Of a stretch of 39,578 bases of DNA, positions 1 through 39,578 are shown in pieces. Origin of the DNA: Escherichia phage mEp234. Under the pieces are notes generated by a model. It ran no database searches. It had not been told where the DNA came from and was given only the letters and a program-made list of their open reading frames with translations. The position numbers and the translations under genes were made by a program. The stretch is taken from the sequence record NC_019715.1. The stretch is one strand, 5' to 3'. Numbering within the stretch: position 1 is the stretch's first letter; each line of letters begins with the position of its first letter.

Positions 1-486
1 ATGGCAGATAAACGAATCCGTTCCGACAGTTCGGCGGCAGCGGTTCAGGCCATGAAAAATGCAGCTGTGGACACCATCGATCCGCCGTCCCATGCAGGTT
101 TGGAGAAAAAAGCCGAACCATTCTGGCATGACAATATCAGATCGAAAGCTCTGGACAGCTGGACGCCTGCCGACCTTCTAGCCGCCGTAGAACTTGCTAA
201 TAATCAGCTCTATATCACCGTTTTACGCAAGGATTTACGCAAAGAAGAGCGCATACGCGGGGAGGAGCGAGACGAAGGCCTTATAAAAGACCTCCGCAAG
301 CAAATTGTTGAGCTACAACGAACTATCCTGGCTCAGCGCCGCGACCTCCAGATCCACTCCCACGCAACCAACGGCGAAAGTCGCGACCAGAAGAAACGTA
401 ATCAGAACGATCGTGATGCACGGAATACCAAAAACGAGCATCAGGACCAGGACGATAACCTGATCGCCTTTCCCAAGCACGGATAA
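1..486 (+). CDS. terminase small subunit (P27-like)
   Basis: ATG at 1, 161 aa, immediately upstream of terminase large subunit; charged C-terminus. Its SD (AAGGTG 39565-39570) lies at the end of the window, 8 nt before position 1 if the sequence is circular. Confidence 0.65.
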   Translation: MADKRIRSDSSAAAVQAMKNAAVDTIDPPSHAGLEKKAEPFWHDNIRSKALDSWTPADLLAAVELANNQLYITVLRKDLRKEERIRGEERDEGLIKDLRKQIVELQRTILAQRRDLQIHSHATNGESRDQKKRNQNDRDARNTKNEHQDQDDNLIAFPKHG

Positions 487-492
487 AAGACT

Positions 493-2007
493 ATGACGCG
501 AGGTGAGCGTGTAATAGCGTTCATTGAGCGCTTTTGCATCGTGCCAGAAGGCAAGCTTATCGGCCAACCTATGCGGTTGGACCCCTTTCAGAAAGATTTC
601 ATCCTGGCGGTTTACGACAATCCAGCCGGAACGGATATGGCGATCCTCTCCATCGCCCGAAAAAATGGTAAGACTGGCCTGATTGCCGGAATTCTGCTGG
701 CTCACCTGGTGGGGCCTGAAGCGGTGCAGAACACGCAGATTGTCAGCGGTGCACTCAGCCGGGAACAGGCGGCCATCGTTTTTAACCTCGCGGTGAAGAT
801 GGTTAACCTGAACCCCAAGCTGCAGGAGATTGTGCACATTACGCCCAGCGGCAAAAAGCTGATCGGCCTGCCGTGTAACGTCGAATACAAGGCTTTATCC
901 GCAGAAGGTAAGACGACGCACGGCCTTTCCCCCATTCTGGCCATTCTCGATGAAACAGGGCAGGTTAGGGGCCCGCAGGATGATTTTATCGATGCAATAA
1001 CTACGGCGCAGGGGGCTCATGAAAACCCGCTGCTAATCGTTATCAGTACGCAGGCAGCAAACGATGCTGACCTGCTTAGCATCTGGATTGATGATGCGGT
1101 CAAATCGAAAGATCCGCACATCGTGTGCCACGTTTATGAAGCGCCAAAAGACGCTGATATCAGTAAACGCGAGTCCTGGCTGGCTGCGAACCCGGCACTG
1201 GGAACATTCAGGTCAGAAAAAGACATGGCGCGCCAGGCTGAGAAAGCTGGCCGAATGCCAAGCTTCGAAAACACCTTCCGAAACCTCAACCTCAATCAGC
1301 GCGTGTCTACCGTATCGCCGTTTATCTCCCGCAGCGTGTGGGAGCTTTGCGGAGAGATGCCGATTAACACCCCGAGGAAGTGGTACGCGGGGCTGGATCT
1401 GTCAGCCAGGAACGACTTAACGGCGCTGGTTATCGCTGGTGAAGCAGATGATGGTGTCTGGGATGTTTTCCCCTTCTTCTGGACACCGCAAAAGACTCTT
1501 GAAGAGCGAACCAAAACGGACCGAGCACCCTATGACGTTTGGGTGAGGGAGGGGCTGCTGCGCACCACGCCAGGAGCTTCGGTGGATTACTCATTCGTCG
1601 TTGCGGATATCGCTGAAATTATCGGTGATTTCGACCTTACCTCGATGGCTTTTGACCGCTGGCGCATTGACCAGTTCAGGAAGGATGCCGATGCCATTGG
1701 GCTGAGCCTCCCGCTGGTCGAGTTCGGCCAGGGCTTTAAGGATATGGGGCCAGCTGTAGACACGCTGGAGTCTCTGATGCTTAACGGGCGCGTGAGGCAT
1801 GGCATGCACCCCGTATTAACGATGTGTGCTGTGAATGCGGTGGTGGTGAAAGATGCTGCTGGCAACCGCAAGCTCGATAAATCCAAAGCAACGGGCCGTA
1901 TTGATGGCATGGTCGCAATGACAATGTCCGTTGGTGCTGCTAATGGGGAAGTTACCGAACAGGGTGGTGACTTCGACGACTTCATTTTCCGACCGCTGAG
2001 CATGTGA
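493..2007 (+). CDS. terminase large subunit (HK97-type)
   Basis: 504 aa ORF, ATG 493; Walker-B-like ILAILDETGQ; position between small terminase and portal; size matches HK97-type TerL. Confidence 0.85.
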   Translation: MTRGERVIAFIERFCIVPEGKLIGQPMRLDPFQKDFILAVYDNPAGTDMAILSIARKNGKTGLIAGILLAHLVGPEAVQNTQIVSGALSREQAAIVFNLAVKMVNLNPKLQEIVHITPSGKKLIGLPCNVEYKALSAEGKTTHGLSPILAILDETGQVRGPQDDFIDAITTAQGAHENPLLIVISTQAANDADLLSIWIDDAVKSKDPHIVCHVYEAPKDADISKRESWLAANPALGTFRSEKDMARQAEKAGRMPSFENTFRNLNLNQRVSTVSPFISRSVWELCGEMPINTPRKWYAGLDLSARNDLTALVIAGEADDGVWDVFPFFWTPQKTLEERTKTDRAPYDVWVREGLLRTTPGASVDYSFVVADIAEIIGDFDLTSMAFDRWRIDQFRKDADAIGLSLPLVEFGQGFKDMGPAVDTLESLMLNGRVRHGMHPVLTMCAVNAVVVKDAAGNRKLDKSKATGRIDGMVAMTMSVGAANGEVTEQGGDFDDFIFRPLSM

Positions 2008-3281
2008 TGGAAGAACCTAAATACACGATTGACCTGCGAACCAATAACGGCTGGTGGGCAAGGCTGCAGTCCTGGTTTGTCGGCGGGCGTTTAGTCACCC
2101 CAAATCAGGGCTCACAGACGGGGCCTGTTTCGGCCCACGGACACCTGGGCGATTCATCCATTAACGATGAACGGATACTGCAAATTTCGACTGTGTGGCG
2201 CTGCGTGAGCCTGATTTCAACGCTCACGGCATGCTTACCGCTTGATGTCTTCGAAACAGACCAGAATGACAACCGTAAAAAAGTGGATTTGAGCAATCCA
2301 CTGGCGCGACTGCTGCGCTACTCACCGAATCAGTACATGACCGCCCAAGAATTCAGGGAGGCCATGACGATGCAGCTCTGTTTCTACGGTAACGCATATG
2401 CACTTGTGGACCGCAACAGCGCAGGTGACGTGATCAGCCTTCTCCCGCTTCAGTCTGCCAATATGGATGTGAAGCTCGTCGGAAAAAAAGTGGTTTATCG
2501 CTATCAACGCGACAGCGAATACGCCGACTTTTCGCAGAAAGAGATTTTTCACCTTAAAGGCTTCGGATTCACCGGGCTTGTAGGCCTGTCACCCATTGCT
2601 TTTGCCTGTAAATCGGCAGGTGTGGCAGTTGCGATGGAGGACCAGCAGCGAGATTTCTTTGCCAACGGCGCCAAGTCTCCGCAAATCCTCTCAACTGGCG
2701 AAAAAGTGCTAACTGAACAGCAGCGCTCCCAGGTCGAAGAGAACTTCAAAGAGATCGCCGGCGGCCCGGTAAAAAAACGCCTCTGGATTCTGGAAGCGGG
2801 TTTTTCTACATCGGCAATTGGCGTAACTCCGCAGGATGCCGAAATGATGGCGTCCCGAAAATTTCAGGTAAGTGAACTGGCGCGATTCTTTGGCGTACCG
2901 CCTCACCTTGTCGGCGACGTCGAGAAATCAACGAGCTGGGGATCGGGCATCGAGCAGCAGAATCTCGGCTTCCTGCAGTACACCCTGCAGCCCTATATCT
3001 CCAGGTGGGAAAACAGCATTCAGCGGTGGCTTATTCCTGCTAAGGATGTTGGCCGCATTCATGCTGAGCACAACCTCGACGGCCTGCTGAGGGGCGATTC
3101 GGCATCCCGCGCTGCCTTTATGAAGGCAATGGGAGAGGCAGGGCTACGCACCATCAACGAGATGCGACGAACGGACAACCTCCCGCCATTGCCGGGTGGC
3201 GATGTGGCAATGCGCCAGTCGCAATACGTGCCGATCACCGATTTAGGAACCAACAAAGAGCCCCGTAATAACGGGGCTTAA
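2007..3281 (+). CDS. portal protein (HK97 family)
   Basis: 424 aa from ATG 2007, which overlaps the TerL stop (TGATG); track ORF starts at GTG 2004. Position after TerL. Confidence 0.85.
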   Translation: MEEPKYTIDLRTNNGWWARLQSWFVGGRLVTPNQGSQTGPVSAHGHLGDSSINDERILQISTVWRCVSLISTLTACLPLDVFETDQNDNRKKVDLSNPLARLLRYSPNQYMTAQEFREAMTMQLCFYGNAYALVDRNSAGDVISLLPLQSANMDVKLVGKKVVYRYQRDSEYADFSQKEIFHLKGFGFTGLVGLSPIAFACKSAGVAVAMEDQQRDFFANGAKSPQILSTGEKVLTEQQRSQVEENFKEIAGGPVKKRLWILEAGFSTSAIGVTPQDAEMMASRKFQVSELARFFGVPPHLVGDVEKSTSWGSGIEQQNLGFLQYTLQPYISRWENSIQRWLIPAKDVGRIHAEHNLDGLLRGDSASRAAFMKAMGEAGLRTINEMRRTDNLPPLPGGDVAMRQSQYVPITDLGTNKEPRNNGA

Positions 3282-3286
3282 TTTTT
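3259..3286 (+). terminator. stem-loop plus U-tract at portal 3' end (terminator-like)
   Basis: AGCCCCGT-AATA-ACGGGGCT 8-bp stem overlapping the portal stop, followed by TTTTT then ATGGGGG. Confidence 0.4.
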
Positions 3287-3298
3287 ATGGGGGCCGTA

Positions 3299-3976
3299 AT
3301 GCCTGAAATCGTAAAAACGCTGTCCTTCGACGAGACAGAAATCAAATTCACCGGTGACGGTAAACAGGGGATTTTTGAAGGCTACGCCTCTGTTTTTAAT
3401 AACACCGATTCCGATGGCGACATCATTCTGCCCGGGGCGTTTAAAAACGCGCTGGCGAACCAGACCCGAAAAGTGGCGATGTTTTTTAACCACAGGACGT
3501 GGGAACTGCCGGTTGGCAAATGGGACAGCCTGGCTGAGGACGAAAAAGGCCTGTATGTGCGCGGTCAACTTACCCCAGGACACAGCGGCGCCGCTGACCT
3601 AAAAGCGGCAATGCAGCACGGTACGGTTGAAGGTATGTCGGTTGGCTTTTCCGTTGCGAAAGACGATTACACCATCATTCCAACAGGCCGCATTTTTAAG
3701 AATATCCAGGCTCTGCGCGAAATCAGCGTCTGCACTTTCCCCGCCAACGAACAGGCTGGCATCGCAGCCATGAAAAGTGTCGATGGCATTGAAACGATTC
3801 GTGATGTGGAGAACTGGCTGAGGGATTCAGTCGGCCTCACCAAATCACAGGCAGTTGGGCTAATTGCCCGGTTTAAGTCAGCGATTCGGAGCGAGTCCGA
3901 GGGCGACGGAAACGAAGCACAAATAAACGCTCTGCTTCAGAGCATCAAATCTTTCCCTTCTAACTTAGGTAAATAA
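3299..3976 (+). CDS. prohead maturation protease (HK97 gp4-like)
   Basis: ORF 3287-3976; likely start ATG 3299 (MPEIVKT) 5 nt after a GGGGG run; between portal and capsid gene. Confidence 0.8.
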   Translation: MPEIVKTLSFDETEIKFTGDGKQGIFEGYASVFNNTDSDGDIILPGAFKNALANQTRKVAMFFNHRTWELPVGKWDSLAEDEKGLYVRGQLTPGHSGAADLKAAMQHGTVEGMSVGFSVAKDDYTIIPTGRIFKNIQALREISVCTFPANEQAGIAAMKSVDGIETIRDVENWLRDSVGLTKSQAVGLIARFKSAIRSESEGDGNEAQINALLQSIKSFPSNLGK

Positions 3977-3978
3977 TT

Positions 3979-5133
3979 ATGTCTGAACTCGCTCTCATTC
4001 AAAAAGCTATCGAAGAATCCCAGCAGAAAATGACCCAGCTTTTCGATGCGCAGAAAGCAGAAATCGAAAGCACAGGCCAGGTTTCCAAACAGTTGCAGTC
4101 CGACCTGATGAAAGTACAGGAAGAGCTGACCAAATCCGGCGCTCGCCTCTTCGATCTGGAACAGAAACTGGCATCCGGCGCTGAGAATCCTGGTGAGAAG
4201 AAATCCTTCTCTGAACGGGCTGCTGAAGAGCTTATTAAGTCATGGGACGGTAAACAGGGCACCTTTGGCGCTAAAACGTTTAACAAGTCACTAGGCAGTG
4301 ACGCTGATTCGGCTGGCTCACTGATCCAGCCTATGCAGATCCCAGGCATCATCATGCCAGGCCTGCGCCGTCTTACCATTCGTGATCTGCTGGCTCAGGG
4401 CCGCACTTCCAGTAACGCTCTGGAATATGTGCGTGAAGAGGTGTTTACCAATAACGCCGACGTGGTGGCAGAGAAAGCACTGAAGCCAGAATCGGATATC
4501 ACCTTCAGCAAACAAACCGCGAACGTGAAGACCATCGCGCACTGGGTGCAGGCATCACGTCAGGTGATGGATGATGCGCCAATGCTTCAGTCCTACATTA
4601 ACAACCGCCTCATGTACGGCCTGGCACTGAAGGAAGAGGGCCAGCTGCTGAACGGCGACGGTACCGGGGATAACCTGGAAGGGCTGAACAAAGTGGCAAC
4701 CGCCTATGACACCTCGCTGAATGCCACCGGCGACACCCGCGCTGACATTATCGCTCACGCTATTTATCAGGTGACCGAGTCTGAGTTCAGCGCTTCCGGT
4801 ATCGTCCTGAACCCGCGCGACTGGCACAACATCGCGTTGCTGAAAGACAATGAAGGCCGCTATATCTTCGGTGGTCCTCAGGCATTCACCAGTAACATCA
4901 TGTGGGGCTTGCCAGTGGTTCCGACTAAGGCGCAGGCCGCCGGCACCTTTACCGTAGGCGGTTTCGATATGGCCTCACAGGTCTGGGATCGCATGGATGC
5001 CACCGTGGAAGTTAGCCGTGAAGACCGCGATAACTTCGTGAAAAACATGCTGACCATCCTGTGCGAAGAGCGTCTGGCGCTGGCGCATTATCGCCCGACA
5101 GCAATCATCAAGGGCACCTTCTCTGCTGACTAA
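3979..5133 (+). CDS. major capsid protein (HK97 gp5-like, with N-terminal delta/scaffold domain)
   Basis: 384 aa; N-terminal coiled-coil MSELALIQKAIEESQQKMTQLFDAQKAEIE recalled as the HK97 gp5 delta domain; mature-domain motifs; strong terminator follows. Confidence 0.9.
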   Translation: MSELALIQKAIEESQQKMTQLFDAQKAEIESTGQVSKQLQSDLMKVQEELTKSGARLFDLEQKLASGAENPGEKKSFSERAAEELIKSWDGKQGTFGAKTFNKSLGSDADSAGSLIQPMQIPGIIMPGLRRLTIRDLLAQGRTSSNALEYVREEVFTNNADVVAEKALKPESDITFSKQTANVKTIAHWVQASRQVMDDAPMLQSYINNRLMYGLALKEEGQLLNGDGTGDNLEGLNKVATAYDTSLNATGDTRADIIAHAIYQVTESEFSASGIVLNPRDWHNIALLKDNEGRYIFGGPQAFTSNIMWGLPVVPTKAQAAGTFTVGGFDMASQVWDRMDATVEVSREDRDNFVKNMLTILCEERLALAHYRPTAIIKGTFSAD

Positions 5134-5142
5134 TGATGGAGG

Positions 5143-5166
5143 GGGCGGGGAAACCCGCCCTTTTAA
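5143..5166 (+). terminator. Rho-independent terminator after capsid gene
   Basis: GGGCGGG-GAAA-CCCGCCC (GNRA loop) followed by TTTT, 10 nt after the MCP stop. Confidence 0.6.
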
Positions 5167-5169
5167 CGT

Positions 5170-5496
5170 ATGGCGATAGATGTTCTGGATGTAATTCCCC
5201 TCAGTCTGTTTAAGCAGCAGATTGAGTTTGAGGAAGACGACAGGGACGAGCTGATCACGCTGTACGCCCAGGCCGCTTTTGACTACTGCATGCGCTGGTG
5301 CGATGAACCAGCATGGAAGGTTGCGGCTGATATTCCTGCCGCCGTTAAGGGCGCCGTTCTGCTTGTCTTTGCTGACATGTTTGAACACCGGACGGCACAA
5401 AGTGAAGTGCAGCTTTATGAGAATGCAGCCGCCGAACGCATGATGTTCATTCATCGCAACTGGCGCGGTAAAGCCGAATCAGAGGAGGGCTCCTGA
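5170..5496 (+). CDS. head-tail connector protein (gp6-like)
   Basis: 108 aa, first gene after capsid; synteny with HK97-type head-tail joining genes. Confidence 0.55.
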   Translation: MAIDVLDVIPLSLFKQQIEFEEDDRDELITLYAQAAFDYCMRWCDEPAWKVAADIPAAVKGAVLLVFADMFEHRTAQSEVQLYENAAAERMMFIHRNWRGKAESEEGS

Positions 5497-5834
5497 TGGA
5501 ACCGGGACGATTCAGGCACCGGGTAAAAATTCTCACCTTCACAACCTCGCGTGATCCATCTGGCCAGCCGGTTGAATCGTGGAGGGGTGGCAGGCCGATT
5601 TCTGCCGAGGTGAAGGGGATCAGCGGCAGAGAGCAGATGTCAGGCGGCGTGGAGACGGCGCAGGCAACTATTCGCGTCTGGATGCGCTTCAGGGCTGACC
5701 TGAACGCCTCTTCTCGTCTGGAAGTGCTAAGCGGGCCGTATAAAGGCCAGGTGCTAAATATCATCGGTCCTCCGGTAGCAAATTCGACCGGCACTCGCCT
5801 GGAAATTCTTTGCAAAACGGGAGCTGAAAAATGA
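5496..5834 (+). CDS. head closure / head-tail adaptor protein
   Basis: 112 aa, start overlaps upstream stop; synteny. Confidence 0.55.
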   Translation: MEPGRFRHRVKILTFTTSRDPSGQPVESWRGGRPISAEVKGISGREQMSGGVETAQATIRVWMRFRADLNASSRLEVLSGPYKGQVLNIIGPPVANSTGTRLEILCKTGAEK

Positions 5835-6280
5835 TAGAAACGAGCCTCGATTTTTCCGGCCTGAATGACATAGCAAAGGATCTGGAGGCGCTTAGCCGCG
5901 CTGAAAACAATAAGGTTCTTCGTGATGCCACGCGCGCCGGCGCGGAAGTGCTTAAGGAAGAAGTGATCGCACGTGCACCGGTACGCACCGGAAAACTGAA
6001 AAAAAACGTGGTGGTGGTTACCCAAAAAAGCCGCCGCCGCGGGGAGATTTCTTCCGGCGTCCATATTCGTGGCGTTAACCCGCGCACCGGCAACAGCGAT
6101 AACACGATGAAGGCGAATAACCCGAGAAACGCCTTTTACTGGCGATTCGTTGAGCTGGGCACCGCGAACATGCCTGCACATCCGTTTGTGCGACCCGCTT
6201 ACGATACGCGCGAGGAAGAGGCCGCCAGCGTCGCCATTGCCAGGATGAATCATGCTATTGATGAGGTATTGAGCAAGTGA
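5831..6280 (+). CDS. tail component (HK97 gp10-like family)
   Basis: 149 aa, overlapping start/stop with neighbours; position before tail terminator and major tail gene. Confidence 0.5.
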   Translation: MIETSLDFSGLNDIAKDLEALSRAENNKVLRDATRAGAEVLKEEVIARAPVRTGKLKKNVVVVTQKSRRRGEISSGVHIRGVNPRTGNSDNTMKANNPRNAFYWRFVELGTANMPAHPFVRPAYDTREEEAASVAIARMNHAIDEVLSK

Positions 6281-6624
6281 ATGAAGATAATATCTACGCC
6301 TTGCTTTCTCCCCTGGCAGAGGGGCGGGTATACCCCTATGTTGCGCCATTAGGTAGTGACGGGAAACCGTCTGTCTCTCCACCCTGGATTATCTTTTCCA
6401 TCGTCGATGATGTTTCCGCTGACGTACTGTGTGGCCAGGCAGAGAGCAGGGTTTCCGTTCAGGTCGATGTGTATGCCACAACGATCACTGAATCACGATC
6501 CCTGAGAGATTTGGCGCTCGCTTCGCTTAAGCAGTTAAACCCTACAGAGGTGGTAAAAATCCCCGGGTACGAGCCAGATTATCGGCTCTACCGTGCCACC
6601 CTGGATTTTAAAGTTACCCCCTGA
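6277..6624 (+). CDS. tail completion / tail terminator protein (gpU-position)
   Basis: 115 aa, last gene before major tail protein. Confidence 0.5.
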   Translation: MNEDNIYALLSPLAEGRVYPYVAPLGSDGKPSVSPPWIIFSIVDDVSADVLCGQAESRVSVQVDVYATTITESRSLRDLALASLKQLNPTEVVKIPGYEPDYRLYRATLDFKVTP

Positions 6625-6642
6625 CGATTAATTCACCCAACG

Positions 6643-6670
6643 AACCCGCCTGATGGCGGGTTTTCTTTTT
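6643..6670 (+). terminator. stem-loop plus U-tract upstream of major tail gene
   Basis: CCCGCC-TGAT-GGCGGG followed by TTTTCTTTTT; SD GGAG and ATG 6684 follow. Confidence 0.45.
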
Positions 6671-6683
6671 CCAGGAGACAGCT

Positions 6684-7388
6684 ATGTCTGCACTTTATGA
6701 AAAATCGCAGCTGACGAAGATCCTTATTTCCTCCCTGCCAGCCACCAAAGAAACGATGGATTCCGCCACCTTTCTCGATCTGAGTTGCACCATCAAAGAA
6801 ATTCAGTTCACTGGTGGCCAGAAGCAGGATATCGACGTAACAACACTTTGCTCTACCGAGCAGGAGAACATCAACGGCCTGCCTTCTCCGTCAGAAATCT
6901 CTCTGTCCGGCAACTTCTACAATAATCCAGCGCAGGACGCCTTGCGTGATGCGTATGACAACGACACCACTTACGGCTTCCAGATCATCTTCCCGTCAGG
7001 TAATGGTTTTAAGTTCCTGGCCGAAGTTCGCCAGCATACCTGGTCATCTGGTACCAATGGTGTTGTGGCAGCTACATTCTCACTGCGCCTTAAAGGCAAG
7101 CCTGTCCCGATTGACTCTGTACTTAAACTGACCACTGATCTTCCTTCCTCACTGTCTGTAGCGGTGGGGGCTGCGATCAGCATGGCTGTAGTAGCTGCCG
7201 GTGGTAAGCCTCCGTATGCCTACACCTGGAAGAAGGCAGGTAGCACCGTCAGCGGGCAGACATCCGATACCTTTAATAAAGCCACCGCAGTTTCAGGTGA
7301 TGCAGGTGATTACACCTGTGTGGTTACGGATTCTTCTTCTCCGGTCAAAACGGTTACCTCAGCTGCCTGCACCCTTACTATCAGTTAA
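6684..7388 (+). CDS. major tail protein with C-terminal Ig-like domain
   Basis: 234 aa; C-terminal ~80 aa (KPPYAYTWKKAGSTVSG...GDYTCVVTD) looks like a Big_2/Ig-like domain as on lambda gpV; precedes G/T chaperone genes. Confidence 0.8.
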   Translation: MSALYEKSQLTKILISSLPATKETMDSATFLDLSCTIKEIQFTGGQKQDIDVTTLCSTEQENINGLPSPSEISLSGNFYNNPAQDALRDAYDNDTTYGFQIIFPSGNGFKFLAEVRQHTWSSGTNGVVAATFSLRLKGKPVPIDSVLKLTTDLPSSLSVAVGAAISMAVVAAGGKPPYAYTWKKAGSTVSGQTSDTFNKATAVSGDAGDYTCVVTDSSSPVKTVTSAACTLTIS

Positions 7389-7422
7389 TGGAGATGCCGG
7401 GTTGTCCCGGCATGGATAAGCG

Positions 7423-7809
7423 ATGTCGCAAACTTTAAAACAATTAGCCATGGCGAAAATGGCTGGCTTTCGCCATAAGACGGTCGTTGTCCCTGAGTGG
7501 GAAGGTGTCAAAGTGGTTCTCCGTGAGCCGTCAGGTGAAGCCTGGCTGCGCTGGCAGGAGGTGGTGAAAGGGGGGGCCGACGATGAAAATGTGTCGGTAT
7601 CGGAAAAGGCGCACCGTAATCTTTGCGCTGACGTGGTGCTCTTCATTGACGTTCTGTGTGACACCGATAAGCAACCGGTATTCAGCGTAGACGAAGAAGA
7701 GCAGGTGCGTGAAATTTACGGGCCAGTGCACTCACGTCTGCTCAAACAGGCGCTTGACCTGATCAACAATGCGGACGAAGCGCGGGAAAAGTCTCAACCC
7801 CCGGCGTAA
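7423..7809 (+). CDS. tail assembly chaperone G
   Basis: 128 aa directly upstream of an overlapping out-of-frame ORF (T) and the tape measure gene; classic G/GT arrangement. Confidence 0.75.
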   Translation: MSQTLKQLAMAKMAGFRHKTVVVPEWEGVKVVLREPSGEAWLRWQEVVKGGADDENVSVSEKAHRNLCADVVLFIDVLCDTDKQPVFSVDEEEQVREIYGPVHSRLLKQALDLINNADEAREKSQPPA

Positions 7810-8096
7810 AGTTTCTGATGTCGCTTGCGCTCCGGATGGGGCGCACGCTCTCAGAGCTTCGGCAGAATATGACGGCAAGCGAGCTTCTGATGTGGATTGA
7901 GTACGACAGGCAAAGCCCGGTTGGCGATATTCGCGGTGATATCCATGCAGCGCAGATTGTCTCTGCCATCTACGGCTCGCAGGGGGCAAAAGTACCGCTG
8001 GACGATGCGATCCTGCGCTGGGGTGGTGATGAGCAATCAGAACCGAAGGACCCGTTTGCAGGGCTTGAGGCGGCACTTACAGCTGCGACACAATAA
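7758..8096 (+). CDS. tail assembly protein T segment (expressed as G-T fusion by programmed -1 frameshift)
   Basis: The -1 frame relative to G is open from 7758 to 8096; GGGAAAAG at 7784-7791 resembles the lambda G/T slippery site GGGAAAG. Confidence 0.6.
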   Translation, partial: PDQQCGRSAGKVSTPGVKFLMSLALRMGRTLSELRQNMTASELLMWIEYDRQSPVGDIRGDIHAAQIVSAIYGSQGAKVPLDDAILRWGGDEQSEPKDPFAGLEAALTAATQ

Positions 8097-8153
8097 TTGC
8101 TTCACATGCCTTCAATGTAGCGATACGCTCTTTCCTTAAGTAAAGGAGGCGTT

Positions 8154-8342
8154 ATGGAACCACTGGTAGTAGTGTTTGGAATATTCGGCTGGCTGATAAA
8201 TCTAATTGTGATTTTTTATTTATTACGGTTTAGCACAAGGGCAAATGAACAAGTTGAAGCCCTTAAAGAGATAAATAAAAAGCAAGATGCGCAAATAGAT
8301 TTATTAATACAAGTCGCTCACCAAAGAAAAGACAGTTTATAA
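8154..8342 (+). CDS. small single-pass membrane protein, HK97 gp15/YebO-like (candidate superinfection exclusion)
   Basis: 62 aa; strong SD AAGGAGG; N-terminal TM helix then RFSTRANEQVEALKEI; AT-rich; located between T and tape measure, the position of HK97 gp15. Confidence 0.55.
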   Translation: MEPLVVVFGIFGWLINLIVIFYLLRFSTRANEQVEALKEINKKQDAQIDLLIQVAHQRKDSL

Positions 8343-8348
8343 CTCACG

Positions 8349-8372
8349 ACCCGCTATCAAGCGGGTTTTTTT
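8349..8372 (+). terminator. stem-loop plus U-tract after gp15-like gene
   Basis: ACCCGCT-ATCA-AGCGGGT then TTTTTTT, immediately followed by ATGGGTGAAAATATG. Confidence 0.5.
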
Positions 8373-8384
8373 ATGGGTGAAAAT

Positions 8385-11300
8385 ATGGCTACGTTGCGCG
8401 AACTGATCATCAAAATATCTGCAAACTCTCAGTCATTCCAGTCTGAAATTTCTCGTGCTTCAAGAATGGGGAATGACTATTACCGGGTAATGCAGACTGG
8501 AGGACGCCAATCGGCCGCAGCTTCGCGTGAAACTCAGCGTGCCTTGGCTGAGGTAACTAGTCAAATAAACACCGCGAAGGCCTCAGCACTGGGAATGGCT
8601 GGTGCATTTGCTGGAGCATTTGCGACTGGTCATCTTATATCGCTGGCCGATGAATGGAGCTCTATTAATGCCAGGCTAAAGCAGGCTTCCCAGTCGTCAG
8701 ATGATTTCACGGAGTCCCAGCGGGCGCTGATGGATATTAGCCAGCGAACCGGAACCGCCTTCTCTGATAATGCGAGTCTTTTTGCGCGTTCAGCCGCTTC
8801 TATGCGTGAATATGGCTACAGTTCAGAAGAGGTTCTGAAGGTAACCGAGGCTATATCAACAGGGCTTAAGCTGTCAGGCGCAAGCGCGTCTGAAGCGAGT
8901 TCGGTAATCACGCAGTTCAGCCAGGCTCTGGCGCAGGGTGTTCTTCGAGGCGAGGAATTTAACTCCGTCAACGAAAACGGTGATCGAGTTATCCGTGCTC
9001 TTGCCGCAGGGATGGGTGTAGCTCGTAAAGATCTGAAGGCAATGGCCGATCAGGGGATGCTAACCGCAGATAAAGTTGTCCCGGCCCTGATAAGTCAACT
9101 TGGCACTATGCGTGGTGAATTTGAGGCAATGCCGCAGACCGTTTCTGCTGCCACGACGAAAGTCGAAAATGCTTTCATGGCATGGGTAGGTGGCGCTAAT
9201 GAAGCCACTGGTGCGACAAGTACTCTTGTTGCCGTATTGAATACGGTTTCTGACAATATAGACACTGTGGCTACGGCTGCCGGAGCTTTGGCTGCGATAG
9301 GTGGAGCTCGCTATCTTGGAGGGATGTTTGGCGATCTTGGGAACCAGACGGCGCAATTAATAGATGCCAGAAAGAACGAAATTGCGCTCGCAGCTGCAAG
9401 GGCTGAATCTGCTACCCAATCACAACGCAAGGCCGCCGCCGATGCTATTGCTGCTGAGCGAGCTTACCAGCTTGCTCAGTCAGAACTTGTGCTGGCAAAG
9501 AATACTAATGCTGAGGCTACTGCCACTCAAAATGCCATATCCAAGCGCCGGGCAATGATTACAGCAAATGCGGCACTGGTACAGTCAAACAGAGCCGTTG
9601 CAGCCTCTCAGCAGGCACTTAACTCTGCAACATCAGTGCTGGGGCTTGTAAAAACTGGCGCTACGGGTCTTTTGTCGTTAGTTGGTGGTTTGCCAGGAAT
9701 TTTAATGTTGGGTGCTGGGGCGTGGTACACGATGTATCAACGCCAAGAACAAGCCAGGGAATCTGCAATCAAATATGCGGACACAATAGAGCAGGTACGA
9801 GATAATCTGAAATCAATGTCTCAGACGCAGATATCCGCCAACCTTGGACAGGCGAATATTTCACTGGATGCTCAGAATAGTGCGATTGAACAGCAGAAGC
9901 AGAAAGTTGCTGAATTATCCAATCAACTTTATAACGCAAAATTAGCAGCCAATTCTGCTTCAGAGGGGACATGGCTGTATAACGATGCGGTTGAGAAAGC
10001 CGCAGACTTTGCTTCAGAACTTGCGGTTGAAGAAGGCCGACTTGAGCAAATGCTCAATAAAAGAAAGCAAACACAACAGTTAATAAACGACATAACTGAT
10101 CAGGCTATAAATAAAACAGTAGAAATGGCTGGCGCCGTAAGTTCTCTTACAGAGATGTATGACCGGCTGAACAAGGTTTCCAGACAGTCTACAGCAGTGT
10201 CCCCACCAAAATATGCAGGACCTGTACTTCCTGCGCTTGATAATAAGCAACAACAAGCTATTGAGAAAGCACAGCGACAGCTTGAGTTATCTGGCCTTCA
10301 GGGTTTGGATAAGGCTCGAAAGCAGGCAGAATTCGATGCATCTGATCTGAACCTTCCAGCTGGTTGGCGTGAGAAATATGTCAGCATGGAAGTTGAGTCT
10401 GCCAGGCAATTACAAGCAATTCGTAACTCAAGCCGCCATAAGGGTGGAAAATCCGAGGCGGAAAAAACAGCTGATACCTATGACAAGCTGATCAAGCAGC
10501 AAAAAGAGCAGATCGCTCTGCAAGGGCAGAATACCGAGCTGGCAAAGGTTAAATATCAGGTAAGCCAGGGTGAGCTTTCTACGCTAAGTCAGGCCCAGAA
10601 AGCCGAAGTTATGCGTAATGCTGCTCTCATCGATCAGGTTAAATTGCGTGAGCAACTGCGAAATTACGAAGCCAACCTTGCTGACAGTAACGCCAGCGCC
10701 CGCGCAGCCAATGAAGCGCAACTGCTGGGATACGGGCAGGGAACCAGGTTCCGTGAAAGACTTCAGGAGCAGTTCAATCTGCGTAAGGAGTTTGAGCAGA
10801 AGAATACCGATCTTCTCCGCCAGCGTCAGGCTGGTGAAATCGACGAGACGTTCTATCAGCAGGGGCTGGCACTTAATAAGCGCTACCTCGAAGAGCGCCT
10901 GCGCGACCAGGAGGGATATTACGCAGCTTCTGATGCGCAGCGTGACGACTGGATGACGGGACTGTCTGAGGGTTATGCGAACTGGGTGGACGAAGCGACA
11001 GATTACTCCTCCATGGCCGCTGACGGCATGAAGCAGGCCATGGGTGGCGCGGTCACCACGATCACCGACATGCTCAATGGCAACGTTGACAGCTGGAAGG
11101 ACTGGGGCGTGAGCGTACTGAAGATCATCCAGAACGTTCTGGTGAACATGGCTGTTGCTAACGGCGTCAGTTCAATTGGTTCTCTCTTCAGCTTTGGCGC
11201 ATCTTCCGCCGCTGCCGCCAGTAGCGGTACTGCAATTCAGAACGCTGGCGCGAACTTCACCTTTAACGCGAAGGGTAATGTTTACGACTCTCCGTCCCTG

Positions 11301-11651
11301 AGCGCATACAGCAATGGCGTGTTTCAGACCCCTCAGCTTTTTGCTTTTGCCAAAGGAGCGGGTGTGTTTGCAGAGGCTGGACCTGAAGCCATTATGCCGC
11401 TTACCCGTGCTGCTGATGGTTCGCTTGGCGTTCGGGCTGTTGGCACTGGTGGTGGTCAGGCTGTATCTTCGGCTCCACAGGTTTACATCACCATCGATGG
11501 CAACGGAAATACTTCCACGCAGACTTCACCCGGCCTTGAGCAATTTGGTGCTGATGTCGGTAAATATATTGATCAGCGATATAAGCAGAACATCATGCGA
11601 GATATTCGCCCTGGCGGTGACATCTGGAACGCAATGAAAGGAACCCGATAA
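8385..11651 (+). CDS. tail tape measure protein
   Basis: About 1090 aa, alanine/glutamine-rich with long coiled-coil stretches; follows G/T. Track ORF begins at ATG 8373, which abuts the U-tract; ATG 8385 is the more likely start. Confidence 0.9.
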   Translation: MATLRELIIKISANSQSFQSEISRASRMGNDYYRVMQTGGRQSAAASRETQRALAEVTSQINTAKASALGMAGAFAGAFATGHLISLADEWSSINARLKQASQSSDDFTESQRALMDISQRTGTAFSDNASLFARSAASMREYGYSSEEVLKVTEAISTGLKLSGASASEASSVITQFSQALAQGVLRGEEFNSVNENGDRVIRALAAGMGVARKDLKAMADQGMLTADKVVPALISQLGTMRGEFEAMPQTVSAATTKVENAFMAWVGGANEATGATSTLVAVLNTVSDNIDTVATAAGALAAIGGARYLGGMFGDLGNQTAQLIDARKNEIALAAARAESATQSQRKAAADAIAAERAYQLAQSELVLAKNTNAEATATQNAISKRRAMITANAALVQSNRAVAASQQALNSATSVLGLVKTGATGLLSLVGGLPGILMLGAGAWYTMYQRQEQARESAIKYADTIEQVRDNLKSMSQTQISANLGQANISLDAQNSAIEQQKQKVAELSNQLYNAKLAANSASEGTWLYNDAVEKAADFASELAVEEGRLEQMLNKRKQTQQLINDITDQAINKTVEMAGAVSSLTEMYDRLNKVSRQSTAVSPPKYAGPVLPALDNKQQQAIEKAQRQLELSGLQGLDKARKQAEFDASDLNLPAGWREKYVSMEVESARQLQAIRNSSRHKGGKSEAEKTADTYDKLIKQQKEQIALQGQNTELAKVKYQVSQGELSTLSQAQKAEVMRNAALIDQVKLREQLRNYEANLADSNASARAANEAQLLGYGQGTRFRERLQEQFNLRKEFEQKNTDLLRQRQAGEIDETFYQQGLALNKRYLEERLRDQEGYYAASDAQRDDWMTGLSEGYANWVDEATDYSSMAADGMKQAMGGAVTTITDMLNGNVDSWKDWGVSVLKIIQNVLVNMAVANGVSSIGSLFSFGASSAAAASSGTAIQNAGANFTFNAKGNVYDSPSLSAYSNGVFQTPQLFAFAKGAGVFAEAGPEAIMPLTRAADGSLGVRAVGTGGGQAVSSAPQVYITIDGNGNTSTQTSPGLEQFGADVGKYIDQRYKQNIMRDIRPGGDIWNAMKGTR

Positions 11652-11653
11652 AA

Positions 11654-11992
11654 ATGGCTATCGAAACTTTCACCTGGTGCCCACGACTTAACGCTGAGGC
11701 AGATATAAATTTCCGCGTCAGGAAAGCACAGTTTGGTGATGGATATGAGCAGGTTTCAGGGGATGGATTGAACACCAGAACCCAGCAATGGACGCTCAAC
11801 TTCACTGGCAACGAAACCTACATTTCTGCCATTAAATCTTTTCTCGACAGGCATGAAGGAACGAAAGCCTTTCAATGGAAGCCACCGCTCGAACCTTTGG
11901 GTTTGTATCGTTGCGAAACGTATAAACCCACCGGGCTTGGCGCGGGGAAATTCAACCTTGAAGCAACATTCATCCAGGCATTTAAACCATGA
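11654..11992 (+). CDS. minor tail protein M
   Basis: 112 aa immediately after tape measure; lambda gpM-like size and position. Confidence 0.75.
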   Translation: MAIETFTWCPRLNAEADINFRVRKAQFGDGYEQVSGDGLNTRTQQWTLNFTGNETYISAIKSFLDRHEGTKAFQWKPPLEPLGLYRCETYKPTGLGAGKFNLEATFIQAFKP

Positions 11993-12747
11993 GCTTAAAC
12001 GCAGATTATCAGAAGCTGGAATCCGGAAACGATGTTCGTCTGATTGAGGTGGACGGTTCTTCCTTTGGGCTAACGGACGTTCTCCGCTTTCACAATTACA
12101 GCATTCCCCACACAGAAGCGGAAATCATCGCCGCTGGTGGGGATGAGTCCAAGCTTCCGGCGAAACCAATCTGGTGGCAGGGAAATGAATACGCCGCCTG
12201 GCCGTATCAGCTGGAAGGTCTGGAGAAATCAACCAGTGGGAGCAATGCAACGCCATCACTGACGGTTGCGAACATCGAAAGCTCCATTTCTGCTCTGTGT
12301 CTTGCGTATGACGATCTGCTGCAGGCTAAAGTCACTATTCACGACACAAAAGAGAAATATCTCGATGCCAGGAATTTCGCAGACGGTAACCCTTCTGCAG
12401 ACCAGACTCAGGAAAAGCTGCAGGTCTGGTATATCGACGGGAAAACGGGCGAGCTTGCCGGTGAAACCGTTGAATTTGTTCTGTCCAGCCCGATGGACCT
12501 GCAGGGGCAAATGATCCCGACGCGACAGCTTCATTCCCTGTGTACCTGGTGCATCCGGAATAAATATCGCACCGGCGACGGCTGCGACTATGCCGGCACC
12601 CGCTATTTCGACAAAAACAACAACCCGGTAAGCGATCCGTCGCTGGATGAATGCAACGGCACGCTGACGGCCTGCAAACTCCGATTCGGCGAAAATAACG
12701 AACTCTCGTTTGGTGGCTTCCCGGGCACGTCTTTGATCAGGAGTTGA
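11989..12747 (+). CDS. minor tail protein L
   Basis: 252 aa; C-terminal cysteine cluster (CTWC...C...C) as in lambda gpL; synteny. Confidence 0.8.
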   Translation: MSLNADYQKLESGNDVRLIEVDGSSFGLTDVLRFHNYSIPHTEAEIIAAGGDESKLPAKPIWWQGNEYAAWPYQLEGLEKSTSGSNATPSLTVANIESSISALCLAYDDLLQAKVTIHDTKEKYLDARNFADGNPSADQTQEKLQVWYIDGKTGELAGETVEFVLSSPMDLQGQMIPTRQLHSLCTWCIRNKYRTGDGCDYAGTRYFDKNNNPVSDPSLDECNGTLTACKLRFGENNELSFGGFPGTSLIRS

Positions 12748-12748
12748 T

Positions 12749-13459
12749 ATGCGTCAGAAAACCGTCGATGAGATTATGGCGCATGCTGCAGCTGAATATC
12801 CTCGCGAGTGTTGCGGCGTGGTGGCGCAGAAAAGCCGTGTTGAACGTTATTTCCCGTGCCGGAATCTTGCCGCGGCGCCGGAGGACAATTTTGTCCTTTG
12901 CCCGGAAGATTACGCAGCTGCTGAGGACTGGGGTACGGTGATCGCCATCGTTCACAGTCACCCTGACGCCACAACGCAACCGAGCGAACTGGATAAAGCG
13001 CAATGCGACGCAACGCTTTTACCCTGGCACATCGTGAGCTGGCCTGAGGGGGATTTGCGCACCATCCAGCCGCGTGGGGAACTGCCGCTGCTGGAGCGTC
13101 CGTTTGTGCTTGGCCACTTCGACTGCTGGGGTCTGGTAATGAGCTATTTCCGGCAAACGCATGGTATCGAGCTCCACGATTACCGGGTTGATTATCCCTG
13201 GTGGGAAAACGACTATCCGGACAACTTCTATCAGGATTGCTGGTATGAGTGCGGATTCCGTGAATTCGACGGACCACCGAAACCCGGCGATATGGTGATC
13301 ATGCAGGTCCAGGCTGATAAGTGGAACCACGCTGGAATTCTGCTGGAGGGCAATATGCTGCTGCACCACCTGTACGGACATCTGAGCCAGCGCGTGCCGT
13401 ATGGTGGCTACTGGCAGGAAAGGACGATGAAGATTCTTAGACATCAGAATTTTATTTAA
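12749..13459 (+). CDS. tail assembly protein K (JAB/MPN plus NlpC/P60 domains)
   Basis: 236 aa; HSHP metal-site motif (VHSHPD), C-terminal Cys/His peptidase-like region; lambda gpK synteny. Confidence 0.8.
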   Translation: MRQKTVDEIMAHAAAEYPRECCGVVAQKSRVERYFPCRNLAAAPEDNFVLCPEDYAAAEDWGTVIAIVHSHPDATTQPSELDKAQCDATLLPWHIVSWPEGDLRTIQPRGELPLLERPFVLGHFDCWGLVMSYFRQTHGIELHDYRVDYPWWENDYPDNFYQDCWYECGFREFDGPPKPGDMVIMQVQADKWNHAGILLEGNMLLHHLYGHLSQRVPYGGYWQERTMKILRHQNFI

Positions 13460-13506
13460 CAAACTGTCACTGATACTATCGTGTAGTACACAGCAAGGAG
13501 AACGAT

Positions 13507-13731
13507 ATGTATACAGTTGGGTTTGGTTGGATCTTCGTCGGTATTTTTATTGGGTTAATTCTCTGGTTTTTCATCAACCGCGCCAGCGTCAGAGCGAACA
13601 GGCAGGTTGAATTACTTGAGTCTATCGACCAGAAATTATCAAAAATAGTAGATCCAAACTTCGAGGCAAATAACAAAGACCAGTCGAAAGAAAACTACCT
13701 TGAAGAAGCAAGGAAAAAAGCTGGGCTTTGA
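13507..13731 (+). CDS. small single-pass membrane protein, paralogue of the gp15/YebO-like gene
   Basis: 74 aa; SD AAGGAG; TM helix then INRASVRANRQVELLESI, the same architecture as the 8154-8342 protein; AT-rich; own hairpin/U-tract follows. Confidence 0.5.
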   Translation: MYTVGFGWIFVGIFIGLILWFFINRASVRANRQVELLESIDQKLSKIVDPNFEANNKDQSKENYLEEARKKAGL

Positions 13732-13746
13732 GAGCGTAAATTAACA

Positions 13747-13769
13747 AACCACCTACGGGTGGTTTTTTT
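13747..13769 (+). terminator. stem-loop plus U-tract after second membrane-protein gene
   Basis: CCACC-TACG-GGTGG then TTTTTTT, followed by ATGGGGGCAGCATG. Confidence 0.5.
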
Positions 13770-13780
13770 ATGGGGGCAGC

Positions 13781-14389
13781 ATGCAAGAGGTAATGACAAG
13801 AATTGAGCTAAGTGGCGTGCTAGCTAAGACATATGGAAGGGTTCATCACCGTCTGGTTCGCACTACTGCTGAAGCCATTAATGCACTCGCGAAAACCATC
13901 AATGGATTCGAGAAATTCTTAAACACAAGCAAAGCCCGAGGGCTGACGTATGCCGTTTATAGAGATAAAAAGAATATTGGCGTTGATGATCTCGGCTTTC
14001 CCGTCACCGGCGAAGTGATCCGGATTGTCCCTGTAGTAATAGGGAGTAAAAAGGCTGGTCTTTTGCAGACGATCTTGGGGGCCGTGCTTATTACTGCTGC
14101 TGTGTTGACTGGAGCCGGCGGTATTGGCGCTGCTTTCGCTGCTGGTGGATTGACGGGGTTTGCTGCTGCCACTGGTGCCTCGTTGGTCCTCGGTGGGGTT
14201 ATTCAGCTGCTTTCACCGCAGCCATCAGGCATAGCCAGTAAACAAAGCGCAGATAACCGTGCATCGTATGCGTTTGGCGGGGTAACCAACACTGCAGCGC
14301 AAGGCTACCCGGTGCCTCTGCTTTATGGTAAGCGTCGAATCGGCGGAGCGATTATTTCTGCCGGAATTTATGTCGAAGATCAGCAGTAG
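13781..14389 (+). CDS. tail assembly protein I
   Basis: 202 aa; glycine/alanine-rich hydrophobic C-terminal half; between K and J. Confidence 0.75.
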   Translation: MQEVMTRIELSGVLAKTYGRVHHRLVRTTAEAINALAKTINGFEKFLNTSKARGLTYAVYRDKKNIGVDDLGFPVTGEVIRIVPVVIGSKKAGLLQTILGAVLITAAVLTGAGGIGAAFAAGGLTGFAAATGASLVLGGVIQLLSPQPSGIASKQSADNRASYAFGGVTNTAAQGYPVPLLYGKRRIGGAIISAGIYVEDQQ

Positions 14390-14408
14390 ATAACTAACCT
14401 TTTTTCTG

Positions 14409-14430
14409 GCCACCTTCGGGTGGCTTTTTT
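14409..14430 (+). terminator. stem-loop (UUCG tetraloop) plus U-tract upstream of J
   Basis: GCCACC-TTCG-GGTGGC then TTTTTT, followed by ATGGGCGCAATATG. Confidence 0.45.
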
Positions 14431-14441
14431 ATGGGCGCAAT

Positions 14442-17400
14442 ATGGCTACAGATAAAGTGTTAAAAGGCCGCAAGGGCGGCAGCTCAAGTTCCCGAACCCC
14501 TACCGAACAGCCTGATGATCTGCAATCTGTAGCGAAGGCAAAGATCCTCGTTGCGCTTGGGGAAGGGGAGTTTGCTGGACAGCTCACCGGGAAGGATATC
14601 TACCTGGACGGAACAGCGCTGGAGAATGCTGACGGCTCCCAAAACTTCAGCGGGGTAACGTGGGAGTTTCGCGCGGGAACGCAGGCGCAAAAATATATTC
14701 AGGGTATTCCCGGTACCGAAAACGAGATCAGCGTAGGAACTGAGGTATCAAGTGCCACAGCCTGGACGCGCACGTTTACCAATACGCAGCTTTCAGCAGT
14801 TCGCCTGCGTCTTAAATGGCCCTCGCTTTTCAAACAGGAAGACGACGGCGATCTGGTGGGTTACTCGGTCAATTATGCGATTGACCTGCAGACGGACGGC
14901 GGCACATGGCAGACGGTACTCAATACCAGCGTGACCGGCAAAACGACGTCTGGTTATGAGCGCAGCCACCGTATCGATTTACCGCAGGCTGGCAGCACAT
15001 GGACAATACGTCTGCGTAAGATTACCTCTGACGCCAACAGCGCGAAGATCGGCGACACGATGATGCTGCAGAGCTTCACCGAGGTGATTGATGCCAAACT
15101 GCGCTACCCGAACACCGCGCTGCTCTACGTCGAATTCGACTCAAGCCAGTTCAACGGCTCTATTCCTCAAATTTCATGCGAACCGCGCGGCCGCGTTATC
15201 CGCGTTCCAGATACCTACGACCCTGAAACCCGCACTTATAGCGGTACATGGACCGGTGCGTTTAAGTGGGCATGGACGGATAACCCTGCGTGGATTTTTT
15301 ACGACCTGGTTGTTTCTGACCGGTTTGGCCTCGGGCACCGTTTGACCGCTGCGAATATTGATAAATGGACTCTTTATCAGGTTGCTCAGTATTGTGATCA
15401 GATGGTACCAGACGGCAAAGGGGGCAACGGTACAGAACCACGCTATACCTGCAACGTGTACATTCAGGACCGGAACGACGCCTACACAGTCCTGCGTGAT
15501 TTTGCCGCTATCTTCCGTGGCATGACCTACTGGGGCGGGGATCAGATTGTGGCCCTGGCTGACATGCCGCGCGATGTTGATTACAGCTATACGCGCGCTA
15601 ACGTTGTTGGCGGTCGCTTCACCTATTCGAGCAGCACCACGAAAAGCCGCTACACCACAGCGCTGGTTTCATGGTCAGATCCGGGTAACGCTTATGCCGA
15701 CGCAATGGAGCCGGTATTTGAGCAGGCGCTGGTGGCGCGATACGGCTTCAATCAGCTGGAAATGACAGCCATCGGCTGCACCAGGCAGTCAGAGGCGAAC
15801 CGAAAGGGGCGCTGGGGTATTCTCACCAACAACAAGGATCGCGTTGTTTCGTTTGATGTCGGGCTGGACGGAAACATTCCGCAGCCGGGCTACATCATCG
15901 CCGTGGCAGACGAGCTGCTTTCCGGAAAGGTTATGGGCGGCCGCATCAGCGCCGTTAACGGTCGCGTTATCAAACTTGACCGCGTAGCTGATGCAGCACC
16001 AGGTGATCGCCTTATTCTCAACCTGCCTTCCGGAGCGTCGCAGAGCAGGACCATTCAGGCCGTGAACGGGGAATCAGTCACAGTCACCACGGCATACAGT
16101 GAGACGCCACAGGCCGAAGCTGTTTGGGTTGTTGAATCTGACGAGCTTTACGCGCAGCAGTATCGTGTTGTCAGCGTCTCCGACAACGGTGATGGCACTT
16201 TCTCAATCACCGGCGCATGGCACGACCCGGATAAATATGCCCGCATCGATACCGGAGCCATCATTGACCAGCGGCCGGTGAGCGTGATCCCGCCTGGTAA
16301 CCAGTCGCCGCCTGCGAACATCGTGATCAGCTCGTTTTCCGTGGTGCAGCAAAATATCAGCGTCGAAACGATGCGCGTGAGCTGGGACCAGGCGCAGAAC
16401 GCTATCGCCTATGAAGCGCAATGGCGCCGCAACGACGGGAACTGGGTTAACGTGCCGCGCACCTCCACCACGTCATTCGACGTCCCGGGGATTTATGCCG
16501 GGCGCTACCTGGTGCGGGTGCGCGCAATCAATGCCGCAGAAATTTCATCCGGATGGGGCTATTCAGAAGAGAAAACGCTGACGGGTAAAGTGGGCAATCC
16601 ACCGAAGCCGGTTGGCTTCATCGCTTCTGAAAATGTGGTTTTCGGCATCGAGCTGAACTGGGGATTCCCGGCGAATACCGACGACACGCTGAAGACGGAA
16701 ATTCAGTACAGCCTGACCGGAACCGAGGACGATGCGATGCTGCTGGCCGATGTGCCTTATCCGCAGCGCAAATATCAGCAGATGGGCCTCAAGGCTGGGC
16801 AGATTTTCTGGTACCGCGCTCAGCTGGTGGACCGCAGCGGCAACGAATCAGGGTACACAGAATGGGTGCGAGGACAGGCCAGCATCGATGTTTCCGACAT
16901 CACAGATGTGATCCTGGAGGACATGAAAGGCTCCGATACGTTCAAAGACCTGATCGAGAACGCTGTGGACAGCAATGAAAAAATTGCTGGCATGGCTGAC
17001 GAAATCAAAAACCATGCCGACGAACTCGAGCAGCAGGCGAAAGACATCCAGGAAAACGCTGACGGGCTGGCCCAGGCCGAAGTGAAGATCGACGAGATTT
17101 CTGTGTCGATGGATGGCATGACGGGAGGCGTGAAGAACTCGGCAATCGCGATTATCCAGAATGGGCTGGCGCAGGTTGTCAGTCGTCGTTCCCAGACCGC
17201 GACAAACGCAGGGAACAGCGCCAGCATTGACCGTATCGACACGACCATAGCCGACACCAGCTCGGCGGTTGCTCGCGCGCTGGTGACGCTGGATGCTTCA
17301 GCTGGTGGGAATATCTCCAACTCTACCGATCTCACTGAAACTCTGGCCGATTTCACGCAGGCATCGGCGACAAAAATTAACACCCTGAATGTTAAATCTG

Positions 17401-17897
17401 GCGAAAACAGTGCCGCGATAAATGTCAACGCACAGGCTATCGCAGATGTAAACGGTAACCTAAGTGCGATGTACAACATCAAGGTTGGTGTCTCCAGCAA
17501 TGGACAGTATTACGCCGCGGGGATGGGTATCGGCGTGGAGAATACGCCATCCGGCATGCAGTCGCAGGTTATCTTCCTGGCTGATCGCTTCGCCGTCACC
17601 ACGGCGGCCGGAAATAGCGTGGCTTTGCCGTTCGTGATCCAGAACGGGCAGACATTCATCCGGGCCAGTTTCATCCAGGACGGCACTATCAGCAACGCAA
17701 AGATTGGTAATTTTATCCAGTCGAACAATTATGTTGCTGGTTCTGCTGGCTGGAAGCTTGATAAAGGGGGGACGTTTGAGAACTACGGTTCGACTGCTGG
17801 TGAGGGAGCCATGAAACTGACAAATCAGACGATCAGCGTCAAAGATGGCAGTAATGTTCTTAGGGTGCAGGTTGGCCGATTAACGGGAGTATTCTGA
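14442..17897 (+). CDS. host specificity protein J (central tail fibre / tip attachment)
   Basis: 1151 aa; lambda gpJ-like size and position after I. Confidence 0.9.
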   Translation: MATDKVLKGRKGGSSSSRTPTEQPDDLQSVAKAKILVALGEGEFAGQLTGKDIYLDGTALENADGSQNFSGVTWEFRAGTQAQKYIQGIPGTENEISVGTEVSSATAWTRTFTNTQLSAVRLRLKWPSLFKQEDDGDLVGYSVNYAIDLQTDGGTWQTVLNTSVTGKTTSGYERSHRIDLPQAGSTWTIRLRKITSDANSAKIGDTMMLQSFTEVIDAKLRYPNTALLYVEFDSSQFNGSIPQISCEPRGRVIRVPDTYDPETRTYSGTWTGAFKWAWTDNPAWIFYDLVVSDRFGLGHRLTAANIDKWTLYQVAQYCDQMVPDGKGGNGTEPRYTCNVYIQDRNDAYTVLRDFAAIFRGMTYWGGDQIVALADMPRDVDYSYTRANVVGGRFTYSSSTTKSRYTTALVSWSDPGNAYADAMEPVFEQALVARYGFNQLEMTAIGCTRQSEANRKGRWGILTNNKDRVVSFDVGLDGNIPQPGYIIAVADELLSGKVMGGRISAVNGRVIKLDRVADAAPGDRLILNLPSGASQSRTIQAVNGESVTVTTAYSETPQAEAVWVVESDELYAQQYRVVSVSDNGDGTFSITGAWHDPDKYARIDTGAIIDQRPVSVIPPGNQSPPANIVISSFSVVQQNISVETMRVSWDQAQNAIAYEAQWRRNDGNWVNVPRTSTTSFDVPGIYAGRYLVRVRAINAAEISSGWGYSEEKTLTGKVGNPPKPVGFIASENVVFGIELNWGFPANTDDTLKTEIQYSLTGTEDDAMLLADVPYPQRKYQQMGLKAGQIFWYRAQLVDRSGNESGYTEWVRGQASIDVSDITDVILEDMKGSDTFKDLIENAVDSNEKIAGMADEIKNHADELEQQAKDIQENADGLAQAEVKIDEISVSMDGMTGGVKNSAIAIIQNGLAQVVSRRSQTATNAGNSASIDRIDTTIADTSSAVARALVTLDASAGGNISNSTDLTETLADFTQASATKINTLNVKSGENSAAINVNAQAIADVNGNLSAMYNIKVGVSSNGQYYAAGMGIGVENTPSGMQSQVIFLADRFAVTTAAGNSVALPFVIQNGQTFIRASFIQDGTISNAKIGNFIQSNNYVAGSAGWKLDKGGTFENYGSTAGEGAMKLTNQTISVKDGSNVLRVQVGRLTGVF

Positions 17898-17898
17898 A

Positions 17899-18201
17899 AT
17901 GGCTTATGGAATACAGACCTGGGATGCTTCAGGAAAACCCAACAACTATGGCATCAAACCCGTTTCCGTCGTTGGGCGAATACAGCTGGCTGCCGGGCAA
18001 ACCTCCGGCAGCTGGTCTTTTACGGTGCCCTCAGGAATGAAAGTTGGTTTTGTTCTTTCACTTGATGAAGGAGGTAACAGCGTAGGGCGGCGCATTGTCG
18101 CGTCAGGGAGCACAATAACCGTAAGCGCTGCATCTTCTGTAGGTCTGGGTAATTATCCGGCCTCAAAGTGTGAAGTGGTCGTTTTCATGGAGAAAGCATA
18201 A
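17899..18201 (+). CDS. hypothetical protein downstream of J
   Basis: 100 aa, ATG 2 nt after the J stop; N-terminal motif GIQTWDASGK recurs in the next protein. Confidence 0.5.
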   Translation: MAYGIQTWDASGKPNNYGIKPVSVVGRIQLAAGQTSGSWSFTVPSGMKVGFVLSLDEGGNSVGRRIVASGSTITVSAASSVGLGNYPASKCEVVVFMEKA

Positions 18202-18839
18202 TGGCCGAATTTGGCGCGATGATATTAATGGACAACGGGAACCCATTTGTAACGCCCCAGTCAACGCCTTTTTGTCTTTACGGCAAGTACACTTTCAACT
18301 CCTCTGCTAATGGCAGTTCGCAGCAGGTTGCTCAGAATATTGCATTAAATGCTGACTACCCTGTGATGGTATTTATCAGGACCACAAATACCGCCCAGCC
18401 CACGCCAGTAATATCTTACCGGAACGGCGGAAATATATATGTCGCGGGGGTTAATCCCTATAACCAGAGCTTCACGTTAACCGCATATATTTTTGCCATA
18501 TTTCCCCAGACGTTACCGAAATGGGGGATGGCCATCTGGGATTCGAGCGGGAAGCTGGTACTCACTAATGAGTCCCGCGTGCTGTCAGACTTGCAGACAA
18601 TCGGAACGCCTGGAGCAAACGGCGGGATTAACATTGACCAGACGCTTGATGGTTCATGGGCAGTGGCTCCATCAAGGCTGGGGCAAGTGAACAGAAACGA
18701 CGCTTACTCATCTTGTAGGTATTCAGGCACAAGTACAAGAATAAACGCCGGTACAGCCGCAAATACACCTGGCGGTGCTGGAGGGGTGATAAATAATGGA
18801 ATTATCCTGACAGCAATTAAAACAGACGCCTATGATTGA
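18201..18839 (+). CDS. hypothetical protein (possible tail-tip accessory)
   Basis: 212 aa, start overlaps the upstream stop (TAATG); contains AIWDSSGK, related to the N-terminus of the preceding protein; Gly/Asn/Thr-rich. Confidence 0.5.
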   Translation: MAEFGAMILMDNGNPFVTPQSTPFCLYGKYTFNSSANGSSQQVAQNIALNADYPVMVFIRTTNTAQPTPVISYRNGGNIYVAGVNPYNQSFTLTAYIFAIFPQTLPKWGMAIWDSSGKLVLTNESRVLSDLQTIGTPGANGGINIDQTLDGSWAVAPSRLGQVNRNDAYSSCRYSGTSTRINAGTAANTPGGAGGVINNGIILTAIKTDAYD

Positions 18840-18946
18840 TTGTTTTGAGCGATCAATAACAAATAATTTATCTATCTAATCAATTATATCCATCGATTAT
18901 GTATTGGTATCTTCGAAGCTACTGAATACCTCTGGATACTATCAAA

Positions 18947-19180
18947 ATGAAAAGGCTAATTATCTGCATAGCGGGCGCTTTAATGCTGTCTGGTTGCGCT
19001 GGTGTACTTGAGAAACAGAAACCGATTTGCAGCGGCACGGCATATATGGGTGGCCATGAGAATACCGTTATGATTTACGCCGTTCGAAAGCAAAACAACC
19101 AGACGCAATACCGGGCCGGATATCCCTTTAACTGGCGCTGGGTAAGTGCGAACACATTCACAAGCACGACATGTAAATAA
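18947..19180 (+). CDS. small lipoprotein (Cor-like superinfection-exclusion candidate)
   Basis: 77 aa; signal peptide with lipobox LSGC; AT-rich upstream region; sits between J and the side tail fibre, where lambdoid phages carry cor/lom-type genes. Confidence 0.5.
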   Translation: MKRLIICIAGALMLSGCAGVLEKQKPICSGTAYMGGHENTVMIYAVRKQNNQTQYRAGYPFNWRWVSANTFTSTTCK

Positions 19181-19197
19181 CTCATGATTTTCAATGC

Positions 19198-19224
19198 AAA
19201 CCTCGCCTCGGCGGGGTTTTTTAT
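19198..19224 (+). terminator. Rho-independent terminator after lipoprotein gene
   Basis: CCTCGC-CTCG-GCGGGG (one G:U) followed by TTTTTTATT; SD GGAG and ATG 19239 follow. Confidence 0.5.
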
Positions 19225-19238
19225 TGCCTGGAGAAAAT

Positions 19239-20507
19239 ATGCTTTATAACACTGGAACCATCGCCATTAACGGAAACAGCGCCACCGGCACGGGCACGAA
19301 CTGGACGGCAACCGCCAGCCAGGTTCGCGCTGGCCAGACGATTATCGTGATGTCTAACCCGGTGCAGCTGTTCCAGATTTCATCCGTGAACAGCGCCACG
19401 TCAATGACGGTTACGCCAGCTGCATCACCGGCGCTGAGCGGCCAGAAGTACGGCATTCTGGTATCAGACAATATCTCGGTTGATGGGCTGGCGCTGGCCA
19501 TGTCGCAGCTTATCAAGGAGTATGACGAGAATATTGGTGCGTGGGAGACGTTCGCCACAACCTCAGCCAACCAGAACATTACCGTTACGATCAATGGCAC
19601 CAGTTTATCAATCCCGGCTCTTGGGAAATTACTGCAGAAGGGGAGCAACGGAGCTTTGCCGGTTAATCAAGGTGGTACCGGCGCAACGAATGCCGCAGAC
19701 GCTCGCACAAACCTTGGTCTGGGAAGTGCGGCGACAAAAAACACAGGAGCGTCCTTCGGCGATGTAATGACAGTGGGGGCTTTTGGGCTGGGAAGCGTTG
19801 CGGACGGGTACTACTACGGTGCGCCAACGGGGTTTTACGGCAGCCCTCCGGATAACCCAAGCAGTGGCATTGGGGTAGCAACAATAAAGAGCGTTGTGGG
19901 TGGATATTCAACAGATTTATCCATGACCCTTGCATCCACAGCCCGCCTTTTTCTGAGAAATATCGGACCTGGTGGCGGCGGTCTATGGGCAGAATTTTAC
20001 AGCAACAGAAATACTACAACAGCTGCAGACGGAACCCTGAAAGTGGCATCCCCCATTGTTAAAATACTTCACGATGGTCGGCATGAAAACAATGATGAAT
20101 CTTATGGCTGCACAGTTACCAGGCTCGGGGTTGGTGAATATCTCATTGAAGGATGTACGGGGCTCAATTCTGATGCAGCCTGGGGTGGTATCGATGGCGG
20201 CTTTGACATCCCCAAAGATCGAAACAGGCAACCACTGATATGGCTGGACTATGAGATCAACGCTGACGGTTCGGTGCTGGTAAAAACCTATCATCGTACC
20301 CATCCTGACGCTCCAGTTTTTGCACGTAACGAGCGGGACGGATACGCCAGTGGTGACCCGATTGATATTCCTGCCGACCAGTTCGTGTCAGTACGTGTAG
20401 AGATGCCACGCGACAGTATCTGGCACCAGAAACAGAAGGAGATGCGGGAAGTGATGGAGGACGCTGAGCGTGGGCGCCAGCAAAATCAGCAGAATACCCA
20501 GTCGTAA
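19239..20507 (+). CDS. side tail fibre protein
   Basis: 422 aa from ATG 19239 (SD GGAG); N-terminus MLYNTGTIAINGNSATGTGTNW and PVNQGGTGATNAADARTNLGL are typical tail-fibre motifs. Track ORF 19194 starts inside the terminator. Confidence 0.75.
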   Translation: MLYNTGTIAINGNSATGTGTNWTATASQVRAGQTIIVMSNPVQLFQISSVNSATSMTVTPAASPALSGQKYGILVSDNISVDGLALAMSQLIKEYDENIGAWETFATTSANQNITVTINGTSLSIPALGKLLQKGSNGALPVNQGGTGATNAADARTNLGLGSAATKNTGASFGDVMTVGAFGLGSVADGYYYGAPTGFYGSPPDNPSSGIGVATIKSVVGGYSTDLSMTLASTARLFLRNIGPGGGGLWAEFYSNRNTTTAADGTLKVASPIVKILHDGRHENNDESYGCTVTRLGVGEYLIEGCTGLNSDAAWGGIDGGFDIPKDRNRQPLIWLDYEINADGSVLVKTYHRTHPDAPVFARNERDGYASGDPIDIPADQFVSVRVEMPRDSIWHQKQKEMREVMEDAERGRQQNQQNTQS

Positions 20508-21020
20508 AAATTATAACTGCCGCAACCATGCCGTATGCAAGAGCATGATTGCGGCCGACTAGCGAACGTTCGATAGTGCGAGTATTGAATGATTTCAAGC
20601 CGTTACCGATTTTACTATGTTTTCAGTAGAACGCTTAGACAAAACTGAGGCGCACAAAGCTTTGCACTGGATTGCAAGACTTTGTTCTATTCGATAGTTT
20701 AAGGTCGCTCACTCTACCTTTTCATCAAGCCAGTCCGCCCACCACAGCATCATTTCTCTGCGCTTAATGTAGCGGATGCCTCACTATCACATAGTGATGG
20801 TTCATTACTGCTTTGTAGAATGGATAGAGAACTGAGGATAAAAAGATATCCCAAAACCCCAAAATCTCATCTTTAGGATTTGCAGAAAGGGAGGCGTGAA
20901 CAGATACCTGCGCATGAAGACGGAACTAGTCCAGATGTGATATTTGTGGTGATCACATACATCATCAACGATGCTCGTTATGGTGAGTTTGATGACTACC
21001 CGCTGAAGTGAAAATAGTGT

Positions 21021-21316
21021 TGTGTACCAAATTGCGTACCAAACTAAAATCACAAATCATGAAACCCTTGTTCATGGCGGTTCTCAGGGGTATTGCGCGT
21101 AATCGTGAAAGAGGAAGGTAGGTTGTTTATCTGTGTCTGTCATTGTCTAGCATTGTCCACTGTAGTTAATTAACTGTCTGTTATAACTCGAAAAACAACC
21201 ATTTTTTCACCTGAGTATGTCTACTAACGTCAAATATAGTTGTTTACTGTGCGCTGTTGTCCATGTGATATTGTGTACCAGATGTGTACCAAACCATTAT
21301 TTCTGAGCGTACCAAA
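21021..21316. other. candidate attP region with integrase arm-type direct repeats
   Basis: Five same-orientation copies of GTACCA(A/G)A at 21024-21031, 21036-21043, 21275-21282, 21286-21293 and 21309-21316, flanking a ~230-bp AT-rich interval immediately upstream of int. Confidence 0.45.
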
Positions 21317-21324
21317 TATTATTT

Positions 21325-22503
21325 ATGGCTATAAGCGACACAAAACTGCGTACTATTTATGGTAAACCATATTCGGGCCCACAAGAAGTGGCTGATGCCG
21401 ATGGCCTCAGCGTACGAATTTCACCGAAGGGGGTCATCCAGTTCCAGTACCGCTATCGCTGGCATGGCAAGCCTAATCGACTTGGGCTTGGTCGATACCC
21501 ATCCCTGTCTTTGAAGGATGCCAGACAGATCACTGCTGACTTGCGAAAGCTCTATTTCTCAGGAACGGATCCACGCACTTATTTTGAAGAGAAGGTGGAG
21601 AACTCCATGACGGTCGCCCAGTGTCTCGACTACTGGTTCGACAATTACGTCTCTACAACTCTCAGAGAAAAGACCCAGGCACTTTACCGATCAACGGTTA
21701 TGAAGCGCATGCATGACGCCTTCCCTAATCGACCGGCATCTTCTATCACGGTTAAGCAATGGGTTGACCTGCTTACCGAAGAAGAAAAAGATAATCCACG
21801 CCGAGCAAGGCAGGTGCTAAGTCAACTAAGATCAGCAATTAGTTGGTGCATGCGGCGTCAGTTGATAGATAGTTGCGCAATTATGAGCATCCAGCCAAGG
21901 GACTTCGGCTCCCGCGCTGAGGTAGGGGATCGGGTACTGTCGTATCACGAACTGGCTAAGATTTGGCTTGCTATTGAAAGAAGCCGTGCGTCTACGTCAA
22001 ATAAGCTCCTTCATCAGATGCTTATGCTGTGGGGGGCGAGGCTCTCAGAGCTTAGGCTGGCAACAAAGACAGAATTTGACCTGCTGGACAACGTATGGAC
22101 CGTACCGAAAGAGCATAGCAAGATGGGTAATGTTATCCGCCGTCCAATCTTCGAACAAATTAAGCCTTTTCTCGAAAAGGCCATGACAACGTACAATGAT
22201 GTTCTTTTCCCTGGAGAAGACATAAACAAACCGATCAGCATCGCTGCAGCCAACCGATTCGTAAACAGAATAAGGGGAGGGATGGATCTAGGTTACTGGC
22301 GAACACATGATTTCAGAAGAACGCTTGTTACACGTCTGTCCGAGATGAATGTCGAGCCTCATGTTACTGAGCGAATGCTCGGTCATGAACTTGGCGGGAT
22401 AATGTCCGTATACAATAAACACGACTGGATAGAGGCTCAGCGCAAAGCGTATGAGCTTCACGCTGATAAATTGTTCTGGCACATCAGGAGCATTTCTGAT
22501 TAA
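21325..22503 (+). CDS. int: tyrosine integrase (P4-like, N-terminal DUF4102 arm-binding domain)
   Basis: 392 aa; N-terminal LSVRISPKGVIQFQYRYRWHGK; catalytic-region motifs (HDFRRT, MLGHE, SVYNKHDW). Confidence 0.9.
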   Translation: MAISDTKLRTIYGKPYSGPQEVADADGLSVRISPKGVIQFQYRYRWHGKPNRLGLGRYPSLSLKDARQITADLRKLYFSGTDPRTYFEEKVENSMTVAQCLDYWFDNYVSTTLREKTQALYRSTVMKRMHDAFPNRPASSITVKQWVDLLTEEEKDNPRRARQVLSQLRSAISWCMRRQLIDSCAIMSIQPRDFGSRAEVGDRVLSYHELAKIWLAIERSRASTSNKLLHQMLMLWGARLSELRLATKTEFDLLDNVWTVPKEHSKMGNVIRRPIFEQIKPFLEKAMTTYNDVLFPGEDINKPISIAAANRFVNRIRGGMDLGYWRTHDFRRTLVTRLSEMNVEPHVTERMLGHELGGIMSVYNKHDWIEAQRKAYELHADKLFWHIRSISD

Positions 22504-22675
22504 CGCCACCGTTAAGAATCCACCCTTCAACAGCTTCACGAAGGTATGATTTGGGGTGGGTTCTGACTGGCTTCGGAAATCCGTGCCGTTTGGTATAGTT
22601 CCAGATTGTCTGACGTGATGAAACACCGAGCTTGTTCATCACTTCTTTCTCAGGAATCAGGCTGGTATCGGTCAT
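22484..22675 (-). CDS. AlpA/Xis-family DNA-binding protein (putative excisionase)
   Basis: 63 aa; SD GGAG; winged-HTH signature KEVMNKLGVSSRQTIWNYTKRHGFPKPV; convergent with int and overlapping its 3' end by 20 nt. Confidence 0.65.
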   Translation of the reverse strand: MTDTSLIPEKEVMNKLGVSSRQTIWNYTKRHGFPKPVRTHPKSYLREAVEGWILNGGVNQKCS

Positions 22676-22754
22676 CTTAATTCTCCAGGCAAAAATAAAC
22701 CGCCATATAGCGGCTCTATCAGATATGTACAGGCCTCATCGAGTGTGAGGCGGG

Positions 22755-23099
22755 TTAGTCCTTGCGTAGCTCACTGATTCTTCTGTAAGTCTCTGGTGCT
22801 TTGTTCCCGTACGTCTTCATTTCAGACTTCAACAGAGCAACGAGGGGATCCCATTCGTTGAGGATGCCTTTGAATGCCGGAACGCGCTTTGCAACCTTGT
22901 CGAATGAATCTCTGATTTCTGGAATCTGCTCGACAAGTGCAACGCATCGTCTGAAATCGGCTGCGTCATGAGGAGCGCCGAAGTGATGACCATAGATATT
23001 CTTTTTCAGGCCACATGCGATTGAGGCAAGAGTTGCGCTACTGATGCCGACATCGCCAGTCGATAGCCATTTCAAAACCTTCATAGCCAAATCTGACAT
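22755..23099 (-). CDS. hypothetical protein (early-left operon)
   Basis: 114 aa, ATG with SD GGAG; no recognisable motif. Confidence 0.5.
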   Translation of the reverse strand: MSDLAMKVLKWLSTGDVGISSATLASIACGLKKNIYGHHFGAPHDAADFRRCVALVEQIPEIRDSFDKVAKRVPAFKGILNEWDPLVALLKSEMKTYGNKAPETYRRISELRKD

Positions 23100-23110
23100 T
23101 TCTTGTCTCC

Positions 23111-23136
23111 ATAAAACAAAACTCGCCGTAGCGAGT
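23111..23136 (-). terminator. stem-loop plus U-tract on minus strand
   Basis: ACTCGC-CGTA-GCGAGT followed (on minus strand) by TTTTGTTTT. Confidence 0.4.
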
Positions 23137-23191
23137 TCAGATAAAAGAAATCCCCGCGAGTGCGAGGATTGTTATGTAATATTGGGTTTAA

Positions 23192-23386
23192 TCATCTATA
23201 TGTTTTGTACAGAGAGGGCAAGTATCGTTTCCACCGTACTCGAACGGCGCTGTAGTTTGTCCATTCTTTCTTTTTTGTCTGGCGATCGTAATACTGAACG
23301 CCAGCACGGATGTTGAATCCGATATTTTCCCCGGCCTGAAACTCTCTTGCGGGCTTGTTTAGTCTTACAGTAATCGAATGTGCCAT
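23192..23386 (-). CDS. hypothetical protein translationally coupled to erf
   Basis: 64 aa from ATG 23384-23386, which overlaps the erf stop (TAATG) with SD GGAG; the track's longer 94-aa version overlaps erf and was not used. Sits where P22 carries abc genes, but the sequence is not recognised. Confidence 0.4.
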   Translation of the reverse strand: MAHSITVRLNKPAREFQAGENIGFNIRAGVQYYDRQTKKKEWTNYSAVRVRWKRYLPSLYKTYR

Positions 23387-23991
23387 TAAGCAGCCGCTCC
23401 TTCTAATTCGTCTCGTCTGATGTTGTAAACGTCCTGCGCTTTGTGCTGCTCCGGTGTTCCTTCGAGCATCTTCCACGCTTTGGCGAACGCCTGTTTAAGC
23501 TCTTCCACGGTGTTTTTTTGCATTGCTGCGTCAGTGAATGCTTTTAGAACCTGTTCAGGTGTAGGTGATGGTTTTGATTGCTTTGCTGCTGCGTTCTGCT
23601 GATGTTTATGTTCGTCGGTATCTGCATCTTTCGCATCATCAATGCCGAACAAACCATTAAGGCAATACTTGCGCGCATAAGAGCTTGTAGCTCCAGTAAC
23701 TTGTGCAGAATCCATTCCTTTCTTGCTTTCTTCCTCTCGTGCAAGAGCAGTTGCCGTATGACTGTTTTCGCCATCGGTAATAGTTGCCGTGGCTTTCACG
23801 TAATACCGATCACCAATCAACACAACTTCATCGCTGATTGATAAAAACAGGCCATTCAGTAACGGCTTAACGCCTTCAAGAATGTCTTCGCAGCTTCTGT
23901 ATTTATATTTACCGAATGAGTTGTACTGATTCTTTGGCGCGTTCAGATTCTCCTGAATAGCTGCCAGTCTTGCGTAAAATTCTTTGCTCAT
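23386..23991 (-). CDS. erf: ERF-family single-strand annealing protein
   Basis: 201 aa from ATG 23989-23991 (MSKEFYARLAAIQENLNAPKNQYNSFGKYKYRSCEDILEGVKPLL), recalled as P22 Erf-like; the track ORF starts at an upstream TTG. Confidence 0.75.
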   Translation of the reverse strand: MSKEFYARLAAIQENLNAPKNQYNSFGKYKYRSCEDILEGVKPLLNGLFLSISDEVVLIGDRYYVKATATITDGENSHTATALAREEESKKGMDSAQVTGATSSYARKYCLNGLFGIDDAKDADTDEHKHQQNAAAKQSKPSPTPEQVLKAFTDAAMQKNTVEELKQAFAKAWKMLEGTPEQHKAQDVYNIRRDELEGAAA

Positions 23992-24001
23992 ATGATTGTT
24001 C

Positions 24002-24172
24002 TCAGAATGGACACGGCCCAAGGAAATAACGCTGATTTAATACTTCAGTCTTTGCCGCATTTAAAAATACGCGAACACCTTCACGATCTCCCTTCTGGCG
24101 ATACATTAACGCCTGCTGCGTGTACATGCGTCTCTGTAACTTGCTCTCCTTCACTGTGGTTGCAAGTGACAT
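24002..24172 (-). CDS. small protein (arf-position, unknown)
   Basis: 56 aa (MSLATTVKESKLQRRMYTQQ...), SD GGAGATATTC before the ATG; ends 10 nt before the erf start. Below the track's 60-aa cutoff; translated by hand. Confidence 0.35.
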   Translation of the reverse strand: MSLATTVKESKLQRRMYTQQALMYRQKGDREGVRVFLNAAKTEVLNQRYFLGPCPF

Positions 24173-24247
24173 GAATATCTCCTTCGTTACCGATTAATTC
24201 TTTCATCTGACGAATGAATTCTTCGTCTGACCAGTTATCTGTAAAAC

Positions 24248-24400
24248 TCATTTCCTGCGATACAACGGAAGGTTGATAGCTGATTTCATCGCTTTATTTG
24301 CTTCAAACCACATTTTGGAATCACCAATAAATCTGGCTATTACTGCTTTGTTTTGTGCAGCACGAAGCATCTGATGATTTATGGCTATTTCATTGCGCAT
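24248..24400 (-). CDS. kil: Kil-like small protein (candidate host division inhibitor)
   Basis: 50 aa; IARFIGDSKMWFEA resembles the FIGD core recalled for lambda/P22 Kil; SD GAGGTC; overlaps cIII end. Confidence 0.4.
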   Translation of the reverse strand: MRNEIAINHQMLRAAQNKAVIARFIGDSKMWFEANKAMKSAINLPLYRRK

Positions 24401-24516
24401 AATAAGACCTCAACTCTTTTCCATCCGTCACGTAATTTACGGGTGATTCGTTCAAGTAAAGATTCATTTAGTTGGAAGGCACCCATGCGAGCGCCTCCCG
24501 CGATTGCGTAAATCAT
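24385..24516 (-). CDS. cIII: CIII-like protein (FtsH inhibitor)
   Basis: 43 aa; NESLLERITRKLRDGWKR matches the lambda CIII central helix as recalled; SD AGGAA. Confidence 0.6.
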   Translation of the reverse strand: MIYAIAGGARMGAFQLNESLLERITRKLRDGWKRVEVLLCAMK

Positions 24517-24540
24517 GGGTGGTTCCTTATGTTGGTTTTA

Positions 24541-25509
24541 TTAGTAGGTTATTTTTGTTGCGAATACTTCGCCTTTTACGATGGCTGTTATGATATTTTT
24601 AGCAACATCTTCTGATGCACCAACCTTGATAAGGTCAGCAAGTATTTTGTTATTTACTTCTTTCCGGTGAGCTTTATCCTTTGCTCTACGCTCTTCTTCG
24701 TCCTTGATTCTTTTTTCTTCTGCTATTCTGGCTTGCTCTTTTGCTTCAGCCTCGCGCCGGATTCGTTCTGCCTCCTCCTGTGCTTTTCGGCGTTCTGCTT
24801 CAATTGCCACCTGCTTTTCTCTTTCAGCTCGTTCTGCTGCCTCTTTTGCTTCGCGCTGTGCTCGTTGCTCGGCTTCAATGCGTTCACGCTCTGCACGTTC
24901 CGCTGCGGCCTTAGCTTCTGCTTCTCGCCTTGCTGCTGCTTCAATTTCGGCTTTTGCCTTTGCTTCGGCTTCAGCTCTGGCTTTCTCTTCAGCTTCTCTT
25001 TTTAAGCGTTCTTCATGCTCTCGCTTTTCCTGCTCCGCTTTGAGTCTTGCCTCTTCTCTTTGGCGGTCAAATTCGCGATCCATCAAAATCGCTATTTCAT
25101 GGTCAGACTCAATTTGCTTTGCGAGAGCTTCAGCTGCTGCCTTAGCTTCTTCTTCGGCTTTAATCCGTGCCTGCTCCTCCTCATAATCAGTAAGAGGCTG
25201 ACGCGCCTTGGCTTTCAGCTCATCAAGTCGATCACGCACTGTCTTGCGGTTGGCATCAATTAGCTTTGGAATTTCCTTCAGTTCAGCAACAAGGTCTTTT
25301 CCAAGACCATCGAGATATGTTTTCGTCTGCGCAACTTTATACGCCAGAGAAGCGATCTCCTTTCTGCCCTTTGCCGTTGTGATATCAGGCACAAAGGACA
25401 TAACTTCACGTTCAACCTTTTGGAGAATTTCTTCAATCTGGTCGGCAGACTGAAATACAGTCATTGCATTTGCTTTTTCAATAACAACTAAATCTGTTAC
25501 TTCACTCAT
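24541..25509 (-). CDS. DUF1351/Gp157-like protein with extended E/A/K/R-rich coiled-coil tract
   Basis: 322 aa from ATG 25507-25509 (strong SD GGAGGATAT); N-terminal ~110 aa globular, then ~180 aa of low-complexity EAKAAAE/RREAEAK repeats; family name is from memory. Confidence 0.5.
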   Translation of the reverse strand: MSEVTDLVVIEKANAMTVFQSADQIEEILQKVEREVMSFVPDITTAKGRKEIASLAYKVAQTKTYLDGLGKDLVAELKEIPKLIDANRKTVRDRLDELKAKARQPLTDYEEEQARIKAEEEAKAAAEALAKQIESDHEIAILMDREFDRQREEARLKAEQEKREHEERLKREAEEKARAEAEAKAKAEIEAAARREAEAKAAAERAERERIEAEQRAQREAKEAAERAEREKQVAIEAERRKAQEEAERIRREAEAKEQARIAEEKRIKDEEERRAKDKAHRKEVNNKILADLIKVGASEDVAKNIITAIVKGEVFATKITY

Positions 25510-25521
25510 ATATCCTCCGTC

Positions 25522-25548
25522 AAAAAAATTGCCCTCACACTGGAGGGC
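25522..25548 (-). terminator. stem-loop plus U-tract immediately upstream of DUF1351-like gene
   Basis: GCCCTC-cagtgt-GAGGGC then TTTTTTT on the minus strand, 13 nt before the SD. Confidence 0.45.
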
Positions 25549-25665
25549 AAAGAAGATTTCCAATAATCAGAACAAGTCGGCTCCTGTTTAGTTACGAGCG
25601 ACATTGCTCCGTGTATTCACTCGTTGGAATGAATACACAGTGCAGTGTTTATTCTGTTATTTATG

Positions 25666-25694
25666 CCAAAAATAAAGGCCGCCATCAGGCAGCC
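25666..25694 (-). terminator. stem-loop plus U-tract at 3' end of the 83-aa gene
   Basis: GGCTGCC-TGAT-GGCGGCC (one G:U) then TTTATTTTT on the minus strand; the gene's stop codon lies in the loop. Confidence 0.45.
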
Positions 25695-25936
25695 TTGTTG
25701 TAAATGTTGCAGGTATCAAGTAAGTAATTAGATGGAGCGCCATAAATTATGAATTCATCGTTTGTCGGGTCCATCTCCATCTCTTGGCCTATTGCCATTC
25801 TTGCGTCAGTGTCATCAGCGGCGAAGCATAAAACAGCCCACGCACCCATTGTTTTAAAAAGAACTGCAATTGGCTGTGGTTTTACTGAATTTGCGTTAGC
25901 GCGAAAATCACAAATCGCACTTTCATGAAATTCCAT
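25685..25936 (-). CDS. hypothetical protein (moron-like, between N and DUF1351 gene)
   Basis: 83 aa, SD GAGGTG; bracketed by its own terminator. Confidence 0.45.
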   Translation of the reverse strand: MEFHESAICDFRANANSVKPQPIAVLFKTMGAWAVLCFAADDTDARMAIGQEMEMDPTNDEFIIYGAPSNYLLDTCNIYNKAA

Positions 25937-25994
25937 ATATCACCTCAAATAAGTGGTTTGCTGCCTAATTTTATTTTCTGGCGACCAACACAAG

Positions 25995-26378
25995 TCACCT
26001 TGCTGTCAGTTGTTTTGATTTCCTGTAGCCTGCCGCGTAAAGAGCTACATTTGGAAGACATACACCAGTTTCTGGTTGCCTATGCCCAAACTCATTCGCG
26101 TACACAATGGCCGCTCTCTCCAGATTGCGTCTGTATTCTTTCTGTTGCCAGATCACGTCCTGTGCCATGAACTTAATTGGCTTAGCGTCTTCTATGCGCT
26201 CAGGCGTTTCGTGAGTACCTTTAGCCTGAATCTGCGCTCTGCTTAGAGTAGGGCGGTGTAATACTTCTGAACTTATTGCTTCTTCGCGGGCCAGTACGCC
26301 GTTAGCTAATGCCTTTGCCTTTAAACGCTCACGACGACGAGAACGTGAATTGCCTTTGAACTGAGTTCTGCGTGTCAT
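25995..26378 (-). CDS. N-like transcription antiterminator (P22 gene 24 type)
   Basis: 127 aa; arginine-rich motif near N-terminus (GNSRSRRRERLKAK); strong SD AGGAGGT; first gene downstream of PL with a boxB hairpin in its leader. Confidence 0.7.
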   Translation of the reverse strand: MTRRTQFKGNSRSRRRERLKAKALANGVLAREEAISSEVLHRPTLSRAQIQAKGTHETPERIEDAKPIKFMAQDVIWQQKEYRRNLERAAIVYANEFGHRQPETGVCLPNVALYAAGYRKSKQLTAR

Positions 26379-26543
26379 ATAGACCTCCTGATGAACTTTG
26401 GTGGTGTGGTAGGTGGGAGACCCATTTCGACCTGTTTCGGCCTACTTCAATTCGGCAATAGTCCCGCAGGCCTCGCCGCTTTACGTGCGACATATTCCCG
26501 TCCATGAACCCTTCACCACACCCCAAAGTTCACTTTGGTTATT

Positions 26544-26558
26544 GCGCTTTGTCAGCGC
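26544..26558 (-). promoter_or_regulatory. nutL boxB hairpin (P22 type)
   Basis: RNA GCGCU-GACAA-AGCGC in the PL leader; the GACAA loop is the P22-type boxB as recalled. Confidence 0.6.
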
Positions 26559-26622
26559 CGTAGATTCATCTCTGAATCGTTGTATATTCACCGCCCTGGT
26601 GAGTAGTGCGTCCTGCTGATGT

Positions 26623-26689
26623 GTTTAGTATCACCGCCAGTGGTATTTATGTCAACACCGCCAGAGATAATTTATCACCGCAGATGGTT
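26623..26689 (-). promoter_or_regulatory. PL promoter with operators OL1-OL3
   Basis: Minus strand -35 TTGACA (26650-26655), 17-bp spacer, -10 GATACT (26627-26632); 17-bp operators TATCACCGCCAGTGGTA (26629-26645), 26653-26669 and TATCACCGCAGATGGTT (26673-26689), matching lambda OL as recalled. Confidence 0.8.
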
Positions 26690-26840
26690 ATCTGTATGTT
26701 TTTTATATAGATTTATTTTTTTGCAGGGGTGTGTGGCTTGGGAGGTGATCGAGAGATCTGAATTGCGATGTTTAGTGAGTTGTATCTATTAATTTTCAAA
26801 TAAATACAATTGGTTATGTGTTTTGGGGCGAACGTGAGGC

Positions 26841-26867
26841 AAAGAAAACCCGGCGCGGTGGCCGGGT
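26841..26867 (-). terminator. Rho-independent terminator ending the cI-side accessory operon
   Basis: ACCCGGC-caccgc-GCCGGGT then TTTTCTTT on the minus strand, 7 nt after the stop of the 141-aa gene. Confidence 0.6.
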
Positions 26868-26873
26868 TGGAGA

Positions 26874-27299
26874 TTATTTTCTAGATGATGTTGGGGACCA
26901 AGGTAACGTTATAGTATCTAACACTGTGTTTTTGAACATATTTTCAAAAACTGTTTTTGTACATACATATACATAATTTTCAAAAAACCAAGCATTTTCA
27001 TTATAAAAATCCTCAGTTACTTCTTCATCGAGGTCACACTCAAATGTTAGTGTCAAGGTAGCCTCTGCCTTGAACAATACATCCTCACCATCATCAAAAT
27101 CTTTTTTATCGCGAGGGAAACCAGTTATCGATGGCTTAACTTCAATAAAGAGCCAATTTCCATCTTCATCTTTTTGAGGAACAACGTGATGCTCAGAAAA
27201 TTTTAAGCTATATTTTCCGCCTTCAGAATTATCACTGTCGTCGATAAAAAGGGAAGAACCCTCGAGATCAAATCCCTTAAAGCGAATTTTATCAAGCAT
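26874..27299 (-). CDS. acidic protein of unknown function, translationally coupled to hicB
   Basis: 141 aa from ATG 27297-27299, overlapping the hicB stop (TGATG); AT-rich coding sequence; no recognisable motif; the track ORF extends to an upstream TTG. Confidence 0.5.
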   Translation of the reverse strand: MLDKIRFKGFDLEGSSLFIDDSDNSEGGKYSLKFSEHHVVPQKDEDGNWLFIEVKPSITGFPRDKKDFDDGEDVLFKAEATLTLTFECDLDEEVTEDFYNENAWFFENYVYVCTKTVFENMFKNTVLDTITLPWSPTSSRK

Positions 27300-27772
27300 C
27301 AATGTGGCACTCCGTTGTCTACTGAAACTTCCCAATAGGTCTCTTCTGTACGTCTACGGGATGAGAAGAAAGTAACTTCTCTAACATCCCTCGGTTTTTC
27401 AAAGTGGTAGTGAACCTCTTTTTTCCCATTAACTGACTCACTGACAGCCTGTTTTACATAATCGTTTAAAGTCATATTCTTAGCTTTAGCAGCTAAATAT
27501 GCTTTTTTATGCAGGGATTCACCTATCCGGATGTTAAACGAACCACTCATTGTCTTATCTGGAGATTTTCCTATCTCTTCACAAGTGGAGAGGTAATCGT
27601 CCACGGCCTCCTCAAAGGCTGCACGGAGTTCTGCAACCGTTGCACCCTCATAAGTGACGAGATCATTTATACATTCGAGTTTTCCATGCATCACCCCATC
27701 TTCAAATGAAATGCTGGAGCTACCATAGTAACCTTTGTATTTCATCAAGTTATTCATGATCATCAATCTCAT
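27299..27772 (-). CDS. hicB: HicB-family antitoxin with C-terminal extension
   Basis: N-terminal MKYKGYYGS...DLVTYEGATVAEL...VDDYL (HicB fold), RHH-like IRIGESLHKKAYLAAKAKNMTLNDYV, then ~45 extra residues; four in-frame ATGs between 27745 and 27772. Confidence 0.7.
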   Translation of the reverse strand: MRLMIMNNLMKYKGYYGSSSISFEDGVMHGKLECINDLVTYEGATVAELRAAFEEAVDDYLSTCEEIGKSPDKTMSGSFNIRIGESLHKKAYLAAKAKNMTLNDYVKQAVSESVNGKKEVHYHFEKPRDVREVTFFSSRRRTEETYWEVSVDNGVPH

Positions 27773-28004
27773 CTAACAGCTGTTTAACTTCTTCCAAGAC
27801 GTACCTTTTGAGGGTGTTTTCAGGATGAGGCTCATGAAAAATGACCAATCTATCAACACGTTGGTTGTAAAATTTACGGCCAGAACCTCGTTTAGCATTC
27901 AAAAGCTTGAAGCCATACTGGTTCATGAGAGTAACGAACTCATCCCAAGTAAAATTTTTGGGTAAGCCGTCTAACTTTGACTTTAGCTTTTCCTTTCTTC
28001 CCAC
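27750..28004 (-). CDS. hicA: HicA/YcfA-family toxin-like protein
   Basis: 84 aa (GTG start); ...FKLLNAKRGSGRKFYNQRVDRLVIFHEPHPENTLKRYVLEEVKQL matches the HicA fold pattern as recalled; directly upstream of hicB. Confidence 0.65.
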   Translation of the reverse strand: MGRKEKLKSKLDGLPKNFTWDEFVTLMNQYGFKLLNAKRGSGRKFYNQRVDRLVIFHEPHPENTLKRYVLEEVKQLLDEIDDHE

Positions 28005-28164
28005 GAAGGATACATCCTCTGTTAAAGGTAGTGCAACTGAAATCTAGTTGCAAGCTATGCTATCTATAGACAAAATGTTTCATTGTTATATCAGAAGATA
28101 CCCGATCTGTTTCACCTTCAACTACTATAATTTGTTATAAGCTATCAACCGGTGGAACTGCGAA

Positions 28165-28263
28165 TTAGCCGCTGGGTGTTGCGTATCCATCGATGATAAA
28201 CCATGCCATAAACCCCATAGCTACGATGAACACCAAGATCGGAAACACTATACCAATTCTCAT
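28165..28263 (-). CDS. 32-aa hydrophobic peptide ORF (candidate small membrane protein)
   Basis: MRIGIVFPILVFIVAMGFMAWFIIDGYATPSG, ATG 28261-28263 with GGGAT upstream; lies in the 363-bp AT-rich spacer between cI and hicA; translated by hand. Confidence 0.3.
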   Translation of the reverse strand: MRIGIVFPILVFIVAMGFMAWFIIDGYATPSG

Positions 28264-28367
28264 GATTTTATCCCTGTCTACCCATGCTTCCTGGGCACCA
28301 GCGGCTCGTTACTCGGCATCACCCTTAATCCGCCGCCCCATGTGTTTGTTGTGATCCGTTGCTGGCC

Positions 28368-29084
<717 letters not shown>

Positions 29085-29091
29085 TTAAATC

Positions 29092-29157
29092 TATCACCGC
29101 AAGGGATAAATATCTAACACCGTGCGTGTTGACTATTTTACCTCTAGCGGTGATAAT
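29092..29157. promoter_or_regulatory. OR3-OR2-OR1 with PRM (leftward) and PR (rightward)
   Basis: OR3 TATCACCGCAAGGGATA (29092-29108), OR2 TAACACCGTGCGTGTTG (29115-29131), OR1 TACCTCTAGCGGTGATA (29139-29155); PR -35 TTGACT 29129-29134 and -10 GATAAT 29152-29157. Confidence 0.85.
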
Positions 29158-29172
29158 GGTTGCATGTACTAA

Positions 29173-29382
<210 letters not shown>

Positions 29383-29389
29383 GTAACAC

Positions 29390-29435
29390 CGCTCTTTTCA
29401 CAATGGACATTCGTCCTACGTCGCTGACAAAGCGA
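29390..29435 (+). promoter_or_regulatory. nutR (boxA plus boxB)
   Basis: boxA-like CGCTCTTTTCA (29390-29400) and boxB hairpin TCGCT-GACAA-AGCGA (29421-29435) just downstream of cro; the loop matches nutL. Confidence 0.6.
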
Positions 29436-29520
29436 GTCCCAATATATCTGACCAACTAAGGCCATATGCGTTTCCACGCATACCTTTCAACTAACTATTC
29501 ACTATTGGAAATCTTAAGAA

Positions 29521-29817
29521 ATGGAAAGAACAAGTTACAGCAAACTATCACAGCGTGACGTTGATCGCGCAGAAACAGATTTACTCATCAACCTGTCAAC
29601 GCTTACCCAGCGCGGTCTGGCAAAGATGATTGGCTGTCATGAATCGAAGATAAGCAGAACGGACTGGAGATTTATTGCTTCGGTCTTGTGTGCTTTTGGA
29701 ATGGCATCAGACATCAGTCCGATTAGCAGGGCTTTTAAGTATGCGCTTGATGAAATCACAAAGAAAAAATCCCCGGCCGCCACCGAGGATTTTAAGCAAA
29801 TTGATATGCAATTCTGA
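29521..29817 (+). CDS. cII: CII-like transcriptional activator
   Basis: 98 aa; HTH region and C-terminus ...KKKSPAATEDFKQIDMQF parallel lambda CII (...KKRPAATERSEQIQMEF) as recalled. Confidence 0.7.
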   Translation: MERTSYSKLSQRDVDRAETDLLINLSTLTQRGLAKMIGCHESKISRTDWRFIASVLCAFGMASDISPISRAFKYALDEITKKKSPAATEDFKQIDMQF

Positions 29818-29849
29818 GGGAATTACTGGATCAATCCACAGGAGTAATT

Positions 29850-30011
29850 ATGACAAAACGTCGTAAGAAATACCAGGAAAAAGAAGAGATTCGACACCCT
29901 GATTCACCTGAGGGATTAGTGGTAGCCGCAGCAAATAACAGGGCGTTCGCAGAGCGCCTTGTTGGTGTTTACAGACTAGCCAAAGCAGGAGTGAAGCATG
30001 GGCGTCGTTAA
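29850..30011 (+). CDS. small basic protein ORF between cII and the replication gene
   Basis: 53 aa (MTKRRKKYQEKEEIRHPDSPEG...), SD GGAG 6 nt upstream; overlaps the start of the next gene by 14 nt; translated by hand. Confidence 0.3.
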   Translation: MTKRRKKYQEKEEIRHPDSPEGLVVAAANNRAFAERLVGVYRLAKAGVKHGRR

Positions 30012-30888
30012 GTTAGCTGATTACAGGCATAACCCTGTACAACATCAGGAGGCATCCAGTATGGGGTATGTCTCTATACACCGCCAGTTTATGGACAGCA
30101 GGCTCTATAAGGACTCTCAGGCAGTACATCTTTGGCTTCACTTAATCCTCAAGGCTAATCACGAATCTACTGTCGTCAATACGGATATCGGTCCGATAAC
30201 TGTTGATCGCGGTCAGATGATAACTGGACGCCCGTCGCTGGTCAGAGAAACATTCATCCCCGACAACAAAGTTCGGAGCTTATTACGGACTTTTGAGTCG
30301 AAAGGGATGCTTAATATTTGCTCGATGGGGAAGAAATTTAGCCTGTTTACAATCGTTAAATATGACGATTTTCAGGCAAAAAATTGTCCAACGGTTGTCC
30401 AACGGTTGTCCAACGCAAACACCAGTAATGGCGCGGATCTCAGCGGAGATTGTCCAACGGTTGTCCAACGGTTGTCCATAAACAATAATATAAATAATAT
30501 CTCTAATACTGACGTATTAGAGAGTGCCACAGCAGACAAAAAGTCTGACAAGAAAAAACCTTCCGTTAGCTGTCAGGATGTTGTCGATGCTTACCACGAA
30601 ATCCTTCCTGAAGCGCCAAGAATCCGCGCACTGAATGACAAGCGTAAAAACCAGATCCGAACGTTCTGGCGCAAAGCCGGAGTGATAACCCGTCAGCTTG
30701 ACGGGCATGGGTTCACGATGCAGGACTGGAGAAATTATTTGAGCTACGTAGGCGAAAATTGCCGATGGATGTTCGAAGAGCGCCCAAACCATCAACGCGG
30801 AACCGTCTGGCACAAAAAGGGATTTGATTTCCTGCTTAACGATAATACCTACCTGAAAGTTCGTGAGGGTGAACACGATGACCGATAA
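29998..30888 (+). CDS. replication initiator (O-type) containing ori iterons
   Basis: 296 aa, SD GGAG; the coding sequence carries six 11-bp iterons, giving the repeated peptide CPTVVQRLS; precedes the helicase gene. Confidence 0.7.
   Translation: MGVVKLADYRHNPVQHQEASSMGYVSIHRQFMDSRLYKDSQAVHLWLHLILKANHESTVVNTDIGPITVDRGQMITGRPSLVRETFIPDNKVRSLLRTFESKGMLNICSMGKKFSLFTIVKYDDFQAKNCPTVVQRLSNANTSNGADLSGDCPTVVQRLSINNNINNISNTDVLESATADKKSDKKKPSVSCQDVVDAYHEILPEAPRIRALNDKRKNQIRTFWRKAGVITRQLDGHGFTMQDWRNYLSYVGENCRWMFEERPNHQRGTVWHKKGFDFLLNDNTYLKVREGEHDDR
30384..30480 (+). repeat. origin iterons (6 x TTGTCCAACGG in two clusters)
   Basis: Direct repeats at 30384-30394, 30395-30405, 30406-30416 and 30450-30460, 30461-30471, 30472-30480, with a 33-bp spacer. 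Confidence 0.8.
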
Positions 30889-32314
30889 TTTTTATGCGCC
30901 GCCCCATAGTATCGAGGCAGAGCAGGCGGTGATTGGTGGATTGCTTCTGGATGATGACAGCAGTGAGCGCGTCCAGAAAGTTCTGGCGATACTGAAGCCT
31001 GATTCATTTTACAGCCGACCACACAAAATCCTTTTCGAAGAAATAACCAGAATGCACCGGGAGCAAAAGCCAGTAGATGGGCTGACGCTTTTCGATGAAC
31101 TGGAGCGCAAATCGTTAACGGCGTCTGTTGGCGGTTTTGCTTATATCGCTGAGATCGCAAAGAACACGCCAAGCGCAGCAAACATCGTTGCCTATGCAAT
31201 GCAGGTTCGTGAAACCGCAATGGAACGCTACGCCATCAACCGCATGACTGAAGCGACGGAATTGCTCTATTCCCGCAACGGAATGACTGCAACGCAGAAG
31301 TACGAAGCTATTCAGTCGATTTTCACGCAACTGACAGACCATGCAAAAACCGGATCGCGTCGCGGCCTTCGCTCATTTGGTGAGGTCATGGAAGACTGGG
31401 TTAGCGACCTTGAGAAGCGATTTGACCCGTCAGGCGAACAACGAGGAATGAGCACAGGGATCCCATCGTTGGACAGGATGCTGTCACCGAAAGGTCTGGT
31501 AAAAGGCTCTCTGTTTGTCATTGGCGCTCGCCCTAAGATGGGGAAAACGACGCTATACAGCCAGATGGCAATCAACTGCGCAGTGCATGAGAAAAAGCCC
31601 GCTCTGATGTTCAGCCTTGAAATGCCAGGTGACCAGATACTGGAAAAACTGGTGGGACAGAAGTCAGGTGTTAACCCGAATATTTTTTACCTTCCGGCGA
31701 CAAATGACGCTGATGACGGCTATCAGGGTGATTACGATGGTGACTTCAACAGGGCGATCGAGACAGCCAATCGCTTGAGTGAAATCGACCTGCTTTACAT
31801 CGACGACACGCCGGGATTATCTCTGGCTCAAATCGTCAGCGAAAGCCGTCGAATCAAACGAGAAAAAGGATGCGTTGGCATGATTCTGGTCGATTACCTG
31901 ACGCTAATGACCGCTGAAAAGGCCGATCGCAACGACCTTGCATACGGCATGATCACCAAAGGACTGAAGAACCTTGCCAAAGAGCTTGATTGCGTTGTTG
32001 TGCTTCTGACACAGCTTAACCGCGCATTGGAAAGCCGAACCAATAAACGCCCATTACCATGTGACTCGCGCGATACAGGGCAGATTGAACAGGATTGCGA
32101 TTATTGGGTGGGGATCCATCGGGAAGGTGCTTTTGATGACAGTGTTCCACCTGGTGAAACCGAACTAATCCTTCGTCTCAACCGTCATGGCAATACCGGC
32201 ACGGTGTATTGCATTCAGGCAAATGGCGCTATTTATGACACAGACCAACAGTCTGCTGAAATGCGCCGCCGTGAACGCGAGGAACCGCAATCCAAGAAGA
32301 AAGGAGGATTCTGA
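30878..32314 (+). CDS. replicative DNA helicase (DnaB-like)
   Basis: About 480 aa; N-terminal DnaB-like domain, Walker A (GARPKMGKT), Walker B (ILVDYLTLM); ATG 30878 with GAGGGTG upstream (track starts at GTG 30863). Confidence 0.85.
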   Translation: MTDNFYAPPHSIEAEQAVIGGLLLDDDSSERVQKVLAILKPDSFYSRPHKILFEEITRMHREQKPVDGLTLFDELERKSLTASVGGFAYIAEIAKNTPSAANIVAYAMQVRETAMERYAINRMTEATELLYSRNGMTATQKYEAIQSIFTQLTDHAKTGSRRGLRSFGEVMEDWVSDLEKRFDPSGEQRGMSTGIPSLDRMLSPKGLVKGSLFVIGARPKMGKTTLYSQMAINCAVHEKKPALMFSLEMPGDQILEKLVGQKSGVNPNIFYLPATNDADDGYQGDYDGDFNRAIETANRLSEIDLLYIDDTPGLSLAQIVSESRRIKREKGCVGMILVDYLTLMTAEKADRNDLAYGMITKGLKNLAKELDCVVVLLTQLNRALESRTNKRPLPCDSRDTGQIEQDCDYWVGIHREGAFDDSVPPGETELILRLNRHGNTGTVYCIQANGAIYDTDQQSAEMRRREREEPQSKKKGGF

Positions 32315-32394
32315 TGACCATCTACATCACTGAGCTAATAACAGGCCTGCTGGTAATCGCAGGCCTTTTTATTTGGGGGAGAGGGAAGTCATGA
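32314..32394 (+). CDS. 26-aa hydrophobic peptide ORF (uncertain)
   Basis: [26 protein letters not shown]; ATG overlaps the helicase stop (TGATG) with a strong SD AAGGAGG 6 nt upstream; ends overlapping the ninB start. Confidence 0.2.
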   Translation: MTIYITELITGLLVIAGLFIWGRGKS

Positions 32395-32831
32395 AAAAAC
32401 TAACCTTTGAAATTCGATCTCCGGCACATCAGCAAAACGCTATTCACGCGGTACAGCAAATTCTTCCAGACCCAACCAAACCAATCGTAGTAACCATTCA
32501 GGAACGCAACCGCAGCTTAGACCAAAACAGGAAGCTATGGGCCTGCTTAGGTGACGTCTCTCGTCAGGTTGAATGGCATGGTCGCTGGCTGGATGCAGAA
32601 AGCTGGAAGTGTGTTTTTACAGCAGCATTAAAGCAGCAGGACGTTGTTCCTAACCTTGCCGGGAATGGCTTTGTGGTAATAGGCCAGTCAACCAGCAGGA
32701 TGCGTGTAAGCGAATTTGCGGAGTTATTAGAGCTTATACAGGCATTCGGTACAGAGCGTGGCGTTAAGTGGTCAGACGAAGCGCGACTGGCTCTGGAGTG
32801 GAAAGCGAGATGGGGAGACAAGGCTGCATGA
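32391..32831 (+). CDS. ninB: NinB recombination protein
   Basis: 146 aa [56 protein letters not shown]..., matching lambda NinB as recalled. Confidence 0.9.
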
Positions 32832-33004
32832 GACGACAGCGACGAAGTATCACCGACATCATCTGTGAAAACTGCAAATACCTTCCAACGAAACGCTCCA
32901 GAAATAAACGCAAGCCAATCCCAAAAGAATCTGACGTAAAAACCTTCAACTACACGGCTCACCTGTGGGATATCCGGTGGCTAAGACATCGTGCGAGGAA
33001 ATGA
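32828..33004 (+). CDS. ninD: NinD
   Basis: 58 aa [22 protein letters not shown]..., matching lambda NinD as recalled; start overlaps the ninB stop (ATGA). Confidence 0.85.
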
Positions 33005-33006
33005 CA

Positions 33007-33369
33007 ATGGATTATTCACAGTTAAGTGATTTTGAAATTAACAAGCGAGTGGCAATTTGCTGTGGATTTGCTCCCGAAGATTGCGAAATCGCAAAGTTGG
33101 GAACATCAATCGTTGGTGTTGAGTGGGATGACGAAACTGGTTATGCAATAAAAACGGTTGATTACTGTAAAAGACCATCAGACGCATGGCCGATTATCAC
33201 TGAAAACAACATCAGCATAATTTTAGACAATCCCTCAATGCCGTGCGCTACAGACAACGCAAGGGACTTGTTTGATGATGCCGGACCGAATGTTGGTGTC
33301 GCATATGACAATCCACTCCGTGCCGCCATGATTGTCTTTCTCATGATTCAGGACGCCAATAATGCTTAG
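33007..33369 (+). CDS. hypothetical nin-region protein (ninE position)
   Basis: 120 aa from ATG 33007 (SD GAGG 8 nt upstream); AT-rich; no lambda counterpart recognised. Confidence 0.5.
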   Translation: MDYSQLSDFEINKRVAICCGFAPEDCEIAKLGTSIVGVEWDDETGYAIKTVDYCKRPSDAWPIITENNISIILDNPSMPCATDNARDLFDDAGPNVGVAYDNPLRAAMIVFLMIQDANNA

Positions 33370-33538
33370 CCCATCCCAATCCCTTCAATACCAGAAAGAA
33401 AGCGTCGAGCGGGCATTAACGTGCGCTAACTGCGGTCAGAAGTTGCATGTGCTGGAAGTTCACGTGTGTGAGCACTGCTGCGCAGAACTGATGAGCGATC
33501 CGAATAGCTCAATGTACGAGGAAGAAGACGATGGCTAA
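33362..33538 (+). CDS. ninF: NinF
   Basis: 58 aa [40 protein letters not shown]..., matching lambda NinF as recalled; translated by hand. Confidence 0.8.
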
Positions 33539-34142
33539 ACCAGCGCGAAGACGATGTAAAAACGATGAATGTCGGGAATGGTTTCACCCTGCATTCGCCA
33601 ATCAGTGGTGGTGCTCTCCAGAGTGTGGAACCAAGATAGCACTCGAACGACGAAGTAAAGAACGCGAAAAAGCGGAAAAAGCAGCAGAGAAGAAACGACG
33701 ACGAGAGGAGCAGAAACAGAAAGATAAACTTAAGATTCGAAAACTCGCCTTAAAGCCCCGCAGTTACTGGATTAAACAAGCCCAACAAGCCGTAAACGCC
33801 TTCATCAGAGAAAGAGACCGCGACTTACCATGTATCTCGTGCGGAACGCTCACGTCTGCTCAGTGGGATGCCGGACATTACCGGACAACTGCTGCGGCAC
33901 CTCAACTCCGATTTGATGAACGCAATATTCACAAGCAATGCGTGGTGTGCAACCAGCACAAAAGCGGAAATCTCGTTCCGTATCGCGTCGAACTGATTAA
34001 TCGCATCGGGCAGGAAGCAGTAGACGAAATCGAATCAAACCATAACCGCCATCGCTGGACTGTCGAAGAGTGCAGGGCCATCAAGGCGGAGTATCAGCAG
34101 AAACTCAAAGACCTGCGAAATAGCAGAAGTGAGGCCGCATGA
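33531..34142 (+). CDS. ninG: NinG (Rap-like recombination protein)
   Basis: 203 aa [35 protein letters not shown]..., matching lambda NinG as recalled. Confidence 0.9.
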
Positions 34143-34345
34143 CGTTCTCAGTAAAAACCATTCCAGACATGCTCGTTGAAGCATACGGAAACCAGACAGA
34201 AGTAGCACGCAGACTGAAATGTAGTCGCGGTACGGTCAGAAAATACGTTGATGATAAAGACGGGAAAATGCACGCCATCGTCAACGACGTTCTCATGGTT
34301 CATCGCGGATGGAGTGAAAGAGATGCGCTATTACGAAAAAATTGA
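34139..34345 (+). CDS. ninH: NinH
   Basis: 68 aa [37 protein letters not shown]... (Fis-like HTH), matching lambda NinH as recalled. Confidence 0.85.
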
Positions 34346-34988
34346 TGGCAGCAAATACCGAAATATTTGGGTAGTTGGCGATCTGCACGGATGCTACACG
34401 AACCTGATGAAAAAACTGGAGACGATAGGATTCGACACCAAAAAAGACCTGCTTATCTCGGTTGGCGATTTGGTCGATCGCGGTACAGAGAACGTCGAAT
34501 GCCTGGAATTAATCACATTCCCCTGGTTCAGAGCTGTACGTGGAAACCATGAGCAAATGATGATTGATGGCTTATCAGAGCGCGGAAACGTCAATCACTG
34601 GATGCTTAATGGCGGTGGCTGGTTCTTTAATCTCGATTACGACAAAGAAATTCTGGCTAAAGCTCTTGCCCATAAAGCAGATGAACTTCCGTTAATCATC
34701 GAACTGGTGAGCAAAGATAAAAAATATGTCATCTGCCACGCCGATTATCCTTGTGACGAATACGAGTTTGGAAAGCCAGTTGATCATCAGCAGGTAATCT
34801 GGAACCGCGAACGAATCAGCAACTCACAAAACGGGATCGTGAAAGAAATCAAAGGCGCGGACACGTTCATCTTTGGTCATACGCCAGCAGTGAAACCACT
34901 CAAGTTTGCCAACCAAATGTATATCGATACCGGCGCAGTGTTCTGCGGAAACCTAACATTGATTCAGGTACAGGGAGAAGGCGCATGA
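34323..34988 (+). CDS. ninI: NinI serine/threonine protein phosphatase
   Basis: 221 aa from ATG 34323 ([25 protein letters not shown]...GNHE), metallophosphatase motifs; matches lambda PPase as recalled. Confidence 0.9.
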
Positions 34989-35608
34989 GACTCGAAAGCG
35001 TAGCTAAATTTCATTCGCCAAAAAGCCCGATGATGAGCGACTCACCACGGGCCACGGCTTCTGACTCTCTTTCCGGTACTGATGTGATGGCTGCTATGGG
35101 GATGGCGCAATCACAAGCCGGATTCGGTATGGCTGCATTCTTCGGTAAGCACGAACTCAGCCAGAACGACAAACAAAAGGCTATCAACTATCTGATGCAA
35201 TTTGCACACAAGGTATCGGGGAAATACCGTGGTGTGGCAAAGCTTGAAGGAAATACTAAGGCAAAGGTACTGCAAGTGCTCGCAACATTCGCTTATGCGG
35301 ATTATTGCCGTAGTGCCGCGACGCCGGGGGCAAGATGCAGAGATTGCCATGGTACAGGCCGCGCGGTTGATATAGCAAAAACAGAGCAGTGGGGGAGAGT
35401 TGTTGAGAAAGAGTGCGGAAGATGCAAAGGTGTCGGCTATTCAAGGATGCCAGCAAGCGCCGCATATCGCGCTGTAACGATGCTAATCCCAAACCTTACT
35501 CAACCCACCTGGTCACGCACTGTTAAGCCGCTGTATGACGCTCTGGTGGTGCAATGCCACAAGGAAGAGTCAATCGCAGACAATATCTTGAATGCGGTCA
35601 CACGTTAG
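34985..35608 (+). CDS. Q: Q late-gene antiterminator
   Basis: 207 aa, zinc-binding CRDCHGTG...CGRCKG; matches lambda Q as recalled; followed by a PR'-like promoter. Confidence 0.9.
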
Positions 35609-35650
35609 CAGCATGATTGCCACGGATGGCAACATATTAACGGCATGATA

Positions 35651-35679
35651 TTGACTTTTTGAATAAAGTTGGGTAAATT
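35651..35679 (+). promoter_or_regulatory. late promoter PR' (qut region follows)
   Basis: -35 TTGACT (35651-35656), 17-bp spacer, -10 TAAATT (35674-35679), ~45 nt downstream of Q; matches lambda PR' as recalled. Confidence 0.7.
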
Positions 35680-35717
35680 TGACATCAACGATGGATAAAT
35701 TCACTCGTTAAATAAAG

Positions 35718-35746
35718 CCCTGAGTTAATATCTCGGGGTTTTTTGC
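35718..35746 (+). terminator. terminator close to PR' (tR'-like)
   Basis: CCCTGAG-ttaatat-CTCGGGG (one G:U) followed by TTTTTT, about 55 nt after the predicted PR' start. Confidence 0.55.
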
Positions 35747-35887
35747 GTTTTAAGCACGGCCTTTCTGAAAGCACATCAAACCAAATACCAGACAGACAAA
35801 AATAATCAACTTATCCGCTGTGGCTACGGTGCGGTGTGCTTTGCATAAAAGAAAACCAGCGCAATGGCTGGCTTCGTGAAAGCGGGT

Positions 35888-35922
35888 GGCATGAGGTTGC
35901 CCTAACAACCTCCTGCCGTTTT
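35888..35922 (+). terminator. long imperfect stem-loop plus UUUU upstream of S
   Basis: GGCATGAGGTTG-ccctaa-CAACCTCCTGCC (11 of 12 bp) then GTTTTG; 121 nt upstream of the S start. Confidence 0.4.
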
Positions 35923-36042
35923 GCCCGTGCATATCGGTCACGAACAAATCTGATTACTAAACACAGTAGCCTGGATTTGTTCTATCAGTAATCGACCTTA
36001 TTCCTAATTAAATAGAGCAAATCCCCTTATTGGGGGTAAGAC

Positions 36043-36366
36043 ATGAAGATGCCAGAAAAAAATGACCTGTTAGCCGCCATTCTCGCGGCAAAGGAACAAG
36101 GCATCGGGGCAATCCTTGCGTTTGCAATGGCGTACCTTCGCGGCAGATATAATGGCGGTGCGTTTACAAAAACAGTAATCGACGCAACGATGTGCGCCAT
36201 TATCGCCTGGTTCATTCGTGACCTTCTCGGCTTCGCCGGACTAAGTAGCAATCTCGCTTATATAACGAGCGTGTTTATCGGCTACATCGGTACTGACTCG
36301 ATTGGTTCGCTTATCAAACGCTTCGCTGCTAAAAAAGCCGGAGTAGAAGATGGTGGGAATCAATAA
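36043..36366 (+). CDS. S: holin S (class I, dual start)
   Basis: 107 aa [20 protein letters not shown]... with Met1-Lys2-Met3 dual start; matches lambda S as recalled. Confidence 0.95.
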
Positions 36367-36826
36367 TCAACGTAAGGCGTTCCTCGATATGCTGGCATGG
36401 TCAGAAGGAACGGATAACGGACGGCAGAAAACCAGAAATCATGGTTATGACGTCATTGTAGGCGGAGAGCTATTTACTGATTACTCCGATCACCCTCGCA
36501 AGCTTGTCACGCTAAACCCCAAACTCAAATCAACAGCAGCCGGACGTTATCAGCTTCTTTCACGCTGGTGGGATGCTTACCGTAAGCAGCTTGGCCTGAA
36601 AGACTTCTCCCCCAAAAGCCAGGACGCAGTGGCATTGCAGCAGATTAAAGAACGTGGCGCTTTACCGATGATTGATCGCGGTGATATCCGTCAGGCAATC
36701 GACCGTTGCAGCAATATCTGGGCTTCACTGCCGGGGGCTGGTTATGGTCAGTTCGAGCATAAGGCTGATAACCTGATTGCAAAATTCAAAGAAGCTGGCG
36801 GAATGGTCAGAGAGATTGAGGTATGA
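36350..36826 (+). CDS. R: endolysin R (lytic transglycosylase)
   Basis: 158 aa [35 protein letters not shown]..., matching lambda R as recalled. Confidence 0.95.
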
Positions 36827-37260
36827 GCAGAGTAACCGCGATTATCTCCGCTCTGGTTATCTGCATCATCGTCTGCCTGTCATGGGCGGTTAATCATTAC
36901 CGTGATAACGCCATTACCTACAAAGAGCAGCGCGATAAGGCCACATCCACAATCGCTGACATGCAGAAGCGTCAACATGATGTAGCAGAACTCGACGCCA
37001 GATACACAAAGGAGCTTGCTGATGCTAACGCGACTATCGAAAGTCTCCGTGCTGATGTTTCTGCTGGGCGTAAGCGCCTGCAAGTCGCCGCCACCTGTGC
37101 AAAGTCAACGACCGGAGCCAGCAGCATGGGCGATGGAGAAAGCCCAGGACTTACAGCAGATGCTGAACTCAATTATTACCGTCTCCGAAGTGGAATCGAC
37201 AAGATAACCGCGCAGGTTAACTACCTGCAGGAATACATCAGGACGCAATGCCTGAAATAA
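36823..37260 (+). CDS. Rz: i-spanin Rz
   Basis: 145 aa, N-terminal TM helix [23 protein letters not shown] then coiled coil; lambda Rz-like with a divergent C-terminal half. Confidence 0.9.
37022..37207 (+). CDS. Rz1: o-spanin Rz1 (embedded in Rz, +1 frame)
   Basis: 61 aa from ATG 37022 (SD GGAG); lipoprotein signal with lipobox VSAC and proline-rich mature part; wholly inside Rz. Confidence 0.8.
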
Positions 37261-37291
37261 TTTTTTTGCAAATCACAAAGTCAATTTAATG

Positions 37292-37316
37292 AGCCTCGCG
37301 ATGCGGGGCTTTTTTA
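37292..37316 (+). terminator. Rho-independent terminator after Rz
   Basis: AGCCTCGC-GAT-GCGGGGCT (one G:U) followed by TTTTT. Confidence 0.55.
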
Positions 37317-37466
37317 CATCTGCAGTAAACCGCGCATTCTCGTGCGCATATCAACCAAGAGCTTTTCGGGATATGAGACAGAGACAGGACGGTGGCTTAC
37401 ATCGTGCCGCTCTTGGGCTGTCCATGTCTGCGAGAACTGGCTCATATCACCAAAAAGGTAAATACG

Positions 37467-38195
37467 ATGTCCAATATCATCCCGATTGATTTCGAAGGCC
37501 ATCCCATGCGTTTTTCTGACGATGGCTGGTTTGACGCGACTGCGGCAGCTGACAAGTTCAACAAGGAGCCGGCTCAGTGGCTTAGGCTTCCTGAGACTGT
37601 CCGTTACATCGAGGCGTTAAAGAGTAGATATGGGAATATCACATATGTAAAAACCAGCCGCGCTCGCAAAGACCGTGGCGGCGGAACATGGCTTCACCCA
37701 AAACTGGCGGTCAGATTTGCTCGATGGCTTTCTGTAGATTTTGAGATCTGGTGTGATGAGCAAATTGACGCAATCATTCAGGGTTCCGTTCATCATATCG
37801 ACGATGAAAGAATAAAGGCTATTTTCCTTCTGGATAAATCTCAGCCATGGGAAAAGAGGTTTAGCGATCCGTTTTATTCTGCGATGTTCAAAATGTCAGG
37901 GCTGCCCCGCCATCGACCAGGTCGTCGCCCAGCACTATTTGGGATGATCAGTGCCAAGTGGGTATATGGCCCGGTATTACCACCAGAAGTATATGCAGAG
38001 GTTAAAAGACGGCTGGCTGCGGGAGACAAAATCCATCAGCACCTTAAACCTGACGCGCTGACATTGGTTGAGCGACAGATCATTGCCGTTACCAGCATTG
38101 CCAATGGGTGCTCTGATTATCGTGATTTCGAAGCGCGTTGCATGTCGGCATTCCAGGTGAAAGGGCAGATGAAATTGCTCTATGCGGCGGCCTGA
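37467..38195 (+). CDS. KilA-N domain protein with uncharacterised C-terminal domain
   Basis: 242 aa from ATG 37467 (SD AAGGT); N-terminal ~100 aa fit KilA-N (IPIDFEGHPMRF...TWLHPKLAVRFARWLSVDFEIW); C-terminal ~140 aa unknown. Confidence 0.65.
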   Translation: MSNIIPIDFEGHPMRFSDDGWFDATAAADKFNKEPAQWLRLPETVRYIEALKSRYGNITYVKTSRARKDRGGGTWLHPKLAVRFARWLSVDFEIWCDEQIDAIIQGSVHHIDDERIKAIFLLDKSQPWEKRFSDPFYSAMFKMSGLPRHRPGRRPALFGMISAKWVYGPVLPPEVYAEVKRRLAAGDKIHQHLKPDALTLVERQIIAVTSIANGCSDYRDFEARCMSAFQVKGQMKLLYAAA

Positions 38196-38197
38196 TC

Positions 38198-38455
38198 ATG
38201 AGCACCCGAATAATAGAATGCGCCTCCAGAGCGGGGCGCGACTTCTCAGAGTTCATGAAAGGCGAGAAGGGCATGATGGAAGCATTGGCCTCGGTGGATG
38301 AGTTTGGCGAGCAGCTGCGCCTCAACGGCTGTGTCAATCATCACTTTGTTAGCTACATGATGCGGAACTCGATCATGCAGGCATTCATGGACATGGCAAA
38401 AGCCGAGAGGAAAGAAGAGCGCCGGCGTAAGCGAGCGGAAGCAAAAGCGAAGTAG
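38198..38455 (+). CDS. hypothetical protein coupled to KilA-N gene
   Basis: 85 aa; ATG 38198 is 2 nt after the KilA-N stop; basic K/R/E C-terminal tail. Confidence 0.45.
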   Translation: MSTRIIECASRAGRDFSEFMKGEKGMMEALASVDEFGEQLRLNGCVNHHFVSYMMRNSIMQAFMDMAKAERKEERRRKRAEAKAK

Positions 38456-38749
38456 CCATTACAAAGCCCAACTACTGGTGGGCTTGATAATGAAACCGGA
38501 ATTTATTCTGGGCAACCAGTTACGGCAGTACAGCGAAACAACCCAAGCCAGTAAGTGGGGAAATAACACTGGCAGCCACTGAAAGATGAACCTCCTGCCT
38601 TATGGCAAAAAAGATTCTTTGTGGTGGCGGACTGATGGAAAGACATCGGTTATTGCAGAGACCATTCAATGAGTGGTCTCGACAATAGCTTATACCCTAC
38701 ACGGGATAACTTAACTGATATCCCTTTTAACGGATAAACGGAGCCAACA

Positions 38750-38887
38750 ATGGCAGAGATTATTCTCATGACTGAAGAACAGAAATTCCAGTTAGAGATT
38801 TACAAACTGGTCATGAACCAGAACGCCGCCGTGCATGGAGACTGGCATGAACAAAGAGCCCCGCGTATATGGCAGCCGATGGGATAA
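38750..38887 (+). CDS. 45-aa ORF upstream of and overlapping HNH (uncertain)
   Basis: MAEIILMTEEQKFQLEIYKLVMNQNAAVHGDWHEQRAPRIWQPMG; SD GGAG 6 nt upstream; translated by hand. Confidence 0.25.
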   Translation: MAEIILMTEEQKFQLEIYKLVMNQNAAVHGDWHEQRAPRIWQPMG

Positions 38888-39188
38888 GGCCCGTCTGCGT
38901 TTTCTCCAGCAGCACCCACTGTGTGTGATGTGCGAGCAGCAGGGGCGCATAACACCAGCAACGGTGGTCGACCATATCGTGCCCCACAAACTGAAAGATG
39001 CGCTTAAGTCAGGTAACCCTCTGGCCATATCGAAAGCACAGCTCCTGTTCTGGAGTAAAGAGAACTGGCAGCCACTGTGCAAAGCGCATCATGACTCAAC
39101 GAAACAGAGAATGGAGAAGAGCGGCGCGGTAATCGGTTGTGATGCCAACGGCTACCCGCTCGATCCTGCGTCTCACTGGAGCACGTAA
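38835..39188 (+). CDS. HNH endonuclease (terminase-associated, HK97 gp74-like)
   Basis: HNH signature (C..C...VDHIVPH...N...LCKAHH); position just before cos and the terminase genes; likely start ATG 38847 (SD GGAG). Confidence 0.85.
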   Translation: METGMNKEPRVYGSRWDKARLRFLQQHPLCVMCEQQGRITPATVVDHIVPHKLKDALKSGNPLAISKAQLLFWSKENWQPLCKAHHDSTKQRMEKSGAVIGCDANGYPLDPASHWST

Positions 39189-39391
39189 TGAAAGACCTCA
39201 TCATTGAATACCGAGACGGTAAGTTTGTTCAGCTGGCGATTGATGGCGTGGAGATGAAGCGCGTAACGTCTATCCAGTTCTCCCACACCTTAGGCGAGGA
39301 CGTACCGACATTGACCGTGTCAGGACATGTGTGGTCCGAGTATGGGAAAGGCGATCACAAACTCGAACAGGTAGACAAACATTCGGCATAG
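39188..39391 (+). CDS. hypothetical small protein
   Basis: 67 aa, ATG overlaps the HNH stop (TAATG). Confidence 0.45.
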   Translation: MKDLIIEYRDGKFVQLAIDGVEMKRVTSIQFSHTLGEDVPTLTVSGHVWSEYGKGDHKLEQVDKHSA

Positions 39392-39578
39392 CGCGGCGGC
39401 GGCAAGTAGATTATCTATCATGTGAAATCATTTCAAATGCAACGATATCAAATGAGAATGAATCGCATTCAGGGCAGGGGGGGGGGGATCAAATCTTCAA
39501 AACCTTTGCCCCAAATGACCGCCGCCAAAGTTTGAATTTAACGCTAACCCGATTTTTTTAGTTTTAAGGTGTTGACAT
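39392..39578. other. candidate cos / packaging region
   Basis: GC-rich CGCGGCGGCGGC (39392-39403), an 11-G run (39477-39487) and inverted CCGCCGCC (39509-39516) lie between the last late gene and the terminase SD. Confidence 0.4.

Follow-up and report, generated by a model that had tools for sequence, protein, structure and literature searches.

The closest described counterpart of the locus considered here is HigBAC, a toxin-antitoxin-chaperone (TAC) system in a lambdoid prophage of E. coli NT1F31, which is a proven defence in which a phage tail protein titrates the chaperone, and whose chaperone-addiction (ChAD) element and chaperone are both reported to be fast-evolving (bioRxiv 10.1101/2024.02.24.581848). 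A HicAB class of TACs has been described as well (Sala et al. 2013, PMC3581621), and experiments on the HicAB-SecB system of Methylomonas methanica MC09 showed that it depends on its chaperone (Bordes et al. 2016, PMC5105189). HigBA1-SecB(TA) of M. tuberculosis (Rv1955-Rv1957, 5MTW) is chromosomal and was described as responding to stress; the ChAD peptide bound by its chaperone is centred on aromatic residues, and the ChAD has a Val-Ala ClpXP degron at its end. In lambda itself the immunity region carries, as accessory genes on the cI strand between cI and tIMM, the abortive-infection pair rexA and rexB, which code for a DNA-binding sensor and a membrane protein, respectively.

We compared these systems with the immunity region of Escherichia phage mEp234 (NC_019715.1), whose 39,578 nucleotides form the window to which all positions refer, and in which three minus-strand genes, hicA, hicB and hicC, occupy the place held by rexA and rexB in lambda. 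Because a SecB-like model of HicC, a ChAD-like tail on HicB and strict synteny together point to a HicAB-type TAC, we judge it highly probable that hicA-hicB-hicC has TAC architecture. The combined reading, a HicAB-type TAC module in the rexAB slot that acts as an anti-phage abortive-infection defence, we consider probable. Towards the defence role on its own we lean only modestly, by analogy, and it is better grounded since the HigBAC TAC in the same lambdoid slot was shown to be a defence.

Like HigBAC of NT1F31, the mEp234 module is prophage-borne, lies in a variable locus downstream of cI and appears to encode, in the same order, a toxin, an antitoxin whose C-terminus extends into a disordered, aromatic stretch, and a chaperone of SecB fold. 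The two differ in their toxin-antitoxin (TA) pair, which is HigB/HigA (a RelE-type ribosome-dependent RNase with an HTH antitoxin) in one and HicA/HicB (a dsRBD-like RNase with an RHH antitoxin) in the other; in the ChAD, which in HigBAC spans 96 aa with four aromatic SLiMs, whereas the candidate element in mEp234 has 40 aa with the pattern K-E-x-H-x-H...W...H; and in the chaperone, identified as a SecB homologue in HigBAC, whereas HicC is undetectable as such by sequence. They differ also in how they are known, the HigBAC trigger (lambda gpV) and defence phenotype from experiment and mEp234 hicABC from sequence and models. The M. methanica system resembles that proposed for mEp234 in having a HicA, an RHH-type HicB that carries a ChAD (about 42 aa) at its C-terminus, and a chaperone of its own encoded downstream, yet it is chromosomal in a methanotroph rather than placed in a phage immunity region, and its HicB ends in ...ALEKQYA (deduced from a published primer), in contrast to the conserved ...H of the mEp234 family. 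With M. tuberculosis HigBA1-SecB(TA) the locus has the toxin-antitoxin-chaperone order in common, although the TA family is different and sequence identity is only 13%.

Evaluating the slot against lambda (J02459) by BLASTN, we found DNA homology at 26588-26868 (89.7%) and 28372-29396 (97.7%) and none in between, so that a swapped cargo segment of 1503 bp (26869-28371, minus strand) lies exactly at the rexA-rexB position, between the cI stop codon and tIMM. This agrees with a first-pass annotation of the window, which had read the cI-PL slot as holding accessory cargo in place of rexAB, and whose open reading frames, overlap between hicB and the third gene, terminator and AT-rich block were all found where it had placed them. 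Homology to RexA or RexB was absent across 26869-28371 (BLASTN against lambda; PADLOC without matches), leaving position as the one thing in common, with no relation in sequence or architecture. GC content was 0.36-0.42 over 26700-28200 versus 0.48-0.51 in both flanks, and HK106 was identical to mEp234 throughout the region.

On the upstream side, the cI repressor (28368-29081, minus strand; Pfam HTH_3 and Peptidase_S24) matches lambda cI at 235 of 237 aa and is of lambda immunity. The downstream boundary is formed by the PL promoter hexamers (26627-26655, minus strand; TTGACA-17-GATACT), preceded closely on that strand by the OL operators. Between these and the cargo lies an intrinsic terminator homologous to lambda tIMM (26841-26868, minus strand; hairpin and T-run at 26847-26868, with an 8-bp stem of which 6 pairs are G-C), predicted to end cI-strand transcripts and annotated in GenBank EF120460 as Timm at window positions 26841-26866, together with oL1-3 and pL. 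The terminator had initially been counted with the cargo, and we ruled it out as a core part of the module, as it lies within the lambda-homologous backbone. We found no terminator-like site on the minus strand from 28368 to 26868; so far as can be judged from sequence the PRM and PRE transcripts of cI would be able to read into the cassette, and the position on the cI strand between cI and tIMM makes co-transcription in a lysogen possible. An Rfam scan of 26400-28500 returned no matches.

The first gene of the module, hicA (27750-28004, minus strand; 84 aa, GTG start), encodes a HicA-family toxin by its matches to Pfam PF07927 HicA_toxin (32.1 bits, cut-off 27) and to PHROG 8887 'toxin' (2.7e-34, 84 of 85 positions covered). 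The canonical catalytic histidine of the family, part of a G-x-H motif, is His23 in EcHicA, His24 in BpsHicA and His28 in YpHicA3; in a MAFFT alignment, in which the sequences are short and divergent, the G-S-N-H of E. coli HicA aligns with G-S-G-R or G-S-G-S-R-R, with no histidine there. Two other histidines, H57 and H60, are conserved in an H(E/C)PHP motif, and phmmer recovered no HicA from the PDB. Because the alignment places no canonical catalytic histidine and the Pfam score is only 5 bits over the cut-off, toxicity of this HicA is not certain.

The second gene, hicB, encodes a HicB antitoxin that matches Pfam PF05534 at residues 60-109 (66.9 bits, cut-off 21) and PHROG 9151 at 5e-55. 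Its reading frame is open back to 27772, where the gene had first been started; since the homologues are mostly 152 aa long and PHROG matches the open reading frame only from residue 6 on, the true start is probably 27757 (27299-27757, minus strand; 152 aa), so that the frame and family of the earlier call hold and its start is probably to be moved. With this start the first 8 nt of hicB lie within the end of hicA. In the AF2 model residues 1-62 form a beta-sheet plus helix, corresponding to the N-terminal HicB domain, and residues 80-92 and 97-110 form paired helices; a weak PHROG match to Arc-like/RHH proteins is consistent with an RHH DNA-binding domain ahead of the C-terminal tail.

This tail (residues 113-152, KEVHYHFEKPRDVREVTFFSSRRRTEETYWEVSVDNGVPH; 27302-27421, minus strand) comprises the 40 aa beyond the RHH domain and is a candidate ChAD element. 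The first-pass annotation had proposed comparing it and the 141-aa third protein with known folds and profiles, and the tail turned out to be both predicted disordered, with pLDDT below 50 at residues 120-152 of the AF2 model, and conserved in the homologue alignment. It carries aromatic clusters at Y117/F119, F130/F131 and Y141/W142, and a tail of 40-44 aa occurs in 61 of about 124 homologues, most of the others having a longer one. H116, H118 and the C-terminal histidine are each at least 90% conserved and tryptophan is the majority residue at its position, giving a motif, K-E-x-H-x-H ... W ... C-terminal H, that is unlike the described ChADs; an Ala-Ala or Val-Ala ClpX degron of the kind found in some TACs was not seen in the tail. 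Its dN/dS is 0.01-0.20, yet its dN is the highest in the operon. Judging from these predictions, the tail resembles the ChAD element of TAC antitoxins. HicB homologues of 114 aa and 119 aa were considered as natural tail-less forms and set aside, as they proved either truncated where the contig stops or followed by a partial HicC that runs into the contig end.

The third gene, hicC (26874-27299, minus strand; 141 aa), starts within the hicB stop, the ATG of one and the TGA of the other having base 27299 in common, and encodes a candidate TAC chaperone. The protein is acidic (pI 4.36), as were the HicC proteins from all six loci tested (pI 4.1-4.8). It had been described as a protein of no recognisable family, which does not hold at the level of fold: three structure libraries agreed in matching the HicC model to SecB, with a clear gap to other folds, and the best structural match was specifically a TAC chaperone. 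The model thus has a SecB-like chaperone fold, as predicted by one confident AF2 model of five (77.8, the others about 44) built from a shallow alignment of 11 sequences.

The profile side of the comparison did not bear out the SecB assignment. Alignment of HicC by hhalign with E. coli SecB and with an 11-species SecB alignment gave E-values of 0.15 and 0.014 at a probability of at most 3%, which is not significant, and PDB sequence searches with HicC (phmmer, and hmmsearch with 11- and 53-sequence profiles) found no match. The SecB domain PF02556, which the original TAC surveys used as their criterion and by which the M. methanica chaperone was found, is seen in 0 of 53 HicC family members, and neither these nor HicC gave any Pfam hit at E≤1. 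NCBIfam had no family match to HicC, no PADLOC model matched any gene of the module, and the only family match was PHROG 19522, of 'unknown function'. Being invisible to Pfam, NCBIfam and PADLOC, hicC is 'hypothetical' in RefSeq and the locus is labelled a plain two-gene hicAB. An exhaustive HMMER search of 1.84 billion cluster representatives recovered just 61 HicC relatives, none with a bridging annotation, and a word-indexed search with the 53-sequence profile added two new ones (P0073, P0074), neither Pfam-annotated. The depositors of PV340539.1 and PV340542.1 (GenBank, 2025) labelled the three products HicA toxin, HicB antitoxin and HicC chaperone.

These results bear on the alternative that HicA and HicB form a plain two-component TA and that the third protein is an effector, a sensor, a second antitoxin or an anti-defence protein, its SecB-like shape being incidental or the model wrong. 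The missing sequence similarity to SecB, the four low-confidence models and the departure of the tail motif from known ChADs are what one would expect under that alternative. The concurrence of three structure libraries, with a TAC chaperone on top, argues against it, and E. coli SecB used as a phmmer query did not recover Rv1957 even at E≤10, so an absent sequence signal is normal within the SecB fold family. It is further opposed by an obligate synteny with a tail-bearing HicB, as a TAC predicts and as would not be expected of an unrelated neighbour; we therefore regard the two-component alternative as quite improbable.

The synteny is seen at every retrieved locus with a hicC relative (Escherichia, Enterobacter, Pantoea, Pragia, Vibrio), where hicA-hicB lies directly upstream on the same strand, and the order HicA-HicB(152-160 aa)-HicC is kept even at 22-26% HicC identity (Pragia, Vibrio). 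The suggestion that the three genes form one conserved, translationally coupled unit, in mEp234 ordered hicA-hicB-hicC, was thereby strengthened. In most related loci the module directly follows a prophage repressor, with at least six immunity backgrounds represented, and the cassette (26837-28348) recurs at 99.6% identity in E. coli TC24, where a Rac-like repressor precedes it, and in phage mEp506, where the preceding cI is a different one.

An inverted repeat, TGCAACT-N7-AGTTGCA (28032-28052), lies 28-48 nt upstream of the hicA start, in what may be the operon's own promoter region. Its arms, (T)GCAACT...AGTTGC(A), are present in 11 of 11 divergent loci at the same distance (-52 to -30), while loop and flanks vary. 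An RNA hairpin is disfavoured, given that the arms are invariant in the 11 loci with no compensatory changes, and this favours a sequence-specific DNA operator, likely that of HicB. Further upstream lies a gene for a 32-aa peptide (28165-28263, minus strand), which had been listed as a membrane-peptide component of the block; it matches the NCBIfam YoaK equivalog NF033821 (4.9e-15, 54.9 bits, cut-off 32, positions 1-31 of 32), is likewise annotated YoaK in RefSeq, and encodes a YoaK-family small membrane protein. A YoaK-family gene is present in 6 of about 22 HicABC loci, accompanying the cassette in some contexts, and as an optional neighbour it was ruled out as a core part of the module.

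Whether the cassette is at present functional in mEp234 can be weighed on the same data. Decaying or neutrally hitch-hiking cargo would fit its rarity (at least 80% coverage in only 6 of 5426 complete E. coli genomes), its AT-rich, foreign DNA and a HicA whose alignment shows no canonical catalytic histidine. All three genes are nonetheless intact and under purifying selection (dN/dS 0.02-0.20, with hicA at 0.08 against the related locus L018), the architecture is conserved between genera, as is the inverted repeat before hicA, and a related HicB cluster is present on 684 contigs, which makes a functionless cassette very improbable.

A functional TAC could instead serve prophage maintenance or control rather than defence, through addiction, with killing or arrest of cells that lose mEp234, or by modulating the choice between lysogeny and lysis. 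TA systems on mobile elements classically stabilise them; a review (PMC11594946) records a proposed prophage-maintenance function for the phage HicAB of Adephagia (gp90/91), for which no targeted phage could be identified; RexAB has been credited with a part in the passage from lysogeny to lytic growth, according to the citation of Thomason 2021 in PMC12315714; and the module would, from its position, be expressed alongside cI. Against this, HigBAC, which among characterised systems is the nearest analogue in this slot, serves in defence, and one family member is chromosomal and adjoins cas1-cas2-cas4 outside any recognisable prophage. Moreover, the HicB tail and hicC are the fastest-evolving parts of the operon, a pattern more in keeping with an arms race against invaders than with simple addiction, and segregational loss of integrated prophages is rare. 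We thus hold a maintenance role to be unlikely and continue with the abortive-infection TAC as the preferred reading.

Toxicity, chaperone addiction, trigger and defence phenotype are inferred for hicABC from M. tuberculosis HigBAC and E. coli HigBAC/CmdTAC, taken as analogues, and the mechanism we propose is as follows. HicA would be an RNase-family toxin neutralised via the N-terminal domain of HicB, whose RHH domain would bind DNA, probably at the TGCAACT repeat before hicA. The 40-residue disordered, aromatic-rich tail would render HicB unstable or aggregation-prone unless held by HicC, an acidic SecB-fold holdase whose gene is translationally coupled to hicB. During lysogeny, expression of the operon may come from its own promoter, from PRM read-through, or from both, and the three proteins would rest in an inert complex. 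When another phage infects, one of its abundant proteins, unfolded or still nascent and most likely structural, would compete for HicC; HicB deprived of its chaperone would be inactivated or degraded, and free HicA would shut down gene expression and so abort the infection.

The class, the slot and the mechanism have been described before, and the name 'HicC chaperone' already stands in the 2025 GenBank submission, such that the gain here is incremental; in the literature on HicC, HicBAC, mEp234 or the PV3405xx accessions we found no paper or experiment on the hicABC module. A more far-reaching possibility, which we put forward tentatively and consider rather doubtful, is that HicC represents a sequence-orphan SecB-fold clade dedicated to HicAB in repressor-adjacent prophage slots of Enterobacterales, with a new addiction signal (K-E-x-H-x-H...W...C-terminal His), a new phage trigger and a toxin that, without the canonical HicA catalytic histidine, may have a non-canonical active site or target. 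Were this so, TAC-type defences would be substantially under-counted by current finders, and the HicC family would comprise SecB-fold TAC chaperones that can be inventoried only by structure and synteny. The fast-evolving pair of tail and chaperone, the operator-like repeat and the non-canonical HicA motif offer handles on the trigger specificity of TACs. If confirmed, the module would make HicAB the second TA family, after HigBA, shown to sense phages through a chaperone from within the lambdoid rexAB slot; it would also be the first such HicAB-based system in a coliphage that can be cultivated and is genetically tractable (mEp234, with an identical cassette in HK106).

Comparing the cI-PL interval of mEp234 with lambda by BLASTN revealed homology at 26588-26868 and 28372-29396 and none between them, leaving a 1503-bp segment exactly at the rexA-rexB position of lambda, where the first-pass annotation had placed an accessory operon. 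This segment is bordered by the cI stop codon on one side and the tIMM terminator on the other; cI itself (28368-29081, minus strand) encodes a protein identical to lambda cI at 235 of 237 residues, and the PL hexamers lie at 26627-26655. Our six-frame ORF list recovered every element described for the interval, all on the minus strand: a 32-aa hydrophobic peptide ORF (28165-28263), an 84-aa hicA ORF with a GTG start (27750-28004), a hicB ORF ending at 27299, and a 141-aa ORF, here hicC (26874-27299), whose ATG shares a single base (27299) with the hicB TGA, as well as a terminator-like G+C-rich hairpin with a T-run (26847-26868). The AT-richness of the block was likewise borne out (GC 0.36-0.42 across 26700-28200 versus 0.48-0.51 in both flanks). 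The hairpin had been counted as part of the accessory block, but it is labelled Timm in EF120460 and sits in the lambda-homologous border, and therefore belongs to the backbone rather than the cargo. We saw no terminator-like site on the minus strand from the cI stop to tIMM, which makes it plausible that the cassette could also be transcribed by read-through from the cI promoters PRM and PRE, as with rexAB.

The hicA and hicB products match Pfam HicA_toxin (32.1 bits, cut-off 27) and HicB (66.9 bits, cut-off 21). Public records give three versions of the hicB start, namely 27772 (ORF logic), 27757 (EF120460) and 27745 (PV340539/RefSeq), and homologue lengths (152 aa) together with the PHROG match favour 27757, which would overlap the hicA end.

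Within the adjoining PL operon, lambda matches occur only as short islands (25523-25701). The N antiterminator (25995-26378, minus strand, 127 aa, Pfam N_peptide) falls in a stretch without lambda BLASTN homology and the gene after it (25685-25936, minus strand) encodes a conserved hypothetical protein of 83 aa that resembles VT2-Sa p20. A 340-aa ORF (24541-25563, minus strand), named 'TolA protein' in PV340539.1, contains a long Glu/Ala/Lys/Arg-rich low-complexity stretch, a composition that explains the strong negative AT skew there.

Evaluating the spread of the cassette, we found that the window is 100% identical to PV340539.1 over 21 kb, and the region likewise matches HK106 and two immunity-region records from 2007 (EF120460, EF120461) at 100% identity. 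Five genomes, E. coli TC24 among them, also carry the cassette (26837-28348) at 99.6% identity behind a Rac-like repressor, and phage mEp506 has it at 99% identity behind a different cI. It is rare: of 5426 complete E. coli genomes, just 6 hold at least 80% of the query. The 32-aa peptide, previously included in the block as a membrane peptide, belongs to the YoaK family of small membrane proteins (54.9 bits against the NCBIfam equivalog, where the cut-off is 32) and accompanies the cassette into the Rac-like and mEp506 contexts; its gene stands beside HicABC (the hicA-hicB-hicC module) in only 6 loci, is absent from most, and in Pantoea adjoins a DUF333 gene.

The third gene had been described as belonging to no recognisable family, which holds for sequence (no match in Pfam, NCBIfam or PADLOC, and PHROG 19522, 'unknown function', as sole match) but not for predicted structure. 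An exhaustive HMMER search of 1.84 billion cluster representatives returned no more than 61 relatives, almost all of them 130-155 aa long, and 53 aligned members gave no convincing Pfam family match, with SecB in none; HicC is acidic, as are five relatives (pI 4.1-4.8 for all six). Using an 11-sequence alignment, the best AlphaFold2 model (pLDDT 77.8, pTM 0.70; the other four poor, at ~44) has four long beta-strands and then a long helix. Foldseek against the PDB matched it at E<=0.001 to SecB or Rv1957 in 17 of 17 cases (TM 0.56-0.69), and its top match in the viral BFVD library was a phage protein named 'preprotein translocase subunit SecB' (TM 0.69/0.72). In all, three structure libraries agree on the resemblance. 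Profile-profile comparisons with E. coli SecB (E 0.15) and an 11-species SecB alignment (E 0.014) were not significant, both alignments being limited to the beta4 strand and its surroundings. This missing signal is not disqualifying because an E. coli SecB query also fails to retrieve Rv1957 (phmmer, E<=10). We therefore read HicC as a predicted SecB fold, at fold level only, resting on one confident model from a shallow alignment and corroborated by context.

Homologues of the window HicB are overwhelmingly 148-170 aa, with a tail after the RHH domain of 40-44 residues in 61 of ~124 aligned sequences and longer in most others. The AlphaFold2 model (66-sequence alignment) comprises an N-terminal sheet-plus-helix domain (1-62), paired helices (80-110) and a segment at 120-152 with pLDDT below 50. 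In the window the tail reads KEVHYHFEKPRDVREVTFFSSRRRTEETYWEVSVDNGVPH; conservation is at least 90% at H116, at H118 and, across 66 homologues, at the C-terminal His (residue 152, 27302-27304, minus strand), and Trp predominates ~11 residues before the end. The chaperone-addiction element (ChAD) of toxin-antitoxin-chaperone (TAC) antitoxins is a conserved, disordered, aromatic-rich C-terminal extension (PMC5105189; 10.1101/2024.02.24.581848), and the HicB tail, conserved, aromatic-rich and predicted to be disordered, fits this description, although its K-E-x-H-x-H...W...H pattern differs from described ChADs. The terminal His suggests a role in C-terminal recognition or as a degron, one distinct from the Ala-Ala/Val-Ala type found in other TAC antitoxins.

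HicA scores just 5 bits over its Pfam cut-off and aligns without the canonical catalytic His: HicA proteins of HicABC loci carry G-S-G-R (as in the window) or G-S-G-S-R-R where E. coli HicA has G-S-N-H23 (residue roles from PMC11594946), and conserve instead an H(E/C)PHP motif (H57 and H60 in the window). A phmmer search of the PDB found no solved HicA structure for it. Upstream of hicA by 28-48 nt lies a perfect inverted repeat, TGCAACT-N7-AGTTGCA (28032-28052), whose arms are invariant and equally distant from the start codon in 11 of 11 divergent loci from five genera, with variable loop and flanks. Invariant arms without compensatory changes argue for a sequence-specific DNA site, likely the operator of the RHH antitoxin HicB in the module's own promoter region; a consensus promoter scan gave no strong sigma-70 site nearby.

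To place the module in context, we retrieved related loci via the third gene and HicB and located their genes by profile searches. The order HicA-HicB-HicC on one strand recurred in every complete-context locus (~22 loci, ~15 distinct), even where HicC is 22-26% identical (Pragia fontium, Vibrio sp. JC009), supporting the earlier proposal of a single unit; one related HicB cluster occurs on 684 contigs. Most copies lie directly downstream of a prophage repressor, S24-type or other. Exceptions are one E. coli variant whose copy lies in the nin region, flanked by hok and DUF968-rusA-Q, and the chromosomal Vibrio sp. JC009 copy (1-4438 of its locus), between a cas1-cas2-cas4 adaptation module, where a ~2.3-kb uncalled gap is presumably a CRISPR array, and flagellin genes. 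The nin/Q-region copy, in two E. coli loci (2374-3896) from other lambdoid prophages, is a diverged hicA-hicB (158 aa)-hicC (144 aa) that directly follows a type I toxin gene of the hok/gef kind, indicating that the module uses more than one moron slot. Nei-Gojobori dN/dS against an 82%-identical relative was 0.08 for hicA, 0.02 for the hicB core, 0.20 for its tail and 0.10 for hicC, with dN highest for the tail and hicC in all comparisons.

Taking composition, fold, tail, synteny, selection and context together, the best-supported reading is a HicAB-type TAC system. HicB would keep HicA inactive while depending on HicC to hold its tail, and a phage protein competing for HicC would release the toxin and abort infection. 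Toxicity, addiction, trigger and phenotype are drawn by analogy with M. tuberculosis HigBAC and M. methanica HicAB-SecB (PMC5105189) and E. coli HigBAC (10.1101/2024.02.24.581848). For the locus, the E. coli HigBAC paper refers to Degnan et al. 2007, the year from which the immunity-region records of mEp234 and HK106 also date. Our literature search found no paper on the mEp234 HicABC module, and chaperone-linked HicAB goes unmentioned in a HicA survey (PMC10865869) and a HicAB review (PMC11594946). The TAC class, HicAB subtype, slot and defence mechanism are all already published, and 2025 GenBank records for mEp234 and mEp506 carry the labels HicA toxin, HicB antitoxin and HicC chaperone. 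New here are fold-level evidence supporting the 'HicC chaperone' label, a chaperone family invisible to sequence-based annotation, and a conserved tail grammar, a conserved operator-like repeat and a non-canonical HicA motif.

What the first reader, a model, noticed from the sequence alone, without database searches (positions are those of the whole stretch)
26874..27299. Unknown 141-aa acidic protein translationally coupled to hicB
ATG 27297-27299 shares a base with the hicB stop codon (TGATG), so it is probably co-translated with the antitoxin. The protein is rich in D/E/F with no motif I can place, and is the last gene before the operon terminator. Third genes attached to TA pairs are often the effector or sensor of a defence system.
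Basis: inference. Interest (0 to 1): 0.6.

Follow-up and report, generated by a model that had tools for sequence, protein, structure and literature searches.

The report
SecB-like chaperone of prophage HicAB
The "unknown acidic protein" after hicB is most likely a SecB-fold chaperone that stabilises the HicB antitoxin, making a three-part toxin-antitoxin-chaperone module where phage lambda carries rexAB; this kind of system is known, though this chaperone family cannot be recognised from sequence.

Summary
ORF 26874-27299 (-) is a real 141-aa acidic protein (pI 4.4). Its ATG shares one base with the hicB stop (TGATG), and an intrinsic terminator follows it. The window is lambdoid phage mEp234/HK106. 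Here hicA-hicB-orf141 occupies the cI-to-PL slot where lambda has rexAB.

In every locus examined, family members sit directly after hicA-hicB. The gene occurs only where HicB has a roughly 45-aa C-terminal tail: 10 of 28 long-tailed versus 0 of 53 short-tailed HicB loci. That tail is predicted disordered and carries conserved HxH, aromatic and Trp motifs, like a chaperone-addiction (ChAD) element.

Best reading: a HicA-HicB-HicC toxin-antitoxin-chaperone system, probably a prophage defence module. A 2025 GenBank record already labels the gene "HicC chaperone", but I found no paper. It is a new member of a known kind, of modest interest.

The parts
26874..27299 (-). hicC: 141-aa acidic protein with a SecB-like fold, the putative TAC chaperone (the finding)
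27299..27757 (-). hicB: antitoxin of 152 aa counted from the ATG that overlaps the hicA stop. Alternative starts are 27772 (157 aa) and 27745 (148 aa, the GenBank choice).
   Evidence: Pfam HicB, E 1.5e-18. Homologues are called at 152 aa with an 8-nt overlap on hicA. The AF2 model shows an N-terminal domain at 1-62 and a ribbon-helix-helix at 72-110.
27302..27427 (-). HicB C-terminal tail (residues 111-152), the putative chaperone-addiction (ChAD) element
   Evidence: No secondary structure is predicted, and pLDDT is below 50 from residue 125. Conserved motifs are KE-x-H-x-H, a mid-tail aromatic, a Trp and a terminal His. Tails of 31-61 aa co-occur with a third gene; tails of 0-16 aa never have HicC.
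27750..28004 (-). hicA: toxin of 84 aa with a GTG start
   Evidence: Pfam HicA_toxin, E 1.2e-7. PHROG 8887 'toxin', E 2.7e-34. Invariant GS and PHP motifs.
28032..28052 (.). Inverted repeat TGCAACT-N7-AGTTGCA, a putative HicB operator. It overlaps a weak putative promoter (TTGCAA-17 nt-TACCTT) about 28 nt upstream of the hicA start.
   Evidence: Found. Both arms are invariant in 6 loci whose surrounding upstream DNA is otherwise barely alignable. The promoter and operator roles are inference.
26847..26868 (-). Intrinsic terminator ending the unit (lambda t_imm-like position)
   Evidence: 8-bp stem with 6 GC pairs followed by a T-run. The region matches DNA just downstream of lambda rexB at 94% identity.

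Best explanation
orf141 (HicC) is a SecB-fold holdase chaperone dedicated to the HicB antitoxin. Together hicA-hicB-hicC form a tripartite toxin-antitoxin-chaperone (TAC) module.

**Proposed mechanism (inferred unless marked otherwise).**
1. The three cistrons are translated as a coupled unit. Transcripts come from read-through from cI (PRM), as for lambda rexAB, and/or from a HicB-autoregulated promoter at the conserved operator.
2. HicC binds the disordered, aromatic-containing C-terminal tail of HicB (residues about 111-152). By analogy with SecB it probably acts as a tetramer. Binding protects HicB from aggregation and proteolysis, so HicB can neutralise the HicA RNase.
3. If HicC is titrated away, HicB is lost and HicA is freed. 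In other TACs the competitor is an invading phage's structural protein. Free HicA would arrest translation and abort the infection.
4. The module's place in the lysogen-expressed immunity region, in the rexAB slot, fits a role in excluding other phages.

**Shown here:** the fold, the strict synteny, the co-occurrence of tail and third gene, the predicted disorder of the tail, and the coupled gene arrangement.

**Inferred by analogy:** binding itself, the oligomeric state, protease sensitivity, the trigger and the defence phenotype.
For: **Fold.**
- AF2 model: pLDDT 79, pTM 0.73.
- Foldseek against PDB: hits 1-18 are all SecB or SecB-TA chains. The best is 5mtw, Rv1957 in complex with the ChAD peptide.
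- BFVD: two of the four best hits are phage proteins named 'SecB' and the other two are uncharacterised.
- pI is 4.36, against 4.26 for E. coli SecB.
- A family-wide conserved L-P motif follows the long helix (P133 is invariant in 53 sequences). It sits in the same relative position as the L154-P155-P156-L157 segment of Rv1957 that contacts ChAD Y114 (PMC6377645). The positional match was judged by eye.

**Synteny.** Every family member examined, down to about 20% identity, lies directly after HicA_toxin plus a 152-161-aa HicB.

**Tail dependence.** Among 80 genome loci with HicB relatives, HicC is directly downstream in 10 of 28 with a 31-61-aa tail. It is downstream in 0 of 53 with a 0-16-aa tail (Fisher p = 7e-6). 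A 132-aa HicB sits in a plain two-gene hicAB.

**Tail properties.** It is predicted disordered, and it is variable apart from HxH, aromatic and Trp motifs. ChAD elements are described the same way: disordered, variable, and recognised through aromatic residues (PMC5105189; bioRxiv 10.1101/2024.02.24.581848).

**Precedent.**
- HicAB-type TACs exist and function, for example Methylomonas Mmet-TAC.
- Prophage-encoded TACs defend against phages.
- GenBank PV340539.1 annotates this exact gene 'HicC chaperone'.
Against: - No sequence-level link to SecB was found. Pfam SecB hits 0 of 53 family members. Family profiles find no significant PDB match, and never SecB. hhalign against an 11-sequence SecB profile gives 2.7% probability.
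- Homology therefore rests on one predicted structure built from a 10-sequence alignment. Two of the five AF2 models were poor (pLDDT 45-60).
- No interaction between HicC and the HicB tail was computed or measured.
- 18 of the 28 long-tailed HicB loci lack HicC, and several of those carry other downstream genes (PIN, DUF6941, unknown ORFs). A long tail alone is therefore not diagnostic.
- PADLOC has no model that hits any of the three proteins.
- No defence phenotype is on record in the papers I could search.
Confidence: 0.78

Rival explanations
1. HicC has a SecB-like fold but is not a HicB chaperone. It would be an independent moron, co-transcribed with hicAB and riding on the operon. Possible roles include an exclusion or anti-defence protein, or a holdase for some phage or host client.
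For: The SecB-like fold also occurs in proteins of unknown function that have no TA link (2o2a and 2hng). No binding to HicB was tested. Morons often accumulate in the cI-PL slot.
Against: Linkage to hicAB is strict across about 20-100% identity and across many different prophage and non-prophage backgrounds. The gene occurs only with long-tailed HicB. The stop/start overlap with hicB is conserved.
Confidence: 0.1
2. HicC acts directly on the toxin, either as a second antitoxin or as a modulator or adaptor of HicA, rather than through the antitoxin tail.
For: Tripartite TA systems with other logics exist (for example HipBST, listed). HicC is strongly acidic and HicA is basic (pI 8.9).
Against: The closest structural relative is a chaperone crystallised with an antitoxin peptide. 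The correlation is with the HicB tail, not with any HicA feature. HicB keeps complete N-terminal and RHH domains, which are enough for neutralisation in two-gene systems.
Confidence: 0.07
3. HicC is a general SecB-type export chaperone supplied by the phage to help protein secretion.
For: It has the same fold and acidity as SecB. Some TAC chaperones can partly replace SecB (PMC6377645).
Against: There is no detectable sequence similarity to canonical SecB. The E. coli host already has secB. The gene is never seen away from hicAB.
Confidence: 0.03
4. The ORF is not expressed or not functional: a chance ORF or a decaying remnant.
For: None found, apart from the absence of any protein-level data.
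Against: dN/dS is 0.09. The family has about 50 representative clusters. The start is conserved and so is the coupling. The fold is predicted with confidence.
Confidence: 0.01

Closest known systems
M. tuberculosis TAC: HigB1-HigA1-SecB^TA (Rv1955-Rv1957; PDB 5MTW)
   Different: The toxin-antitoxin family differs (HigBA versus HicAB). Sequence identity is only 12-14%. Rv1957 is a recognised SecB homologue, whereas HicC matches no SecB profile. The Mtb system is chromosomal, while this one sits in a prophage immunity region.
HicAB-type TAC of Methylomonas methanica MC09 (Mmet-TAC, Metme_2813/2812 plus SecB^TA; Bordes et al. 2016, PMC5105189)
   Same: Same toxin and antitoxin families, same gene order, and a HicB ChAD of about 40 aa (residues 119-159 there, about 111-152 here).
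   Different: That chaperone was identified as a SecB homologue. Context also differs: a bacterial chromosome there, a lambdoid prophage here.
Prophage-encoded antiphage TACs of E. coli: HigBAC (NT1F31), CmdTAC, MqsRAC (Mets et al. 2024 bioRxiv 10.1101/2024.02.24.581848; Vassallo et al. 2022, PMC9519451; Vassallo et al. 2024, PMC11618068)
   Same: All are carried in variable regions of temperate phages. All have a SecB-like 'C' component, which is the source of the HigC, CmdC and HicC naming. The proposed logic is also shared: the chaperone holds the antitoxin tail and is diverted by a phage structural protein.
   Different: The toxins differ (a HigB RNase and the CmdT ADP-ribosyltransferase, versus HicA here). 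Triggers and defence phenotypes are demonstrated for those systems and are unknown for this one.
Lambda rexA-rexB exclusion system
   Same: Identical genomic slot, between cI and the terminator upstream of PL, and therefore probably the same lysogen-specific expression. The presumed role is also the same: excluding other phages by an abortive mechanism.
   Different: The proteins and mechanism are unrelated. Rex is generally described as a membrane-depolarising system (my own knowledge, not checked here), whereas this is an RNase toxin with an antitoxin and a chaperone.

Membership tests
SecB-like fold (structural superfamily) | An antiparallel beta-sheet followed by a long alpha-helix and an extended C-terminal segment. 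Solved SecB or SecB-TA structures should be the top structural neighbours. | tested here: met
SecB sequence family (Pfam SecB; canonical protein-export chaperone) | A significant match to the SecB profile | tested here: not met
   No Pfam hit for the window protein at E <= 1. No SecB hit for any of 53 family members. Neither family profile finds SecB among PDB sequences. hhalign of the family against an 11-sequence SecB profile gives probability 2.7%.
SecB sequence family (Pfam SecB; canonical protein-export chaperone) | Homotetramer (a dimer of dimers) that binds the SecA C-terminus | not testable with these tools
   Only monomer prediction was available.
Toxin-antitoxin-chaperone (TAC) system | A three-gene operon made of a type II toxin, an antitoxin and a SecB-like chaperone | tested here: met
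   hicA (27750-28004), hicB (27299-27757) and hicC (26874-27299) are on one strand with overlapping stops and starts, and a terminator follows hicC. The same order holds in all related loci.
Toxin-antitoxin-chaperone (TAC) system | The antitoxin carries a C-terminal extension (ChAD) that two-gene homologues lack. The extension is disordered and variable. | tested here: met
   Tail length is bimodal. HicC occurs only with 43-61-aa tails, in 10 of 28 long-tailed loci against 0 of 53 short-tailed ones (p = 7e-6). The tail is predicted disordered. It is variable except for short HxH, aromatic and Trp motifs.
Toxin-antitoxin-chaperone (TAC) system | The chaperone binds the ChAD and is required for the antitoxin to be stable and to neutralise the toxin (chaperone addiction) | not testable with these tools
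   This needs co-expression and toxicity assays or binding assays.
HicAB type II TA | A HicA_toxin domain protein next to a HicB antitoxin with a DNA-binding domain | tested here: met
   Pfam HicA_toxin E 1.2e-7 and HicB E 1.5e-18. The AF2 model of HicB shows the N-terminal domain and the RHH.
Antiphage defence system (PADLOC catalogue) | A match to a catalogued defence-system protein model | tested here: not met
   No PADLOC v2.0.0 model hits any of the three proteins at E <= 1. The catalogue dates from 2023.

The most novel reading that the evidence does not exclude
HicC may represent a SecB-fold chaperone lineage that has diverged beyond sequence recognition and is specialised for HicAB. 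It would then be the phage-sensing component of a prophage-encoded abortive-infection module that functionally replaces Rex in lambdoid phages. An incoming phage's structural protein would displace the HicB tail from HicC and unleash HicA. If so, TAC systems are under-counted by surveys that rely on SecB profiles. Other unplaced third genes after long-tailed HicB (L035, L069, L041, and the DUF6941 protein in L042) could be further cryptic chaperones.
Probability: 0.4. Interest if true: 0.55.

Novelty: new member of a known kind. Interest (0 to 1): 0.36.

Why it matters
- **Annotation.** It turns a "hypothetical protein" into a testable component. RefSeq labels the gene hypothetical in all six complete E. 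coli genomes that carry this allele, and homologues in Citrobacter, Klebsiella and Pantoea carry the same label.
- **Rex replacement.** In mEp234/HK106-like lambdoid phages the Rex exclusion slot holds a toxin-antitoxin-chaperone module.
- **Survey bias.** TAC chaperones can be invisible to sequence profiles, so TAC surveys seeded on SecB homology probably miss whole families.
- **Experimental access.** mEp234 and HK106 are laboratory phages of E. coli K-12. The predictions (chaperone addiction through the HicB tail, exclusion of superinfecting phages, identity of the trigger) are easy to test genetically.

Tried and rejected
**Sequence-based assignment of orf141 gave no function.**
- Pfam and NCBIfam gave nothing, and PADLOC gave nothing.
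- PHROGs gave only phrog_19522, 'unknown function'.
- PDB sequence profiles from 10 and 53 sequences gave only insignificant, unrelated hits (E 0.27 and 0.58) and then nothing.
- hhalign against E. coli SecB alone gave 0.2% probability, and against an 11-sequence SecB profile 2.7%.

**Literature.** Searches for HicC, mEp234, mEp506, the PV34053x accessions, HicBAC/HicABC and HK106 found no description of this system. The mEp234 and HK106 papers I opened do not mention it. Gerdes' HicA-context survey does not mention chaperones.

**Co-folding.** I tried to co-fold HicC with the HicB tail as a linker chimera with a paired alignment.

**Fold library.** The afdb50 fold library was unavailable.

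**Uninformative short HicB cases.**
- The 114-aa HicB at 96% identity (P0082) might have been a natural tail deletion, but it lies at a contig end.
- The 119-aa P0138 is also near a contig end.

**Other third genes.** The unknown third genes after long-tailed HicB in Firmicutes (L035, L069) show no significant hhalign match to the HicC family.

**Promoter scan.** The consensus scan found no strong sigma-70 site upstream of hicA on the minus strand. The promoter I propose at the operator is below that scan's threshold and is inference.

Full report
**1. What is at the coordinates**

The window is a lambdoid phage. Bases 26800-28300 are 100% identical to Enterobacteria phage mEp234 and Escherichia phage HK106.

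On the minus strand the order is:
- cI repressor (28368-29081)
- a 32-aa ORF (28165-28263)
- hicA (27750-28004; Pfam HicA_toxin, E 1.2e-7)
- hicB (27299-27757 or 27772; Pfam HicB, E 1.5e-18)
- the 141-aa ORF (26874-27299)
- an intrinsic terminator (26868-26847)
- PL/OL, then N

This is the slot that rexA-rexB occupy in lambda. The 69 bp after the ORF match the DNA just downstream of lambda rexB.

The hicB stop TGA (27301-27299) and the ATG (27299-27297) share one base. The protein is acidic (30 D+E, pI 4.36). It is also the last cistron before the terminator.

**2. It is a real, conserved gene**

- Ten homologues of 57-85% identity come from Citrobacter, Klebsiella, Pantoea and metagenomes. 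They share 53 invariant positions and the same M-L-(D/E)-K-I start.
- dN/dS against a 72%-identical copy is 0.09, with synonymous sites near saturation.
- An exhaustive profile search of 1.8 billion representative proteins finds about 50 further clusters of 130-155 aa.
- RefSeq calls the gene 'hypothetical protein' in the six complete E. coli genomes (of 5,426) that carry this allele.

**3. What it is**

Sequence methods say nothing:
- Pfam, NCBIfam and PADLOC gave no hit.
- PHROGs gave only an 'unknown function' family.
- PDB sequence searches with family profiles returned only insignificant, unrelated hits.

The AlphaFold2 model from the 10-sequence alignment has pLDDT 79 and pTM 0.73. It shows a beta-sheet followed by a long helix and an extended C-terminal segment.

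Three fold searches agree:
- **Foldseek against the PDB.** It returns only SecB-type chaperones at the top. The first is 5MTW, the M. tuberculosis TAC chaperone Rv1957 bound to the ChAD peptide of its antitoxin (E 2.4e-5, TM 0.67-0.74). E. coli and H. influenzae SecB follow.
- **BFVD viral library.** Two of the four best hits are phage proteins named SecB; the other two are uncharacterised.

The pI matches that of E. coli SecB (4.26). The only invariant residues across 53 family members are G28 and P133. P133 lies in an L-P motif after the long helix. By eye, this is the same relative position as the L154-P-P-L157 segment of Rv1957 that contacts the ChAD tyrosine (PMC6377645).

Profile-profile comparison with an 11-sequence canonical SecB profile is not significant (2.7%). 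I built that profile from plasmid-borne and chromosome-borne secB genes. I therefore claim the SecB-like fold, not membership of the SecB sequence family.

**4. Context test**

Every family member whose locus I could read sits immediately after a HicA_toxin gene and a 152-161-aa HicB. This holds down to about 20% identity and profile E about 1e-4.

The backgrounds vary:
- lambdoid prophages with at least five different repressor types, always between the repressor and N
- a Marinomonas chromosome
- short metagenomic contigs

The very common Enterobacter HicB (P0122, listed in more than 1,000 index blocks) is followed by a 141-aa ORF that is 26% identical to the window protein (E 9e-23).

I then took 80 genome loci encoding HicB relatives. 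For each I measured how far HicB extends beyond its ribbon-helix-helix core.
- The distribution is bimodal: 0-16 aa (53 cases) or 31-61 aa (28 cases).
- A HicC-family ORF lies directly downstream in 10 of the 28 long-tailed cases and in none of the 53 short-tailed ones (Fisher p = 7e-6).
- Several long-tailed loci without HicC carry other adjacent downstream genes: a PIN domain protein in Latescibacterota, DUF6941, or unknown ORFs. Others have no comparable downstream ORF. A long tail alone is therefore not diagnostic.
- A 132-aa HicB at 58% identity belongs to a plain two-gene hicAB.

**5. The HicB tail**

In the AF2 model of HicB (37-sequence alignment) the N-terminal domain (1-62) and the RHH (72-110) are confident. 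Residues 111-152 have no secondary structure, and pLDDT falls below 50 from residue 125.

Across homologues the tail is variable in sequence and length. It keeps four short features: a K-E-x-H-x-H motif, an aromatic residue about 12 positions later, a Trp near the end, and a terminal His.

This matches how chaperone-addiction (ChAD) elements are described. They are C-terminal, disordered and poorly conserved. The chaperone recognises them through a few aromatic residues (PMC5105189; PMC6377645; bioRxiv 10.1101/2024.02.24.581848).

**6. Expression signals**

- hicA/hicB overlap by 8 nt and hicB/hicC by 1 nt.
- The hicB/hicC junction is T(G/A)ATG in 8 of 16 loci, and 12 of 16 overlap. This supports translational coupling.
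- An inverted repeat TGCAACT-N7-AGTTGCA (28032-28052) lies 28 nt upstream of the hicA start. Both arms are invariant in six loci whose neighbouring DNA barely aligns.
- It is the obvious candidate for the HicB (RHH) operator. It overlaps a weak candidate promoter, TTGCAA-17 nt-TACCTT. Both roles are inference.
- No convincing terminator separates cI from hicA. Read-through from PRM, as for rexAB, is therefore also likely (inference).

**7. Mechanism proposed**

The locus is a HicA-HicB-HicC toxin-antitoxin-chaperone system. HicC holds the HicB tail, which keeps HicB soluble and protected so that it neutralises the HicA RNase. Loss or diversion of HicC would free HicA.

In E. coli HigBAC the chaperone HigC is diverted by lambda's major tail protein gpV. 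That protein mimics the aromatic pattern of the ChAD, so the chaperone acts as the phage sensor.

The lysogen-expressed rexAB position argues for an equivalent exclusion role here. However, the trigger, the phenotype and even the HicC-HicB contact are untested.

Confidence:
- about 0.78 that HicC is the dedicated chaperone of a TAC
- about 0.4-0.5 that the module is an antiphage system with HicC as its sensor

**8. Relation to what is known**

- TACs built on HicAB are known and have been shown to work (Methylomonas Mmet-TAC).
- Prophage-borne TACs that defend against phages are known.
- A 2025 GenBank record of mEp234 (PV340539.1) and one of mEp506 already label this gene 'HicC chaperone'. 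Someone has therefore made the same call.
- I found no paper describing it.

The added value here is the evidence itself, plus two points. The chaperone family is undetectable by SecB sequence profiles. It is also tightly tied to long-tailed HicB.

Verdict: a new member of a known kind. It is of moderate interest as a tractable system in a K-12 laboratory phage, and as a warning that surveys seeded on SecB homology under-count TACs.

Noticed in passing
window 28165-28263 (-): A 32-aa hydrophobic ORF (MRIGIVFPILVFIVAMGFMAWFIIDGYATPSG) lies between cI and hicA. A clear homologue sits in the same position in a Pantoea prophage (L002 3022-3120, MKIGYLFPVAIIIAGVMLLIWFIASGAYAPGG). That copy carries a precomputed Pfam YoaK (PF28021) hit. 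The window copy gave no Pfam hit at E <= 1. It may be a small membrane protein expressed in the lysogen.
   Followed up: partly
window 27750-28004 (-); alignment A5: In this HicA clade the residues after the conserved Gly-Ser are G-R or R-R in 7 of 8 sequences; only one has GSH. From memory, canonical HicA toxins have their catalytic His at that position. The invariant His here lies in a P-H-P motif (H60). The catalytic arrangement of this clade may differ. No solved HicA structure matched by sequence.
   Followed up: partly
L039, L045, L051, L052, L061, L076, L089 (Latescibacterota), about 2987-3409: HicB relatives with a roughly 51-aa tail are followed, 3-6 nt later, by a PIN-domain (VapC-like) protein instead of HicC (Pfam PIN, E 5.5e-11 for L039). 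This could be a HicB-fused antitoxin serving a second toxin, or a different three-gene arrangement.
   Followed up: partly
L042 2983-3408; L041 3008-3451; L035 2964-3341; L069 2114-2563: Other long-tailed HicBs are followed by overlapping or adjacent 125-149-aa ORFs. One is DUF6941 (L042, E 3.3e-6). The others have no family and no hhalign match to HicC. They may be further cryptic third components.
   Followed up: partly
L004 4481-4690, L007 2390-2599, L002 4515-4721, L013 3452-3622 (opposite strand): In related prophages a 56-69-aa gene on the opposite strand lies between hicC and N (DUF2767 in L007). The window has no counterpart. It goes straight from the terminator to PL.
   Followed up: no
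window 24541-25563 (-): A 340-aa ORF has a long, highly charged E/A/K/R-rich repeat region (AEAEAKAKAEIEAAARREAEAKAAAERAERE...). GenBank annotates it as 'TolA' for mEp234. It lies in the PL operon downstream of N.
   Followed up: no
proteins P0023 (3615 aa), P0047, P0051, P0061, P0071: Very large proteins match short parts of the HicC profile repeatedly; for example, P0023 has 11 stretches, the best matching profile positions 2-37. This is probably a repeat or beta-strand motif resemblance rather than homology.
   Followed up: no
L015 3001-3345 (Enterobacter kobei): A 114-aa HicB, 96% identical to the window's but lacking the tail, lies 56 nt from a contig end. It cannot be decided whether this is a natural ChAD and hicC loss or an assembly artefact.
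   Followed up: partly

Follow-up and report, generated by a model that had tools for sequence, protein, structure and literature searches.

The HicA toxin of Escherichia phage mEp234 belongs to a large HicA clade without the β2 histidine and may carry its catalytic histidine on strand β3

The hicA gene of Escherichia phage mEp234 encodes a genuine HicA homologue in which glycine (G42) occupies the place of the canonical catalytic histidine, and it does so in company with a very large clade whose members nearly all carry a histidine at the end of strand β3 (H57 in mEp234). From alignments and strand register we infer that the catalytic histidine has moved from β2 to β3 and that the toxin has stayed active. 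As a whole, the reading that hicA is the toxin of a HicABC toxin-antitoxin-chaperone (TAC) moron lying in the rexAB slot, with its catalytic histidine relocated to H57, seems to us somewhat better than an even bet. Coordinates throughout are those of the window, i.e., the whole 39,578-nt stretch of mEp234 DNA (NC_019715.1) that was analysed, and the features of interest are collected in Table 1.

Table 1. Features of the mEp234 hic region, with window coordinates, strand and basis of assignment.
Feature	Position	Strand	Basis or remark
Intrinsic terminator closing the operon	26847..26868	-	8-bp stem with 6 GC pairs, then a T-run
hicC, 141-aa predicted SecB-like chaperone gene	26874..27299	-	Overlaps hicB stop by 1 nt; fold match
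hicB, antitoxin gene (152-aa form, ATG at 27757)	27299..27757	-	PF05534, PHROG 9151
HicB C-terminal tail, 38 residues, GKKEVHYHFEKPRDVREVTFFSSRRRTEETYWEVSVDNGVPH	27302..27415	-	Candidate ChAD (chaperone-addiction)
Codons H57-E58-P59-H60	27825..27836	-	H57, proposed relocated His; H60, PHP His
Codons G40-S41-G42, β1-β2 turn	27879..27887	-	G42 at canonical catalytic His position
hicA, 84-aa HicA-clade toxin gene	27750..28004	-	GTG start; PF07927, AF2 model and Foldseek
YoaK-family 32-aa small membrane protein ORF	28165..28263	-	NCBIfam NF033821, E 4.9e-15

Fold and family membership of the mEp234 HicA

Translation of hicA gives the protein MGRKEKLKSKLDGLPKNFTWDEFVTLMNQYGFKLLNAKRGSGRKFYNQRVDRLVIFHEPHPENTLKRYVLEEVKQLLDEIDDHE, on which the Pfam profile PF07927 (HicA_toxin) scores 32.1 bits across residues 20-73 (E 1.2e-7; the gathering cut-off of this profile is 27 bits), and which PHROG 8887, annotated as toxin, matches from end to end (E 2.7e-34). 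The AF2 model, built on a 125-sequence alignment, reached a mean pLDDT of 93, and DSSP assigned to it three helices (α0, residues 3-12; α1, 20-29; α2, 67-83) and three strands (β1, 32-35; β2, 42-47; β3, 52-57), such that the modelled core would be a dsRBD-like α-β-β-β-α fold with an additional N-terminal helix. Comparison of this model with the PDB by Foldseek revealed four best matches that were all HicA toxins, represented by entries 6g26 (B. pseudomallei HicA), 5yrz (S. pneumoniae) and 4p78 (Y. pestis HicA3), with TM scores normalised to the target of 0.62-0.74 and rmsd values of 2.1-3.2 Å. Sequence searches of the PDB matched no HicA chain with the single mEp234 HicA sequence as query, nor with a narrow 17-sequence profile, and the 125-sequence clade profile reached solved HicA chains weakly (hmmsearch, E 0.04).

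Among the hallmarks of the family, the protein shows the PF07927 profile, the dsRBD-like fold, the PHP element and an adjacent hicB, and the one it lacks is the catalytic histidine after Gly-Ser at the start of β2. It is a genuine HicA homologue. The original prediction, a divergent or catalytically altered protein of HicA fold, holds for the fold, the missing β2 histidine and the retained PHP element; its suggestion of something peculiar or crippled finds no support, because these traits are the norm of the clade to which the protein belongs, and the catalytic alteration is most likely a relocated histidine, not a lost function.

A glycine at the canonical catalytic position

Characterised HicAs carry an essential histidine directly after Gly-Ser at the start of β2 (PMC11594946, PMC3969222, PMC6159526, PMC12297915), the named sites being H23 in EcHicA, G22/H24 in BpsHicA, H28 in YpHicA3, H36 in SpnHicA and G22/H24 in the gonococcal toxin (PMC11594946, PMC3969222, PMC6159526, PMC12297915). 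Reported HicAs are said to share one conserved histidine (PMC6159526, PMC7180214, PMC11594946), and Gly22 is essential in B. pseudomallei (Bps) and gonococcal HicA (PMC3969222, PMC12297915). In the mEp234 protein, G40-S41-G42 aligned to G22-S23-H24 of Bps HicA (hhalign probability 85%, E 6e-6, with hmmsearch in agreement) and to GSH36 of S. pneumoniae (Spn) HicA (hmmsearch), and P59-H60-P61 aligned to the canonical PHP of Bps HicA with both programs. Because G42 falls on Bps H24 and Spn H36, the canonical catalytic position is without histidine in mEp234 HicA. A direct hhalign alignment to E. coli HicA was discarded in favour of the Bps alignment, having a probability of 3.7% and a mis-registered GS motif.

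These alignments bear out what had been proposed from the letters of the DNA. The two motifs on which the proposal stood, AKRGSGRKF and FHEPHP, both occur in the translation of the 27750-28004 ORF, and the E. coli HicA motifs used for comparison (ANGSNHLKL and PRHP) match PDB chain 6hpb_A. The profile alignment that had been suggested as a check likewise put G42, and no histidine, at the catalytic position in every alignment used.

A large clade with histidine at position 42 or 57

An exhaustive profile search revealed that relatives of the mEp234 protein form 820 clusters at 50% identity (E<=1e-3), or 196 at E<=1e-10, nearly all of them about 80-90 aa long and matching from residue 1. A word-indexed search (E<=1e-5) returned at least 7,647 clusters at 90% identity; PF07927 was present on 120 of the 120 best matches listed of these at least 7,647 clusters, and many were already named HicA by their source. 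The thousands of clusters of the clade come from Bacteroidota, Proteobacteria and Desulfobacterota as well as from phages, and its distant members in genomes of Bacteroidota and Desulfobacterota stand in classic overlapping hicA-hicB pairs whose HicBs carry PF05534 and measure 109-122 aa.

To describe residue usage we refer to a MAFFT alignment of the query with 174 retrieved sequences (175 in total). The Gly-Ser turn was kept (G40 in 161/175, S41 in 173/175), and the residue behind it, position 42, was Arg in 86 sequences, Gly in 38, Ala in 16, His in 16 and Ser in 9. Other positions were close to invariant, namely E22 (167/175), F45 (170), H57 (160), P59 (172), H60 (171) and P61 (164). Judged by these alignments, the G-S-G form of mEp234 is the norm of a very large and routinely annotated HicA clade.

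The two histidine positions excluded one another almost completely. Among the 174 sequences covering both, His was found at 57 only in 158, at 42 only in 14, at both in 2 and at neither in 0 (Fisher p 8e-19, a value uncorrected for phylogeny), and a second search that added 112 further sequences had H57 in 112/112 and H42 in 0/112. Across columns, the association of His42 with a residue other than His at 57 reached p 2e-21 and the next best column/residue association 1e-6, both again uncorrected for phylogeny. When columns 42 and 57 were masked, 14 of the 16 H42-type sequences had an H57-type nearest neighbour; since the H42 types are scattered in this way among the H57 types, a single inherited event is unlikely. 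The rare two-histidine sequences (2/174) can be read as possible intermediates of a move of the histidine.

The modelled hairpin brings the two positions together. DSSP on the AF2 model placed a turn of four residues between strands 42-47 and 52-57, which sets a register of i+j=99, and the top MI-APC pair of the whole alignment, K44-I55, fits this register, with G42-H57 ranking 11th among 3,240 pairs. From strand register and covariation, residues 42 and 57 probably lie next to each other across the two strands. Directly paired residues of an antiparallel hairpin have their side chains on the same face, and the imidazole of H57 would therefore adjoin the place that His takes at position 42. 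Our literature search found no description of a HicA clade without the β2 histidine, nor of the 42/57 complementarity.

Active toxin or catalytically altered protein

In the mechanism that we favour, H57 would supply the imidazole that His24 and His36 give in characterised HicAs, mEp234 HicA would remain an RNA-cleaving toxin through H57, and HicB would neutralise it by covering the H57 face. We read the protein as active because the Gly-Ser turn is kept, one of the two histidines is always retained and the pairing with hicB persists. We know of no H57-type member of the clade that has been assayed. Bordes et al. 2016 worked with two "long" HicAs, Metme_2813 of Methylomonas, which is toxic in E. 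coli, and T. denticola TDE0482 (PMC5105189). The sequence of TDE0482, recovered in a metagenome scan, has the canonical motif KGSHRHY, and this protein therefore lends H57-type toxins no experimental backing. Searches of genome contigs with the Metme_2813 and TDE0482 primer sequences returned no match.

A different assignment within an active toxin would make the PHP histidine, H60, or an H57/H60 pair the source of the imidazole and leave H57 mainly to structure or HicB contact. H60 is indeed the most conserved histidine of the clade (171/175), and in B. pseudomallei and gonococcal HicA the PHP histidine is described as lying near the catalytic one in space (PMC3969222, PMC12297915). It is present, however, in 15 of 16 H42-type sequences and in H57-type sequences as well, and the equivalent H40A substitution leaves gonococcal HicA fully toxic (PMC12297915). 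Being kept whatever the state of 42 and 57, H60 cannot explain why a second histidine is always retained, and as sole replacement it was rejected on that ground. Overall, we consider the H60 or H57/H60 assignment unlikely.

A further alternative is a protein of HicA fold that binds RNA or the ribosome without cleaving RNA, its toxicity then arising from binding alone, or its role being regulatory. The β2 histidine, the only residue on which RNase activity has been shown to depend in every characterised HicA, is after all absent here (PMC11594946, PMC6159526). Moreover, the S. pneumoniae toxin appears from the hmmsearch alignment to have a histidine at both positions (H36 and H51), and its activity is abolished by H36A (PMC6159526); a β3 histidine that fails to rescue this mutant (PMC6159526) is therefore insufficient in the S. 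pneumoniae context. Against a non-cleaving protein stand the near-invariance of H57, P59, H60 and S41 across thousands of clusters, which would not be expected of a dead enzyme, the equally unexpected rule that one histidine is found at 42 or 57 and never neither, and the coupling to a HicB antitoxin, which persists everywhere, as well as to a chaperone in mEp234. We rate this non-cleaving alternative as quite improbable.

Reading frame and start of hicA

That the apparent divergence is an artefact of a mis-called ORF or start (an internal start, or non-coding DNA) is hardly credible, since, although the start codon is GTG and its Shine-Dalgarno sequence stands somewhat far off, at 11 nt, conservation runs from residue 1 onward in hundreds of clusters, the model of the N-terminal helix exceeds pLDDT 90, the next methionine (M27) sits within helix α1, and the same ORF is used by PGAP, PHROGs and GenBank.

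The evidence on the start itself is as follows. An identical protein, WP_016063366.1, is given the same GTG start by PGAP and named a HicA family toxin, and the GTG is preceded at 11 nt by a GAGG; no consensus sigma-70 promoter was seen directly upstream of hicA. The N-terminal extension is a clade-wide feature (K6 in 172/175 sequences, P15 in 157/175) and in the model forms a helix (residues 3-12, pLDDT >90). The GTG start is valid because the N-terminus is conserved across the clade and its helix is confidently modelled. An internal start at M27 was considered and rejected, as it would remove helix α1 and yet the N-terminus is conserved. Both the GTG start and the 18-aa N-terminal extension of the original prediction are thus real, the former beginning the ORF and agreeing with PGAP, the latter being a conserved helix of the clade. 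Across the hic region, mEp234, HK106 and the E. coli PE15 prophage are 100% identical, and nucleotides 1-21099 of the window agree at 100% identity with PV340539.1.

The hicB antitoxin, its tail and the predicted hicC chaperone

The antitoxin gene follows directly on hicA. In its 152-aa form hicB shares its first 8 nt with hicA; PGAP places the start at the ATG at 27745 (148 aa, 4 nt after hicA), and homologous hicB loci are called at 152 aa. The family assignment comes from Pfam (PF05534 HicB, E 1.5e-18) and from PHROG 9151, HicB-like antitoxin (E 5e-55), which matches from residue 6 of the 157-aa ORF. Up to about residue 110 the protein shares 44-51% identity with the HicBs of two-gene hicAB loci; the latter, 109-122 aa long, lack the C-terminal tail. 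This tail is rich in aromatic residues, and ChADs have been described as aromatic-rich (bioRxiv 10.1101/2024.02.24.581848; PMC5105189). Such an aromatic tail would make HicB dependent on a SecB-like chaperone.

The third gene, hicC, had no match when its product was searched against Pfam, NCBIfam and the PDB by sequence. Its AF2 model (pLDDT 79) had as best Foldseek match the M. tuberculosis chaperone Rv1957 in its ChAD-bound form (5mtw; E 2.4e-5, TM 0.67-0.74), followed by SecB of E. coli and H. influenzae (1qyn, 1ozb and 1fx3), and by modelled fold HicC is accordingly predicted to be a SecB-like chaperone. The HicC family comprises 12 clusters, found only in Enterobacterales.

Together, hicA-hicB-hicC is a HicAB-SecB TAC module: a gene that is SecB-like by fold lies in the toxin-antitoxin operon, and the antitoxin has a C-terminal extension. 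This identity is not new, since GenBank PV340539.1 (2025, mEp234) labels the genes HicA toxin, HicB antitoxin and HicC chaperone, and functional HicAB-SecB TACs are known, as in Mmet-TAC of Methylomonas methanica MC09 with its transferable ChAD tails (PMC5105189). On the hic genes of HK106, mEp234 and mEp506 themselves, our literature search found no paper.

Position in the immunity region and possible role in defence

The cassette lies within a lambda-like immunity region. Upstream of hicA and the YoaK-family ORF is a gene for a 237-aa lambda-type CI, with a divergent Cro-type gene, and the YoaK-family ORF stands between cI and hicA. At the other end, a strong intrinsic terminator follows 6 nt beyond the hicC stop, and the DNA around it (26800-26868) shares 94% identity with the 3' end of rexB in lambda. 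Lying between a lambda-type cI and the terminator, the cassette therefore occupies the rexAB slot. A search of Rfam gave no match in 25500-30500.

The order cI-(yoaK)-hicA-hicB-ORF3 recurs in Klebsiella and Pantoea prophages, and in E. coli TC24 the cassette stands beside unrelated repressors. It was found in 6 of 5,426 complete E. coli genomes. As a side observation, the cassettes of E. coli TC24 and Pantoea are accompanied by the YoaK-family ORF, which the Klebsiella loci lack.

The module may act as follows. HicABC would be a moron of mEp234, placed between cI and the terminator of the immunity region; once the chaperone was titrated away, by incoming phage proteins for instance, HicA would be released and would arrest translation, leading to abortive infection or exclusion. 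TACs are reported to protect against phage where a protein of the phage and the ChAD compete for the chaperone (bioRxiv 10.1101/2024.02.24.581848). A search with PADLOC matched none of the four proteins tested, and a prophage HicAB of P. putida gave no phage defence (PMC12894663), for which reasons a defence role of mEp234 HicABC is at present a conjecture.

Implications for the HicA family

Taking both parts of the argument together, we see about equal chances for and against the view that a major HicA clade has moved its catalytic histidine from β2 to β3 and that the mEp234 variant is the chaperone-gated warhead of an abortive-infection system that replaces rexAB. What appears to be new, so far as our literature search showed, is the large clade without the β2 histidine and its 42/57 rule, the TAC module being known in kind.

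If the histidine has indeed moved, HicA catalysis would need one imidazole on a surface patch and not a fixed residue, the "conserved catalytic His" by which HicAs are defined or inactivated would fail for much of the family, and the H57 clade might differ in RNA specificity. The β2 histidine is also the residue that is mutated to obtain non-toxic HicA variants, and it is absent from a large annotated branch, making the GSH motif an unsafe guide to HicA activity or inactivity. Finally, mEp234 offers a HicA-based TAC in a genetically tractable lambdoid phage, a convenient setting for the activation of a chaperone-gated toxin.

Comparison with known systems

Characterised HicAs (6HPB, 4C26/6G26, 4P78 and 5YRZ) and mEp234 HicA share the dsRBD-like fold, the Gly-Ser turn between β1 and β2, the PHP after β3, and a gene organisation in which hicA, encoding a small basic toxin, precedes an overlapping hicB. 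They differ in that mEp234 HicA has no histidine after Gly-Ser (Gly42; mostly Arg in its clade) and that its clade has a near-invariant histidine three residues before the PHP histidine (H-x-P-H-P), with β3, according to the alignment, exceeding that of Bps HicA by two residues ahead of the PHP. The mEp234 protein is further set apart from the characterised toxins by its additional N-terminal helix, conserved and some 18 residues long, and the sequence likeness of its clade to solved HicAs is marginal, as the hmmsearch and hhalign values given above (E 0.04 and 85% probability) convey.

Among TACs, Mmet-TAC, HigB1-HigA1-Rv1957 and the mEp234 module all consist of three overlapping genes that run in one direction, the toxin first, then the antitoxin and the SecB-like chaperone, and, as in known TACs, the mEp234 antitoxin has a C-terminal extension that its two-gene homologues lack. 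The likeness to HigB1-HigA1-Rv1957 extends to the chaperone, whose model is closest to Rv1957 (5MTW). Unlike the known HicAB-SecB TACs, the mEp234 module lies in the immunity region of a lambdoid phage, and its chaperone is too divergent for a sequence match to Pfam SecB or the PDB. E. coli HigBAC and CmdTAC share with it the naming scheme and the combination of a toxin-antitoxin "warhead" and a SecB-like "C" chaperone (bioRxiv 10.1101/2024.02.24.581848), which in those systems recognises an aromatic ChAD pattern (bioRxiv 10.1101/2024.02.24.581848), and all are encoded on mobile elements of E. coli, whereas the toxin is HicA in mEp234 and HigB or CmdT in the other two. The closest positional counterpart is rexAB of lambda, a sensor and membrane-channel exclusion system with no relation in sequence or mechanism to the mEp234 hic genes, which occupies the same slot, downstream of cI and upstream of the terminator, and like which the hic module is presumably expressed in the lysogen.

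Histidine configurations in HicA and breadth of the chaperone family

Metagenome contig ODVE01000121.1 (L008) contains the T. denticola HicAB pair with which Bordes et al. 2016 (PMC5105189) worked. Its toxin (TDE0482, 72 aa) possesses an N-terminal extension together with the canonical KGSHRHY motif and lacks HxPHP, such that both histidine configurations occur among 'long' HicAs.

The SecB-like chaperone encoded by the third gene belongs, with its homologues (P0175-P0186), to a very narrow family of 12 clusters, in which every source-named cluster originated from Enterobacterales. Neither Pfam SecB nor a PDB sequence search returned a match for this family, and divergent toxin-antitoxin-chaperone (TAC) chaperones like this one are probably under-annotated, as hypothetical proteins.

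Immunity region and the rexAB slot

Features considered here, with window coordinates unless a contig is named
Feature	Coordinates	Strand	Remarks
Lambda-type CI repressor gene, 237 aa	within 28368-29382	-	GenBank 'repressor protein cI'; PGAP 'LexA family protein'
Cro-type gene, 66 aa	within 28368-29382	+	
YoaK-family small membrane protein ORF, 32 aa	28165-28263	-	NCBIfam NF033821, E 4.9e-15
Perfect 7-bp inverted repeat	28032-28052		TGCAACT-N7-AGTTGCA as read on - strand; ~30-50 nt upstream of hicA start
SecB-like chaperone gene	26874-27299	-	
Terminator 3' of third gene, with flank	26800-26868		
TDE0482/TDE0481 HicAB pair	872-1441 of L008 (ODVE01000121.1)		

The CI and Cro-type genes are divergently transcribed, and their products, which we take to be lambda CI and Cro, would on that assumption confer lambda immunity on mEp234, an HK97-like phage (Hendrixvirinae). 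Between cI and hicA lies the YoaK-family ORF, which also accompanies the hic cassette in prophages of E. coli TC24 and Pantoea and is absent from the Klebsiella loci. The ribbon-helix-helix HicB might use the inverted repeat as its operator; alternatively, the repeat might form a 5'-UTR hairpin. Upstream of hicA, a simple scan for sigma-70 consensus promoters gave no match, so that hicA may be transcribed from the cI promoters, as rexAB is.

[quoted passage not shown] In HK97, the same slot is instead occupied by the unrelated genes gp48/gp49.

Follow-up and report, generated by a model that had tools for sequence, protein, structure and literature searches.

The region between the antiterminator gene Q and the lysis genes of phage mEp234 is, with a probability that we put at roughly 0.86 from its sequence, the P22-type form of the Q-dependent late regulatory cassette of lambdoid phages, here mEp234/HK106, a form in which an intrinsic terminator follows the late promoter PR' so closely that the predicted leader RNA is only ~58 nt long. 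The feature itself is the P22-type tR' of the lambdoid late switch, and as such it is already known and annotated. This reading is based on the sequence elements, their conservation, their homology to the site in P22 and their modular distribution. Q-dependent cassettes consist by definition of the Q gene with PR', of a sigma-dependent pause element and a terminator, and of the late genes (PMC9388147); these parts are treated in turn below.

Gene context

The window, that is the whole stretch of 39,578 nt that was analysed, is apparently a complete phage genome; both its halves are 100% identical to the mEp234 record PV340539, to which it is circularly permuted. Phage HK106 shares ~99% identity with the window over most of its length, and the region described here is identical in HK106 and mEp234. 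The local gene order is ninG-ninH-ninI-Q, followed by a non-coding gap of 434 nt and the lysis genes S, R and Rz. Immediately upstream of the late cassette the ORF list gives a 207-aa antiterminator of the lambda Q family (34985–35608, plus strand), annotated in HK106 as "late gene regulator Q", of which 205 of 207 residues (99%) are identical to the Q protein of the lambda-type phage HK630. The first late gene, S (36043–36366, plus strand), was also taken from the ORF list and is a holin gene in the annotations of both HK106 and mEp234. A 51-aa ORF with a GTG start (35836–35991, plus strand) covers the conserved stem-loop described further below; its counterpart in HK140 is labelled hypothetical protein and it is probably not a gene.

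The late promoter and the pause element

A consensus scan of positions 34500–37000 revealed one promoter-like site only, PR', located at 35651–35679 on the plus strand and consisting of a -35 box (TTGACT, 35651–35656), a spacer of 17 nt with the Q-binding element and a -10 box (TAAATT, 35674–35679). Judged by its sequence it is a sigma-70 promoter whose spacer harbours the Q-binding element. All 29 nt are identical to Plate of P22, and 27 of the 29 to PR' of HK630, where both mismatches fall in the spacer and the hexamers are the same, confirming the match to the lambda hexamers that the first-pass annotation had reported. In the HK106 record the site carries the remark "similar to coliphage lambda PR' with 2bp mismatch", and the promoter is annotated in HK106 as well as in P22.

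For comparison 88 PR' loci were collected, from 80 IMG/VR contigs encoding this Q and from GenBank phages. Downstream of the -10 box a putative -10-like sigma-dependent pause element, AACGAT, was identified at 35687–35692 (plus strand), covering +1 to +6 of the predicted transcript; its position is that of the P22 feature "P late RNA 5' nt", and it is invariant in 25 out of 25 distinct short-leader variants, among which the two or three bases directly 5' of it vary freely. Just 5' of the pause element lies a -35-like TTGACA (35679–35684, plus strand), whose TTGAC is invariant in 88 of the 88 loci while the sixth base and the gap vary. By the established work on lambda (PMC9388147), TTGACA would be the repositioned site for sigma region 4.

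The gap between TTGAC and AACGAT is 2 bp in the window and 1 bp in most relatives. The difference is a 1-bp insertion within 35680–35686, the stretch that separates the -10 hexamer from AACGAT (TGACATC versus TGACTC or TGACCC), and is common to the window, HK106, HK97 and a few IMG/VR loci. Of the pause context, the G at +7 and the C at +16 are retained, while +17 is an A where lambda has a G; going by the sequence and the literature, this A may make the pause weaker than that of lambda. Together, the insertion and the A at +17 might alter the behaviour of the pause.

The predicted leader RNA and its terminator

The top terminator-like site in 2.5 kb is the putative intrinsic terminator tR' at 35714–35744 (plus strand), with its stem at 35717–35724/35732–35739, a loop at 35725–35731 and a run of six T at 35739–35744. 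The core stem, GCCCTGAG/CTCGGGGT (35717–35739), comprises 8 GC-rich bp closing a 7-nt loop, and flanking A and T bases can lengthen it to 35714–35742. The hairpin region folds with -15.1 kcal/mol (z = -4.45 in a shuffle test), the core stem with -12.2 and the extended stem with -14.6 kcal/mol. Past the pause site and 299 nt ahead of S, the first late gene, the cassette thus has an intrinsic terminator. A hairpin with a U6 run had earlier been placed at 35718–35746; the structure and its six T are present, with the coordinates corrected to a core at 35717–35739 and a T run at 35739–35744.

Counted from A35687, the start as annotated in lambda and P22, to the end of the T run, the predicted constitutive leader RNA, an analogue of 6S RNA, has a computed length of ~58 nt (35687–35744, plus strand). 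The same measurement gives 193 nt in HK630, which matches the classical 6S RNA, in agreement with the earlier prediction of about 58 nt as against ~194 nt for lambda 6S; the site in P22 is annotated likewise. The whole leader folds with -20 kcal/mol (z = -4.75; none of 200 shuffles was as good) into a 5' hairpin, an AU-rich linker UUAAAUAAA of ~7 nt, the terminator hairpin and a U6 tail (-19.9 kcal/mol for this layout). In the RNA folds the 5' hairpin, at 35687–35709 (plus strand), is formed by pairing of AACGA with UCGUU, and it is here that the homology to lambda ends.

BLAST matches to lambda records cover 35640–35709 only, running with three mismatches past CAACGATGG to CTCGTT, where similarity ends. 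The divergence from lambda, which had been set at CAACGATGG, therefore begins ~15 nt further downstream, after CTCGTT at 35709. AACGAT and the first 23 transcribed nt are conserved between lambda-type and short-type leaders, and among the 25 short-leader variants the sequence from AACGAT up to the hairpin is essentially fixed. From +24 no similarity between the window and lambda was found until homology resumes at 35872 and continues into S, the replaced segment being ~160 nt in the window versus roughly 400 nt in lambda. The possibility that the leader is a sequence homologue of lambda 6S RNA was rejected, as similarity stops at 35709 (+23) and the terminator hairpins are unrelated; because only the first ~23 nt are common to the two RNAs, the leader is an analogue of 6S RNA and not a shortened homologue.

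When comparing the 25 short-leader variants the terminator stem was found to be nearly fixed while the loop occurs in four versions, a pattern that fits a functional stem but gives no covariation by itself. Three singleton changes occur in the stem, of which one, from C to T, is that of the window, another leaves HK022 with a U-U mismatch and the third is seen in epsilon34. The change in the window makes the closing pair G-U instead of G-C and lengthens the T run, which is 6 against 5 in most relatives, and gives a core stem of -12.2 versus -15.2 kcal/mol for the consensus. No compensatory changes were found in the stem within these 25 variants, the sequences being too alike. Adding phages ES18 and SE1 gave two upper-stem pairs that are changed on both sides and still paired, and in an alignment of 10 terminator sequences 97% of the cells are paired, against 23–71% for slid registers. 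The covariation in these alignments is supportive, not strong, both compensatory pairs coming from ES18/SE1 and probably representing one event.

Relation to P22 and lambda

In the P22 record BK000583 (NC_002371) the homologous positions are annotated as "P late or P R'", a qut site, an RNA 5' nt at 37887 and tR' at 37917–37945, the last with the label "t late or t R'; antiterminated by gene 23 protein action", implying a leader of ~59 nt. The same terminator is annotated in the record of phage Emek, while the records of HK106, HK140, HK022, HK97 and mEp234 give the promoter and qut at most and no tR'. The likeness to P22 extends from the identical 29-nt promoter over the shared AACGAT and a leader that is alike save for a few bases, with the stem GCCCTGAG/CTCGGGG in P22, to a distance from RNA 5' end to terminator end of ~59 nt in P22 and 58 nt in the window. 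Over 241 nt, including sequence 3' of the terminator, the two are 80.7% identical, which places the module of the window in the P22 type. They differ in the loop (TTAATAT in the window, TTTAACCG in P22), in the closing pair and T run (G-U and T6 in the window, G-C and T5 in P22) and in the stretch from the -10 hexamer to AACGAT, which is one base longer in the window. The phages themselves also differ; the window phage has E. coli as host, an HK97-like siphovirus virion and the lambda S holin, whereas P22 is a podovirus with gene 13 as holin.

Sy et al. 2020 (PMC7547250) name lambda, 21, phi80, 82 and P22 as phages whose late promoters give rise to short RNAs under antitermination control, and credit the one of P22 to Roberts et al. 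1976. Termination without Q and read-through with Q at tR' of the window are predicted, with support from the P22 annotation and from Roberts et al. 1976 as cited in that paper.

With lambda the window shares the Q family (99%), the promoter hexamers, the pause element, the first ~23 transcribed nt and the sequence from 35872 to S, and the proposed logic is the same, with a constitutive short RNA stopped at an intrinsic terminator that Q overrides. The lambda-type leader differs in its length of 193–194 nt and in its longer, unrelated terminator hairpin (-26.9 kcal/mol).

Distribution and proposed mosaic origin of the short leader

Among the 88 loci the short leader is the commonest type with 46 cases, followed by the lambda-type long leader with 37 and a third type with 5. 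These numbers and the annotations in P22 and Emek do not support the view that the very short leader is unusual. At least 80% of the 241-nt module is present in 77 phage-collection records, including HK022, HK97, Sf101, P22 and epsilon34. A match to the module, partial or complete, is present in 547 of 5,426 complete E. coli genomes, and in 265 of these it extends over at least 80% of the module. A scan for the 5' leader in one genome per species gave one E. coli match together with 13 chance matches. The BTP1 prophage was considered as a proxy for transcriptome data and rejected, since its late leader carries tRNA genes and is of a different type.

The third leader type was seen in five IMG/VR loci (L030, L036, L047, L065 and L080), which have the same Q and PR' and the pause element AAGAAT followed by GGCAGATTTATATCCGTTCACATTCTTTCAGTTTTT. 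More than 1 kb of other sequence with an ORF (MLKREDALRLF...) precedes the holin gene, and no obvious strong terminator was identified in these five. In every leader type the pause-element sequence has a downstream complement with which a 5' RNA hairpin can form; the pairing is AACGA/UCGUU in the lambda and short types and AAGAAUG/CAUUCUU in the third, which resembles a compensatory change between types.

Comparison with more distant phages suggests how the short leader arose. In ES18 and SE1 the Q type, the promoter, the leader and the upper stem all differ from those of the window, but the lower stem, the T run and the downstream sequence are shared. The tR' hairpin, T run and downstream sequence were seen to follow unrelated Q/promoter modules in ES18 (L006, 787–811), SE1 (L106, ~385–410) and phage 29485 (L107, ~402–430). 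At least three unrelated promoter/leader modules hence occur upstream of the tR' cassette, those of the lambda/P22 type, the ES18/SE1 type and phage 29485. In other loci (L009, L014, L015 and L040) the sequence switches directly after the T run, and in L014 and L040 it is the post-tR' sequence of lambda that follows. A tRNA-like stretch in the hybrid locus L014 was discarded as a tRNA, ARAGORN making no tRNA call.

From these sequence comparisons the tR' terminator appears as a mosaic unit of its own, which recombines independently of Q and the Q-utilisation module. In the window the joint consists of the Q-utilisation segment (promoter to +23), AAATAAA and the terminator cassette, and the leader would be short because a recombination joint has put a generic late-operon terminator cassette 7 nt past a minimal Q-utilisation site.

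The leader as a possible regulatory RNA

It is conceivable, and in our judgement unlikely, that the ~58-nt leader is in addition a trans-acting regulatory sRNA in lysogens, perhaps bound by Hfq, like StxS or IsrK of Gifsy-1. PR' is constitutive in lambda, the tR'-terminated transcript of Stx phages is processed to a 74-nt Hfq-bound sRNA with targets in host and phage, and antiterminated promoters have been proposed as a general source of sRNAs (PMC7547250). The leader resembles an sRNA in its succession of 5' hairpin, AU-rich linker, terminator hairpin and U6 tail, and with a module as widespread as in the E. coli genomes above (547 of 5,426, 265 covering at least 80%) an effect on the host could be selected. 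The conservation that would speak for such a role is nonetheless fully explained without it, from +1 to +23 by the Q-utilisation site and in the stem by termination, and the linker comprises only ~7 nt, while the U run is only 5 in most relatives. An exact-complement k-mer search for antisense matches to the phage's own transcripts gave a longest match of 11 nt, which was reached or exceeded in 103 of 200 shuffles and is thus no more than chance would give.

Like the predicted window leader, StxS, IsrK and IsrJ are short RNAs from a promoter beside a Q-type antiterminator gene, with an intrinsic terminator, in lysogeny (PMC7547250, PMC4825925). They belong to other Q families and have no sequence homology to the window leader; the 74-nt, Hfq-dependent StxS arises by cleavage of a longer primary transcript, and for StxS and IsrK a regulatory function has been demonstrated, whereas the leader is predicted from sequence only.

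Searching the whole window against Rfam at gathering thresholds gave no match. A permissive search around the site gave a sub-threshold match to the Hfq-binding sRNA isrJ (RF01393; 28 bits, E = 0.0014 for 201 nt searched), which taken by itself would favour a regulatory RNA. The score lies below the gathering score of 37, the 5' end of isrJ is aligned on the -10 hexamer of the window and hence out of functional register, and homology to isrJ was rejected. It was also rejected in the functional register, where the isrJ promoter and leader of Gifsy-1 show no similarity beyond a generic terminator.

A separate observation concerns IsrJ itself. In Enterobacter phage CobraSix (L091, 1469–1574) an IsrJ homologue starts 16 nt past the stop codon of an annotated Q-like antiterminator gene, with a promoter TTGCAA-17-TACATT that overlaps the end of that gene; because the homologue sits directly after a Q-like gene, IsrJ resembles a late-promoter leader RNA. 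Gifsy-1 has two such units (L090, 1765–1875 and ~925–1045), IsrK after antQ and IsrJ after anrP, and its antiterminator is annotated as similar to Q of phage 82.

A ~58-nt RNA ending at tR' would be made constitutively in at least 265 of the 5,426 E. coli genomes and in P22-like Salmonella prophages. Were it regulatory, it would affect host or phage expression in lysogeny, and the conserved 5' hairpin hiding the pause-element sequence would have a function at the RNA level. The case gains interest only if such an abundant short RNA proves to be regulatory.

Downstream elements and the position of the block

Downstream of tR' the sequence contains a second long stem-loop at 35882–35928 (plus strand; -25.8 kcal/mol, z = -4.4), with an inner stem at 35888–35917, whose sequence is shared with lambda. 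It had been placed at 35888–35922, and is real, with its limits corrected to 35888–35917 for the inner and 35882–35928 for the outer stem. It occurs in 76 related loci, where most pairs are conserved. At the pair 35892/35913 six combinations (T, A or G opposite C or A) occur across the relatives, of which only G-C and T-A are standard, and at 35897/35908 T-A, C-G and C-A occur, with an exchange of T-A for C-G in four sequences. The C-A cases in this stem would be G-U pairs on the opposite strand, so that selection may act on the structure of either strand.

This structure is at the centre of a second alternative, to which we give little credence, namely that the hairpin at 35717–35744 is a partial or incidental stop only, such as an insulator acting in both directions where mosaic segments join, and that the Q-dependent block lies downstream at 35882–35928 with its GUUUUG, or in tandem weak terminators. 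The second stem-loop is the stronger of the two, is common to lambda and directly precedes GTTTTG in the window, and the A-rich sequence 5' of the first hairpin could stop leftward transcription as well. Luk and Szybalski (1983) are said to have described tandem terminators downstream of lambda PR', which would fit such an arrangement. In P22 and ES18, on the other hand, the second stem is followed by TGATCTG and no U run while the first terminator is intact, and this retention of tR' where the U run of the second stem is lost argues for the first hairpin as the conserved terminator. The first hairpin moreover has all the usual features of an intrinsic terminator and is tR' according to the P22 curators. 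Given P22 and ES18 and the mostly non-standard pair 35892/35913, the second stem-loop is unlikely to be a conserved terminator; its role may lie in the processing or the stability of the leader of the late mRNA. The work of Daniels et al. from 1988 reportedly points to an RNase III site, for which this stem-loop would be a candidate.

An abundant small RNA just downstream of tR' in P22 infection could likewise be taken in favour of a downstream block. This RNA, "P22E", is a plus-strand species of 101 nt, abundant in P22-infected Salmonella and in outer-membrane vesicles (PMC13397905), and when its coordinates were mapped via alignment the homologous segment was found at 35763–35862 (plus strand). 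Probably P22E arises by processing of the antiterminated late leader. The same study of small RNAs in P22-infected cells gives ten phage loci, and the 58-nt leader is absent from that list (PMC13397905), which is a weak counter-indication to the leader as the infection was lytic with gp23 present.

On the minus strand a terminator-like hairpin with a CCAGC/GCTGG core followed by TTTTCTTTT was found at 35847–35875 (-12 kcal/mol, z = -4.0). It resembles a leftward terminator, is conserved in P22 and HK022 and lies at the right-hand edge of the segment that replaces the 6S region of lambda; no leftward promoter for it was found.

As consensus scans alone are not significant, with one promoter-like site against 3.7 expected and seven terminator-like sites against 2.4 expected, the weight of the assignment rests on homology and conservation. 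The idea that the promoter and terminator motifs arose by chance or have decayed, and that late transcription is controlled otherwise, could appeal to those scans and to terminator-like sites being common, and is hardly credible with a promoter identical to the experimentally studied late promoter of P22, an intact Q gene 99% identical to lambda-type Q and the whole arrangement conserved in the viable phages HK97, HK022, P22, HK106 and mEp234 and in hundreds of prophages.

Proposed mechanism of the late switch

For the Q-dependent cassette of the P22 type the following course of events is proposed. Host RNA polymerase with sigma-70 would start at PR', at about A35687, and would pause near +16/17, where sigma region 2 would rebind the non-template AACGAT. 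Without Q, the polymerase is expected to resume and to stop at the hairpin and U6 (35717–35744), releasing the leader of ~58 nt and leaving the lysis and virion genes off; that this stop is efficient, and that passing it depends on Q, is predicted. Q made from the early right operon would bind its element in the promoter spacer and load with NusA on the paused complex, after which the Q torus at the RNA-exit channel would block formation of the terminator hairpin. For lambda Q, binding to the spacer element, loading with NusA at the promoter-proximal pause and a torus at the RNA-exit channel have been described, and the RNA 5' end threads the torus by ~15–16 nt and terminator hairpins are prevented (PMC9388147).

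A compressed interval for the action of Q had been postulated in the first-pass annotation. The Q-binding element, TTGAC, AACGAT and the +16/17 region are all conserved and located upstream of +24, 5' of the divergence from lambda, and the 5' arm of tR' starts at +31. With all elements that Q requires upstream of +24 and the terminator stem from +31 onwards, no squeezing of Q action would be needed. Phages with the same spacing, P22, HK97 and HK022, are viable.

Implications

As annotation the point is a routine one, and the records of mEp234, HK106, HK97 and HK022 could copy the tR' feature of P22. In searches for "6S-like" RNAs of prophages a species of ~58 nt should be expected and not the 194-nt 6S RNA of lambda. 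The tR' cassette illustrates cleanly how mosaic joints in lambdoid phages coincide with the limits of functional elements, and for phages with a lambda-family Q the short leader is the typical state, the arrangement in lambda being the less common one.

Follow-up and report, generated by a model that had tools for sequence, protein, structure and literature searches.

Phage proteins that combine an N-terminal KilA-N domain with a C-terminal P63C domain, as in p63 of Myxococcus phage Mx8, make up more than a thousand protein clusters. Both genes considered here are already catalogued phage accessory genes, namely a member of the HK97 gp73 family and its small partner; literature searches on P63C, on HK97 gp73, and on KilA-N with HK97 returned nothing relevant, and the searchable literature contained no experimental data on gp73, the 85-aa partner protein, or P63C. 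KilA-N reportedly belongs, with Bro-N, AntA, and Rha, to a class of shuffled domains that includes the P22 Ant and P1 Ant-KilA antirepressors, a class said to have been delineated by Iyer, Koonin, and Aravind in 2002. Long hairpins at or over the Shine-Dalgarno (SD) sequence of genes that are kept at low expression occur in the MS2 maturation gene and as ribosome-binding-site-masking hairpins of T4 homing-endonuclease genes, and RNase III sites occur in phage mRNAs such as the T7 R-sites and the lambda N leader. BstA is a KilA-N-like prophage abortive-infection protein, the gene for which lies downstream of cI, is expressed in lysogens, and has a DNA element, aba, at its 5′ end (PMC8585504).

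Here, we analyzed a 39,578-nt stretch of DNA (hereafter the window) with 100% identity to Escherichia phage mEp234, an HK97-like lambdoid phage (NC_019715.1). The segment 37291–38455 is proposed to be a single mobile, non-essential cassette of the late operon, composed of a terminator, a ~155-nt leader RNA, a KilA-N + P63C protein (gene A), and a coupled 85-aa protein (gene B) (Table 1). To this reading, taken with the mechanism set out below, we assign a probability of roughly one half. The elements that are new are the linkage of gene B to KilA-N genes, the fusions of a gene B-like domain to T5orf172, and a conserved leader with two folds.

Table 1. Features of the mEp234 cassette and its surroundings (positions in the window).
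Feature	Position	Strand	Description and basis
Promoter-like site	35651-35679		
tR′ terminator	35714-35742		
Intrinsic terminator	37291-37317	+	9-bp GC-rich hairpin GAGCCTCGCGATGCGGGGCTT + T-run; terminator scan
Structured 5′ leader (5′ UTR of gene A)	37312-37466	+	155 nt; nhmmer and covariance model R1
Hairpin P0 (GCGCA / TGCGC)	37332-37347	+	82% of cells paired
P1, 5′ strand (CCAAGAG)	37355-37361	+	Pairs with 37410-37416 (CTCTTGG); fold I
Long hairpin, 5′ strand	37362-37393	+	S1–S4 and strand X; fold II
Elements within 37362-37393			S1 (anti-SD, CUUUU), S2 (GAUAUGAG), S3, S4 (AGAC), strand X (GGACGGU)
Hairpin P3 (ACGGUG / CAUCGU)	37389-37405	+	Shares strand X; alternative to P5; fold I
Long hairpin, 3′ strand	37417-37457	+	P5 partner to S1; fold II
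Elements within 37417-37457			P5 partner (GCUGUCC), S4 (GUCU), internal loop (GCGAGAA), S3, S2 (CUCAUAUC), S1 (AAAAG)
Shine-Dalgarno sequence (AAGG)	37455-37458		At leader end; followed by ATG 37467
Gene A	37467-38195	+	ATG to TGA; 242 aa; KilA-N + P63C
Gene B	38198-38455	+	ATG to TAG; 85 aa; three helices, basic C-terminal tail
Hairpin AGCCCA-8 nt-TGGGCT	38465-38484	+	Without T-run; 10 nt past gene B stop; read off the sequence
HNH gene	38835-39188		Downstream neighbor

The neighboring genes, S/R/Rz lysis genes upstream and an HNH gene downstream, bear out the location between lysis cassette and HNH gene given in the initial annotation. The Rz gene stops at 37260, and directly downstream, at 37291–37311, is the hairpin and T-run of the terminator that had been reported after Rz; this terminator, starting at 37291, is the 5′ edge of the cassette. 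The hairpin beyond gene B, which is not among the calls of the terminator scan and is not a canonical terminator, may be the 3′ boundary. A gap of 2 nt separates the stop codon of gene A from the start codon of gene B, and gene B, which has a poor SD of its own, is translationally coupled to gene A via this gap. Two other open reading frames were rejected. A 267-aa frame from GTG 37392 was discarded as the form of gene A because the leader family stops at ATG 37467 and the homologues begin MSNII. A 66-aa frame from ATG 37289, which runs over the leader, was discarded as coding because its ATG sits within the terminator stem and the family alignment shows indels of 1 and 2 nt as well as covariation of paired columns.

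Gene A sits in the Q-dependent late operon, and not downstream of cI. A promoter scan restricted to sigma-70 consensus sites found no sigma-70-like promoter on the + strand between 37261 and 37466, and thus leaves room for a weak or factor-dependent promoter within the leader; there is no conserved −35/−10 pair in the leader alignment. Given this lack of a promoter, and the position behind pR′–tR′, S, R, Rz, and its own terminator, the cassette would depend entirely on Q-modified polymerase that reads through terminators at a late stage of the lytic cycle. The unit consists of terminator, leader, and genes; lacking an own promoter and lying behind a terminator in a Q-dependent late operon, it is not a classical moron. 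Thus, of the earlier view that this is a late-operon moron site, the variability of the slot stands (HK542, HK75, Salmonella, and Klebsiella), whereas the scan speaks against an own promoter.

This setting bears on whether the pair is a defense gene expressed in lysogens, that is, a BstA-like abortive-infection or exclusion moron in which A senses the replicating DNA of an invader and aborts the infection, with B as cofactor or immunity factor. Similarities include the prophage-borne combination in BstA of a KilA-N-like N-terminal domain with an unrelated C-terminal domain (PMC8585504), the variation of the slot among related phages, and a weak match of gene A to the PADLOC candidate system PDC-S22 (E 9e-5; the match spans 30 residues in the core of KilA-N). 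However, this was the sole match in the PADLOC scan of gene A, in which the BstA models gave none; gene A, which has no promoter-like site, is separated from the start of its Q-dependent operon by tR′ and a second terminator, whereas bstA is on the cI transcript (PMC8585504); and genes of homing-endonuclease type occur under the same leader in the same slot. We therefore regard a defense role as improbable. The suggested kinship to KilA-N antirepressors and abortive-infection proteins has a published precedent in BstA (PMC8585504), but does not extend to a match with BstA or KilAC/ANT models.

Gene A is a homologue of HK97 gp73, with the architecture of Mx8 p63. As first annotated, this 242-aa gene encodes an N-terminal KilA-N domain (PF04383, residues 8–105; E 1.2e-22; 80.2 bits vs. 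a cut-off of 23.8), and the protein has the APSES/KilA-N fold. The C-terminal domain, by contrast, had been wrongly left unassigned: it is P63C (PF10546, residues 117–192; 42.9 bits vs. a gathering cut-off of 26.1), and the GenBank annotation of mEp234 reads “KilA-N-P63C” followed by a hypothetical protein. In Foldseek, the gene A product matches Mx8 p63 over its full length (E 8e-9). A PDB sequence search gave no match for the gene A family profile and only chance-level matches for gene A alone (E 0.1 or higher). A Pfam scan of gene A at E up to 1 gave KilA-N, P63C, and, below threshold, SocA_Panacea as its sole matches, with no KilAC/ANT (PF03374) or P22_AR_C domain, and no nuclease domain (HNH, GIY-YIG/T5orf172, LAGLIDADG, and the like) was found in either A or B in Pfam or PHROGs. 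To place P63C, gene A was aligned with 73 P63C proteins from a library of 1.8 billion proteins; P63C was detected in 72 of the 74 aligned sequences, in a C-terminal location, and its N-terminal partners among the 74 were KilA-N (9), Bro-N (7), Rha (7), and AntA (6). This set of partners is the shuffled class of phage regulators.

These partners, which are the N-terminal domains (AntA, Bro-N, Rha, and KilA-N) also joined to known antirepressor C-terminal domains, would be compatible with an antirepressor, in which A with B binds and inactivates a repressor (e.g., one encoded by a resident heteroimmune prophage) or strengthens the decision to lyse. A P22_AR_N protein under the same leader, filed in PHROGs as “anti-repressor Ant,” and the label of transcriptional regulator for phrog_129, to which the N-terminal domain of gene A matches, point the same way, although PHROG names are annotations and not tests. 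Against an antirepressor are the absence of a KilAC/ANT or P22_AR_C domain from gene A, a late, Q-dependent expression that postdates the lysis decision, and a control region in which none of the repressor, LexA, or sRNA elements typical of ant was seen. We consider this role decidedly unlikely.

Both genes are real and under purifying selection. Relative to the copies in Klebsiella KP12 and Raoultella, synonymous sites approach saturation and few non-synonymous sites differ, with pN 0.07–0.08 and pS 0.76–0.77 for gene A, and pN 0.18–0.19 and pS 0.69–0.72 for gene B. The KP12 contig matches temperate Klebsiella phages at 96–97%, and the notion that a virulent Vequintavirinae phage (KP12) has the pair as well was discarded. 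The gene A family comprises 1133 protein clusters across two proteobacterial classes; most of its homologues outside Enterobacteriaceae are without gene B, and thus A is not dependent on B.

The 85-aa product of gene B ends in the basic tail KEERRRKRAEAKAK (pI 10.9 over the last 17 residues), in agreement with the initial annotation, as is its start 2 nt beyond gene A. It matches phrog_875 (E 1e-53) and belongs to a family of 137 protein clusters, with no match in Pfam and no family match beyond PHROGs of unknown function. The AF2 model (pLDDT 91.6) has helices at residues 3–20, 26–42, and 48–84; Foldseek found nothing in the PDB that reached E 0.001, and a PDB sequence search with the gene B-like alignment gave chance-level matches only (E 0.1 or higher). 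A candidate zinc site (C8, C45, H48, and H49) was rejected: C8 and both histidines are not conserved in the fused relatives of phrog_4284.

Gene B tracks KilA-N, and not P63C. In all 80 of the viral loci examined (IMG/VR), it lies immediately 3′ of a KilA-N gene, whatever the C-terminal domain of the latter: the neighbor is of the P63C type in 9 and of the ORF11CD3 type (24% identical) in 71, and the junction is either a 2-nt gap or an ATGA overlap. In Scandinavium, a gene B of 91% identity adjoins a gene A of only 48% identity. A gene B-like domain also occurs as the N-terminal half of fusions with T5orf172/GIY-YIG (phrog_4284), which occupy the same post-Rz slot, and in Oceanisphaera such a fusion adjoins gene A. 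Gene B may thus be an accessory partner of KilA-N proteins, with its domain probably corresponding to the non-nuclease (targeting) end of T5orf172 nucleases.

The tight coupling of the two genes, together with a leader that appears to restrict translation, would also suit a Kil/antidote pair, in which A is toxic to the host, in line with the name KilA, B neutralizes or tunes A, and the leader keeps the toxin off. Residues 153–207 of gene A do resemble the SocA/Panacea antitoxin below threshold (E 0.17 in Pfam; 0.096 in NCBIfam). Yet these matches are far under the cut-offs (13 bits vs. 25.7, and 12 vs. 190), B is absent beside most A homologues, and the linkage of gene B to P63C is not visibly tighter than that to ORF11CD3. 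A toxin–antidote relationship is, in our estimate, very unlikely.

The leader was detected both by nhmmer and by covariance model R1, which gave 46 matches of 43–130 bits, with further copies besides, and a single copy in the window (37314–37472). Its folding z-score is −3.7, and its alignment stops exactly at the position of ATG 37467 in ~45 loci. Because the structure contains many G-U pairs, it is specific to the sense strand. An Rfam 15 scan of the mEp234, Stx-phage, and Salmonella leaders left the core unmatched, with sub-threshold matches on the terminator hairpin only, and a literature search for KilA-N with RNA motifs found nothing relevant. A hairpin and T-run lie directly upstream of 33 of the 41 distinct leader copies, with stems that differ in sequence. 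Two other identities were rejected: a hammerhead-like CUGANGA motif fails to fit across the sequences and has no Rfam ribozyme match, and for an integron attC-like single-stranded DNA site there is no integrase near, while the many G-U pairs favor a sense-strand RNA. The leader lay within the stretch covered by the initial annotation, where it had been missed.

Across Enterobacterales prophages, the leader runs directly up to the start codon of genes of the KilA-N, Ant-like, HNH-AP2, and T5orf172 types, its cargo being KilA-N-ORF11CD3, P22-Ant-N-ORF11CD3, HNH_3-AP2, and B-like-T5orf172. It occurs in at least the ~8% of complete E. coli genomes that have the 85-aa gene, including O157:H7 prophages, and lacks annotation in RefSeq E. 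coli genomes. By blastn, only the mEp234-type leader was recovered, in 25 genomes, the other types being too diverged in sequence for this method.

The leader has two mutually exclusive folds, each with covariation support. Fold I consists of P1 and P3; fold II is a ~30-bp interrupted hairpin (S1–S4 and P5), with a conserved, asymmetric internal loop (GCGAGAA). No sequence lacks P1, a helix of 6–8 bp that occurs in 24 distinct versions; replacing its partner strand by a foreign one gives an equally good score in only 9.9% of comparisons, and the corresponding figures for P5 are 28 distinct helix sequences and 9.6%. P3 is likewise present in every sequence (mean 6.2 bp; 30 distinct helix sequences), with support weaker than that of the other helices, as foreign partners equal its score in 24% of comparisons. 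In the long hairpin, all 15 pairs of S1–S3 have changed on both sides and 82% of cells are paired, while S4 is 98.8% paired with a GC vs. AU split of 21/20; slide controls for this hairpin gave 38–57%. Hairpin P0 has changed on both sides at all five pairs (e.g., CG to UA in 10 sequences). The covariation counts exceed both shuffle and slide controls, which ignore phylogeny. The combination of P1 with the full long stem as an H-type pseudoknot is geometrically impossible, since the connecting loops would be of zero length, and P1 and the long stem are thus taken as alternative folds. In prefix folding, fold I is the most stable structure at 106–120 nt, and fold II dominates from ~130 nt. The computed minimum-free-energy hairpin of the mEp234 leader is in a register slightly off the one supported by covariation.

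In most leaders, fold II pairs a CCUUU-type anti-SD with the SD, and in mEp234 the S1 strand AAAAG extends to the first G of the SD. The two exclusive folds and the pairing of the SD suggest that the leader gates or limits translation of gene A and, via coupling, of gene B. Only about two-thirds of leaders have the SD within the long stem, and in ~14 of 43 it falls 2–8 nt downstream; masking of the SD thus cannot be the whole mechanism. Gating might take the form of a kinetic window or of a factor-controlled switch, and the long hairpin is possibly an RNase III site. A stricter version is that the long hairpin is solely an RNase III processing site, excising the cargo mRNA from the late polycistron, and that there is no two-state translational switch. 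An interrupted duplex of ~30 bp, with an asymmetric internal loop that is conserved, immediately precedes the SD and would suit such a site, as would an SD outside the stem in about a third of leaders; but covariation also preserves P1 and P3, neither of which can form together with the hairpin, and a pure processing site would not need them. Processing alone is therefore possible but doubtful. An RNase III site and a two-state switch are not mutually exclusive.

The cassette is present in some and absent from other, otherwise collinear, relatives: it is found in the HK97 group and is lacking from HK75 and HK542. The latter two have kept the leader and a 98- or 75-codon stump of gene A, with gene B gone, from which it follows that the gene pair is dispensable. 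In HK542, the slot holds other genes; HK75 runs almost straight into HNH; and Salmonella and Klebsiella prophages have a T5orf172 nuclease gene in the same slot. The leader and gene A are located after Rz/LysC in some prophages and in the gap between tail assembly chaperone and tape measure genes in others.

Such mobility raises the possibility of a selfish cassette of homing-endonuclease ancestry with no benefit to the phage, in which A and B derive from mobile nuclease genes, either as remnants that bind DNA or as “immunity” derivatives that occupy the site, and spread through co-conversion with the leader. The distribution is patchy, with decayed copies in HK75, HK542, and HK97; HNH_3-AP2 and T5orf172 genes use the same leader and intergenic slots; and the gene B domain equates to the non-nuclease end of T5orf172 proteins. 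Furthermore, T5orf172 genes behave like homing endonuclease genes, and stand-alone regulators such as CapR reuse their DNA-binding domains (PMC10448857). However, a nuclease domain is missing from A and B, both genes are under strong purifying selection over a saturated synonymous distance, and the spread of gene A over so many clusters in two proteobacterial classes argues for a selected function. A purely selfish cassette is thus unlikely.

Returning to the proposed late-operon cassette, the most likely role of KilA-N in gene A is DNA binding, and P63C would be a module for interaction or an effector. It is from domain relatives and gene linkage only that DNA binding by A and B, and contact between the two proteins, are suggested. 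A and B would probably act on DNA in late infection, in regulation or in mobile-element conflict, which is the weakest step of the mechanism; protection of lysogens by A and B seems less likely. The common leader ahead of KilA-N, Ant-N, HNH_3-AP2, and T5orf172 genes suggests that it may be a control module used in common by DNA-binding and nuclease genes that are potentially toxic and are shuffled horizontally. More tentatively, and with less than even probability, the leader could represent a kind of cis-regulatory RNA not described before, a two-state switch that lies behind a terminator and is portable across KilA-N, Ant-N, HNH-AP2, and T5orf172 genes in the late operons of Enterobacterales prophages; A and B might then be a two-part DNA-targeting effector in phage, satellite, or homing-element conflicts, with B as a free-standing T5orf172 targeting domain. 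The leader is the part of possible wider importance, being common to genes that resemble antirepressors and genes that resemble homing endonucleases. Were it a switch, it would account for the way in which temperate phages carry potentially toxic DNA-binding or nuclease genes inside essential late operons, and would serve as a sequence tag for finding such cargo.

Among known systems, gene A has the same domain order and length as HK97 gp73 and Mx8 p63 (PF04383 + PF10546; phrog_1136), and the region of the window is 98.7% identical to HK97 at the DNA level, in the same place between Rz and the HNH gene gp74; there is no material difference, and gene A is a member of this family. Gene A resembles BstA in having an N-terminal KilA-N-type domain and an unrelated C-terminal domain of ~150 aa, and in being prophage-borne and non-essential. 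BstA differs in that it has no profile match to gene A, the C-terminal domain of which is P63C, and gene A, unlike bstA, is in a late operon behind terminators, where a structured leader precedes it and a partner gene is coupled to it. With P22 Ant and P1 Ant-KilA, gene A shares the modular combination of an N-terminal DNA-binding domain and a swappable C-terminal module, and an Ant-N homologue is found under the same leader; the defining KilAC/ANT and P22_AR_C domains are missing from gene A, and the regulatory context differs. The cassette is like free-standing phage homing endonuclease genes in its sporadic insertion between conserved late genes (PMC10448857). Such genes (T5orf172/GIY-YIG and HNH_3-AP2) share the leader but, unlike A and B, carry a nuclease domain. 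Finally, the mEp234 leader resembles phage operator and kinetic-trap leaders in combining a long hairpin near the SD with an alternative early fold, and differs from them in being a separate sequence family without an Rfam match, which is preceded by a terminator (33/41 copies) and is found with unrelated cargo in many genera.

The region between the lysis genes and the HNH endonuclease gene of mEp234 carries a cassette composed of an intrinsic terminator, a conserved structured 5' UTR (the leader), a gene for a KilA-N + P63C protein (gene A) and a gene for an 85-aa partner (gene B), in the order Q, S, R, Rz, cassette, 45-aa ORF, HNH endonuclease (a homologue of HK97 gp74), 67-aa ORF, and terminase. 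The initial annotation had described a terminator after Rz, a KilA-N gene, an 85-aa gene 2 nt on with a basic tail, and a slot ahead of HNH, and this anatomy was borne out. The interest of the region lies in the leader RNA, which is unreported, and in the link of the 85-aa protein to homing-type nucleases; the A and B proteins are already catalogued, and the pair belongs to a known, annotated, functionally uncharacterised family.

Features of the cassette and of the region preceding the lysis genes (window coordinates)
Feature	Position	Strand	Remarks
Promoter-like site	35651-35679		TTGACT-17-TAAATT; precedes lysis genes, downstream of Q
tR' terminator	35714-35742		precedes lysis genes, downstream of Q
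Intrinsic terminator	37291-37311	+	9-bp GC-rich hairpin + T-run, after Rz stop
Leader	37312-37466		155 nt
R1 (covariance model) match	37314-37472		single copy
P0	37332-37336 / 37343-37347		both folds
P1	37355-37361 / 37410-37416		fold I
P3	37389-37394 / 37400-37405		fold I
S1	37362-37369 / 37450-37457		fold II
S2	37370-37377 / 37441-37448		fold II
S3	37379-37380 / 37438-37439		fold II
S4	37382-37385 / 37426-37429		fold II
P5	37387-37393 / 37417-37423		fold II
Gene A	37467-38195	+	242 aa; ATG 37467
Gene B	38198-38455	+	85 aa; ATG 38198; 2 nt past gene A stop

The 1240 bases spanning the cassette are 100% identical to the mEp234 record PV340539.1 and 98.7% identical to HK97, in which the counterpart of gene A is gp73; a GenBank record of 2025 labels gene A 'KilA-N-P63C' and gene B 'hypothetical protein'. 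Against copies ~79% identical in DNA, synonymous sites of both genes are near saturation and non-synonymous differences are low (pN/pS ~0.09 for gene A, ~0.25 for gene B); thus both genes are real, and purifying selection acts on each. Gene B lacks a convincing ribosome site, and the final 17 residues of its product are strongly basic. In the HK97 record (AF069529, L002; 3938-4196, equivalent to window 38198-38455), a single extra G (CATGGATG vs. CATGATG) shifts the frame of gene B, so that the 85-aa gene is not annotated there; the extra base may be a genuine mutation or an error of early sequencing. Further right, a non-coding run of 11 Gs (39477-39487) lies between the 67-aa ORF and the window end, near the expected cos/terminase region.

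The leader was detected by aligning Rz-to-start spacers of loci with differing first genes, the spacer being conserved whatever the cargo (the gene whose start codon it adjoins). Searches comprised a profile search, the covariance model R1 (46 matches, 43-130 bits), and a second search, which added further copies; all copies end at the cargo start codon, and mEp234 itself has only one. The Rfam 15 families gave no match to three leader versions, RefSeq annotates nothing at the leader, and the searchable literature holds no RNA motif linked to KilA-N.

Fold II, in which S1-S4 and P5 form a single long interrupted hairpin, is marked by covariation: in the model-guided alignment, S1-S3 show two-sided changes in 15 of 15 pairs with 82% of cells paired, and S4 is 98.8% paired with a GC/AU split of 21/20. 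The whole leader structure is 77% paired vs. 67% in shuffles (0 of 500 reach 77%) and 38-57% when partners are slid. A sequence-only alignment leads to a similar result. Because helix register varies, P1, P5, and P3 were tested per sequence, giving means of 6.7, 7.1, and 6.2 bp over 24, 28, and 30 distinct helix sequences, with a foreign partner as good in 9.9%, 9.6%, and 24% of comparisons, respectively. P3 and P5 share one 5' strand, and P1 and the long hairpin cross each other with connectors of zero length; therefore fold I (P1 + P3) and fold II are mutually exclusive. G-U pairs are frequent, which ties the structure to the sense strand. On folding growing prefixes, fold I appears at 106-120 nt and the long hairpin from ~130 nt. 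From the per-sequence list, a CCUUU-type sequence at the hairpin base pairs both Gs of the Shine-Dalgarno sequence in ~21 of 43 leaders; one G is paired in 8 of 43, including mEp234, and the Shine-Dalgarno sequence lies just outside the stem in ~14 of 43. The leader may gate translation.

KilA-N-P63C cargo occurs in Escherichia, Klebsiella, Raoultella, Pantoea, Providencia, Proteus, Morganella, Xenorhabdus, Photorhabdus, Gilliamella, Leminorella, Trabulsiella, Erwinia, and Cedecea; other cargoes are KilA-N-ORF11CD3, P22_AR_N-ORF11CD3 (PHROG 'anti-repressor Ant'), HNH_3-AP2, B-like-T5orf172, and one 155-aa ORF of unknown type. An intrinsic terminator directly precedes 33 of 41 distinct copies, with varying stem sequences. 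Among prophages, the cassette is mobile between slots: after Rz or LysC, between the tail assembly chaperone and tape measure genes, and, in one, between Q and holin. In Pantoea sp. 1.19, tandem cassettes (L009:4528-5187 and 5857-6726) place one leader before KilA-N-ORF11CD3 and another before KilA-N-P63C, by which the leader marks each cargo gene separately. Second, weaker leader copies (52-56 bits) occur in some mEp234-like viral contigs (L088, L089, L091, L143): at L088:6890-7024, as in L089 and L091, ~635 nt downstream of gene B and ahead of a 155-aa ORF that matches no Pfam family, and at L143:7085-7226 ahead of a 54-aa ORF. The R1 search did not find the leader upstream of Pseudomonas-type KilA-N genes or of Acinetobacter and Comamonas gene A homologues. 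In Acinetobacter, Agitococcus, Paenalcaligenes, and Castellaniella (L025, L043, L044, L037, L030), KilA-N-P63C genes lack the enterobacterial leader and share another conserved block ~150 nt upstream of position 6001 (CTAGGG..GCTCCCGAAAG..GAAGATGG...CATCTTCTTG), a candidate second class of leader. One compared locus, Klebsiella phage KP12 clone KP12_4 (OM835954.1, L006), is filed under Vequintavirinae but shares 96-97% identity with temperate phages of Klebsiella, ST15-VIM1phi2.1 among them; probably the contig is prophage-derived, or the label does not apply to it.

Pfam scores the gene A protein above curated cut-offs for both KilA-N (E 1.2e-22) and P63C (E 7.7e-11), so that the C-terminal domain, initially taken as unassigned, has a name. 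Its AlphaFold model (mean pLDDT 86) matches, at full length, Myxococcus phage Mx8 p63 in a comparison with viral models; P63C appears to be named after this protein. With the C-domain alone as query against 1.8 billion representative proteins, 105 were found, the domain being C-terminal in those of 230-360 aa. An alignment of 74 sequences, made up of gene A and 73 of these, has KilA-N as N-terminal partner in 9 cases, Bro-N in 7, Rha in 7, and AntA in 6; for the remainder, Pfam recognizes no phage-regulator N-domain. P63C is thus a swappable C-terminal module of a shuffled phage-regulator class. In that alignment, only W128, F132, P155, Y167, H190, and Q191 are nearly invariant, a combination that does not seem catalytic. 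Residues 153-207, in the P63C region, show weak, sub-threshold matches to SocA/Panacea antitoxin models in two independent libraries (Pfam E 0.17; NCBIfam E 0.096). The gene A family spans 1133 clusters in Gamma- and Betaproteobacteria. The gene A protein would bind DNA.

Neither protein has a solved-structure relative by sequence. Gene B, assigned to phrog_875 and to no Pfam or NCBIfam family, encodes three helices predicted at high confidence (the last of 37 residues), with no significant PDB structural neighbor. Its family is small beside that of gene A (137 clusters, Enterobacteriaceae only); among ~40 A loci of full length, taken from various species, B follows A only in Escherichia, Klebsiella, Raoultella, Trabulsiella, and Scandinavium. 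Each of the 80 viral contigs retrieved with B has a KilA-N gene immediately upstream of it: the P63C type in 9 (2-nt gap), and a 165-aa, 24% identical type with an ORF11CD3 C-domain in 71 (ATGA overlap). Since both types precede B, and since in Scandinavium B is 91% and A 48% identical, B follows KilA-N rather than P63C. Complete E. coli genomes carry B in 427 of 5426 cases and A + B in 18.

In T5orf172 'GIY-YIG family' proteins of 162-174 aa (phrog_4284), the N-terminal half is a B-like domain with the motifs RAG..[FY]S[DE]F and GC..HHFV; the gene B product matches this PHROG at E 2.9e-6. An Oceanisphaera member scores E 1.2e-14 with the B profile and E 2.7e-9 with phrog_875, and its gene is directly upstream of a KilA-N-P63C gene. 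Such fusion genes occupy the same post-Rz slot in Salmonella and Klebsiella prophages. In one Klebsiella prophage (L171:4489-5187), the stop of the fusion gene overlaps the start of a downstream gene for a 232-aa Endonuclease_NS (PF01223) protein, placing two nuclease-type genes in this slot. T5orf172 nucleases of the homing type bind DNA through their non-nuclease end, and domains of this sort recur as stand-alone regulators (PMC10448857). By analogy, the gene B product could be a targeting or adaptor domain, and would bind DNA.

Gene A sits in the Q-dependent late unit, and a scan for sigma-70-type promoters found none on the + strand from the Rz terminator to the start of gene A. The cassette thus does not fit the promoter-gene-terminator moron type; since terminators but no such promoter precede the genes, we infer expression only late in lytic growth. 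Positions 35651-35742 presumably represent pR' plus a short tR' transcript; this region also has a sub-threshold resemblance to Rfam isrJ (28 bits vs. a gathering score of 37). In the plaque-forming phages HK75 and HK542, A is cut down to its first 98 or 75 codons and B is missing; the pair is therefore not essential.

Genes A and B might act in regulation or in mobile-element conflict, which is the weakest point of the proposal. That the cassette is purely selfish, or that the pair is a kil/antidote system, is in each case improbable. An antirepressor role is similarly unlikely; the gene A protein lacks the KilAC/ANT domain of tested antirepressors. Exclusion of other phages is as doubtful: PADLOC BstA models do not match the gene A protein, and the initial defense or antirepressor reading finds no support in family membership. 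BstA itself is a prophage abortive-infection protein with a KilA-N-like domain, expressed in lysogens; both proteins have a KilA-N-type domain, but bstA lies downstream of cI, whereas gene A belongs to the late unit.

Follow-up and report, generated by a model that had tools for sequence, protein, structure and literature searches.

The cos region of the HK97-type phage mEp234, with a conserved G·C tract upstream of the cut as a candidate third element

The packaging locus

The DNA analyzed here (the window) is the whole 39,578-nucleotide record NC_019715.1 of Escherichia phage mEp234. The interval at its end, from 39,392 to 39,578, follows the gene for an HNH endonuclease and a short ORF and, when the two ends of the record are joined, precedes the terminase genes terS and terL (Table 1). 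The packaging proteins are of the HK97 type: TerS matches PDB 8POP/6Z6E (E~1e-102), TerL is a full-length match to HK97 TerL (PDB 6Z6D, 1143 bits), and the HNH protein, whose true start is likely the ATG at 38847 (MNKEPRV...), equals HK97 gp74 over the first ~100 residues, with a C-terminal frame that differs from the HK97 record. In HK97, gp74 stimulates terminase cleavage at cos (PMC9410871, PMC13595911). The 67-aa ORF that separates the HNH gene from the interval is annotated as HK75_58 in HK75 and is intact, yet unannotated, in HK97; it is missing from more distant relatives and is therefore not part of cos. On the other side, a preliminary description of this DNA had correctly seen the sequence AAGGTG ahead of terS but placed it one base too far upstream (39565-39570); its spacer to the ATG, read across the joined ends, is 7 nt rather than 8. 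AAGGTGTTGACATATG is present at the terS Shine-Dalgarno of E. coli-type relatives as well.

Table 1. Features of the mEp234 packaging locus; signed positions are counted from the top-strand cut, with +1 = 39530, and a slash marks a nick
Feature	Coordinates	Strand	Remarks
terS, small terminase	1..486	+	161/161 aa identical to HK97 gp1; PHROG 5601
terL, large terminase (ATPase and nuclease)	493..2007	+	Pfam PF03354 and PF20441
HNH endonuclease gene, HK97 gp74 homolog	38835..39188	+	Pfam HNH PF01844; PHROG 2323, 3e-53
67-aa ORF, conserved, last gene before cos	39188..39391	+	PHROG 10282 (unknown function), 2e-47
GC-rich CGCGGCGGCGGC	39392..39403	+	clade-specific; starts directly after the TAG of the 67-aa ORF
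G·C tract (-56..-42), contains G11 at 39477-39487	39474..39488	+	candidate cosQ-like arm
A-rich word AAATCTTC after the tract	39491..39498	+	AAA at -39..-37 conserved
A-C/C spanning the inferred bottom-strand nick	39518..39520	+	invariant at -12..-10 in 30 diverse representatives
cosN, predicted 10-nt 3' cohesive end CGCCGCCAAA	39520..39529	+	homology with HK97, HK022 and HK75 termini
TerS minimal binding site CTAACCCGATTTTTT (+15..+29), predicted cosB functional equivalent	39544..39558	+	identical to HK97
terS Shine-Dalgarno AAGGTG	39566..39571	+	7 nt (TTGACAT) before the ATG at window position 1, ends joined

The record and its ends

A megablast search with the last 779 bases of the window returned 37 phage records of the HK97/HK022 group, the best of which, PV340539.1, is itself Escherichia phage mEp234 (100% identity). 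This second record is prophage-ordered: compared over its whole length, it is the window circularly permuted at ~21,098, next to the integrase, with a 1,222-bp IS inserted between window positions 23242 and 23243 and otherwise 0 mismatches. The last 779 bases of the window followed by its first 1,500 form an exact substring of PV340539.1, and the same junction is crossed in one piece by more than 30 IMG/VR contigs and nine E. coli chromosomes, the tally of prophage or viral contigs that run across it exceeding 100; the window ends therefore abut. The packaging module as such is rare in E. coli, being present in 12 of 5,426 complete genomes.

The preliminary description had recognized a full genome opened at the terminase start, and the junction bears this out. 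Its further wording, a circularly closed phage genome, holds for the record and not for the virion, whose DNA is expected to be linear with 10-nt 3' ends at 39520-39529. Because six sister records (HK106, mEpX1, mEpX2, HK544, HK446 and HK542) stop at the identical base, the choice of the terS ATG as opening point follows a convention of the depositors and carries no information on virion DNA.

Cohesive ends and the TerS site

HK97 virion DNA ends in 10-nt 3' overhangs, with the cut between -1 and +1 (PMC9410871, PMC11331095). The records of HK97, HK022 and HK75 all end at the base equivalent to window 39529 and begin at that equivalent to 39530, with terS starting at position 50 in each; the annotation of HK75 names the last 10 nt as the cos site, and their equivalent in the window is CGCCGCCAAA. 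The window DNA is HK97 DNA from about -30 to the terS ATG, overhang and TerS site included. From this identity we infer nicks at 39529/39530 on the top strand and at 39519/39520 on the bottom strand of mEp234, and homology thus places the virion ends 49 nt inside the record end, not at the ends of the window.

Other records show the same boundary. The first base of a metagenomic contig from a relative (L055) falls exactly at +1, the linear record of Pm34 was opened exactly at GGAC/CGCC, and that of Pantoea AH07 ends ...CTGAC. HK140 and HK633 are without exactly the 10 overhang nucleotides, their homology to the window stopping at ...ATGAC; a mosaic joint at cos was considered for these two and rejected as a record artifact, just the 10-nt overhang being missing. 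HK140 also carries 44-nt non-phage extensions at both ends, exact reverse complements of each other, the first 20 nt of which we take to be the 454 Titanium primer-B sequence of a 454-type adaptor; blunt-ended, adaptor-ligated virion DNA would give such ends. For annotation, this means that several sister records carry end artifacts, either the missing 10-nt overhang or residual adaptor. The overhang itself diverges in sequence among 30 diverse representatives, and only the A-C/C at the bottom-strand nick is fixed there.

In HK97, EMSA and cryoEM placed the minimal TerS site downstream of the nicks, at +15..+29 (Chechik et al., PMC11331095); the contacts include those of Arg7 with T16 and of Arg128 with the G of the C:G pair at +21, and an adjacent A-tract is essential (PMC11331095). 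With +1 set at 39530, all three of these features fall exactly within 39544-39558 of the window. The site is kept in 19 of 19 loci picked by their TerS protein alone, with a single A-for-G substitution in one locus. By sequence identity with HK97, then, the cosB equivalent of mEp234 is the element that follows the cut, with cosN on its left and the Shine-Dalgarno on its right.

Physical ends aside, every testable sequence-level feature of an HK97-type cos was found in the window, and we hold it roughly 85% probable that this interval contains the cos of a temperate siphophage of the HK97 type, in a record opened at the terS start codon. On this sequence evidence it is a member of the HK97-type cos family, a kind of element that is already known. 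It shares with HK97 cos the DNA from about -30 to the terS ATG, the overhang, an identical TerS, the TerL of 6Z6D and an HNH gene immediately upstream; it differs in having 11 G where HK97 has 9, in a few substitutions further upstream, in the frame of the HNH C-terminus and in the opening of the record, which for HK97 is at the left cohesive end.

The G run and its length polymorphism

Upstream of the cut is the run of eleven G at 39477-39487, located exactly where the preliminary description had it. The run is the only one of at least eight G in the window, and an 11-G run occurs once against 0.01 expected in dinucleotide shuffles. Its length varies between close relatives: the 76 E. coli-type sequences comprise 23 with 7 G, 32 with 8, 14 with 9, three with 10 and four with 11, and HK97 has 9, HK106 10 and HK75 13, a range of 7-13 G within flanks that are ~99% identical. 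The run of mEp234 is thus in the upper tail of the distribution. Only its upstream side shifts; the 3' edge is fixed relative to cos. An error of this record is unlikely because PV340539, a separate determination that carries the IS, also has 11 G.

Two ORFs overlie the run, 39331-39561 and 39422-39535, the latter annotated as a 38-aa CDS in PV340539; their frame is lost in relatives with 7-13 G, and the CDS that crosses cos in that sister record is probably spurious. A phase-variable locus was rejected on the same loss of frame, together with a promoter scan that came back empty there. Contingency tracts do share with the run a long stretch of G and length polymorphism between near-identical genomes, but no conserved ORF or demonstrated promoter spacer contains the mEp234 run, and its 3' edge is fixed. 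A terminator and promoter scan of the whole interval found nothing; the minus-strand promoter annotated in HK106 (window 39410-39436) is a mere consensus match.

Conservation of the tract among HK97-type phages

To guard against circularity, relatives were gathered without using the tract, in two sets: one chosen by the TerS protein, with one genome per species, and one chosen in IMG/VR by the 17-nt TerS site alone. All 18 protein-chosen loci with enough upstream sequence carry 8-12 G in columns -56..-42. These loci span Enterobacter, Pantoea, Rahnella, Serratia, Dryocola, Buttiauxella, Symbiopectobacterium, Providencia, Yersinia and Gilliamella, with TerS identity down to 53%; in every one the G count of the tract equals or exceeds that of any other 15-nt window in ~3 kb, and in 11 of the 18 it is strictly greater. 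Among the site-chosen sequences, ~107 of 111 distinct ones carry the tract in this register, and the remaining four are chance matches in coding DNA. When diverse representatives of two TerS families are taken (30 and 25; the second family is described below), the 15 columns hold 8-13 G in all of them. Since the loci within each group are related, such counts overstate independence, and the independent observations amount to a handful of groups.

Within the 30 family-1 representatives, G-47, G-46, A-38, A-37, A-12, C-11, C-10 and the TerS site are invariant, and there are no indels between the tract and the TerS site, even as the intervening sequence varies; the distance from the cut to the terS ATG is variable (47-60 nt). 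The A-rich word that follows the tract reads AAATC(C/T)CT or AAAAGTTC in the relatives and is common to the second TerS family and to phages of Bacillus, actinobacteria and Clostridium. The preliminary description had regarded the G run as a slipped-strand or sequencing-error hotspot: it is indeed length-polymorphic and slippage-prone, but it is more than a nuisance, for the tract is conserved far beyond the clade.

Several other features of the region did not qualify as elements of cos. An IHF-like site beside the tract has no consensus match by eye, and its ATCAA word is missing in distant relatives. A second TerS-like site within the tract was dismissed: its GGG and A-tract appear in a polarity opposite to that of the real site. 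Upstream, TGAAATCAT words are enriched (12-15 of 30 representatives against at most 6 in shuffles) and were not assigned to cos because their position varies and several lineages are without them.

A second TerS family and phages of other phyla

One contig (L019) joins the left side of the window to a different terminase. The second TerS family, P27-type, comprises 480 IMG/VR loci, including mEp235, CharmingMan and Proteus Pm34. Its TerS has no detectable similarity to HK97 TerS; its TerL is 28% and its HNH protein 41% identical to those of the HK97 type. The right arm is different, with CGCAGGTTAGAAAACTTTTTT at about +17..+37, whereas the left arm is in the same register: G tract, AAA at -39..-37 and ACCGCC at -12..-7. 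The left arm is kept despite an unrelated TerS and therefore follows the shared TerL, HNH and structural proteins; the right arm differs between modules and therefore goes with TerS.

Phages with 3' cohesive ends from more distant hosts share the G·C tract and the A-rich word as well. In Gordonia phage Eviarto, GGGGGGCGGG ends 43 nt from the record end, like the last G of the window run at -43, and actinobacterial relatives have GGGGGTAGGGGG followed by TCGAAATCyCTG. Bacillus phages phi105, whose cos is annotated, and phi4I1 end in ...GAGACCGC...; here the tract is on the other strand, a C-tract CCCCCCACCC followed by TTAAATCCCT, 28 nt before ACCGC. This arrangement, with the same spacing, is found in 43 of 65 distinct Bacillus relatives, a minority of loci falling below threshold. 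Clostridium phi3626, with a mapped 9-nt 3' end, has GGGGAGGGGTAGGG and then CAAAAAGTT, ending 39 nt from the tip, a tract set in DNA that is just 12% C. Geobacillus E2 and Lactobacillus Lrm1 are uninformative about the tract, their records ending elsewhere than at cos. The left arm shared by the P27-type phages (mEp235, Pm34), phi105, phi4I1, phi3626 and Eviarto thus consists of the tract, AAATCyCT or AAAAGTT, a spacer of ~28 nt and (G)ACCGC at the terminus. What sets the P27-type, Gram-positive and actinobacterial cos regions apart from that of mEp234 is an unrelated TerS and right arm, an overhang of 7-10 nt with another sequence and, in phi105-type phages, a tract on the opposite strand.

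With a tract defined as at least 9 of 13 positions having the same base, upstream of terS, and with coding windows from the same loci as controls, tracts were found in 100% vs 5%, 97% vs 19%, 83% vs 0.3% and 89% vs 17% of windows in the four groups, the controls reaching 17-19% in two GC-rich groups. On these comparisons, the G run is the version carried by mEp234 of a G·C tract that appears at a fixed distance from the cut in related phages of several bacterial phyla, and this is the fresh point of the analysis.

Alternative explanations

Could the interval be something else than a cos region with a TerS site downstream and an arm upstream? That the window is a mis-assembly or a piece of a prophage, with ends that are not contiguous, is a negligible prospect: no point in its support was found, the exact match of the junction in PV340539 and its crossing in contigs and chromosomes run against it, and the integrase and att lie in the middle of the window (~21.1-22.5 kb). 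The preliminary description had offered another layout, in which the GC-rich CGCGGCGGCGGC and its partial inverse CCGCCGCC are candidate cosN/cosB elements, a pair recognized by terminase. It had CGCGGCGGCGGC at the right place and CCGCCGCC ten bases off, at 39509-39516 instead of 39519-39526. The inverted repeat is genuine, an exact 8-nt match of 39395-39402 with 39519-39526 across 116 nt, and one of its arms overlaps the predicted cohesive end, so that half of the proposal touches cos. But CCGCCGCC and its complement occur seven times in the window against 1.41 expected, and a single 8-nt inverted pair is unremarkable because the word is over-represented genome-wide. CGCGGCGGCGGC is present in just 27-29 of 113 distinct relatives, the clade with the 67-aa ORF; of 76 relatives that share the cos core, 47 are without the inverted pair, and so are all relatives whose core has changed, none of which shows a compensating change. 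Because the element is confined to one clade and relatives do not preserve its complementarity to the cos core, CGCGGCGGCGGC is not cosB, a role that the experimentally mapped TerS site at +15..+29 already fills, and a long-range hairpin between the GC-rich element and the cos core was rejected as not conserved among relatives. The cosN/cosB pairing is largely refuted and, as an account of the interval, very improbable.

The more serious alternative concerns the tract: the G run may be merely a neutral slippage or sequencing-error hotspot without a role in packaging, its conservation reflecting ancestry and composition. Rather unlikely as we judge it, this account nonetheless fits the 7-13 G between otherwise nearly identical flanks, the origin of several sister records in homopolymer-error-prone sequencing (HK140 still carrying what we take to be 454-type adaptor), the finding that no ORF depends on the run, and the 17-19% of GC-rich control windows that have tracts of their own. 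It is harder to square with the same 11 G in the separate mEp234 determination, with a lower limit of 7 G that no relative goes below, with the survival of the tract where TerS is 53-55% identical or unrelated and the surrounding DNA is unalignable, and with a register to the cut that is fixed even in AT-rich Clostridium and Bacillus phages. A third possibility is that the G block acts as RNA or as a single strand on the late transcript, through RNA structure, a G-quadruplex or an effect on terS translation. Expression of terS requires that the late transcript cross the region, the genome has a single canonical G4 motif, at 39472-39487, and G4 formation is reported for herpesvirus pac1 signals (PMC13595911). 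Yet the canonical motif is found in only 2 of 30 and 1 of 25 diverse relatives, on which ground a G-quadruplex was discarded as the conserved property; a structured RNA element was likewise discarded, with no Rfam match at E<=1 and, across 20 diverse relatives, an RNAalifold energy of -2.18 kcal/mol with 0 compensatory pairs, that is, no conserved fold or covariation. The same transcribed strand carries a C-tract in the Bacillus relatives, and it is the distance to the cut, not to the terS ATG, that is fixed. A role as RNA or single strand is accordingly quite improbable.

A tentative model of cos cleavage

The mechanism of HK97 can be transferred to mEp234 because TerS and the DNA are identical and TerL is a full-length match. 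In HK97, TerS stalls TerL at its clamp, and TerL and gp74 make a staggered cut (PMC11331095, PMC9410871, PMC10359639). In mEp234, a TerS nonamer would thread concatemeric or circular DNA, clamp on the site at +15..+29 and stall TerL, which, helped by the HNH protein, would nick the two strands at the positions given above and leave the 10-nt 3' ends. Packaging would proceed rightward from 39530, terS first, and the next cos would end the round. AAGGTG, the terS ribosome-binding site, would work only where the DNA is joined and the transcript runs through cos.

Where would the tract fit? The G·C tract, the A-rich word and the invariant A-C/C would make up a left arm of cos, and the tract would stay with the end that is packaged last, at 43-56 bp from its tip. 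Its fixed spacing, its independence from TerS and the invariant A-C/C hint at a function in the terminal cut or in retention of the end; by analogy with lambda cosQ, the left arm may be read there by the shared TerL nuclease, HNH protein or portal rather than by TerS, an idea we hold at somewhat under even odds. We further propose, just as tentatively, that the tract and the A-rich word, 28-30 bp upstream of A-C/C, are an undescribed third sub-site of HNH-dependent 3'-overhang cos across phyla. In vitro experiments on HK97 were done with a fragment from -312 to +472, and the only site they reported was that of TerS, downstream (PMC9410871, PMC11331095). No prior description of a conserved left arm was found in the searchable literature, and an earlier account is possible. 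A strand-specific mechanism is uncertain because the Bacillus tract is on the opposite strand and some loci fall below threshold; if the tract acts structurally, as an oligo(dG)·oligo(dC) duplex, its occurrence in either orientation would be accounted for, and the tract, given the tolerance of 7-13 G and of interruptions, could be a loosely constrained structural feature.

Comparison with other packaging signals

In functional terms, the G·C tract is best compared with cosQ of phage lambda. Lambda cos follows the same tripartite logic, with an upstream element on the last-packaged side, a nicking site and a downstream site for the small terminase, and the mEp234 tract likewise is a conserved element upstream of the cut, at a fixed distance, on the last-packaged end. 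In lambda the upstream element is ~25-30 bp from the cut, compared with 42-56 bp in mEp234. The systems differ in that lambda has 12-nt 5' overhangs, the gpA/gpNu1 terminase of another family, IHF sites and no HNH protein. The mEp234 cos is not of the lambda type: TerL has the Pfam TerL_ATPase/TerL_nuclease domains and matches HK97 TerL, lambda cosN GGGCGGCGACCT has no match within two mismatches in the intergenic region, and the lambda cosQ and right-end sequences are absent from it. According to accounts given in later papers, termination in lambda requires cosQ, and changes in the portal suppress cosQ mutations (Wieczorek et al. 2002, via PMC10359639 and PMC7617512).

Herpesviruses, whose terminase and capsid lineages are related to those of HK97, cleave at a fixed distance from pac1, a T-rich core flanked by G-rich tracts, and have in pac2 a CGCGGCG beside a T-rich stretch (PMC13595911). 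We regard this likeness as analogy, a resemblance with no claim of homology; the CGCGGCG of mEp234 is clade-specific, and few of the phages examined have a G4 motif.

Implications

HK97 is the structural model for cos packaging, and a 2024 PNAS paper states as open both the production of the 3' overhang and the determinants of termination besides TerS. If the left arm acts as proposed here, the conserved bottom-strand nick would be directed by sequence and the variable top-strand nick measured by distance, two different mechanisms; nicks made differently are listed among the alternatives in PMC11331095. A TerS-independent left arm, from the G·C tract to A-C/C, would be a ~50-bp target for mutation in an existing in vitro system, and it would aid the prediction of cos ends in the many HK97-like prophages and satellites with undefined termini.

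Reading frames and sequence motifs at the G-run

Do the reading frames that cross the run of 11 G next to cos, the HK97-type packaging site, encode proteins? Two overlapping ORFs extend over the run: a 38-aa CDS and a longer, 76-aa frame. Because the length of the run varies from 7 to 13 G, both frames are broken in relatives, so neither is likely to be a gene. The run also completes a canonical G-quadruplex motif (four runs of three or more G), and neither strand of the 39.6-kb genome has another; the motif exists only because the mEp234 isolate has 11 G and is lost in relatives with 7-10 G. Upstream of the G·C tract lies a near-palindrome, CATGTGAAAT/ATTTCAAATG, which includes TGAAATCATTTCA. 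Among 30 diverse relatives, 12-15 show enrichment of TGAAATCAT-like words on the upstream side of the tract, at differing positions. At the near-palindrome site, the HK106 record carries an annotated minus-strand promoter-like TTGAAA-N15-GATAAT.

Features of the mEp234 genome
Feature	Position	Strand	Remarks
IS in PV340539.1	23242/23243		1,222 bp; annotated IS407-like transposase ORFs
HicA toxin, HicB antitoxin, "HicC chaperone"	26874-28004	minus	three small genes; PV340539 annotation
HNH gene	38835-39188		tail …GYPLDPASHWST
76-aa ORF	39331-39561		overlaps the 38-aa CDS
Near-palindrome	39410-39439		
38-aa CDS	39422-39535		PV340539 annotation; spans G-run and cos cut
G-quadruplex motif	39472-39487		

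The HNH tail of the window agrees with those of distant relatives, e.g., Dryocola (…GYPLDPNSHWK). The C-terminal tail of gp74 in the HK97 record (NC_002167, 39054-39413), …ATRSILRLTGARNERPHH, differs from it because of a frame difference; the 67-aa ORF that follows gp74 in this record is intact and lacks annotation.

Record ends and the second mEp234 record

PV340539.1, the prophage-ordered mEp234 record, is identical to the window across all 39,578 bases, apart from an IS insertion. The three genes with Hic annotations, located between N and cI in the immunity region, possibly constitute a three-component toxin-antitoxin cassette.

HK140 (NC_019710) starts with 44 nt of non-phage sequence, CCTATCCCCTGTGTGCCTTGAGAGACGCCGACTACTACGTCTCT (L049:1-44), and its last 44 nt (L011) are the exact reverse complement; these extensions look like residual sequencing adaptor. 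The 10-nt cohesive end, CGCCGCCAAA, is missing from both HK140 and HK633 (NC_019719; ends L050 and L032). At the junction of the "circular" record of Providencia phage PSTRCR_117lys (MW358929.1; L247 end, L246 start), ...CTCTCGCC runs directly into GGTTAGAAAAC..., without the ~40 nt that surround the cos core in all relatives; the gap probably reflects a collapse of the assembly at the physical ends. Contig L055 (CANQXU010000220.1; GTTTCATTTTAACGC...) opens precisely at the base homologous to cos +1, consistent with reads derived from linear virion DNA; the contig is labelled as a Paenochrobactrum MAG, an odd taxonomy for an enterobacterial-type module.

A mosaic prophage

L019/L164 (IMGVR_UViG_2563366924_000002) is a mosaic prophage: a P27-type HNH/TerS/TerL set, from the second TerS family, lies on either side of a remnant that comprises the C-terminus of the HK97-type HNH together with the 67-aa ORF, a G8 tract, and the cos core, with the right-hand recombination joint just past CGCCGCCTAACCTC.
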